Made by a program: the position numbers and the translations under genes | Virus record (IMG/VR): IMGVR_UViG_2778261064_000009 | Location: 1 to 11,293 of that record | Length of the DNA: 11,293 nt | Strand: one strand, 5' to 3' | Source: a virus | Taxonomy: Duplodnaviria > Heunggongvirae > Uroviricota > Caudoviricetes | In this document: positions 1 through 11,293 of the stretch, piece after piece | Position numbering within the stretch: position 1 is the first letter of the stretch | Layout of the letters: the number at the start of each line of letters is the position of its first letter | The notes under the pieces: model-generated | What the model was told of the DNA's origin: nothing | The model's database searches: none | What the model saw: the letters and a program-made list of their open reading frames with translations, nothing else

Positions 1-290
1 TCGCCTTTATCACCTTTCGGACCCTGCGCACCTGCCGGGCCTGCGGCTCCCGTATCCCCTTTAGGTCCCTGTGGCCCTGCCGGGCCTGCGGCTCCCGTAT
101 CCCCTTTTGGTCCCGGTGGCCCCGCCGGGCCTGCAGCTCCCGTATCCCCTTTCGGTCCCTGCGGTCCTGCCGGACCTGTGGCTCCTGTATCCCCTTTTGG
201 TCCCTGCGGCCCCGCCGGGCCTGCAGCTCCTGTATCCCCCTTGTCGCCCTTCGGTCCCTGTGGACCTCCCGGGTCGCCCTGCTCACCTTT
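1..290. repeat. Tandem 45-bp repeats (15-aa collagen-like units) inside stf
   Basis: Near-identical 45-bp units start at 40, 85, 130 and 175 (cctgc[g/a]gctcc[c/t]gtatcccc...gccggg), with degenerate copies on either side. On the coding (minus) strand each unit encodes five Gly-X-Y triplets. The array may continue beyond the window start. Confidence 0.75.
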
Positions 291-806
291 CGGGCCGGTA
301 TCCCCCTTATCGCCCTTGTCTCCTTTATCCCCCTTTGGCCCCTGTGGGCCTGTATCACCCTTGTCTCCCTTCTGTCCCTGCGGACCCGTTGCTCCGGTGT
401 CGCCTTTCGGTCCCTGTGGTCCCACCGCCGTTTCCGCTTTCCTCGCCGCTTCCTCTGCCCTGCTGACAGCCGCATCCGCCGCGTCTTCCAGTTTTTTCAG
501 CGACTCAGGGTAATAAGTGCTGTCCTGCTCACGCAGCAAAAACGCATTCAGTGTGCCCGGCTCGTCGTCTGCCATGACGTCAATCTCGCCAGCGCATGCC
601 GGCTGACGGCCTTCCACGCACAGGGTCACACGATAACGCCCCGGCTCAACCTGCATGGTGTAACTGCCTGTTTCCCCTGGCTGACACTCCGCCACCGTGG
701 TGACTATCACCGTCTCACTCGTTCGCGTGGCTTTCAGCTCTATGGTGCAGTCCGGTACCGGTTTTCCTGTACCATCCTTCAGCACACCTGAAATCTGTAC
801 TGACAT
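1..806 (-). CDS. stf: Side tail fibre protein, N-terminal portion with collagen-like Gly-X-Y repeat region; 3' end lies beyond window start
   Basis: ATG at 804-806 on the minus strand, preceded by a G-rich stretch. Translation begins [37 protein letters not shown]..., which matches my recollection of the lambdoid Stf N-terminus ([17 protein letters not shown]...). From about residue 130 it becomes uninterrupted Gly-X-Y triplets ([32 protein letters not shown]...). The frame stays open to position 1. It is absent from the ORF track because there is no stop in the window. Confidence 0.8.
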
Positions 807-817
807 ATTCCCCCCAC

Positions 818-843
818 AAAAAAGCCCACCAGAACCGGCGGGC
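818..843 (-). terminator. Putative intrinsic terminator between lom and stf
   Basis: On the minus strand, a GC-rich hairpin (gcccgcc...ggtgggc, one G-U pair) is followed by a TTTTTT run, directly downstream of the lom stop and upstream of the stf RBS. Coordinates are approximate to within 2 bp. Confidence 0.4.
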
Positions 844-870
844 TGTCATAACTCTGTGTTACCTGGCTAA

Positions 871-1470
871 TCAGAATTTATAACCGACACCCACAATGAA
901 ACCGTCAGTGCGCCAGTCGCCACTGCCGGAGCCTTCATAAGCAATATCAATGGCCACGGATTCGGTCGGGTTAAACTGCACGCCAGCCCCCCACGCCAGT
1001 GACGTGTTGCTGTGGCGACCGTCATCACTTCCGGTCAGCACATCGTGCGTTTTCCCCTTGTTGTCAGGTACACGGAGATAATCCCCGGAAAAAGTCGACA
1101 CTCGACTGTAAGCCACACCCACCATCGCATACGCGCTGAACCCTTCATTCACGCGCACAGACGGCCCCGCCATCACGCTGAACCAGCGGTTACGAATGGA
1201 ATCTTCATGCCAGCGGGTATCACTGTAACGGGTAAGCTGGCGATTCATGTCTCCTGCATAGCTGAATGACGTCACCAGCCCCAGCGTGTCCGTAAATTCA
1301 TAGCGGTATTTCACGTTGAATCCGGTTAAATCATCACTGCCGGACATATCAGAATGGGTATGAAGATACCCGGCACTCAGAGTGGAGTGATTCTCTGCTG
1401 CACCCGCTGGCGCACCCGCAGCGGCCAGCCAGACGACTGCAGACATAATAACAGCACATAATTTACGCAT
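871..1470 (-). CDS. lom: Lom outer-membrane protein (Ail/Lom/PagC family beta-barrel); lysogenic-conversion moron
   Basis: 199-aa ORF with an N-terminal signal peptide (MRKLCAVIMSAVVWLAAAGAPAGAAE) and the C-terminal motif SGSGDWRTDGFIVGVGYKF, which is characteristic of lambda Lom as I recall it. RBS GAGAGG lies 5 nt upstream of the ATG. It sits between J and stf as in lambda. Confidence 0.9.
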   Translation of the reverse strand: MRKLCAVIMSAVVWLAAAGAPAGAAENHSTLSAGYLHTHSDMSGSDDLTGFNVKYRYEFTDTLGLVTSFSYAGDMNRQLTRYSDTRWHEDSIRNRWFSVMAGPSVRVNEGFSAYAMVGVAYSRVSTFSGDYLRVPDNKGKTHDVLTGSDDGRHSNTSLAWGAGVQFNPTESVAIDIAYEGSGSGDWRTDGFIVGVGYKF

Positions 1471-1493
1471 AATTACCTCTCGCTTTTCTGCAA

Positions 1494-1519
1494 TAAAAAA
1501 GGCACCATTTCTGGTGCCC
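1494..1519 (-). terminator. Putative intrinsic terminator downstream of J
   Basis: On the minus strand, the hairpin GGGCACCAgaaaTGGTGCC is followed by TTTTTTATT. It lies between the J stop (1538) and the lom RBS. Confidence 0.5.
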
Positions 1520-1537
1520 TTATATGGGTTATAAAAT

Positions 1538-4500
1538 TCAGCTGATACTGATGCCTGCGGTGGCTTTCTTCATCACCACAACCAGCAAATCGCTGATACT
1601 TGCTGTGGGATACCAGTTATTCACCAGCCATGCTGACACCGAAAACTCCAGTGTCATGTGACCGTGACCGGCAGGCATATCAATAACGCCACTGTAAATC
1701 AGCGTATTATCCAGCGCGGTACGGTTATAAATTTCAGCACCGTTTTTCCGCACTATCAGACGGCATGAGGAGTAAATATCAGTATGCTCTCTCTCATGCT
1801 TAGCGCCACTGAATGCCACCGCCGGAATAACAATCTGCCGGTCAAACGGCTGATCGTCATAAACCCTGACGGTAATGGTCCCTGATGGCCACCGCTCCGG
1901 TGCCCGGGAGTCCCGCGGGAAAGCCTTACCCACTGTTTTGACAATATCGCCTTCAATCTGGTTGGCTGACAGTTTCCCCTTAATCTGACAGTTCTCATTA
2001 ATCGTGACGTTGTTGAGCGTCCCTGAGTTCGCATTCACACTGCCACTGATATCCGCATTTTTAGCGGTCAGCTTTCCGTCCGGTGTCAGGGAAAATGCCG
2101 GTGGATTTCCACCACTGGTAATGGTGGGGGCCGTCAGGCGTTTCAGGAACACGTCGTTCATGAATATCTGGTTGCCCTGCGCCACAAACATCGGCGTTTC
2201 ATTCCCGTTTGCCGGGTCAATAAACGCGATACGGTTAGCGGCAACCAGAAACTGGCTCAGTTTACCGTCCTCCGTGTCCTCCATGCTGAGGCCAAGCCCG
2301 GCAACATAATGCTTACCGTCTTCGGTCTGCTCAATTCTGACGCCCCACATGGCATTCCATTTATCGTTAGCGTCTTTCCACTCTTTCGAAAACTCATCCA
2401 GTCTGCTGGCGTTATCTTCCGTCAGTTCAGCGTTTTCCAGCAGCTCTTTACCGAGATGTGTTTTATTAATCAGCCCTTTGTAAAAATTCAGGTAGCCTTC
2501 GGCATCATCGCTGGCCCGGCCGACGGCCTCCACAAATGCCGATTTGCCCACCAGGTTGACGCTGCGGATATAAAAATAATAATCATGGCCCGGCCTGATA
2601 TTACTGGCGGCTGTCCAGTACAGCGCCGTGCCAAGATAGCGGGCGGAGGTTTCAACCTGCCTGATATCCGCAATCTGCTGTTCCGAAAACCAGAATTCAA
2701 ACTGCACCGTCGGGTCATATACAGCCAGTTTCGGGACCGCCGTTATCTGAAAATACCCCGGTATCAGTTCAATGGTGGCAGGCGCTGCCGGGGCGTCAAT
2801 CCGGAACGTGGTGGTGGCAGGTTCGCCCTGCTGGCCATAGCTGTTAATCGCCCTGACCGTCAGGGTGTATTCCCCGGGCGGCAGACCACTGAAACGGTGC
2901 GCCGTGTCTGCGGTGATGGCGGTGGTCACCAGGCGGCTGTTTTCACCGCTTCCGCTGGTCAGACGCAGACTGAAGCTCACACCTTTCACCACCCGCGGCG
3001 TGTCCCATTTCGCCTGCGCCAGATACTGGCCGTCTGAGGCACTCACCTCCACCGTGAGGTGCTGCACTGCCGGAGGGATAACGCTGTTCAGGGTGCCTGA
3101 CTGCGGCTCAAAGCTGGCCCCGTTATCCACGATGGCTTCTTTTTCCGGTACGTGCTGCACCGCCGTGATGGCAAAGGTGCCATCCGTGTTTTCCCGGATG
3201 GCGACACAACGGAACAGGCGACGACGCAGTGACGGCAGGGAGAGTCCCCACACACCGTATGTCGCCACGCCATCAGGCAGGGTACTGACCTGTATCCGGT
3301 CCGGCGCGGGGTGTGCGGTGATGTCCACACTCATCGGCTTACCGCTGCCGTTAATCAGGTTCACCGTGGCGGTACCGGTCTCCGGCAGTGTCACCTCACG
3401 GTCCAGCGTCAGTGTGCGGCTGGCAGCGTCGATGGACAGGATACGTCCGCCGGTCAGGGTCCCGGCGTAGTCGTTATCACAGATTTCAATGATGTCTCCG
3501 GGCGTGTGCCGCAGCCCCTGTGACCCGAGCGTGAAATCCACCGTCTGCGTTTCCAGCAGTCCGGTCTTTATCACCCACAGTCCGGCACGGTGGGCCTGAC
3601 CACGACTGGTGCAGCCGAACGCATCCATCTTCAGCAGGTTGCGTCCGTAGCGCAGTATGGCTTCCGGGTCTTCCACCAGTTCCGTGGAGGTCTGCCAGCC
3701 GTTCTGCGGGTCGGTGTAATTCACCTCCACTGCCGTGTGACGGTCCTTCAGGGCGCTGAAGCTGTAGCGGAACCCCACGCCGTTATCATCCACCACCACA
3801 TCGCTGTTGGTGTACGGCCACACCACATCCGACGGGCGGTCCTGAACGAACGTCAGCGTCTGGCCGTTCCATACCGGCATACAGCGCATCGCCGAGCAGA
3901 AATCGCAGAGCACATCCCATGCCTTACGCTGCTGTGACAGGTACGCATTAAACGTCATCCGCGGCTCTGTCCCTCCGAAGCCATCCGGGACACGCTGGTC
4001 ACAGTACTGCCCGATGGCATACAGCGCCCACTTGTCCACATCCGCCGCCCCCAGACGTTTTCCCATGCCGTAGCGCGGGTGAGTCAGCATGTCCCACAGG
4101 CACCAGGCCGGATTGTTGCTGTATGCCGGTTTCAGACTGCCGTCCCAGATACCGCTGTAAGTGCGTTTTTCCGGGTCATAGTTTGACGGCACCTGGATGA
4201 TGCGACCGCGGATATGGTAGTTCACCGTCATCTGCTGGCCACCGAACTGCTCCGCATCCACCTGCAGCCCCACAATGGCCGTGTTCGGGTAGCACTGTTT
4301 CACATCGATGATTTCGGTGTATGACGACCACAGCGTTCTGTTCTGCAGCTGGTCCGTGGTGCTGTCCGCCGTCTCCCTGACCATCCGGATGTTAAAGGGG
4401 CGGGGAGGCAGATTATCCAGAATCACCGACGCCAGAAACTGCGAGGTGGTCTTGCCGTTAATGGTGACATCCTTTTCCGTCACCCAGTTACCGTTACGCT

Positions 4501-4924
4501 GTAACTGAATCAGCAGCCGGACAGAAGCCGGATTACGGTCACCCTGTGAGGTTGTCTGCACCAGTGACTGTACGCCGAAGGTGACCCGCAGGCGGTCAAT
4601 GTTCGCGGACGTAATGGTGCGCGTCACCGGCTTTGCCTTCGTCACTTCCACGCCCAGTGCGGTTTCAGCTCCGGAGGACTCAAAGCCTTCCGGCGGGGTC
4701 TGCTCCTGCTCCCCGGCGCGCCAGACCGCGGTCACACCGTGTATCACGGGATTACCGTCCGTGTCCGTCAGCGGGGTTTTGTTCACCAGGATACTCTGCA
4801 GTCCCTTCACCGGGCCTTCCACCGGTCCCTCTCCAATCGCATCAATCACGCTCATCATCTGCGTGGATTTGAGATTATCCTTTGCCTCAACCGGCGTGTG
4901 CCCCTTGCCGCCACCTTTGCCCAT
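1538..4924 (-). CDS. J: Central tail fibre / host specificity protein J (tail tip attachment protein)
   Basis: The ORF track gives 1538..4966; the true start is the ATG at 4922-4924, where the protein begins [30 protein letters not shown]. This is nearly identical to the lambda gpJ N-terminus as I remember it, and similarity extends through most of the roughly 1128 aa. RBS AAAGGGTGAG is upstream. The 14-aa extension in the ORF track is read-through of the upstream spacer. Confidence 0.95.
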
Positions 4925-4955
4925 TGTCTCACCCTTTACTGTGATAACTGTTACG

Positions 4956-4988
4956 CACAAAAACAACAGGCATCCCGGAGGATGCCTG
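4956..4988 (-). terminator. Terminator-like hairpin with U-tract in the I-J spacer (minus-strand orientation)
   Basis: A 9-bp perfect stem, caggcatcc / ggatgcctg (4967-4988), with a 4-nt loop. On the minus strand it is followed by TTGTTTTTGTG. It sits about 30 nt upstream of the J start. Confidence 0.4.
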
Positions 4989-5116
4989 TATCATGACTGA
5001 ATAAAAATTCTGAATTTCTTCACATTCTGAAAAAAAAGACTGTTGCGCTGATAAATACGCTGCGTTACTTTTTAGTGCCTGAAAAATAACTCCATAACGT
5101 TAATCTTCATCGTTCT

Positions 5117-5151
5117 CTCCCGCAGCTCCGCGATCACTGCGGGATTTTTTT
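5117..5151 (+). terminator. Terminator-like hairpin with T-tract in the I-J spacer (plus-strand orientation, antisense to the tail operon)
   Basis: An 8-bp stem, tcccgcag (5118-5125) / ctgcggga (5137-5144), followed by TTTTTTT (5145-5151) on the plus strand. On the minus strand the same hairpin has no U-tract, so it reads as a one-directional plus-strand terminator. Confidence 0.4.
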
Positions 5152-5158
5152 ATTCTTT

Positions 5159-5839
5159 TTACCCCTGCCGCCCGATAACCACGACCTTTCCGCCCCCGCC
5201 TTCATCACGGGTGCTGATGTCCTGGGATATACGGCGGGAGCCAACCAGCATTTCCCCGTAAGGCACCGGCATCGGGTTCCCCTGGGCAATCATGTTATCC
5301 AGCGAGGAAAAGTACGTGTTCTGTCTGCCGTTATCCGTTGCGCGGTAATCCGGTGTTTTTGCCTTCGGGGCCAGCATCTGGGCCACACCGCCCAGAATCA
5401 TGCTGGCTCCCAGTGAAAACAGCATCGTGGTGGCAGAAAAACCGCCGGCACTCAGGGCTGTACCCCATAACGCCATCGAGGCACCGGCAGTGAAGAAAGA
5501 GCCCACGATGGCTGCCGCCCCCAGCACAATCTGCAGTCCACCCTTTCCGGCCCCGGCCAGTCGCGGCACAATGTGGATGACCGTTCCCTCACCCAGCTGT
5601 TCGTGAAGACGGGCGTACACCGCCTCCGGTGCCGTGTCCTCACCGCGAATACGTATCTGGTACCAGCCTTCGTTCATCTGACGGCGGAATCCCGGCATCT
5701 GCATCGACAGGGCACGGATGGCTTCCGCTGCCGTGTTCACATACAGGCTGAGGCGGCGGCCAAATCGTTGCAAATCCCCGTGAAGGCAGATGCGTGCCAG
5801 TGGCGGTGACGCCAGACAGAATGCGTTCGTCGTTGCCAT
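5159..5839 (-). CDS. I: Tail tip assembly protein I
   Basis: 226-aa ORF starting MATTNAFCLASPPLARICLHGDLQRFGRR and containing the Gly/Ala-rich hydrophobic segment QIVLGAAAIVGSFFTAGAS and the C-terminal motif TYFSSLDNMIAQGN. Both are co-linear with lambda gpI as I recall it. Its 5' end overlaps the 3' end of K by about 100 nt in another frame. Confidence 0.9.
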   Translation of the reverse strand: MATTNAFCLASPPLARICLHGDLQRFGRRLSLYVNTAAEAIRALSMQMPGFRRQMNEGWYQIRIRGEDTAPEAVYARLHEQLGEGTVIHIVPRLAGAGKGGLQIVLGAAAIVGSFFTAGASMALWGTALSAGGFSATTMLFSLGASMILGGVAQMLAPKAKTPDYRATDNGRQNTYFSSLDNMIAQGNPMPVPYGEMLVGSRRISQDISTRDEGGGGKVVVIGRQG

Positions 5840-6480
5840 TTTTCGGAATACCTCTCCCGTTTACTCAGTTGTTCAGGCAGATGGTGAAGCAGTTCACCGT
5901 TGCCGCAGTAAATGGCGGCATGATTGGCCACCGATGCGCCAAAGCAGCACAGCAGGATATCGCCCGCCTGTGCAGAGGACAGGGGCACCCGGTAAAAGCC
6001 TGTGACCGCCATATTGTCCAGGTAAAGGTTCTGACCGTTGCGCCACCAGTCATCCTCACGCACAAAATCCGGCAGCGTTATCCCCGCCAGATGGTATGCA
6101 TCCCGGAACAGGGTGTAACAGTCCGTCACCCCGTGCTCAAAACGACGCCCAGTCAGGTGCGGCACACAGCGGAATTTGTGAATTTCCCCCCGGCAGACCA
6201 GCCACCAGGGCAGGGCACTCTTTATCTGCAGCCGCCGGTCCGCCTCGCTCAGCCAGGGCAGACCACCGGGGTGGCTGTGAACCAGCGCCACAATCTCCCC
6301 CTGCATCTCTGCCTGCAGCCAGTCTTCCGGCGCAATACGAAAATACGCCTCCGGCTCTGCGGAGATATTCACGCAGGGCTGGTACCGTTCGCCCTCCGGG
6401 GTGCCTATCACGAAGCCGCACAACTCCGCAGGCGCACACCGCCGGGCATGCACCAGAATCGCTGATTCAGTCTGTGTCAT
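5737..6480 (-). CDS. K: Tail tip assembly protein K (JAMM/MPN metalloprotease-like domain plus NlpC/P60 cysteine peptidase-like domain)
   Basis: The ORF track gives 5737..6741, but the first 87 codons overlap L and look non-coding. The real start is the ATG at 6478-6480 (MTQTESAILVHARRCAPAELCGF...), giving 247 aa. A JAMM motif (HSHPGGLPWLSEAD) and an NlpC/P60-like Cys/His pair (GVTDCYTLF ... NHAAIY) are visible. Confidence 0.9.
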   Translation of the reverse strand: MTQTESAILVHARRCAPAELCGFVIGTPEGERYQPCVNISAEPEAYFRIAPEDWLQAEMQGEIVALVHSHPGGLPWLSEADRRLQIKSALPWWLVCRGEIHKFRCVPHLTGRRFEHGVTDCYTLFRDAYHLAGITLPDFVREDDWWRNGQNLYLDNMAVTGFYRVPLSSAQAGDILLCCFGASVANHAAIYCGNGELLHHLPEQLSKRERYSEKWQRRTHSVWRHRHWHASAFTGICNDLAAASACM

Positions 6481-6490
6481 AAAACAGGAT

Positions 6491-7189
6491 TTACTGCGAA
6501 AGTTTATTGATGGAAAGGAAACCGCCAAAATTAGCCACCATGCCGCGCATCTCACACCCGCGCATGCACTTGCTGCATCTGTCCTTACGGATATCGGTGG
6601 TGGGTTTATCGAACTCATCCGCCACAGCCCCGCCCGTGTAACCACACTCATCAGAGCGGTAGGTCCACATACAGGTATTCGCCAGCATAATGCGACCGGG
6701 AAACAGCGCCCCGTCCGTCTCCGTCGGTGTCGCCAGCACAAACGAGGCTGTCATGGCCGTCAGCTCTGACATCTGCTCCACCACCCAGCGGTCGCTCAGC
6801 TCCTGCTCCGGGTCCGCTTCCGGATTGCCCGCCACAAAATTCACCGCATCCAGAAAACGGGCATACACCCGGCGGCGGACCACCGTTGCCCCCACCAGGC
6901 TCTGCAGGTCCTCCGCCATCCCGGTGACCAGACCAAACAGATTGGACACCGTCAGCGACGGGCGGGCACTGCTGCCCTTCCCGTTCATCTCAAAACCGCT
7001 GCCGTCAATCGGGTATACCTGATATTGCCGCCCCTGCCAGGTGACCGCCTCCCCTTTTTCATTCAGCTCATTGCAGAAAAAATAGCGCTCACCGCCCTGC
7101 ACCGTCAGGTCAATTTCCCAGAGCACCACCCGCGGTGACTGCTCTGATTTAACCGACTCGTTCAGGCTTTCTTCATGAATATTCTGCAT
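6491..7189 (-). CDS. L: Tail tip protein L
   Basis: 232 aa, starting MQNIHEESLNESVKSEQSPRVVLWEIDLTVQGGERYFF, the same length as and co-linear with lambda gpL as I recall it. There is a C-terminal cysteine cluster (CMWTYRSDECGYTGG...CSKCMRGCEM). The start codon overlaps the M stop (TGATG). Confidence 0.9.
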   Translation of the reverse strand: MQNIHEESLNESVKSEQSPRVVLWEIDLTVQGGERYFFCNELNEKGEAVTWQGRQYQVYPIDGSGFEMNGKGSSARPSLTVSNLFGLVTGMAEDLQSLVGATVVRRRVYARFLDAVNFVAGNPEADPEQELSDRWVVEQMSELTAMTASFVLATPTETDGALFPGRIMLANTCMWTYRSDECGYTGGAVADEFDKPTTDIRKDRCSKCMRGCEMRGMVANFGGFLSINKLSQ

Positions 7190-7530
7190 CAGTTCACCAC
7201 CTGCTCAATCGTACAGCTGAAATCACTGTACCGGGCGTTATCCGTGACGCTCCACTCCCGGCACACCACCCTCACCGTCCGGTTATGTTTCGGCGGTCGC
7301 CACAAAAAGGCACGGTAACCACCATGCCAGGATAAAAATTCATCCAGCCAGCGCCGGGTTGACTCATCCGTCACCCGGAACACCGCCTGAAACGTCTTCA
7401 GTTGAGGATTCAGCCCTGTGGGGCGACGCTGTTCATAACCGTCACCAAACCGTACCCTCGCCACCGACGGTTTCTCACTCACCTGCATCCCTTCACGCGG
7501 GACCAGATGCAGCGTTTTTATCTCAGCCAC
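7189..7530 (-). CDS. M: Minor tail protein M
   Basis: 113-aa ORF containing the motif VARVRFGDGYEQRRPTGLN and ending EQVVN, like lambda gpM as I recall it. The ORF as drawn starts at a GTG (7528-7530) with GGAGGA about 10 nt upstream, overlapping the end of H. The exact start codon is uncertain. Confidence 0.85.
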   Translation of the reverse strand: MAEIKTLHLVPREGMQVSEKPSVARVRFGDGYEQRRPTGLNPQLKTFQAVFRVTDESTRRWLDEFLSWHGGYRAFLWRPPKHNRTVRVVCREWSVTDNARYSDFSCTIEQVVN

Positions 7531-10138
7531 TCAGCATTCCTCCGTCACGTCGCATGGACAGCATCACCGCCTGCACCCGCTGGTCAATCAGCTGCACAAG
7601 ACTGCCTGCCGCCTCCGGCCCTATCTGGCCATTAGTCCCGTCATTCTGAATGGCGATATGGTAGACCGGGGAATACACCAGACCCGCACTGCCGTTCATA
7701 CTGCCCACCGCTCGCACACCCAGCGAGCCATCCGCCGCCCGGGTCAGGGGCATAATGGCTTCAGGACCGGCCTCCCCCATCAGTCCCGCCCCTTTTGCAA
7801 AGGCAAAGTACGTGGGCGTATCCACAATACTGTTGCTGTACGCACTCAGGTTTGCCGAGGTATACACGCCGCCTTTTGCATTGGCCACCGCCCCGCCCAG
7901 CCAGTCACCAATGCTGCCGAGAAATCCTCCCGCACCGGACATACCGTTTGCCGCCGTCTTAATTCCGTTGACAATCGCGGCATTCATAAGAACTTTTGAT
8001 ATTTCCTGCAGCACTGATGAGGCCCAGCTGCGCCATTCCACTTTATTTCCGTTCAGCATCTCCGTGATGTTATTCACCATCCCTGAGATACCCTCCGTCG
8101 CAAGCTGTGCTGCCTGTGAGGCGTAATCGGACGCATTATCCACCCAGTTACTGAACCCCTCCTGCAGCCCTTTCTGCCAGTCCGCACGCTGCACATCCGA
8201 TTCGGCATAAAAGGCTTCCTGCTCTTTCAGACGTTCACTCAGATACTGTGCATTCTGCGCCAGAGCCTGTCTGTAAAAATCCTCACTGATATCCCCGGTC
8301 TGATACTGAGACTGAAGGTCCGCATCCTTCTGGCGGAAGCTGTCGCGGATCTGCTGCAACTCCCGCATGCGTTCTCTGGCTCGTTCCCCCTGCCCGTACC
8401 CCAGCAGTTCAGCATCATTCGACGCACGCGCAGCCGCATTCTCATTCTTCAGTGTCTCTTCCCGGGATCGCAACTGTTCCCGGATTTTTTGCTGGTCAAT
8501 CAGGGCCGCATTACGCAGCAGCTCCTGCTTCTGCATCTCCGTCAGGGTTTTCAGTTCGCCCTGCGCAGTCTGGTATTTCAGCTTCGCCAGCTCTGTATTC
8601 TGCCCCACCAGTGCCAGTTGCTCTTTCTGCTGCTTCAGCAGCCGGGAAAAACTGTCTTCCGCTTTTTCCGTCTCTGATTTTCCACCCCGGGATTTGGGTT
8701 TATTCGCCTCGTTATTGCGCCAGGCTTCCAGGGCATTACTGATATAACGCTGTCTCGCCTCCTGATACGGATCACCCACAAAACCGAGGTCATCCGCCGC
8801 ATACCCCAGCCGGACACGCTCTTTTTCTTCCCCTTTCAGTCTGGACAGGGCCAGCTCACGCTCTGTTTTTGTCAGGGCACTCTGCTGTTTATCATCCAGA
8901 GTGGCCTGTGGCAGCCGTAACGGCACATTCACCAGTCCCTGCCGCTGCTGAAGCAGTTCATTACCCAGCCCCAGCAGACGGTTGAATTCCGTATGCTGAC
9001 CATTCATAACCAGCATGGACTGGTACACCTTATTCTGCTCTGCCGCCTGCTGACGAATTAACGCCACACGACGGTCTTCCAGCCCGGCAAGCACATCCTG
9101 AATGGACTGCGCTTTTTCCTGCATCTGTGCCAGACGGGACTGCTCAACGGCAAGCTGCTCTGTTGCCTGAGCAAGCCCTTCCGTTACGGTCTTCACCGAG
9201 GTCAGATGGTTTATCATGAATCCGTCACCGGTCGTCCAGCCCGGGTTCGCCAGAACATACTGATATCCTGCGATTTTTTCCTGCAGGGATTTCACCCGAC
9301 TGGCCTGTTCATCAATCAGCCGGTTCTGCTCTGTCAGCGCCGCCCGTGTTCGTCCTTCATTATCTGAGGCTTCAGGCAAAGACATTGACGGCGTTTTATG
9401 CGCGATTTCATCTATCGTCAGTGCATACTGGCGCGCAGACTCCCTGGCCTGCTCCTGATTCTGGTACAGCGTGTACCACGCTGCAGCCCCCAGCATCACC
9501 AGTCCGGGTACGCCACCAACCAGCCCCAGCGCACCGCTCATCAGACGTGAGCCCACCGCCGTTGTACTGTTCAGCGCATTCTGGGCGGCGCTTCTGGCAG
9601 CAATATTTCTGTTCAGGCGTTCCTGTGTGGCCGCCAGACGGGCCTCTGCAGCAATCTGCATCTCCGTCCCGCGGGCTGCCGCCACGGCCTGCTGAGCACG
9701 GTACACGGCTGCCCTTGCCCGCGCCGTGGCAATCTGCGTTCCCCTGAACTGTGCTTCCGCCAGTGCCACTTCATTACGTGCTGCCGTCACAAGTCCTGCC
9801 GTGGCAGACACCGCTCCGGAGGCCATATTGCCAAAGTACCGGGCAACCCCGACGGCAACCAGCGCGCCCACGGCTGTTGCCACATTATCAATCTGTCCGG
9901 CAACACCGTTCAGCATGCCGGAGAGCGTTTTTGTCACCCCGCTGGCCTCATTCGCACCGCCCACCCAGGCCATAAAGGCGTTTTCCACCTTTGTGATACT
10001 ACTGGAAACCGTTTCCGGCATGGCCGCATATTCATCACGTAATATCCCCAGCTGGCTGATTAACGCGGGGACCACTTTATCCGCTGTCAGTTTTCCGTCA
10101 TCCGCCATTGCCTTCAGATCTTTACGGGCCACGCCCAT
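7523..10138 (-). CDS. H: Tail tape measure protein H
   Basis: Long Ala/Gln/Glu-rich, coiled-coil-like ORF with a hydrophobic segment (LGLVGGVPGLVMLGAAAWYTLYQNQ) and a C-terminus (HIAIQNDGTNGQIGPEAAGS...RRDGGMLSG) resembling lambda gpH as I recall it. The ORF track starts at a TTG at 10276, but the first 46 codons look non-coding (His/Pro-rich, poor codon character). I place the start at the first ATG (10136-10138, MGVARKDLKAMADDGKL...); the ATG at 10106-10108 is an alternative. Neither has a strong RBS. Confidence 0.8.
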   Translation of the reverse strand: MGVARKDLKAMADDGKLTADKVVPALISQLGILRDEYAAMPETVSSSITKVENAFMAWVGGANEASGVTKTLSGMLNGVAGQIDNVATAVGALVAVGVARYFGNMASGAVSATAGLVTAARNEVALAEAQFRGTQIATARARAAVYRAQQAVAAARGTEMQIAAEARLAATQERLNRNIAARSAAQNALNSTTAVGSRLMSGALGLVGGVPGLVMLGAAAWYTLYQNQEQARESARQYALTIDEIAHKTPSMSLPEASDNEGRTRAALTEQNRLIDEQASRVKSLQEKIAGYQYVLANPGWTTGDGFMINHLTSVKTVTEGLAQATEQLAVEQSRLAQMQEKAQSIQDVLAGLEDRRVALIRQQAAEQNKVYQSMLVMNGQHTEFNRLLGLGNELLQQRQGLVNVPLRLPQATLDDKQQSALTKTERELALSRLKGEEKERVRLGYAADDLGFVGDPYQEARQRYISNALEAWRNNEANKPKSRGGKSETEKAEDSFSRLLKQQKEQLALVGQNTELAKLKYQTAQGELKTLTEMQKQELLRNAALIDQQKIREQLRSREETLKNENAAARASNDAELLGYGQGERARERMRELQQIRDSFRQKDADLQSQYQTGDISEDFYRQALAQNAQYLSERLKEQEAFYAESDVQRADWQKGLQEGFSNWVDNASDYASQAAQLATEGISGMVNNITEMLNGNKVEWRSWASSVLQEISKVLMNAAIVNGIKTAANGMSGAGGFLGSIGDWLGGAVANAKGGVYTSANLSAYSNSIVDTPTYFAFAKGAGLMGEAGPEAIMPLTRAADGSLGVRAVGSMNGSAGLVYSPVYHIAIQNDGTNGQIGPEAAGSLVQLIDQRVQAVMLSMRRDGGMLSG

Positions 10139-10165
10139 ACCCGCAGCCAGTGCACGTGTGGGGTA

Positions 10166-10308
10166 GTGATCAATTCTGGGCGGGGTTAGTGCAGCCTGGT
10201 AGAACCTGCAAGCCTTGTGTGGCGCGGGGTGTGGTGATTTAGTGTGATTCTGGGCGGTTTTGTGAGAAATGACCAAAAACGCTTTTTTTTGCGCTTTTTT
10301 CTGGGCGC
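10166..10308. repeat. Three direct copies of TTCTGGGCG in the non-coding leader upstream of H
   Basis: Copies at about 10175-10183, 10248-10256 and 10299-10307. The first two share an extended match (GTGAT[caa]TTCTGGGCGG). A 9-mer recurring three times in about 150 bp is very unlikely by chance. Confidence 0.5.
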
Positions 10309-10468
10309 TTTTGATCTGGTTCTGCTACAAACTTAACGGGTTTTAAATGCTTTTAAAAAGTGTTTTATCCTTGCCCGTTTTCCTCAAGTTGTTCTCATCT
10401 GTTGTGTTCGGTTTTGTTGTGGTTATTGCTGATTAGCTAACAGCACACGCCCCGCCAAAACGAGGCGC

Positions 10469-11095
10469 TTATGCTGATTTCTTGTTTATAGGCTTAGTTT
10501 TTTGCTCCGGTGTGACGGGAACGCGATCACCTGGTGTTCCTGCTCGGATACAGGATTTGGCGCGTTGCAAAATCTCTTTGTCGGTTTCTTCATTACCAGC
10601 CAATGCCACGCAAATGGCCTCTTTTAGAGAGTCCCTTATGTTTAAGTTACGTATAACAGTTTCTATGTCTGTTTCTACTGACGTAGCCAGCCGATTCAAA
10701 ATCCCTTTTACACCGATTTCTGATGCTGCTATCGCTAACGCTTTTCGATCCTTACTACTTACAAATCCTAATAATGAAACGATTAACGCAACAGAATCAT
10801 CGTTACAATCGTACTTTGGTTCGCTTTCTTCATAATCATTCGAATAATCTCCTTGTGGTTGTTCTCCTGTAAGTAGCCACATAAGTGAAACGCCACAGGC
10901 ATCGGCAACCCTTGCTGCGCTATCAATGGTTGGGTAACTATCTCCCCTTAGGTATTTCCTGACAGATGCTTCAGATAAGCCACTACGGCGAGCAATCTCG
11001 CTTTTGTTTAGCCCCCCCATCGCTTTTTCCAGCCTTTCGCCAAAGCGTACTATTTGCTCATTATGAAAAGTACGATCATGTTTAATTGATGTCAT
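10469..11095 (-). CDS. XRE-family (Cro/CI-type) helix-turn-helix transcriptional regulator with an unassigned C-terminal domain
   Basis: 208-aa ORF with ATG at 11093-11095 and RBS GGAGA about 9 nt upstream. Residues about 25-80 (LNKSEIARRSGLSEASVRKYLRGDSYPTIDSAARVADACGVSLMWLLTGE) fit the HTH_XRE pattern. The C-terminal roughly 130 aa have no motif I recognise, and there is no obvious S24/LexA-type Ser-Lys peptidase signature. Hand-counted samples give about 35-45% GC, well below the flanking tail genes. Confidence 0.75.
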   Translation of the reverse strand: MTSIKHDRTFHNEQIVRFGERLEKAMGGLNKSEIARRSGLSEASVRKYLRGDSYPTIDSAARVADACGVSLMWLLTGEQPQGDYSNDYEESEPKYDCNDDSVALIVSLLGFVSSKDRKALAIAASEIGVKGILNRLATSVETDIETVIRNLNIRDSLKEAICVALAGNEETDKEILQRAKSCIRAGTPGDRVPVTPEQKTKPINKKSA

Positions 11096-11277
11096 AGCGT
11101 ACTATTCTCCAAATCTCATTGATAAACAAAGAAAATTTTCACAAGTCGTACTTTTGTATCAATTTCAACAAAAGTACGATTATTTTCTTGACTTCGTACT
11201 TTAGTGCGATCTATCCTTTATCACATTCGATAATCGAATTTGATTATCGAATTCGATAAACGTGAGAGGATCACACA
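11096..11277. promoter_or_regulatory. Divergent promoter/operator region between the XRE regulator gene and a plus-strand gene
   Basis: Perfect 11-bp inverted repeat TCGTACTTTTG-N12-CAAAAGTACGA (11146-11179). Related half-sites (AAAGTACGA / TCGTACTTT) lie at about 11066-11077 and 11190-11200. A sigma70-like promoter on the plus strand (TTGACT 11188-11193, about 18 bp spacer, TATCCT 11212-11217) is followed by two adjacent palindromes, ATTCGATAATCGAAT (11226-11240) and TTATCGAATTCGATAA (11243-11258), then RBS GAGAGGA (11262-11268) and ATG 11278. Confidence 0.6.
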
Positions 11278-11293
11278 ATGCAGTTGTTGAGAC
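11278..11293 (+). CDS. 5' end of an unidentified plus-strand gene divergent from the XRE regulator (truncated by window end)
   Basis: ATG at 11278 with the RBS GAGAGGA ending about 9 nt upstream, downstream of the predicted promoter and operators. Only about 5 codons (MQLLR) are visible, so the product is unknown. Confidence 0.35.

Follow-up and report, generated by a model that had tools for sequence, protein, structure and literature searches.

Why does the tail operon of a lambdoid prophage give way, at its tape-measure gene, to low-GC DNA that carries a repressor gene? The window analysed here, the whole 11,293-nt stretch of virus record IMGVR_UViG_2778261064_000009, has a GC content of 57.6% in 1-10156 and of 42.1% in 10157-11293. 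A reading of the same DNA made from its sequence alone had noticed this drop, and had placed from 10139 onward a repressor-controlled cassette of accessory genes that stands upstream of the tape-measure gene in place of the tail chaperone genes G and T. The drop is confirmed, with its step at 10157, and foreign DNA has indeed been inserted in a conserved tail operon, with a repressor facing a divergent promoter. We are highly confident that a Mu-like transposable prophage, inserted in the tape-measure gene of a lambda-like, Stx-phage-type prophage, begins at 10157, and that 10157-11293 is its left end, with attL followed by the immunity and early-control region. What can be seen physically of the element in this source is 1137 nt of its left end and 76 nt of its right end.

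The tape-measure gene is split

When 9900-11293 was compared with deposited phages by Megablast, only 9900-10157 was matched, at 100% identity, and all of the matches lie inside tape-measure genes of Stx-type lambdoid phages. DNA similarity to the intact genes has its last base at 10156/10157, which corresponds to codon 203/204; in BP-4795 it ends 609 nt into a tape-measure gene of 3243 nt. Protein alignment gives the same boundary, as the tape-measure ORF of the window is residues 203/204-1080 of the 1080-aa BP-4795 tape-measure protein (TMP), at 99% amino acid identity, and Pfam TMP_3 matches it at profile positions 122-191 only, of 192. The ORF can be extended to a TTG start (7523-10276), and the 39 codons thereby added upstream of the TMP-matching part are unrelated to the BP-4795 TMP.

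Similarity to intact tape-measure genes continues to 10157, which lies 609 nt into the gene, and alignment thus makes the ATG at 10138 an internal methionine and not the start of the tape-measure gene. The foreign DNA therefore interrupts the gene rather than lying upstream of its start, and it begins at 10157 rather than at 10139. The 871-aa "tape measure protein" called on the window contig is a truncated fragment. It is very likely that the lambdoid prophage is tail-defective through the split of this gene.

The reciprocal junction and the empty site

Other copies of the same element family, described below, are flanked by 4-bp duplications in all six of the complete copies (TGAT, CACT, GTCG, AATT, AGAT and ATTG). 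Fusing the flanks of the B1172 copy with a single TGAT gives the uninterrupted ydiS gene at 100% over 296 nt, and the eutC flanks of E2348/69, fused likewise, give the uninterrupted gene at 98.6%. These 4-bp duplications in relatives predict that the 5' tape-measure fragment on the far side of the insertion is 205 aa (203 TMP residues, a valine and a stop), with the stop supplied by TGTAA of the element. The exact predicted sequence is present in a collection of 15 billion proteins, on one contig of 14,318 bp, whereas exact look-up in the same collection of the 213-aa fragment expected from a 5-bp duplication (GCACG) found it absent. A homologue search with the predicted 5' fragment returned cluster representatives only, none of them bearing the predicted end, and two pattern scans of species-representative genomes gave nothing for either the right-junction or the left-end pattern. 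Searched for in viral contigs, the predicted right junction gave a single match, L019 (IMGVR_UViG_2778261064_000005, 14,318 bp).

In the orientation of the window, L019 carries 76 nt of Mu-like right end (...GCGAAGTTACA), then CACG, then TACGATCCGG..., in which the tape-measure gene continues. Its ORF 13630-14247 is the 205-aa tape-measure fragment, and this fragment covers TMP_3 profile positions 2-122, the exact complement of the positions matched in the window. An intact ORF of 1080 codons, with 99.7% identity to the BP-4795 gene, is regained when window 1-10156 is fused to the flank on L019 and one of the two CACG copies is dropped. Directly upstream of the 5' tape-measure part on L019 lie a Phage_TAC_1 gene (G, E 2e-61), a Phage_tail_T gene (T) and the tail tube gene. 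The L019 junction and the restored ORF therefore put the chaperone genes in their expected place, beyond the right end of the inserted element; both are intact, directly upstream of the true tape-measure start, and nothing has replaced them. L019 and the window almost certainly come from one genome, as argued by the match to the prediction, by the 14,318 bp that L019 has in common with the carrier of the 205-aa protein, and by an IMG genome number that is common to a third contig, L016.

A duplication of 5 bp, as in Mu, was considered and rejected. The fifth base disagrees in B1172, E2348/69, SA53-3, AVS0151 and OkiPb01701, and the larger duplication is also ruled out by the 100% join of ydiS across a single 4 bp and by the missing 213-aa fragment. 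Termini moved by one base and a 6-bp duplication were tried as well, and both fail on the B1172 flanks. Our literature search gave nothing usable on the Mu-like prophage of E2348/69 or on 4-bp duplications in transposable phages. The expected scars are 5 bp for Mu and 6 bp for B3 (PMC8705779), which makes 4 bp shorter than the textbook scar; yet such a duplication is on record for E. coli Mu-like phages, since the depositors of LC727881.1 annotate it for an inserted Sp18-type Mu-like phage.

Table 1. Features of the insertion and of the left end of the Mu-like element (window coordinates)
Feature	Position	Strand	Remarks
Lambdoid tape-measure gene, 3' part (codons 204-1080)	7523..10156	-	separated from promoter-proximal 609 nt
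CACG, left copy of 4-bp target-site duplication	10153..10156	.	other copy at right junction on L019
Right junction on L019			...GAAGTTACA, then CACG, then TACGATCC
attL of Mu-like prophage	10157..10468	+	terminus TGTGGGG and three direct TTCTGGGCG repeats
Repressor gene, functional analogue of Mu c, 208 aa	10469..11095	-	N-terminal XRE/CI-type HTH
Fifth, distant AAAGTACGA copy	10809..10817	-	within repressor gene
AAAGTACGA half-site	11067-11075	+	putative repressor operator
AAAGTACGA half-site	11146-11154	-	putative repressor operator
AAAGTACGA half-site	11171-11179	+	putative repressor operator
AAAGTACGA half-site	11194-11202	-	putative repressor operator
Pc analogue, promoter-like, repressor gene	11135..11162	-	TTGATA-16-GAAAAT, TG-extended; consensus scan
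Pe analogue, promoter-like, early operon	11188..11217	+	TTGACT-18-TATCCT; consensus scan, weak alone
ATCGAAT / ATTCGATAA repeats, 13-nt period	11218..11262	.	between Pe and ner-like start; putative Ner-like operator
ner-like gene, first 16 nt (MQLLR...)	11278..11293	+	ends at contig end

The two ends of the element

The sequence-only reading had described repeat-bearing non-coding DNA before the regulator gene, and this description holds. No credible ORF is found in this stretch of about 310 bp, which contains three direct copies of TTCTGGGCG, at 10174, 10248 and 10299. The whole window has five copies of the motif, where chance would give 0.14, and three of the five are these in attL. Scans of the window for Rfam families and for tRNA genes came back empty. 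Each end of the element opens with TGT when read inward, and from each terminus the first core TCTGGGC begins at exactly nt 19. At the left end the core stands at nt 19, 93 and 144, all direct, and at the right end at nt 19 and 41 (direct) and 68 (inverted). This is the arrangement of the L1/L2/L3 and R1/R2/R3 sites of Mu, and the three attL repeats are putative transposase sites L1, L2 and L3. The termini TGTGGGG...GTTACA are joined to seven different interrupted genes, that of the window included, and in the relatives the element begins TGTGGGGTAGTGATCAATTCTGGGCGG, each time right after another truncated gene.

We suggest that a MuA-like DDE transposase would bind the TTCTGGGCG-containing sites at both ends and join the TG...CA termini to target DNA cut at CACG with a 4-bp stagger. 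Such an insertion, falling between codons 203 and 204 of the tape-measure gene, would be expected to prevent the lambdoid prophage from assembling tails.

The repressor, the ner-like gene and the region between them

The leftward gene next to attL had been read as an XRE-family regulator of 208 aa, and a profile search bears this out, with matches to Pfam HTH_3 (E 4.9e-9) and Phage_CI_repr. The protein, recorded as WP_105268816.1 from Escherichia sp. MOD1-EC2449, also matches phrog_3037 (transcriptional repressor) over its full length (E 1.9e-33), and its nearest deposited homologues occupy the same position and orientation in D3112-like Pseudomonas phages and in Klebsiella Mu-like phages. For annotation, this HTH gene is best named Mu-like phage repressor.

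The start of a plus-strand gene at 11278 was likewise called correctly: the ATG is preceded by a GAGAGG ribosome-binding site, and it aligns with the start of an 89-aa HTH_35 protein in STEC316 and B1172. With Mu Ner this protein shares 36% identity (E 8e-16).

The two genes diverge from a repeat-rich region, 11067-11262, in which the sequence-only reading had also recognised an operator-rich divergent promoter. The window has five copies of AAAGTACGA, where 0.05 would be expected, and four of them fall within 11067-11202; the copy at 11067 and the one at 10809 both lie in the repressor gene. The three half-sites that start at 11146 (-), 11171 (+) and 11194 (-) pair into two overlapping palindromes, and the spacers of these palindromes hold the -35 hexamers of the leftward and the rightward promoter-like site, the Pe -35 lying between two half-sites. 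The promoter scan returned as many hits as expected by chance, and both promoter-like sites are proposed from their position.

Comparison among relatives helps to assign the two kinds of repeat. A core of the first motif, AAAGTACG, is retained in OkiPb01701, which has a repressor with a near-identical HTH, and the AAAGTACGA motif is also present in B1172; the core is missing from E2348/69, whose repressor HTH differs. The ATCGAAT/ATTCGATAA repeats go with the same ner allele in B1172 and OkiPb01701, while in E2348/69, which has the other ner allele, they are replaced by an unrelated inverted repeat, GGATAACAC...GTGTTATCC. The motifs thus co-vary with the regulator alleles, which supports the assignment of AAAGTACGA to the repressor and of the ATCGAAT repeats to the Ner-like protein as their putative binding sites.

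By this assignment the ner-A-B early operon of a lysogen would be kept off by the 208-aa HTH repressor, bound to the AAAGTACGA palindromes on either side of the -35 elements of the two divergent promoters. The Ner-like protein would probably bind a little farther on, at the ATCGAAT repeats that follow the early promoter.

The element family in E. coli genomes

In a set of 5,426 complete E. coli genomes, 10155-11293 is matched at about 97.5% identity in eight, and in none of those eight is it joined to the tape-measure gene. The attL segment alone is found in 45 of the 5,426 genomes, at varied loci. The interrupted genes include ydiS (B1172), eutC (E2348/69), ytfQ (SA53-3), aslB (AVS0151), fliH (OkiPb01701) and, in STEC316, the holin gene of an Stx2e prophage, next to stx2e. 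This Mu-like lineage is accordingly present in about 0.8% of complete E. coli genomes, EPEC E2348/69 among them, and the analysis provides a description of its end repeats, putative operators and 4-bp duplication.

The gene order of the relatives after the terminus is a leftward repressor gene, a rightward Ner-like gene, a MuA-like transposase gene and a MuB-like ATPase gene. The transposase has 660 aa with Mu-transpos_C, HTH_Tnp_Mu_1 and rve domains, and is followed by the AAA ATPase (AAA_22/TniB-like), DUF3164 and further genes. The complete B1172 copy, of 37,589 bp, has genes for Mor, holins, endolysin, terminase, DUF935 portal, Mu F-like protein, protease and gpT major head, and for a contractile tail with sheath and tube, a tape measure, a DNA circularisation protein, baseplate and fibres. 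In the source, the transposase and ATPase genes lie beyond the end of the window; the late genes are described here from the B1172 copy.

A second copy and the end of the contig

L016 (IMGVR_UViG_2778261064_000002), whose IMG genome number is that of L019, holds a second Mu-like left end. Its attL is 94% identical to that of the window, its repressor is the 224-aa variant seen in OkiPb01701, and it sits in a tail gene of another lambdoid prophage. The window is the complete contig PTRP01000060.1 of assembly GCA_002965585.1, whose record has no sequence past 11293. The L016 contig stops at the very base that matches window position 11293, and the last 82 nt of the two contigs are 98.8% identical. 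Two copies with a common ner-A-B region would break a short-read assembly, which is probably why the window contig stops 16 nt into ner. A Mu-like tail-sheath protein, WP_105268812.1, could belong to this second copy.

Alternative explanations

The most serious competitor concerns how much of the element is left. The Mu-like copy might be a remnant only, internally deleted or rearranged, so that the window would show a fossil end with an orphan repressor. In the draft assembly the interior is linked to neither junction, and the presence of a second related copy makes the assignment of contigs ambiguous; there is also a precedent in the SA53-3 copy, which is internally deleted to 13.5 kb and carries an IS3 insertion. 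We nevertheless find a remnant improbable. In the source copy the two termini and the duplication are preserved and the repressor ORF is unbroken, relatives are mostly of full length (36-37.6 kb), and the tail-sheath protein WP_105268812.1 is only four accession numbers away from the repressor WP_105268816.1, which hints at late genes in the same assembly. The source copy is probably complete.

The accessory cassette of the sequence-only reading (a moron, defence, exclusion or toxin system, or a foreign immunity switch, that replaces G and T upstream of an intact tape-measure gene) can be given hardly any credence. It would account for a lower-GC block, an HTH repressor, a divergent operator-rich promoter and a gene that runs off the window, but the tape-measure gene is truncated at codon 203/204, G and T adjoin its missing 5' part on L019, and the reciprocal junction together with the empty-site reconstruction refutes the proposal. 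Nor does the supposed cargo survive: the "payload" at 11278 is a Ner-like regulator (HTH_35), a standard phage gene and like the repressor a core Mu-type regulator, and all relatives continue downstream of it with the MuA-like transposase and the MuB-like ATPase, the complete ones also with the whole set of Mu-type late genes. A PADLOC scan found no defence family, its only returns being a weak generic HTH match and a TnsC-like match of the MuB homologue. A chimera, in which the assembly of a draft genome with at least two related Mu-like copies and contig breaks at repeats wrongly joined a lambdoid contig to a Mu-like one, is just as implausible, as the join falls exactly at the terminal TG of the element, an independent contig has the reciprocal junction with a matching 4-bp duplication, and the same contig is recorded in 4 samples.

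Having set these explanations aside, we return to the insertion of a Mu-like prophage into the tape-measure gene, and to whether it reflects a preference. About 4 of 15 identifiable insertion sites of the lineage are in prophage genes: the tail genes of the window and of L016, which belong to one genome, the holin gene in STEC316, and a phage capsid gene in SCAID WND1-2021. The sample is small and the window itself was selected as odd, and we think it unlikely that the lineage lands in resident prophage DNA above chance and is, in effect, a prophage-killing phage. The locus is a further clear example of a resident prophage put out of action by a transposable phage. Insertion of a transposable prophage into another prophage is a well-known, ordinary event and opens no new question; Mu-like phages inserted in prophages and in Stx phages have already been reported, and among 13 closed STEC CC119 genomes 6 of 10 Mu-like (Sp18-type) phages were in mobile elements (PMC10132054).

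Comparison with known systems

The closest systems are the uncharacterised Mu-like prophages of E. coli (E2348/69, NC_011601.1; STEC316; B1172; AVS0151; OkiPb01701), which belong to the same family, with attL segments 96-98% identical. Their termini, repeat layout and 4-bp duplication are as in the source copy, and the insertion site differs. In STEC316 and B1172 the repressor/ner region is 97.5% identical to that of the window, whereas E2348/69 has a different immunity module (HTH, operators, ner allele and ner site), with similarity ending near window 10642, in the repressor gene.

The left-end map is almost superimposable on that of Mu (NC_000929.1). Counted from the terminus, the repressor gene of the window occupies nt 313-939 leftward, compared with 339-863 in Mu, and ner starts at 1122, compared with 1099; A and then B follow in both. 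Mu likewise has TG...CA ends and quasi-random insertion, and the core repeats of the element follow the pattern of its three sites per end, with the third at the right end inverted. The proteins are more distant. The MuB-like ATPase of the relatives is 32% identical to Mu B (E 6e-21), their transposase is only 21% identical to Mu A over about 300 aa (E 5e-7), and the 208-aa repressor, of XRE/CI type, has no detectable similarity to Mu Repc. The end-repeat sequence also differs, and the duplication is 5 bp in Mu against 4 bp here. With no Repc-type repressor and an A protein only 21% identical, the element falls outside Muvirus (Mu, D108). A search of a phage collection with the DNA of 10157-11293 found no match. 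Given the low protein similarity to Mu and nearest deposited transposases at 45-50%, we regard the lineage as Mu-like but not Muvirus and, as judged by sequence similarity, without a close relative among deposited phage genomes.

The Sp18-type Mu-like phages (LC727881.1, LC727895.1; PMC10132054) offer a parallel for the event itself, being also transposable phages inside a lambdoid Stx-type prophage. They are of a different lineage, with a transposase about 45% identical and ends that read TGTAACC... and TATAGCG....

For the repressor, the best parallel is found in D3112/B3-like Pseudomonas phages and Klebsiella Mu-like phages (PaMx73, LESphi4, Kp4866-3, ST405-OXA48phi1.1), which have a CI/XRE-type left-end repressor on the opposite strand. 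The D3112 group has siphovirus-type tails. These phages infect other hosts, and their repressors are 30-45% identical over part of the protein and their transposases 31-50% identical to those of the E. coli lineage.

The tape-measure junction and the lambdoid prophage

Where the Mu-like left end splits the tape-measure gene, the longest mechanical ORF extends 120 nt into the Mu-like sequence, and the public gene call begins at an internal ATG at 10138 to give 871 aa. Both calls are artefacts of the insertion. At the opposite end of the window, the collagen-like coding sequence has a GC content of 64-68% and a very strong AT skew (-0.68), and it probably belongs to a side tail fibre gene carried by the lambdoid prophage.

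Sequence features and their coordinates in the window
Feature	Position	Strand	Remarks
Collagen-like coding sequence	1-806	minus	repetitive, Gly-X-Y type; downstream of lom; runs off contig
Longest mechanical ORF	7523-10276	minus	917 aa; TTG start
AAAGTACGA, fifth exact copy	10809-10817		within repressor gene; ~330-390 nt from operator cluster

Other copies of the Mu-like family

A related second Mu-like left end is present in the same IMG genome, at 1-1260 of L016 (IMGVR_UViG_2778261064_000002; compare window 10157-11293). This copy encodes the 224-aa repressor variant and interrupts a tail gene in another lambdoid prophage. The L016 contig stops at the exact base equivalent to window 11293, suggesting that the assembly broke at the ner-A-B repeat common to the two copies.

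In STEC316, the same Mu-like phage lies in the holin gene directly downstream of stx2e (L001, 5890-8003), an insertion that should prevent lysis by the Stx2e prophage, with a possible effect on the release of toxin. The SA53-3 copy in ytfQ (L009, 1012-14487) spans only ~13.5 kb; its ner gene is followed by an IS3-family element, and everything from the transposase through the tail tape-measure gene is absent. This reduced copy shows that decayed members of the family exist.

Immunity module and target duplication

Similarity to E2348/69 and several IMG/VR copies ends at about 10642, within the repressor gene. The attL end and the last ~58 repressor codons are common to the window and these copies, whereas the HTH domain, operators and ner of the window differ. 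The immunity module of this family looks like a mosaic, with mosaicism of the same kind as that between Mu and D108. The intragenic copy of the putative half-site AAAGTACGA may either act as a distal operator in DNA looping or have arisen by chance.

A 4-bp target duplication was seen in all seven of the family's insertions that were examined (window 10153-10156 with L019, the contig carrying the right end; L006, L007/L001, L008/L003, L009, L010 and L011). In contrast, Mu generates 5 bp and B3 6 bp, while the Sp18-type Mu-like phage in LC727881.1 also has a 4-bp duplication, as annotated by the depositor.

Follow-up and report, generated by a model that had tools for sequence, protein, structure and literature searches.

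Probable transposition of a Mu-like prophage into the tape-measure gene of a Stx-type lambdoid prophage

In the 11,293-bp stretch of DNA analysed here (the window), a Mu-like prophage some 36-38 kb long has most probably transposed into gene H, which encodes the tape measure of a resident lambdoid prophage of the Stx type; this reading is given a rough probability of 0.93. Under this explanation, position 10157 would be the first base (TG...) of the left end of the inserted phage, and the 312 bp at 10157-10468 would be its attL-like end. The insertion would have begun with binding of the TTCTGGGCG cores in this end by a DDE transposase (the MuA analogue), forming a transpososome that synapses the two ends, as suggested by the arrangement of the cores. 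Having cut at the terminal dinucleotide, this complex would then link both ends to the target with a 4-bp stagger. The 208-aa helix-turn-helix (HTH) protein encoded beyond this end would be the lysogenic repressor, acting on 11096-11278.

The window is the complete contig PTRP01000060.1 (GCA_002965585.1, Escherichia sp. MOD1-EC2449). All of its full genes, namely lom, J, I, K, L, M, the tape-measure open reading frame (ORF) and the HTH gene, are carried on the minus strand (Table 1). The tape-measure ORF is separated from the HTH gene by a gap of 330 bp, and a plus-strand gene opens at 11279, after the intergenic region past the HTH gene. At its low end (window 1-806), the contig stops within a gene downstream of lom, and at its high end it stops 15 nt into a ner-like gene. 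Since this second break lies inside the Mu-like prophage, it suggests that a second related Mu-like copy is present in the same genome and has collapsed the assembly.

Table 1. Features of the window, with strand and supporting observations
Feature	Position	Strand	Basis or remark
lom	871-1470	-	
J	1538-4966	-	
I, K, L	between J and M	-	
M	7189-7530	-	
H 3' part, codons 204-1080 and stop	7523-10156	-	match to BP-4795 ORF67; Pfam TMP_3
Predicted left copy of the 4-bp target-site duplication, CACG	10153-10156		7/7 relatives; far-junction protein
Left-end (attL-like) core, opening with terminal 5'-TG	10157-10320	+	alignment of 8 insertions; conservation
TTCTGGGCG copy 1, putative terminal transposase site core (L1 analogue)	10174-10182	+	18-26 bp from terminus; right-end core at same offset
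L1-L2 spacer	10183-10247		almost invariant across 8 aligned insertions
TTCTGGGCG copy 2 (putative L2 analogue)	10248-10256	+	92-100 bp from terminus; invariant in alignment
TTCTGGGCG copy 3 (putative L3 analogue)	10299-10307	+	143-151 bp from terminus; preceded by CGCTTTTTT units
Prophage repressor, 208 aa, XRE/cI-type HTH	10469-11095	-	Pfam HTH_3 and Phage_CI_repr; PHROG 3037 at E=2e-33
Predicted divergent promoter/operator region	11096-11278		repeats; sigma-70-like promoter matches
ner-like early regulator (HTH_35), first five codons	11279-11293	+	cut by contig end

Breakpoint in the tape-measure gene

Aligning the region to intact lambdoid phages, as an earlier note on this DNA had proposed, locates the break precisely. 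In a megablast search with window 9900-11293 as the query, Stx-type lambdoid phages (BP-4795, YYZ-2008, 2851 and many Stx1a and Stx2a phages) match at 100% over 9900-10157, where the match ends. Another set of sequences, from E. coli chromosomes, matches at about 97% from 10155-10157 to 11293 and shows nothing leftward. The two halves, the H side and the inserted side, are found together in no complete E. coli genome. The true discontinuity is placed at window 10156/10157, which is within the coding sequence of H and 19 nt upstream of the ATG at 10138.

The H segment of the window is identical to BP-4795 ORF67 (1080 aa) at 2619 of 2634 nucleotides (99.4%) and lacks the first 609 nt (203 codons) of that gene. 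Translation of the minus strand confirms the earlier observation that the H frame is closed by a TAG (10327-10325) and that its first in-frame ATG follows at 10138-10136. The earlier note had treated this ATG as a candidate start of H, which does not hold: it is the internal Met210, and the 871-aa ORF that opens there has an artefactual start. The Pfam TMP_3 match to this ORF agrees, with residue 1 falling at profile position 129 of 192, and the internal position of the codon explains why no Shine-Dalgarno sequence precedes it. Because H is truncated at its 5' end by 203 codons, it cannot yield a functional tape-measure protein.

In the intact arrangement of BP-4795, the tail chaperone and major tail genes lie upstream of the tape-measure gene. 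The window holds no such lambdoid tail module with a full-length H directly after the G/T chaperone genes; what it does hold is H codons 204-1080 followed by M, L, K, I, J and lom, and these tail genes are about 99% identical to their counterparts in complete Stx phages. The suspicion that this is not a normal T-to-H gene junction was thus well founded, as the identity of H to Stx phages stops at 10157 and another element begins. The earlier note had further proposed a recombination junction arising from either an insertion or a deletion. The insertion boundary stands, and the deletion finds no support, given the element terminus TG at 10157.

Insertion sites and gene content of the inserted element

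Matches to complete genomes identify the sequence at 10157-11293 as part of a Mu-like transposable prophage, roughly 36-38 kb in length, of which it forms the left end. In STEC316, STEC313, B1172, E2348/69, Ec55, S13 and GF75, the same sequence forms the first ~1.1 kb of a prophage of 35.7-38.0 kb. The window covers this first 1.1 kb of the inserted element, and the transposase and the right end are known from the relatives. Their gene order begins with a leftward repressor, followed by an HTH_35 ner-like gene, a 660-aa transposase and an AAA ATPase. The transposase matches Pfam Mu-transpos_C, HTH_Tnp_Mu_1 and rve as well as PHROG 310 (E=3e-187), and shares 21% identity with MuA (E=5e-7). Compared with solved structures, it gives weak matches to MuA and to retroviral integrase cores and nothing stronger. 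The ATPase is assigned to PHROG 296, 'DNA transposition protein' (MuB-like). A DDE transposase with a Mu-type C-terminal domain and an AAA+ ATPase are thereby found near the left end in relatives that share 97% identical DNA with the window, in which these genes would lie past the contig end. Downstream of the ATPase, the relatives carry DUF3164, Mor, lysis genes, terminase and DUF935 portal-type genes, and their late region encodes a Mu gpT-like head gene together with sheath, tape-measure, baseplate and fibre genes of a myovirus tail. A genome of about 36-39 kb with a Mor/C-type activator and Mu-type head genes, as expected of a Mu-like phage, is thus present in the relatives.

The boundary of the element is sharply defined. 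When eight independent insertions are aligned, TGTGGGG is the exact point at which identity sets in; the flanking sequences, at 13-37% identity, are unrelated. Of 5426 complete E. coli genomes, 45 carry the 312-bp end, at unrelated sites, and more than 10 of the loci examined among these 45 genomes are clearly different. The interrupted genes include the holin gene of a Stx2e prophage, eutC, ydiS, phnJ, yfcC, chbG and ypdF; further insertions lie in the yjfJ-yjfK spacer, a TonB-dependent receptor gene, an RHS gene and a capsid gene. All seven complete copies have TG...CA ends (TGTGGGG...GTTACA), and the window end likewise reads TGTGGGG at 10157, in keeping with the TG-CA terminal rule for Mu-like phages (PMC8705779).

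A 4-bp direct repeat flanks each of the seven complete copies (GTCG, CACT, AAAG, TGAT, CGCT, CATT and CTTC), so that the lineage is found at many unrelated sites, each with a short target-site duplication. A 5-bp duplication, in which one terminal base would belong to the target, was also considered and fits at most two of the first four cases, whereas the 4-bp version fits all seven. Mu usually leaves a target duplication of 5 bp and B3 one of 6 bp, according to a review (PMC8705779). A literature search for 4-bp duplications made by Mu-like phages found no paper discussing them; the SuMu paper contains no duplication data, and the sought terms are absent from PMC5977238. The 4-bp scar is a feature of the lineage that is already visible in public annotation (LC727895.1).

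Among these copies, the one in STEC316 sits in the holin gene of a Stx2e prophage (489-566 and 38447-38707 of the STEC316 locus sequence) and is another case of a phage inserted into a phage. This insertion is expected to disable lysis by the Stx phage.

The opposite junction of the insertion in the window can be predicted from these data. If the 4-bp CACG duplication is followed by the right end of the element (TGTAAC... on the H strand), the far-junction product would consist of H residues 1-204 plus a valine and a stop codon. Exactly this 205-aa protein exists in the public protein collection, encoded on one contig of 14.3 kb, and the version of the protein predicted from a 5-bp duplication is absent from that collection. 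The 14.3-kb contig with this N-terminal H fragment is likely to come from the same assembly as the window. The 5' part of H, along with the equivalents of T, G and V and the head genes, would then lie on the far side of the element, some 36-38 kb away and on another contig, and the inserted prophage is presumably complete in the source genome.

Three other accounts of the junction can be weighed against these observations. It is unlikely that only a fragment of the Mu-like phage remains, with a deletion or rearrangement after insertion having removed most of it and the lambdoid upstream genes not simply lying 36-38 kb away. The stop of the contig 15 nt into the ner-like gene would fit such a fragment, as would the partial matches to the left end (53% coverage) that occur in some complete genomes. 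However, repeats in short-read assemblies usually break contigs inside prophages, and the exact right-junction protein on the 14.3-kb contig requires an intact right terminus, the 5' part of H and the 4-bp duplication.

The second account is a deletion or illegitimate recombination in a decaying lambdoid prophage, by which its own immunity region was fused to the middle of H and the head and proximal tail genes were lost. A cI-type HTH repressor and a divergent promoter do adjoin the tail genes, and G, T and V are missing from the contig. Such decay is nonetheless highly improbable, as the non-H side begins at the terminal TG of the element in 45 genomes, at unrelated loci and always with the same first base, and as the repressor in those genomes is followed by Mu-type transposition genes and not by lambdoid genes. 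The existence of the far-junction protein also argues against it. The third account, an assembly chimera in which H and the Mu-like end were wrongly joined, draws on the shortness of the contig and on the many repeated prophage sequences in its draft assembly. It can be almost entirely discounted: the join coincides with an exact biological terminus, the same contig is recorded in four samples and the complementary junction product exists. Transposition of a Mu-like prophage into H is accordingly the reading retained below.

Terminal repeats and immunity region

The three copies of a 9-mer, the repeated units and the T runs that had been noticed in the interval upstream of the tape-measure ORF are all present, in the form of TTCTGGGCG, CGCTTTTTT(T/C)TG units at 10280-10303 and runs of T. 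The interval itself is not the leader of H for which it had been taken, but the left end of the Mu-like prophage, to judge from its match to the relatives. The whole window contains five copies of TTCTGGGCG against 0.14 expected, a number that none of 200 shuffles reached, and any 9-mer occurring three times in a 164-bp stretch was seen in 7 of 5000 shuffles. The two additional exact copies lie within I (5389-5397, minus strand) and H (9579-9587, plus strand) and are probably there by chance. At the left end, the GCGCTTTT units and T runs form the 5' parts of extended sites of the form GCGC-W4-6-TTCTGGGCG, and the same holds at R1-R3.

The distribution of the repeats follows the ends of the element. 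From the left terminus, the TTCTGGGCG cores start at 18, 92 and 143 bp. At the right end of the same phage, whose Mu-like terminus reads ...CGCGAAGTTACA, the 8-mer TTCTGGGC is found, reading inward, at 18 and 40 bp with an inverted copy at 68 bp. Seven copies of TTCTGGGC occur in the 37.9-kb STEC316 prophage as a whole, six of them less than 150 bp from its ends. In three prophages with diverged immunity regions, the 164-bp end core remains 93-98% identical to the window and the next ~180 bp are 54-72% identical. Multiple repeats at both ends, inverted between the ends, are thus found as in Mu-like phages, by sequence only.

The TTCTGGGCG repeats are most likely the cores of transposase end-binding sites of the L1-L3/R1-R3 type. 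Since the ends lack significant similarity to Mu attL and the transposase is only 21% identical to MuA, this function is assigned from the position, symmetry and conservation of the repeats, on which the earlier suggestion of protein-binding sites also finds its best reading. By analogy with Mu alone, whose L end is bound by HU (PMC3145075), the L1-L2 spacer may be a place where a host protein such as HU bends the DNA.

Other functions were considered for the same interval. Likely operator repeats (of the AAAGTACGA type) sit at 11066-11205 and none is present in 10157-10468, so the TTCTGGGCG repeats are not taken as repressor sites. Terminator-like matches at 10275-10308 overlap the L3 site and T runs and are regarded as a by-product of repeat composition. 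A search of 9900-11293 against Rfam returned only sub-threshold noise and no family.

The repressor matches PHROG 3037, a family of transcriptional repressors. Around its divergent promoter, inverted ACAAAAGTACGA/TCGTACTTTTGT repeats are found at 11146-11157, 11168-11179 and 11194-11205, with a further one inside the repressor gene at 11066-11075, and three TTATCGAAT-type repeats with a 13-bp periodicity occupy 11218-11262. Neither type is present in 10157-10468. These two sets are likely operators of the repressor and of the ner-like protein, as their sequence and placement suggest. They could double as a transposition enhancer, as in Mu, for which such an element (the E element) has been described (PMC3145075). 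STEC316 encodes, at the position homologous to the truncated plus-strand gene, an HTH_35 protein of 89 aa, and the genes for the transposase and the MuB-like ATPase come next.

The immunity region is a mosaic: relatives of the E2348/69 type share 10157-10642 (attL plus the 3' portion of the repressor gene) at 93-97% identity and lack the 5' DNA-binding part of the window's repressor, its operators and ner (10643-11293).

A regulator-controlled, tail-only cluster of the tailocin type had been raised as a less likely option; the regulator would be that at 10469-11095, and the leader would supply its binding sites. The contig does carry tail genes without head genes, next to a regulator on the same strand. 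However, H is short by 203 codons and the tail genes match their counterparts in complete Stx phages at about 99% identity; furthermore, the supposed binding sites recur, in inverted orientation, at the opposite end of a phage of 38 kb, and the repressor has repeats of its own at 11066-11262. A complete tail gene set with a dedicated regulator and without head genes is not what the window contains, as the regulator is the Mu-like prophage's own repressor. A tailocin-like cluster is therefore extremely improbable, and neither of the origins first envisaged, decaying remnant or tailocin, finds support in the combination of a truncated H, Stx tail genes of the intact type and a Mu-like terminus.

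The repressor gene is co-directional with the truncated H and with M, L, K, I, J and lom, and the terminator-like signals between them are weak. Transcription in the lysogen could as a result continue past the left end and into lom and the lambdoid tail genes.

Comparison with known phages and implications

The element resembles Mu in organization. Both have 5'-TG...CA-3' ends, a repressor gene that adjoins the left end and is transcribed towards it (as is Mu c), a divergent early promoter and then genes for a ner-like protein, a DDE transposase and an AAA ATPase (ner, A and B in Mu). Both also insert at apparently random sites with a short target duplication. Each Mu end has three MuA-binding sites with differing spacings, and cleavage occurs at the terminal CA (PMC3145075). 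The element likewise has three repeats per end, the terminal one about 20 bp from the tip, and shares with Mu an R1-R2 spacing of 22 bp, an inverted R3 and an L1 that is far from L2-L3. The cores of Mu itself lie at 21, 126 and 166 bp on the left and at 21, 43 and, inverted, ~57 bp on the right.

The differences from Mu lie in sequence and in detail. The core motif is RCGAAA in Mu and TTCTGGGCG here, the L1-L2 spacing is 105 bp in Mu and 74 bp here, that of L2-L3 is 40 bp in Mu and 51 bp here, and the duplication is 5 bp in Mu versus 4 bp here. Besides the low identity between the transposases, the XRE/cI-type repressor has no sequence similarity to Mu Repc. A global alignment of attL with Mu attL is not significant (z = 1.1), and the 9-mer TGCAAGCCT shared by the L1-L2 spacers of Mu and the window, considered as a sign of homology, is within chance expectation. 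The nucleotide or high protein similarity to Mu in MuA, Repc and the att ends that would mark a member of Muvirus is not found.

The prophage that occupies eutC in EPEC E2348/69 belongs to the same lineage, as do its relatives in 45 complete E. coli genomes. With an attL 97% identical to that of the window, they have the same termini, motifs and gene order and the same 4-bp duplication; copies of the E2348/69 type differ in having another immunity region, with the match ending at window 10642, and other insertion sites. A more distant parallel is the Sp18-like phage Mu_JNE122137 inside the Stx1a phage LC727895.1, which is also a Mu-like insertion in a Stx/lambdoid E. coli prophage and for which the depositors annotated a 4-bp duplication. 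A different 9-mer, TTTGATACC, occupies the identical offsets of 18 and 40 in this phage (2094-2300 and 41230-41430). In contrast, the transposases of Sp18-like phages are about 45% identical to that of the present lineage, and the annotated right terminus in LC727895.1 is ...TATA rather than ...TACA. The nearest phage transposases, at no more than 50% identity, are those of Pseudomonas VW-6B, Klebsiella ST405-OXA48phi1.1, Yersinia vB_YpM_Tongde and Haemophilus SuMu, which are likewise Mu-like transposable phages with the transposase near one genome end. None of the deposited phage genomes matches the attL or repressor DNA.

Mu-like insertion into Stx prophages is an ordinary event that has already been published. 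In STEC, Mu-like phages have been reported within prophages, including Stx phages, with 6 of 10 copies in mobile elements (PMC10132054), and insertions in Stx and other prophages are also described in PMC12831630.

For annotation, the finding means that the 871-aa 'tape-measure protein' is a 5'-truncated fragment and that the adjacent HTH gene comes from a different prophage. For the lambdoid prophage, it means that tail assembly has been inactivated by insertion of a phage into a phage, and not by deletion decay or by conversion to a tailocin. Sequence alone can reveal the end of a transposable phage, through a TG at the terminus, a repeated core whose offset is fixed at about 18-26 bp, and the inverted form of that core at the opposite end.

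The analysis also supplies predicted end-binding sites and a 4-bp duplication for an uncharacterized Mu-like lineage that about 1% of the complete E. coli genomes carry, EPEC E2348/69 among them. The chances are about even that the present and Sp18-like lineages are natural variants of the Mu-type transpososome, with another end core (TTCTGGGCG) set in the L1-L3/R1-R3 geometry of Mu and a stagger of 4 bp rather than 5 bp. If so, and provided that the biochemistry is new ground, they would offer a comparative system in which to ask how the target stagger is determined in transposases of the Mu family (RNase H-fold DDE).

Follow-up and report, generated by a model that had tools for sequence, protein, structure and literature searches.

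A probable two-regulator switch in the c/ner control region of a Mu-like prophage

Positions 11040–11280 of the DNA analyzed here, an 11,293-nt stretch of viral sequence (the window), very probably form the immunity and early-control region, of the c/ner type, of a Mu-like transposable prophage. The two repeat families packed into this region are most likely separate binding sites, one for the lysogeny repressor and the other for a Ner/Cro-like protein. An original prediction, made from the letters of the window, had proposed that two motif families mean two DNA-binding proteins and a switch controlling a plus-strand gene beyond the visible sequence, and the comparative evidence below supports this. 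It had offered a second repressor, an antirepressor or a host factor as the second protein; the first of these stands, in the form of Ner, and the other two do not. We infer the protein-to-site assignments from co-variation: the GTACG-core family (family 1) is assigned to the XRE repressor because it follows the recognition helix of that protein across mosaic prophages, and the AT-rich family (family 2) is assigned to Ner because it goes with the downstream module, which begins with ner (PF13693). Feature coordinates are collected in Table 1.

By comparison with related genomes, the Mu-like transposable prophage sits within the tape-measure gene of a lambdoid prophage, with the junction at window position 10157. 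The left end was defined from two independent insertions and intact tape-measure homologues: an independently inserted copy in E. coli STEC316 is similar to the window from 10155–10157 onwards, and intact tape-measure genes match the window up to 10157 with 100% identity. Three TTCTGGGCG repeats lie within 150 bp of this end and may serve as end-binding sites for the transposase, as L1–L3 do in Mu. The operator region follows 890–1100 bp from the left end, placing the c/ner region ∼0.9–1.1 kb into the element. Gene order is a leftward repressor facing a rightward series of ner, a Mu-type transposase and an AAA+ MuB, with Mor and head genes further on. The window holds only the first 16 nt of ner, and the operon was read from E. 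coli loci that are 97–98% identical; there, ner is followed by a MuA-like transposase gene encoding PF02316, rve and PF09299 domains and then by MuB, an AAA_22 ATPase gene. The ner product of the 97.8% identical locus L001 has 89 aa, matches PF13693 at 1.1e-19 and is 36% identical to Mu Ner.

Searches outside these prophages returned little. When the region was compared by blastn with 50,697 phage records, the sole match was one of 66 bp with Klebsiella phage Kp4866-3, over the Ner operator and the start of ner, and a transposase more than 49% identical was found in no isolated phage. A viral-contig scan with the repressor yielded one locus only, identical to the type of L002, a diverged relative used for comparison below, while a scan of one genome per species with Ner yielded mostly distant or chromosomal Ner-like genes.

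Table 1. Features of the control region and the adjoining left end (window coordinates)
Feature	Position	Strand	Details
Mu-like prophage left end	10157..10310	+	Begins 5′-TG; three direct TTCTGGGCG copies at 10174, 10248 and 10299
Lysogeny repressor (208 aa), analogue of Mu c/Rep	10469..11095	-	XRE/CI-type HTH N-terminal, residues ∼20–79
Predicted operator cluster 1, three CGTACTWTT sites (-> <- ->)	11046..11106		Sites 11046–11054 (+), 11066–11074 (-), 11098–11106 (+; CGTACTATT); overlies repressor codons 7–17, start codon and RBS
Degenerate IHF-like element between clusters	11118..11130	-	TATCAATGAGATT, 2 mismatches to WATCAANNNNTTR; status uncertain
Candidate leftward (repressor) promoter	11135..11162	-	TTGATA, 16-nt spacer, TG-GAAAAT
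Predicted operator cluster 2	11146..11205		TCGTACTTTTGT 11146–11157 (+), ACAAAAGTACGA 11168–11179 (-), TCGTACTTTAGT 11194–11205 (+)
Early promoter Pe (consensus scan)	11188..11217	+	-35 TTGACT 11188–11193, 18-nt spacer, -10 TATCCT 11212–11217
Putative Ner operator, four half-sites in two dyads	11218..11259		TTATCacattcGATAA 11218–11233, TTATCgaattcGATAA 11244–11259
Shine-Dalgarno and ner start	11264..11293	+	GAGAGG 11264–11269; ATG 11278–11280; MQLLR...; gene leaves the window
Candidate face-to-face leftward promoter	11267..11293	-	Extended -10 TGtGATCCT (complement of 11267–11275)

The repressor gene lies 313–939 nt from the left end, compared with 339–929 for Mu c. Its product matches Pfam HTH_3 (4.9e-9) and Phage_CI_repr (8.7e-6) in place of PF02316, which was absent in the Pfam domain search, and matches PHROG 3037 ('transcriptional repressor') over its full length (1.9e-33). 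No Peptidase_S24 (LexA-like autocleavage) domain was detected at E≤0.01, and BLASTP against Mu c gave no similarity. The link to Mu-type repressors instead runs through a sibling prophage locus, L046: residues 105–208 of the window repressor share 50% identity with the C-terminal half of the PF02316-type repressor encoded there, a half common to the Mu-type repressors of sibling prophages. The presence in L046 of a homologous C-terminal half behind a PF02316 domain indicates a domain swap, in which the Mu-type DNA-binding domain would have been exchanged for an XRE helix-turn-helix.

Family 1 is strongly concentrated around the start of this gene and the early promoter. The exact sequence AAAGTACGA occurs five times in the window, with four copies within 11067–11202; allowing at most one mismatch gives seven matches where 1.2 are expected, a number reached in none of 200 shuffles. 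The core CGTACTWTT is present in six copies against 0.05 expected, five of them at 11046–11178, and TCGTACTTTA at 11194–11203 supplies the sixth local site. L001 lacks the intragenic AAAGTACGA copy at 10809–10817, which is probably due to chance. The local sites form two triplets ∼100 bp apart, 890–1050 bp from the left end. The inverted repeat at 11146–11179 had been described as having 11-bp arms and a 12-bp spacer; it is indeed perfect and its outer coordinates hold, but the arms are 12 nt long and the spacer 10 nt. Sites had also been placed at the regulator's start codon and at the plus-strand -35, and both are there: CGTACTATT adjoins the start codon, whose complement is 11093–11095, and the site at 11194–11202 directly follows TTGACT. 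Two more sites, missed in that first reading, occur in the first 17 codons of the repressor gene, at 11046–11054 and 11066–11075 (the latter listed as 11066–11074 in Table 1).

The arrangement of these sites is kept in diverged relatives. The first two sites of cluster 1 have an identical 20-nt spacing in L002/L051, and the GTAC centre-to-centre spacings of cluster 2, 26 + 22 nt in the window, are 26 + 23 nt in L002, where the spacers have diverged to unrelated sequence and the site spacing is retained. Geometry is conserved not only for the 11146–11179 pair of the original prediction, for which a search of related genomes had been proposed, but also for the pair 11168–11179/11194–11205, which brackets the Pe -35 hexamer. 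Between the two clusters, the intergenic region of the window holds no match to the IHF consensus at up to one mismatch; at the corresponding location, 16–30 nt ahead of the repressor start, six type-B sibling prophages and Mu have exact consensus sites.

Family 2 lies over the start and leader of Pe and has the layout (TTATC-N6-GATAA)-N10-(TTATC-N6-GATAA), with the inner pair GATAA-N10-TTATC at 11229–11248. TTATC-N6-GATAA occurs twice in the window against 0.01 expected, and all four window copies of ATTCGAT fall at 11225–11257. The AT-rich palindromes reported earlier are present (ATTCGATAATCGAAT at 11225–11239 and TTATCGAATTCGATAA at 11244–11259), about one base away from where they had been placed, and do lie between the -10 and the Shine-Dalgarno sequence. 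The first of them (centre 11232) is lineage-specific, and relatives with the half-sites lack it; judging from these relatives, the conserved unit is TTATC-N6-GATAA, present twice and giving four half-sites in all. GATAA-N10-TTATC is found exactly once per locus in 17/17 related loci from five genera (E. coli, Edwardsiella, Sodalis, Xenorhabdus and a Klebsiella phage), always 46–60 nt upstream of the ner ATG, and the half-sites are invariant while the spacers vary. In Mu, the Ner-binding region annotated in GenBank occupies the same place relative to Pe and ner as the dyads do here. For the dyads, DnaA and LexA boxes were also weighed by eye and rejected: type-B relatives have a DnaA box-like TTATCCGCA (8/9 positions) with no match in the window, and the LexA motif CTGT-N8-ACAG is absent. 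The chance that both repeat families are accidents of base composition is negligible, since the AT-richness of the region is all that speaks for it, while none of 200 shuffles reaches the observed counts and both position and spacing are conserved in diverged relatives.

The promoters frame these sites with unequal certainty. In a weight-matrix scan, the top-scoring plus-strand promoter of 9/9 loci lies at -89 to -91 relative to the ner ATG, in accordance with Pe, whose transcription would start near 11224. For the repressor there are two candidate promoters, neither of them strong, and the location is not secure. The candidate at 11135–11162 is doubtful because two substitutions weaken it in the 97.8% identical STEC316 copy. 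The face-to-face candidate scores moderately, and its -35 TTGTCT, the complement of 11290–11295, lies partly past the window end; L001, L002, L004, L005 and L006 have it at the same position, and it is readable in L007 and L049. A terminator-like hairpin at 11194–11209 was rejected as just operator site 6 with a GC-rich flank inside the Pe spacer. A 46-aa ORF at 11119–11259, which spans the operators and is without support, was rejected too.

The position of the Pe start also bears on a different reading of the AT-rich palindrome, namely that it is no protein operator but gives the early transcript a 5′-terminal RNA hairpin that acts in mRNA stability or ner translation. The leader RNA does fold into a 12-bp hairpin (-18 kcal/mol, z = -2.4), and type-B relatives keep a 9–10-bp hairpin, GGATAACAC-N4-GTGTTATCC, in which the loop has changed and some substitutions are two-sided. 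However, the stem varies in length: in L004 and L005 it has only 6–7 bp around a 10-nt loop. Covariation contributes little (-0.54 kcal/mol), and outside the half-sites no pair is invariant. The outermost half-site H1 (11218–11222) abuts the -10 upstream of the inferred start, so it would be outside the RNA, and it still co-varies with H4 (TTTACC...GGTAAA in L005/L006). An Rfam search returned two sub-threshold matches only, both to eukaryotic families and taken as noise. We consider a role as an RNA element very unlikely and continue with the dyads as a putative Ner operator.

The assignment of family 1 rests on how the motif behaves when repressors are exchanged. Clusters of CGTACTWTT occur in only 2/50 loci (five copies in L001, four in L002), both encoding repressors with a SEAS[VI]RKY helix, and with L051, which is additional to the 50 and of the same sequence type as L002, the correlation between CGTAC motif and helix covers two lineages (window/L001 and L002/L051) and one near-variant (L010); two other loci among the 50 have single stray matches. 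Other repressor types have different motifs in the same geometry: GCGGATTTTTG with SEATIRKY, TCGGATTATTG with SETTIRKY or SEKVIRNY, TCGGTTTTTTG with SDTVIRNY, CGT[AG]TTTTT with SEAAIRTY (Xenorhabdus), GGGCTATWTWTG with PPSTLNNY and TTTAAACA with a Mu-type winged helix, all at the same positions. An AGAAAG-type motif accompanies the LPYSTINNY helix in E. coli and Edwardsiella alike. Across these loci, family 1 changes whenever the repressor recognition helix does.

Family 2 is fixed with the ner module instead. Where an identical Ner is combined with different repressors (L005/L006; L003/L043), the sequence from the Pe -10 to ner is nearly identical and the upstream operators are replaced. The Ner proteins of the 17 dyad loci have the common helix [STA][LMV][RK]N[AV][FL]xR, and those of Mu, L044 and L046 have other helices, with other sequences at the dyad position. 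In every locus obtained, family 2 is accompanied by both Ner and the first ∼35 transposase codons, which encode the Mu-type DNA-binding domain at the N-terminus, and none was found that separates the two, so co-variation alone cannot tell which of them binds the dyads.

The dyads could then be bound, wholly or additionally, by the Mu-type winged-helix domain at the transposase N-terminus and represent a relocated transposition enhancer, the rationale being that the repressor no longer has the transposase's DNA-binding fold. The transposase keeps PF02316, its N-terminus matches a Mu-type repressor PHROG, and its first ∼35 residues form a mosaic unit whose variation follows the ner/dyad module rather than the repressor. 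Moreover, one transposase N-terminus occurs with two repressor/operator sets (L003 versus L043; L005 versus L006), which means that the repressor operators cannot serve as specific transposase sites in every one of these phages. Against this, the GATAA half-sites are invariant across strongly differing transposase N-termini (a1 SAEKNIRARLDRL, a2 GTVQGVRWTLNRI), and the Ner recognition helix is conserved where the N-terminal helix regions of the transposase differ. The dyad architecture and its place over the Pe start suit a small HTH repressor and match the location of the Mu Ner site, and the Mu enhancer is O1–O2, not the Ner site (PMC3145075). We regard transposase binding to the dyads as unlikely and retain Ner as the probable ligand. 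A wider proposal follows from a repressor with an XRE HTH beside a transposase in which the Mu-type enhancer-binding domain is retained: the operators of the repressor and the enhancer of the transposase may have become uncoupled, the enhancer having moved to the Ner-operator/ner segment, the module linked to the transposase N-terminus, or been lost, with Ner and not the repressor competing with transposase. This is a speculative option that we hold to be rather doubtful.

In Mu, the repressor operators and the transposase enhancer sites are one and the same, and the CGTAC sites might be used doubly in the same manner, with the XRE repressor and the transposase N-terminal domain, two unrelated folds, recognizing the same DNA. 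Two clusters ∼100 bp apart at this distance from the left end reproduce the Mu O1–IHF–O2 operator/enhancer layout (PMC3145075), and every locus found with transposase N-terminus a1 also has CGTAC operators. Simple linkage can explain this association, however, and sibling lineages pair one transposase N-terminus with different operator motifs, so that the coupling is not general. Such dual use is improbable, and we take the CGTAC sites as predicted operators of the repressor.

The scheme that we favor, as regards actual binding, start sites, looping and direction of regulation, is drawn from sequence comparison. The repressor would bind six asymmetric ∼10-bp sites (consensus T-CGTAC-TTTTG) in two triplets ∼100 bp apart. 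Bound at the promoter-proximal triplet, which brackets and abuts the Pe -35, it would keep ner-A-B transcription off in the lysogen, while the distal triplet over its own RBS and first codons would probably serve cooperative or looped binding and autoregulation, like the Mu O1–O2 clusters. Ner, the Cro analogue and first product of the early operon, would bind the two TTATC-N6-GATAA dyads centred at ∼+2 and +28 of Pe, damping early transcription after induction and hindering leftward transcription towards the repressor gene.

The regulatory principle is not new; it is that of the Mu c/Ner switch, and the region is an ordinary but cleanly resolved phage genetic switch. What it offers is a concrete, predicted operator map (six repressor sites, four Ner half-sites and Pe) for a widespread, uncharacterised group of Mu-like prophages in E. 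coli and other Enterobacterales, including copies in Stx-converting and other lambdoid prophages. The natural module swaps further provide a small table of recognition helices and half-sites, e.g. SEAS with CGTAC and SE[ATK][TV] with CGGATT, which could serve to predict immunity groups, and the exchanged repressor domain raises the mechanistic question of where the transposition enhancer is located in these phages.

Comparison with known switches places the region among those of transposable phages. As at lambda OR, the repressor gene and an early gene encoding a small second repressor are arranged divergently in a bistable logic, operators overlap the early promoter and autoregulation is probable. 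CI and Cro of lambda compete for one shared set of three operators, whereas the two motif families here are unrelated in sequence, lie in separate segments and each co-vary with a module of their own; unlike that of lambda, the repressor has no detected S24/LexA-like autocleavage domain and its C-terminal half matches sibling Mu-type repressors. Pseudomonas transposable phages of the D3112/B3 group (e.g. PaMx73, LESphi4, Fc02) encode CI-like repressors and a ner-like first early gene (PMC9936078). They resemble the present element in combining a CI/XRE-type repressor and a Ner-type early regulator with closely spaced or overlapping promoters (PMC9936078), and their repressor HTH regions are 36–40% identical to ours. 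This similarity is confined, however, to the HTH region, 33–44% of the protein; transposase identity is only ∼30%, and hosts and operator sequences differ.

In Mu, the promoters PcM and Pe govern the lysis–lysogeny decision (PMC3820752), and the operator/enhancer, situated ∼1 kb from the left end, consists of two site clusters with an IHF site between them (PMC3145075). The present region departs from Mu in its repressor, which has an XRE/CI-type HTH where Mu has a winged helix common to the transposase, in operator and Ner-site sequences unrelated to those of Mu, and in an IHF site that is degenerate here and exact in Mu. It otherwise follows Mu and D108 with nearly identical geometry: the same distance from the left end, a leftward repressor and then ner-A-B rightward, a homologous Ner, a transposase with Mu N-terminal DNA-binding and Mu C-terminal domains, a similar layout of end-binding repeats, predicted repressor sites in two clusters with one over the Pe -35, and a putative site for the second regulator between the Pe -10 and the ner RBS that position and co-variation mark as distinct from the repressor sites.

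From its gene order and its repeats, we read the region as the c/ner control segment of a Mu-like prophage not characterised before. Beyond the window, in the 97.8% identical locus of E. coli STEC316, the opposite-strand gene after that for the 208-aa helix–turn–helix (HTH) protein encodes an 89-aa Ner-family protein (PF13693, 1.1e-19), followed by a 660-680-aa transposase with a PF02316 Mu N-terminal DNA-binding domain, an rve core and a Mu C-terminal domain, then by an AAA+ MuB-like ATPase and, further downstream, by Mor, lysis genes and Mu-type head genes. The ner ATG lies at 11278-11280 and the intergenic region spans 11096-11277.

The window and STEC316 copies are alignable from window 10155-10157, and the window is 100% identical to intact tape-measure genes up to 10157, so the left end of the prophage is placed by alignment at 10157 (5′-TG). 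Counted from there, the repressor gene occupies nt 313-939 and ner starts at nt 1122; in the Mu GenBank record, c lies at 339-929 and ner starts at 1099. Three TTCTGGGCG repeats near this end are putative transposase end-binding sites, with a layout that we take to resemble the L1–gap–L2–L3 spacing of Mu L1-L3. In the window the element interrupts the tape-measure gene of a lambda-type tail module (minus strand 871-10276: Lom, J, I, K, L, M and the tape-measure protein), so the host lambdoid prophage is predicted to be tail-defective. The 917-aa ‘tape measure’ ORF (7523-10276, minus strand) is a chimera whose lambdoid part ends at 10157; given the insertion, its first ∼40 codons come from the Mu-like left end. 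Over its final kilobase the window matches eight complete E. coli genomes at 97-98% identity, and the exact 10157 junction is absent from all complete E. coli genomes of the collection searched. The STEC316 copy interrupts the holin gene of an Stx2e prophage, directly downstream of stx2e in this Stx-converting element (L001:17746-18981, 19782-19859), where lysis and toxin release by that phage are expected to be affected.

Features of the control region, the prophage left end and the related loci (L001, STEC316; L050, Mu; other L numbers, related loci)
Feature	Position	Strand	Remarks
Family-1 cluster 1	11046(+), 11066(-), 11098(+)		Over repressor codons 7-17, start codon and RBS
Family-1 cluster 2	11147(+), 11170(-), 11195(+)		Upstream of ner, around Pe -35
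Third site of cluster 2, the sixth local family-1 site, TCGTACTTTA	11194		
Pe, best plus-strand promoter	-35 TTGACT 11188-11193; -10 TATCCT 11212-11217	+	18-nt spacer
Family-2 unit, four half-sites	TTATC-N6-GATAA 11218-11233; N10; TTATC-N6-GATAA 11244-11259		Conserved in relatives
Candidate repressor promoter 1	11162-11135	minus	Degraded in near-identical STEC316 copy
Candidate repressor promoter 2	11267-11293	minus	Extended -10 TGtGATCCT, -35 TTGTCT 17 nt upstream; partly outside window
Exact IHF consensus, WATCAANNNNTTR	L003:4333-4345, L042/L043:2833-2845, L048:2789-2801, L050:947-959		
GATC (Dam) sites	11073-11076, 11207-11210, 11268-11271		
Direct repeats TTCTGGGCG, three copies	10174-10182, 10248-10256, 10299-10307		Within 150 bp of left end; kept in STEC316
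Transposase 5′ mosaic segments	L001:21258-21420, L002:4288-4400, L003:4736-4850, L004:4265-4380		
Motif GCGGATTTTTG			Helix SEATIRKY
Motif TCGGATTATTG			Helix SETTIRKY or SEKVIRNY; E. coli and Xenorhabdus
Motif TCGGTTTTTTG			Helix SDTVIRNY; Klebsiella phage Kp4866-3
Motif CGT[AG]TTTTT			Helix SEAAIRTY; Xenorhabdus
Motif GGGCTATWTWTG			Helix PPSTLNNY
Motif of AGAAAG type			Helix LPYSTINNY; E. coli and Edwardsiella
Motif TTTAAACA			Mu-type domain

Both repeat families of the original prediction are present at 11040-11280, with some coordinates shifted by one base. For family 1, the window has five exact copies of AAAGTACGA, of which four fall within 11067-11202; allowing up to one mismatch gives seven matches against 1.2 expected, a number reached in 0/200 shuffles, and the core CGTACTWTT has six copies against 0.05 expected, five at 11046-11178. 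The inverted repeat at 11146-11179 is indeed perfect, with arms of 12 nt around a 10-nt spacer rather than the 11-bp arms and 12-bp spacer first described. The six sites form two triplets in the same → ← → order, ∼100 bp apart. In a weight-matrix scan, the top promoter had the same offset relative to the ner ATG, -89 to -91, in 9/9 loci; the -35 of this promoter, the early rightward Pe, is bracketed by the last two cluster-2 sites, with site 6 starting directly after the hexamer. Sites had been proposed over the regulator's start codon and near this -35, and are found at both. The fifth AAAGTACGA (10809-10817), deep within the repressor gene, reads TCGAACTTT in STEC316, so it is probably a chance match or a recent gain outside the operator set.

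For family 2, all four window copies of ATTCGAT lie within 11225-11257, and the two back-to-back palindromes originally predicted fall at 11225-11239 and 11244-11259. They are present, but the conserved unit consists of four half-sites (H1-H4) instead, the first palindrome, ATTCGATAATCGAAT, being peculiar to the window's lineage. The window has two copies of TTATC-N6-GATAA where 0.01 would be expected; the first dyad adjoins the Pe -10, with its centre at the inferred start near 11224, and the second is within the leader, its end 4 nt short of the Shine-Dalgarno sequence. GATAA-N10-TTATC is found exactly once per locus, 46-60 nt before the ner ATG, in 17 loci from E. coli, Edwardsiella, Sodalis, Xenorhabdus and a Klebsiella phage, where we estimate a chance expectation of ∼0.2 across all DNA fetched. 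Across relatives the half-sites are invariant and the N6 and N10 spacers vary. It is possible that the palindrome acts as an RNA hairpin, as the early leader is predicted to fold into one; however, stem length varies among relatives, covariation is weak, the leader matches no Rfam family, and H1, although placed ahead of the inferred start, co-varies with H4. For the dyads as Ner operators, the Ner proteins of the 17 loci have a common helix, [STA][LMV][RK]N[AV][FL]xR, whereas those of Mu, L044 and L046 have other helices and other sequence at the dyad position. The Mu GenBank record places a Ner-binding region equivalently, overlapping and just downstream of Pe.

Mosaic relatives in E. coli genomes served as natural swaps, with repressor, Ner, transposase N-terminus and intergenic DNA compared across 20 loci. 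Two loci, L002 and L051, have an identical Ner, a repressor DNA-binding domain 68% identical and what we call the same recognition helix (SEASIRKY vs SEASVRKY). Their intergenic spacers are unrelated to those of the window; CGTACTTTT sites recur, their GTAC cores spaced by 26 and 23 nt where the window has 26 and 22 nt, and the in-gene pair of sites is again spaced by 20 nt. Among the 50 loci compared before L051 was added, CGTACTWTT clusters occurred only in L001 and L002; other repressor helices accompany different motifs, arranged alike as an inverted pair on either side of the -35. Conversely, L005 and L006 have identical Ner proteins and repressor DNA-binding domains only 48% identical, and L003 and L043 combine a common Ner with repressors that differ; the members of each pair have nearly the same DNA between the Pe -10 and ner, and everything upstream is replaced. 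Each family thus co-varies with its own module, family 1 with the repressor helix and family 2 with ner, which supports the proposal of two DNA-binding proteins. We infer the protein-to-DNA assignments from this co-variation and from conservation. The first ∼35 residues of the transposase (the PF02316 helix part) also travel with ner and the dyads, not with the repressor, so that on co-variation alone the transposase N-terminus is a possible binder of the dyads. Immunity types differ in these ∼35 codons and are 88-99% identical over the remainder, with mosaic breakpoints at the Pe -10 and within the transposase 5′ end. The annotated start of the L001 transposase is 20 codons short, and an upstream GTG gives back the conserved N-terminus. 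Since one transposase N-terminus coexists with different repressor operators in sibling lineages, and repressor and transposase now lack a common DNA-binding fold, where the transposition enhancer lies becomes a question.

Leftward, candidate promoter 2 overlies the ner RBS and start, a position conserved in the type-A loci (in L001, 20968-20996). It would fire through the second dyad, and we conjecture that a pair of face-to-face promoters could be under the control of a single Ner operator. The GAGAGGATCACA before the ner ATG is conserved beyond Shine-Dalgarno need, and read on the opposite strand it resembles an extended -10. The exact IHF consensus stands 16-30 nt upstream of the repressor start in Mu and the type-B siblings; the window equivalent (11118-11130) has two mismatches. 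The three GATC sites, at which methylation sensitivity is possible, fall in order within operator site 2, 2 bases ahead of the Pe -10 and within GGATCACA, the conserved stretch that precedes ner; in several relatives a GATC adjoins the Pe -10 (TGGATCAATACT in type-B loci).

The repressor N-terminus is an XRE/CI-type HTH (HTH_3, 4.9e-9; Phage_CI_repr, 8.7e-6), the full-length protein matches PHROG 3037 ‘transcriptional repressor’, and BLASTP against Mu c gave no similarity. Residues 105-208 (window 10469-10783) share 50% identity with the C-terminal half of the sibling E. coli repressor of L046 (L046:2121-2699), whose own N-terminus is Mu-type PF02316 and resembles that of its transposase, as in Mu. 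With this common C-terminal half behind an XRE/CI N-terminus, the 208-aa protein is thus a domain-swapped member of the lineage's Rep family, the product of a clean DNA-binding-domain swap. Its tail ends ...NKKSA, which to our eye resembles the KKAV/KKAI tails by which ClpX recognises Mu Rep and MuA. CI-like repressors are already known in the Pseudomonas D3112/B3 transposable phages (PMC9936078), and the HTH regions of that group are 36-40% identical to the window repressor HTH.

Taken together, the swap data, with conservation and the Mu comparison, support a Mu-type switch. Bound to the CGTAC sites, the repressor would occlude Pe, the distal cluster would serve repressor looping and autoregulation, and Ner bound to the TTATC/GATAA dyads would curb early transcription and counteract transcription leftward. 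In Mu, PcM and Pe control the lysis–lysogeny decision (PMC3820752), and the operator/enhancer, ∼1 kb in from the left end, consists of two clusters with an IHF site between them (PMC3145075).

What the first reader, a model, noticed from the sequence alone, without database searches (positions are those of the whole stretch)
10469..11095. XRE-HTH regulator with a roughly 130-aa C-terminal domain of unrecognised family
The N-terminal HTH is canonical, but the C-terminal two-thirds (DYSNDYEESEPKYDCNDDSVALIVSLLGFVSSKDRKALAIAASEIGVKGILNRLATSVETDIETVIRNLNIRDSLKEAICVALAGNEETDKEILQRAKSCIRAGTPGDRVPVTPEQKTKPINKKSA) shows no LexA/CI-type S24 peptidase motif and nothing else I can assign. It could be a signal-sensing or oligomerisation domain that makes the switch respond to something other than RecA-mediated cleavage, such as infection sensing. 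The C-terminal tail is Lys/Pro-rich.
Basis: partly seen in the sequence, partly recalled or inferred. Interest (0 to 1): 0.5.

Follow-up and report, generated by a model that had tools for sequence, protein, structure and literature searches.

The report
Mu-like prophage repressor with unclassified tail domain
The gene is the immunity repressor at the left end of a Mu-like transposable prophage that has jumped into the tail gene of another prophage; its unclassified C-terminal part is a small helical domain plus a lysine-rich tail that most likely does what the same region does in the phage Mu repressor, which makes it a modest new variant of a known kind of switch protein.

Summary
Window 10469-11095 (minus strand) encodes a 208-aa protein with an XRE/CI-type HTH (about residues 17-79). 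The C-terminal 130 aa have no Pfam, NCBIfam, PDB or S24-peptidase match.

The context settles what it is. The gene is the c-type repressor at the left end of a Mu-like transposable prophage. That end (10157/10158) interrupts a lambdoid tape-measure gene. In E. coli STEC316 the same gene (97.8% nt) is followed divergently by Ner-like, MuA-like and MuB-like genes and a full Mu-type myovirus, inserted elsewhere.

Four conserved AAAGTACGA operators overlap the divergent promoters.

The C-terminal region is a rare module: 46 clusters among 1.84 billion proteins. It consists of a disordered linker, five helices and a disordered tail ending KKSA. It occurs behind XRE/CI-type HTH domains or behind Mu-type winged-helix domains, and it was paired with a Ner-type gene in every locus with readable neighbours.

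It aligns colinearly but weakly with the Mu repressor's leucine-rich domain and ClpX-recognition tail (…VKKAV). hhalign E is 0.004-0.02.

Most likely function: oligomerisation plus a protease-controlled, RecA-independent tail. This is inferred, not shown. It is a new variant of a known kind, of modest interest.

The parts
10469..11095 (-). Repressor gene (208 aa plus stop), the c-type immunity repressor of a Mu-like transposable prophage
   Evidence: ORF list. PHROG 3037 full-length match, E 1.9e-33. Same gene at the left end of an intact Mu-like prophage in STEC316.
10859..11047 (-). Residues 17-79: XRE/CI-type helix-turn-helix DNA-binding domain
   Evidence: Pfam HTH_3 and Phage_CI_repr. pLDDT 86-90, five short helices. 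Weak match to the 434 repressor DBD.
10796..10858 (-). Residues 80-100: acidic, variable, disordered linker
   Evidence: pLDDT below 50 for residues 81-97. 5-33% identity among relatives whose HTH is 62-97% identical.
10676..10795 (-). Residues 101-140 (CTD-a): two helices, motif L..L...[ED]D...L....IG[IV]KG[IV]L. Diverges together with immunity type. Proposed self-association determinant.
   Evidence: Helices 101-110 and 114-137. 20% identity in P0014/15/17 while the downstream part is 71-91% identical. Aligns to the Mu Rep LEPDEARKALKLLSKGGLLAL block.
10541..10675 (-). Residues 141-185 (CTD-b): three helices, motif IRxLNIRESLKxA…LAGNEETD+EIL. Conserved across immunity types.
   Evidence: Helices 144-149, 155-165 and 169-185. 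Invariant columns. 71-82% identity in mosaic relatives.
10472..10540 (-). Residues 186-208: disordered Pro/Lys-rich tail ending TPEQ…KKSA-COOH. Proposed protease-recognition and regulatory tail.
   Evidence: pLDDT below 50. K205, K206 and A208 are invariant in 18 homologues. All 45 family representatives counted have K/R in the last 6 residues and a small final residue. Compare Mu Rep …PQEVKKAV and MuA …RRKKAI.
11194..11202 (-). Operator site AAAGTACGA, inside the spacer of the rightward early promoter
   Evidence: Exact motif. Position and orientation conserved in Citrobacter and Edwardsiella relatives.
11171..11179 (+). Operator site AAAGTACGA. Forms a perfect 12-nt inverted repeat with 11146-11157.
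   Evidence: (I6).
11146..11154 (-). Operator site AAAGTACGA, inside the spacer of the leftward (repressor) promoter
11067..11075 (+). Operator site AAAGTACGA, 20 nt inside the repressor coding sequence
   Evidence: Invariant ATCGTACTTTTCAT block.
10809..10817 (-). Fifth, intragenic AAAGTACGA copy in the variable linker coding region
   Evidence: Exact in Citrobacter, one mismatch in STEC316 and Edwardsiella. Function uncertain.
11188..11217 (+). Candidate early promoter Pe (TTGACT-18-TATCCT) driving ner, A and B
   Evidence: Consensus scan. The number of promoter-like sites is not above chance, so the assignment rests on position and the overlapping operator.
11135..11162 (-). Candidate repressor promoter (TTGATA-16-TG-GAAAAT)
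   Evidence: Consensus scan.
11218..11262 (.). Three 13-bp-spaced palindromic repeats (TTATCGAATTCGATAA type) between Pe and ner. Candidate Ner operators.
   Evidence: D2, I1, I3, I21. Largely conserved in relatives.
11279..11293 (+). First 5 codons of the divergent Ner-like gene (runs off the window)
   Evidence: STEC316 orthologue is 89 aa, Pfam HTH_35 E 1.1e-19.
10157..10468 (+). Left end (attL) of the transposable prophage, with four TTCTGGGCG[GC]TTTTG-like repeats at 10174, 10248, 10299 and 10402. Candidate transposase-binding sites.
   Evidence: Homology with STEC316 starts at 10157. The window leaves the intact tape-measure sequence after T10157. Repeats (D1). Inverted copies at the STEC316 right end, which finishes …GTTACA.
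7523..10157 (-). 5'-truncated lambdoid tape-measure gene. This is the insertion target, not part of the repressor system.
   Evidence: Pfam TMP_3 matched only from profile position 124 of 192, plus Phage_HK97_TLTM and Tape_meas_lam_C. Intact in 1234 E. coli genomes.

Best explanation
The protein is the lysogeny (c-type) repressor of a Mu-like transposable myovirus prophage. SHOWN: the gene lies about 310 bp inside the prophage's left end and is transcribed divergently from a Ner-like gene. In intact copies that gene is followed by MuA-like transposase and MuB-like ATPase genes. INFERRED, strong: the XRE/CI-type HTH binds a set of 9-bp AAAGTACGA operators. They lie at -107, -84, -59 and +20 relative to its ATG, overlap the candidate early promoter and its own promoter, and are phylogenetically footprinted. 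INFERRED, moderate: the helical C-terminal domain (residues 101-185) oligomerises the protein so that the dispersed operators are bound cooperatively. Its first half (CTD-a) varies with immunity type and probably sets self-association specificity. Its second half (CTD-b) and the tail are a conserved common module. INFERRED, weaker: the disordered Lys-rich tail ending KKSA-COOH works like the C-terminal tail of the phage Mu repressor. That would make it a normally masked determinant for a host AAA+ protease, most likely ClpXP, whose exposure leads to repressor loss and derepression. Induction would then be RecA-cleavage-independent. The architecture is that of Mu Rep with the Mu winged-helix DNA-binding domain replaced by an XRE HTH.
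For: Identity and context. The same gene (97.8% nt) lies at the left end of a complete Mu-like prophage in STEC316: Ner HTH_35, Mu-transpos_C/rve transposase, AAA ATPase, Mor, Mu-type head genes, sheath, baseplate. The element sits in different targets: tape measure here, an Stx2e-phage holin there. The STEC316 right end finishes in CA and carries inverted copies of the left-end repeat motif. Distant family members P0057, P0064, P0065 and P0013 lie next to a Mu transposase; in P0057, P0064 and P0065 the divergent neighbour matches Ner-type HTH_35, while for P0013 no HTH_35 hit is on record.

Operators. There are 5 exact AAAGTACGA copies, all within 10809-11202. Allowing 1 mismatch gives 7 matches against 1.2 expected, and 0 of 200 shuffles reach 7. 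Position and orientation are conserved in relatives with 70% and 56% protein identity, while the spacers diverge. The sites fall inside the promoter spacers.

CTD. It is all-helical with disordered flanks. There is no S24, Pfam or PDB match. The family is small, 46 clusters among 1.84e9. It is fused either to XRE/CI HTH domains or to Mu-type winged-helix DBDs (P0054/56/63/65, E 1e-16 to 1e-18 against a Mu Rep N-terminal profile; precomputed Pfam PF02316).

Similarity to Mu Rep. The alignment to the Mu Rep CTD is colinear to the C-terminus: hhalign score 22, E 0.0044, 89 columns, 0 of 120 shuffles.

Tail. KK at positions -4/-3 with small or aliphatic residues at -2/-1 is seen in this protein (NKKSA), Mu Rep (VKKAV) and MuA (RKKAI). 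A basic tail with a small last residue is present in 45 of 45 representatives.

Mosaicism. In P0014/15/17, CTD-b plus tail are 71-91% identical but CTD-a only 20%.

Literature. Mu Rep is degraded by ClpXP via a conformationally masked C-terminal motif (PMC10584840, citing Laachouch 1996 and Defenbaugh & Nakai 2003). ClpX C-motif 2 is modelled on the MuA tail (PMC3983244).

No SOS route seen. There is no LexA box in the intact prophage.
Against: Sequence similarity between this CTD and the Mu Rep CTD is weak. With a broader 43-sequence profile the hhalign score falls to 17.2 (E 0.021), and 6 of 400 column shuffles and 7 of 300 block shuffles reach it. HMM-vs-sequence scores are only 5-8 bits. 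BLASTP finds nothing. hhalign 'probability' is 2-8%. The tail does not satisfy the published C-motif 2 consensus R/H-x-K/R-K-hydrophobic at its first position. Many family members end in K-x-K-A-G or R-N-V-G, which is only loosely similar. This phage's own transposase lacks a MuA-like RRKKAI tail (…NLKKDGTNNR), so ClpX involvement in this phage has no independent hint. The AlphaFold model of the CTD has low pTM (0.25-0.33). Fold searches were uninformative, so oligomerisation is inferred from operator layout and analogy, not from structure. No experiment exists for this family.
Confidence: 0.6

Rival explanations
1. The C-terminal domain is a docking site for a phage- or host-encoded antirepressor, or for a small-molecule signal. 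This would resemble S24-less repressors such as coliphage 186 CI (Tum) or the Gifsy repressors, which are inactivated by binding rather than by proteolysis. The tail would be incidental or would modulate DNA binding.
For: The repressor lacks a peptidase domain, as antirepressor-controlled repressors do. CTD-b and the tail are conserved across heteroimmune variants. A common trans-acting partner of any kind, not only a protease, would explain that. The early region of the intact prophage holds many small ORFs of unknown function.
Against: No LexA box (CTGT-N8-ACAG) occurs anywhere in the intact prophage, so the usual SOS-controlled antirepressor layout is absent. No annotated antirepressor gene is present. 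The conserved terminal KKxA in a disordered tail looks like a C-terminal degron rather than a folded interface. The transposable-phage precedent, Mu, uses proteolysis (PMC10584840).
Confidence: 0.2
2. The C-terminal region is only an oligomerisation or spacer domain with no regulatory role. The prophage would be induced by dilution or transcriptional shut-off of the repressor, or not at all. The basic tail would contribute non-specific DNA contacts.
For: Multiple dispersed operators require cooperativity, which is enough to explain a conserved helical domain. Lys-rich tails often make non-specific DNA contacts. The similarity to the Mu Rep tail is weak.
Against: The very last residues (K205, K206, A208) are invariant in 18 homologues, while the preceding 15 residues vary. 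The free C-terminal position of the motif is kept across all 45 representatives counted. This is typical of C-terminal recognition signals, not of non-specific DNA-binding tails.
Confidence: 0.15
3. The protein is an infection-sensing or defence regulator, or a toxin-antitoxin-type HTH antitoxin, unrelated to prophage immunity.
For: HTH_3 proteins with unknown C-termini are common in defence and TA loci. There are weak PADLOC hits to RmrA and CapH.
Against: The PADLOC hits cover only HTH residues 17-80 at E>=1e-4. In every locus with readable neighbours the partner is a Ner-type gene and/or Mu transposition genes, not a toxin or defence effector. The operators overlap the promoter of the transposition operon.
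Confidence: 0.03

Closest known systems
Phage Mu repressor (Rep / c, gene Mup01; UniProt name 'Repressor protein c')
   Same: Same genomic role and position: the first gene inside the left end, divergent from ner-A-B. Similar length (196 vs 208 aa). Same overall layout of DBD, variable linker, helical Leu-rich region and flexible tail. There is a colinear weak profile match from the LEPDEARKALKLLSKGGL block through E..+EIL to the P.QE…KK tail. The C-termini are KKAV and KKSA. Natural proteins exist that join a Mu-type DBD to this CTD. There is no S24 peptidase.
   Different: The DNA-binding domain is unrelated: an XRE/CI HTH (PF01381/PF07022) instead of the Mu winged-helix PF02316 domain shared with MuA. 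The operators are therefore unrelated to transposase-binding sequences. CTD sequence similarity is at the edge of detection. ClpXP sensitivity is untested.
Repressors of Pseudomonas D3112/B3-like transposable phages (D3112 cI; PaMx73/LESphi4-type 'CI-like repressor')
   Same: Left-end repressors of transposable phages with an XRE/CI-type HTH. These are the best tblastn hits to residues 15-105 (28-40% identity).
   Different: D3112 cI (240 aa) carries a LexA/S24-like C-terminal domain (…GGDSMEP…AKR…). Similarity to our protein stops after the HTH. The CTD studied here is absent from them.
Lambda CI / 434 CI / LexA-type repressors
   Same: N-terminal HTH of the same superfamily (434 repressor E 0.011). 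Divergent promoter and multi-operator layout.
   Different: No S24 autopeptidase domain, no Ala-Gly cleavage site context, and an all-helical CTD. The Cro-like partner is Ner-type (HTH_35).
PHROG 3037 'transcriptional repressor'
   Same: Full-length profile match: residues 7-199 to profile positions 16-187 of 189, E 1.9e-33. The family has already been clustered from phage and prophage genomes.
   Different: PHROG carries only a generic functional label. It gives no domain dissection, mechanism or experimental member.

Membership tests
Phage Mu Rep (c) repressor family | N-terminal Mu-type winged-helix DNA-binding domain (Pfam PF02316, shared with MuA) | tested here: not met
   Pfam gives HTH_3/Phage_CI_repr and no PF02316. 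A Mu Rep N-terminal HMM does not hit it but does hit four other CTD-family members. BLASTP vs Mu Rep gives E 58.
Phage Mu Rep (c) repressor family | First gene inside the left end of a transposable phage, divergent from ner-A-B | tested here: met
   Window left end at 10157/8. STEC316 synteny. Ner = HTH_35, and the transposase has Mu-transpos_C, rve and HTH_Tnp_Mu_1.
Phage Mu Rep (c) repressor family | Leu-rich helical oligomerisation region followed by a flexible C-terminal regulatory tail, homologous to Mu Rep residues ~100-196 | tested here: inconclusive
   hhalign E 0.0044 with 0 of 120 shuffles. With the broader profile, E 0.021 with 6 of 400 and 7 of 300 shuffles. HMM scores are 5-8 bits. 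The register is the same every time.
Phage Mu Rep (c) repressor family | ClpXP-dependent degradation through the C-terminal determinant | not testable with these tools
   Needs protein stability assays. Only the KKxA tail resemblance is available.
LexA / lambda CI S24-peptidase repressors | C-terminal S24 serine peptidase domain (Ser-Lys dyad, beta-rich fold) with RecA-stimulated self-cleavage | tested here: not met
   No Peptidase_S24 hit at E<=1. The model is all alpha-helical. Contrast D3112 cI, which has GDSMEP.
XRE-family HTH (Pfam PF01381 HTH_3 / PF07022 Phage_CI_repr) | Five-helix Cro/CI-type HTH domain above the Pfam gathering score | tested here: met
   HTH_3 scores 36.5 bits against a cutoff of 23. 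Phage_CI_repr scores 26.4 against 22. pLDDT is 86-90.
ClpX C-motif 2 degron (MuA-like C-terminus) | C-terminal R/H-x-K/R-K-hydrophobic (PMC3983244, after Flynn et al. 2003) | tested here: inconclusive
   The tail is …I-N-K-K-S-A. K-K sits at -4/-3 as in MuA (RRKKAI) and Mu Rep (VKKAV). However, there is no R/H at the first position and the last residues are small, not bulky hydrophobic.
Mu-like transposable prophage (the element the gene belongs to) | DDE Mu-type transposase plus MuB ATPase, terminal repeats with TG…CA ends, insertion at unrelated sites with a short target duplication | tested here: met
   Transposase and MuB genes. Two different insertion targets. Inverted terminal motif and a CA-3' right end in STEC316. 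A 5-bp duplication GTCGT fits if the junction T is host-derived. In the window itself only the left end is visible.
PHROG 3037 | Full-length profile match | tested here: met
   E 1.9e-33, residues 7-199.

The most novel reading that the evidence does not exclude
The last ~70 residues (helices 141-185 plus the TPEQ…KKxA tail) are a portable regulatory cassette. Rep/Ner-type immunity modules would exchange it independently of the DNA-binding and self-association parts. It would couple heteroimmune transposable prophages, and some integrase-type elements, to one host signal, probably a ClpXP-type protease whose access is gated by repressor conformation. That would define a second, RecA-independent induction pathway common to a whole group of enterobacterial prophages. 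It would also show that the Mu repressor's C-terminal control module predates, and is separable from, its transposase-like DNA-binding domain.
Probability: 0.3. Interest if true: 0.5.

Novelty: new variant of a known kind. Interest (0 to 1): 0.3.

Why it matters
Induction of Mu-like prophages is poorly understood compared with SOS-inducible lambdoid phages. The only worked example is the Mu repressor's ClpXP-sensitive C-terminal tail. This gene suggests that a similar C-terminal module is used behind at least two unrelated DNA-binding domains. It also suggests that the last ~70 residues are exchanged as a unit among heteroimmune enterobacterial transposable prophages. If confirmed, this gives a sequence signature for RecA-independent, protease-gated prophage switches, namely the Rep-like CTD, a KKxA or KxKAG C-terminus and a Ner partner. 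It would also be a candidate new domain family for Pfam. In practice, the locus explains an annotation trap. The 'regulator next to tail genes' belongs to a second prophage that has inactivated the first by inserting into its tape-measure gene. In the STEC316 relative the same phage type sits inside an Stx2e phage.

Tried and rejected
(1) S24/LexA-like peptidase. No Pfam hit even at E<=1, and the model is all-helical. Rejected.

(3) PDB sequence and profile search with the CTD. Nothing found; best E 0.82.

(4) Direct BLASTP to Mu Rep (E 58) and to D3112 cI (HTH only).

(5) A broader 43-sequence CTD profile weakened rather than strengthened the Mu Rep match. I therefore do not claim homology as shown.

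(6) MuA-like ClpX tail on this phage's transposase. Absent.

(7) LexA boxes in the intact prophage, testing the SOS/antirepressor route. None found.

(8) Defence-system assignment. PADLOC hits only the HTH.

(9) Primary Mu Rep papers (Laachouch 1996; Defenbaugh & Nakai 2003) are not held in the library. What I say about Mu Rep rests on secondary statements in PMC10584840 and PMC3983244 and on my own knowledge. One literature search on 'leucine-rich' returned only irrelevant papers.

(11) The exact first base of the prophage could not be fixed. T10157 is shared with the intact target sequence.
Full report
1. THE OBSERVATION

The ORF at 10469-11095 is real and lies on the minus strand. It has an ATG start and encodes 208 aa with exactly the quoted sequence. 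Pfam recognises only the N-terminus: HTH_3 at residues 27-74 (E 4.9e-9) and Phage_CI_repr at residues 20-79 (E 8.7e-6). NCBIfam gives only sub-threshold HTH hits.

The C-terminal ~130 aa have no recognised family:
- No Pfam hit, even when 11 CTD-only family members are scanned at E<=1.
- No PDB relative by sequence or profile.
- No S24 peptidase signature.

There is one caveat. PHROG 3037 ('transcriptional repressor') matches residues 7-199 at E 1.9e-33, so the whole protein is already clustered among phage proteins, though without any functional dissection.

2. WHAT THE GENE BELONGS TO

The rest of the window is a lambdoid tail module on the minus strand:
- a collagen-like tail-fibre start (806 to 1)
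- Lom (871-1470, Ail_Lom E 5.5e-113)
- J, I, K, L and M
- a tape-measure gene

The repressor is not part of this module. tblastn against phage genomes finds its N-terminal half in repressors located at positions ~550-1100 of Pseudomonas D3112/B3-like transposable phages and of a 33-kb Klebsiella phage.

Eight of 5426 complete E. coli genomes hold a match covering at least 80% of window 10300-11293, at 97-98% identity. In strain STEC316 the gene is followed divergently by:
- an 89-aa HTH_35 (Ner-type) protein
- a 660-aa transposase (Mu-transpos_C, rve, HTH_Tnp_Mu_1)
- an AAA ATPase in the MuB position
- Mor
- Mu-type head genes (DUF935 portal, F, G, protease, gpT)
- a contractile tail with baseplate

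Similarity between the window and STEC316 begins abruptly at window 10157 (TGTGGGGTAGTGATC…). To the left, the window carries tape-measure sequence, whereas STEC316 carries a truncated holin gene of an Stx2e phage. Against an intact copy of the same tape-measure gene (E. coli RM12761, 100% identical up to that point), the window departs after T10157. The remaining tape-measure fragment lacks the first ~123 positions of its TMP_3 domain.

The STEC316 right end finishes …GTTACA and carries inverted copies of the TTCTGGGC motif. That motif is repeated four times in the window's left-end region, at 10174, 10248, 10299 and 10402.

The finding is therefore the immunity repressor at the left end of a Mu-like transposable prophage that transposed into the tape-measure gene of a resident lambdoid prophage.

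3. DNA TARGETS

The 9-mer AAAGTACGA occurs five times exactly in the 11.3-kb window, all between 10809 and 11202. Allowing one mismatch gives 7 matches against 1.2 expected, and 0 of 200 shuffles reach 7. Four copies lie at -107, -84, -59 and +20 relative to the repressor ATG, in alternating orientation. They include a perfect 12-nt inverted repeat, TCGTACTTTTGT-N10-ACAAAAGTACGA.

The same sites occur at the same positions and orientations in two relatives, with one mismatch at the -58 site in Edwardsiella. One is from Citrobacter (70% protein identity) and one from Edwardsiella (56%). The DNA between the sites diverges.

One site lies in the spacer of a candidate rightward promoter (TTGACT-18-TATCCT, 11188-11217). 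Another lies in the spacer of a candidate leftward promoter (11162-11135). The promoter scan is not above chance on its own, so those assignments rest on position.

Between Pe and ner lie three 13-bp-spaced palindromic repeats (11218-11262). They are also largely conserved and are candidate Ner sites.

This is the layout of a Rep/Ner divergent switch. Several dispersed operators spread over ~130 bp call for cooperative, oligomeric binding.

4. ANATOMY OF THE PROTEIN

AlphaFold was run with the 18-sequence family alignment. It gives:
- a confident HTH (residues 18-76, pLDDT 86-90)
- a disordered acidic linker (81-97)
- five helices at 101-110, 114-137, 144-149, 155-165 and 169-185 (pLDDT 55-80)
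- a disordered tail (186-208)

Low pTM (0.25-0.33) suggests that the CTD is not a self-contained globule as a monomer.

In 18 homologues the invariant C-terminal positions include L109, L120, G128, G131, L133, the IR.LNIRESLK block, G167, E169, D172-E174-I175-L176, G189, T195-P196, and the last residues K205, K206 and A208.

5. HOW WIDE THE CTD FAMILY IS AND WHAT IT IS FUSED TO

A CTD-only profile searched exhaustively against 1.84 billion representative proteins found only 46 proteins at E<=1e-3, and 24 at E<=1e-10. Their N-termini fall into two unrelated classes:
- Most carry XRE/CI-type HTH domains, including a distinct Phage_CI_repr-like subtype.
- Four (P0054, P0056, P0063, P0065) carry the Mu-type winged-helix domain. 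E is 1e-16 to 1e-18 against a profile of the Mu Rep N-terminus, and the precomputed Pfam assignment is PF02316.

Genomic context was readable for six members:
- P0057, P0064 and P0065 lie next to HTH_35 and a Mu transposase; P0057 and P0065 also have MuB, Gam and Kil.
- P0065 occurs at two different chromosomal sites.
- P0013 lies near a Mu transposase and an AAA ATPase; no HTH_35 hit is on record for its divergent neighbour.
- P0012 is paired with HTH_35 in a prophage that has lost its A/B genes.
- P0063 is paired with HTH_35 in an integrase-type element.

In five of these six loci, and in STEC316, the divergent partner is a Ner-type gene.

The whole family keeps a basic tail with a small last residue. 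All 45 representatives counted have K/R within the last six residues and end in A, G, S, N or V. Typical endings are KKSA, KKTA, KQKAG, KKSAN and HQKVG.

The gene is also mosaic. Relatives P0014, P0015 and P0017 compare with the window protein as follows:
- HTH: 71% identical
- linker: 10-14%
- helices 101-140: 20%
- helices 141-185: 71-82%
- tail: 87-91%

The last ~70 residues therefore move between immunity types as a unit. The first two CTD helices diverge together with DNA-binding specificity.

6. RELATION TO THE MU REPRESSOR

Mu Rep (196 aa; translated from NC_000929) ends …LPEEKRKEILSKYGIHEQESVVVPSQEPQEVKKAV. The window protein ends …AGNEETDKEILQRAKSCIRAGTPGDRVPVTPEQKTKPINKKSA. MuA ends RRKKAI.

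The evidence for a sequence relationship is mixed:
- BLASTP sees nothing.
- Profile-profile comparison aligns the two C-terminal regions colinearly and essentially end to end. Our residues 103-205 align with Mu 103-194, score 22-24, E 0.004-0.007.
- None of 120 column-shuffled Mu profiles reached that score. Shuffle mean 10.8, SD 2.3, maximum 19.9, with ~10 aligned columns against 89 observed.
- With a broader 43-sequence CTD profile the same register is recovered, but the score drops to 17.2 (E 0.021). It is reached by 6 of 400 column shuffles and 7 of 300 block shuffles.
- HMM-vs-sequence scores are 5-8 bits. They always pick the same two blocks, LEPxE…L…K.G[LIV]..L and E..[KR]EIL…P.QE…KK.

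I conclude that homology of the two CTDs is plausible, roughly even odds, but not demonstrated. The equivalence of role rests on firmer ground: the same position in the same kind of genome, the same architecture, natural chimeras of a Mu-type DBD with this CTD, and the shared KK-x-small C-terminus.

According to PMC10584840 (citing Laachouch et al. 1996 and Defenbaugh & Nakai 2003), the Mu repressor is the one repressor shown to be degraded by ClpXP. This occurs through a C-terminal recognition motif that is conformationally hidden in the repressed state. [quoted passage not shown] The window protein's NKKSA shares KK at -4/-3 but does not meet the full consensus.

7. MECHANISM PROPOSED

- Shown: identity as a transposable-prophage left-end repressor, the HTH, absence of S24, conserved operators overlapping the divergent promoter region, the modular CTD, and the conserved C-terminal residues.
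- Inferred, moderate: helices 101-185 oligomerise the repressor for cooperative binding, with helices 101-140 setting self-association specificity.
- Inferred, weaker: the disordered KKSA tail is a masked degron for a host AAA+ protease, most likely ClpXP, which would give RecA-independent derepression.

Two negative results agree with a non-SOS route but do not prove it. There are no LexA boxes anywhere in the intact prophage, and there is no annotated antirepressor. One caution applies: this phage's transposase lacks a MuA-like tail.

8. RIVALS

- An antirepressor- or ligand-docking domain (confidence about 0.2).
- A purely structural oligomerisation domain with a DNA-contacting tail (about 0.15).
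- A defence or TA regulator (about 0.03). PADLOC matches only the HTH, and the neighbours are always Ner and transposition genes.

9. NOVELTY AND SCORE

The kind of thing, a transposable-phage immunity repressor without a peptidase domain, is known. PHROGs already groups this protein. What is new is the domain-level picture:
- an XRE HTH in place of the Mu winged helix
- a rare, uncurated helical CTD shared with Mu-type-DBD repressors
- a conserved exchangeable C-terminal cassette

I rate it a new variant of a known kind, interest 0.3. The points on the absence of S24 and on an oligomerisation or non-RecA role were right. The context was missed, and infection sensing is unsupported.

Noticed in passing
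window 7523-10157 (-) and 10157-11293: Prophage within a prophage. The Mu-like element's left end interrupts the tape-measure gene of a lambdoid prophage. The apparent 917-aa ORF 7523..10276 is a chimera whose first 40 codons are Mu-like end sequence. The tail gene lacks the first ~123 positions of its TMP_3 domain, so the lambdoid prophage is presumably defective.
   Followed up: yes
window 10157; L001 19860; L015 3634-6633: In all three enterobacterial contexts examined, this phage type sits inside or next to another prophage's genes: the lambdoid tape measure here, an Stx2e-phage holin in STEC316, and next to Phage_TAC_14/PhageMin_Tail genes in Citrobacter portucalensis. This may reflect tolerated insertion into dispensable prophage DNA or a target preference. 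The STEC316 insertion separates stx2e from the rest of the Stx phage's lysis and late region.
   Followed up: partly
window 10174-10188, 10248-10262, 10299-10313, 10402-10416; L004 17233-17274: Four TTCTGGGCG[GC]TTTTG-like direct repeats lie in the 310 bp between the prophage end and the repressor stop codon. Inverted copies lie at the right end of the intact STEC316 copy, which ends …GTTACA. They are candidate transposase (MuA-like) binding sites, analogous to Mu L1-L3 and R1-R3. In STEC316 a 5-bp duplication GTCGT fits only if the junction T is host DNA, so the true first base (10157 or 10158) is ambiguous.
   Followed up: partly
window 11218-11262: Three overlapping 13-bp-spaced palindromic repeats (TTATCACATTCGATAATCG / TAATCGAATTTGATTATCG / TTATCGAATTCGATAAACG) lie between the candidate early promoter and the ner start codon. 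They are largely conserved in the Citrobacter and Edwardsiella relatives. Candidate Ner operators.
   Followed up: partly
window 10809-10817 (-): A fifth exact AAAGTACGA copy lies inside the repressor gene, in the codons of the poorly conserved linker. It is exact in the Citrobacter relative and has one mismatch in STEC316 and Edwardsiella, at the same position (+278). It may be a distal operator for looping, or it may be chance.
   Followed up: partly
L015 (Citrobacter portucalensis JABVAY010000005.1) 1-2818: In this relative the Ner-like gene is followed directly by holin, endolysin, DUF1804 and methylase genes. The transposase A/B genes and the whole early region are missing. It is a deletion derivative that keeps the Rep/Ner switch.
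   Followed up: no
L009/L010 4018-5912: P0063 (Mu-type winged-helix DBD plus this CTD) lies in an element with a tyrosine integrase immediately downstream and a divergent HTH_35 gene. No Mu transposase is present. The Rep/Ner-type immunity module is therefore not confined to transposable phages.
   Followed up: no
window 1-806 (-): Start of a tail-fibre gene ([17 protein letters not shown]…) with a long collagen-like Gly-X-Y repeat ([11 protein letters not shown]…). It runs off the left end of the window. The proline-rich ORFs listed on the plus strand (71-466, 178-513) are mirror-frame artefacts of this repeat.
   Followed up: partly
E. coli genome hits H39-H45 (OkiPb strains): Several E. coli genomes match only 45% of window 10300-11293, in two pieces at 95.7% identity. 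This suggests the same prophage ends with a different repressor allele between them (immunity-region mosaicism). It agrees with the per-region identity pattern seen in P0014/P0015.
   Followed up: no
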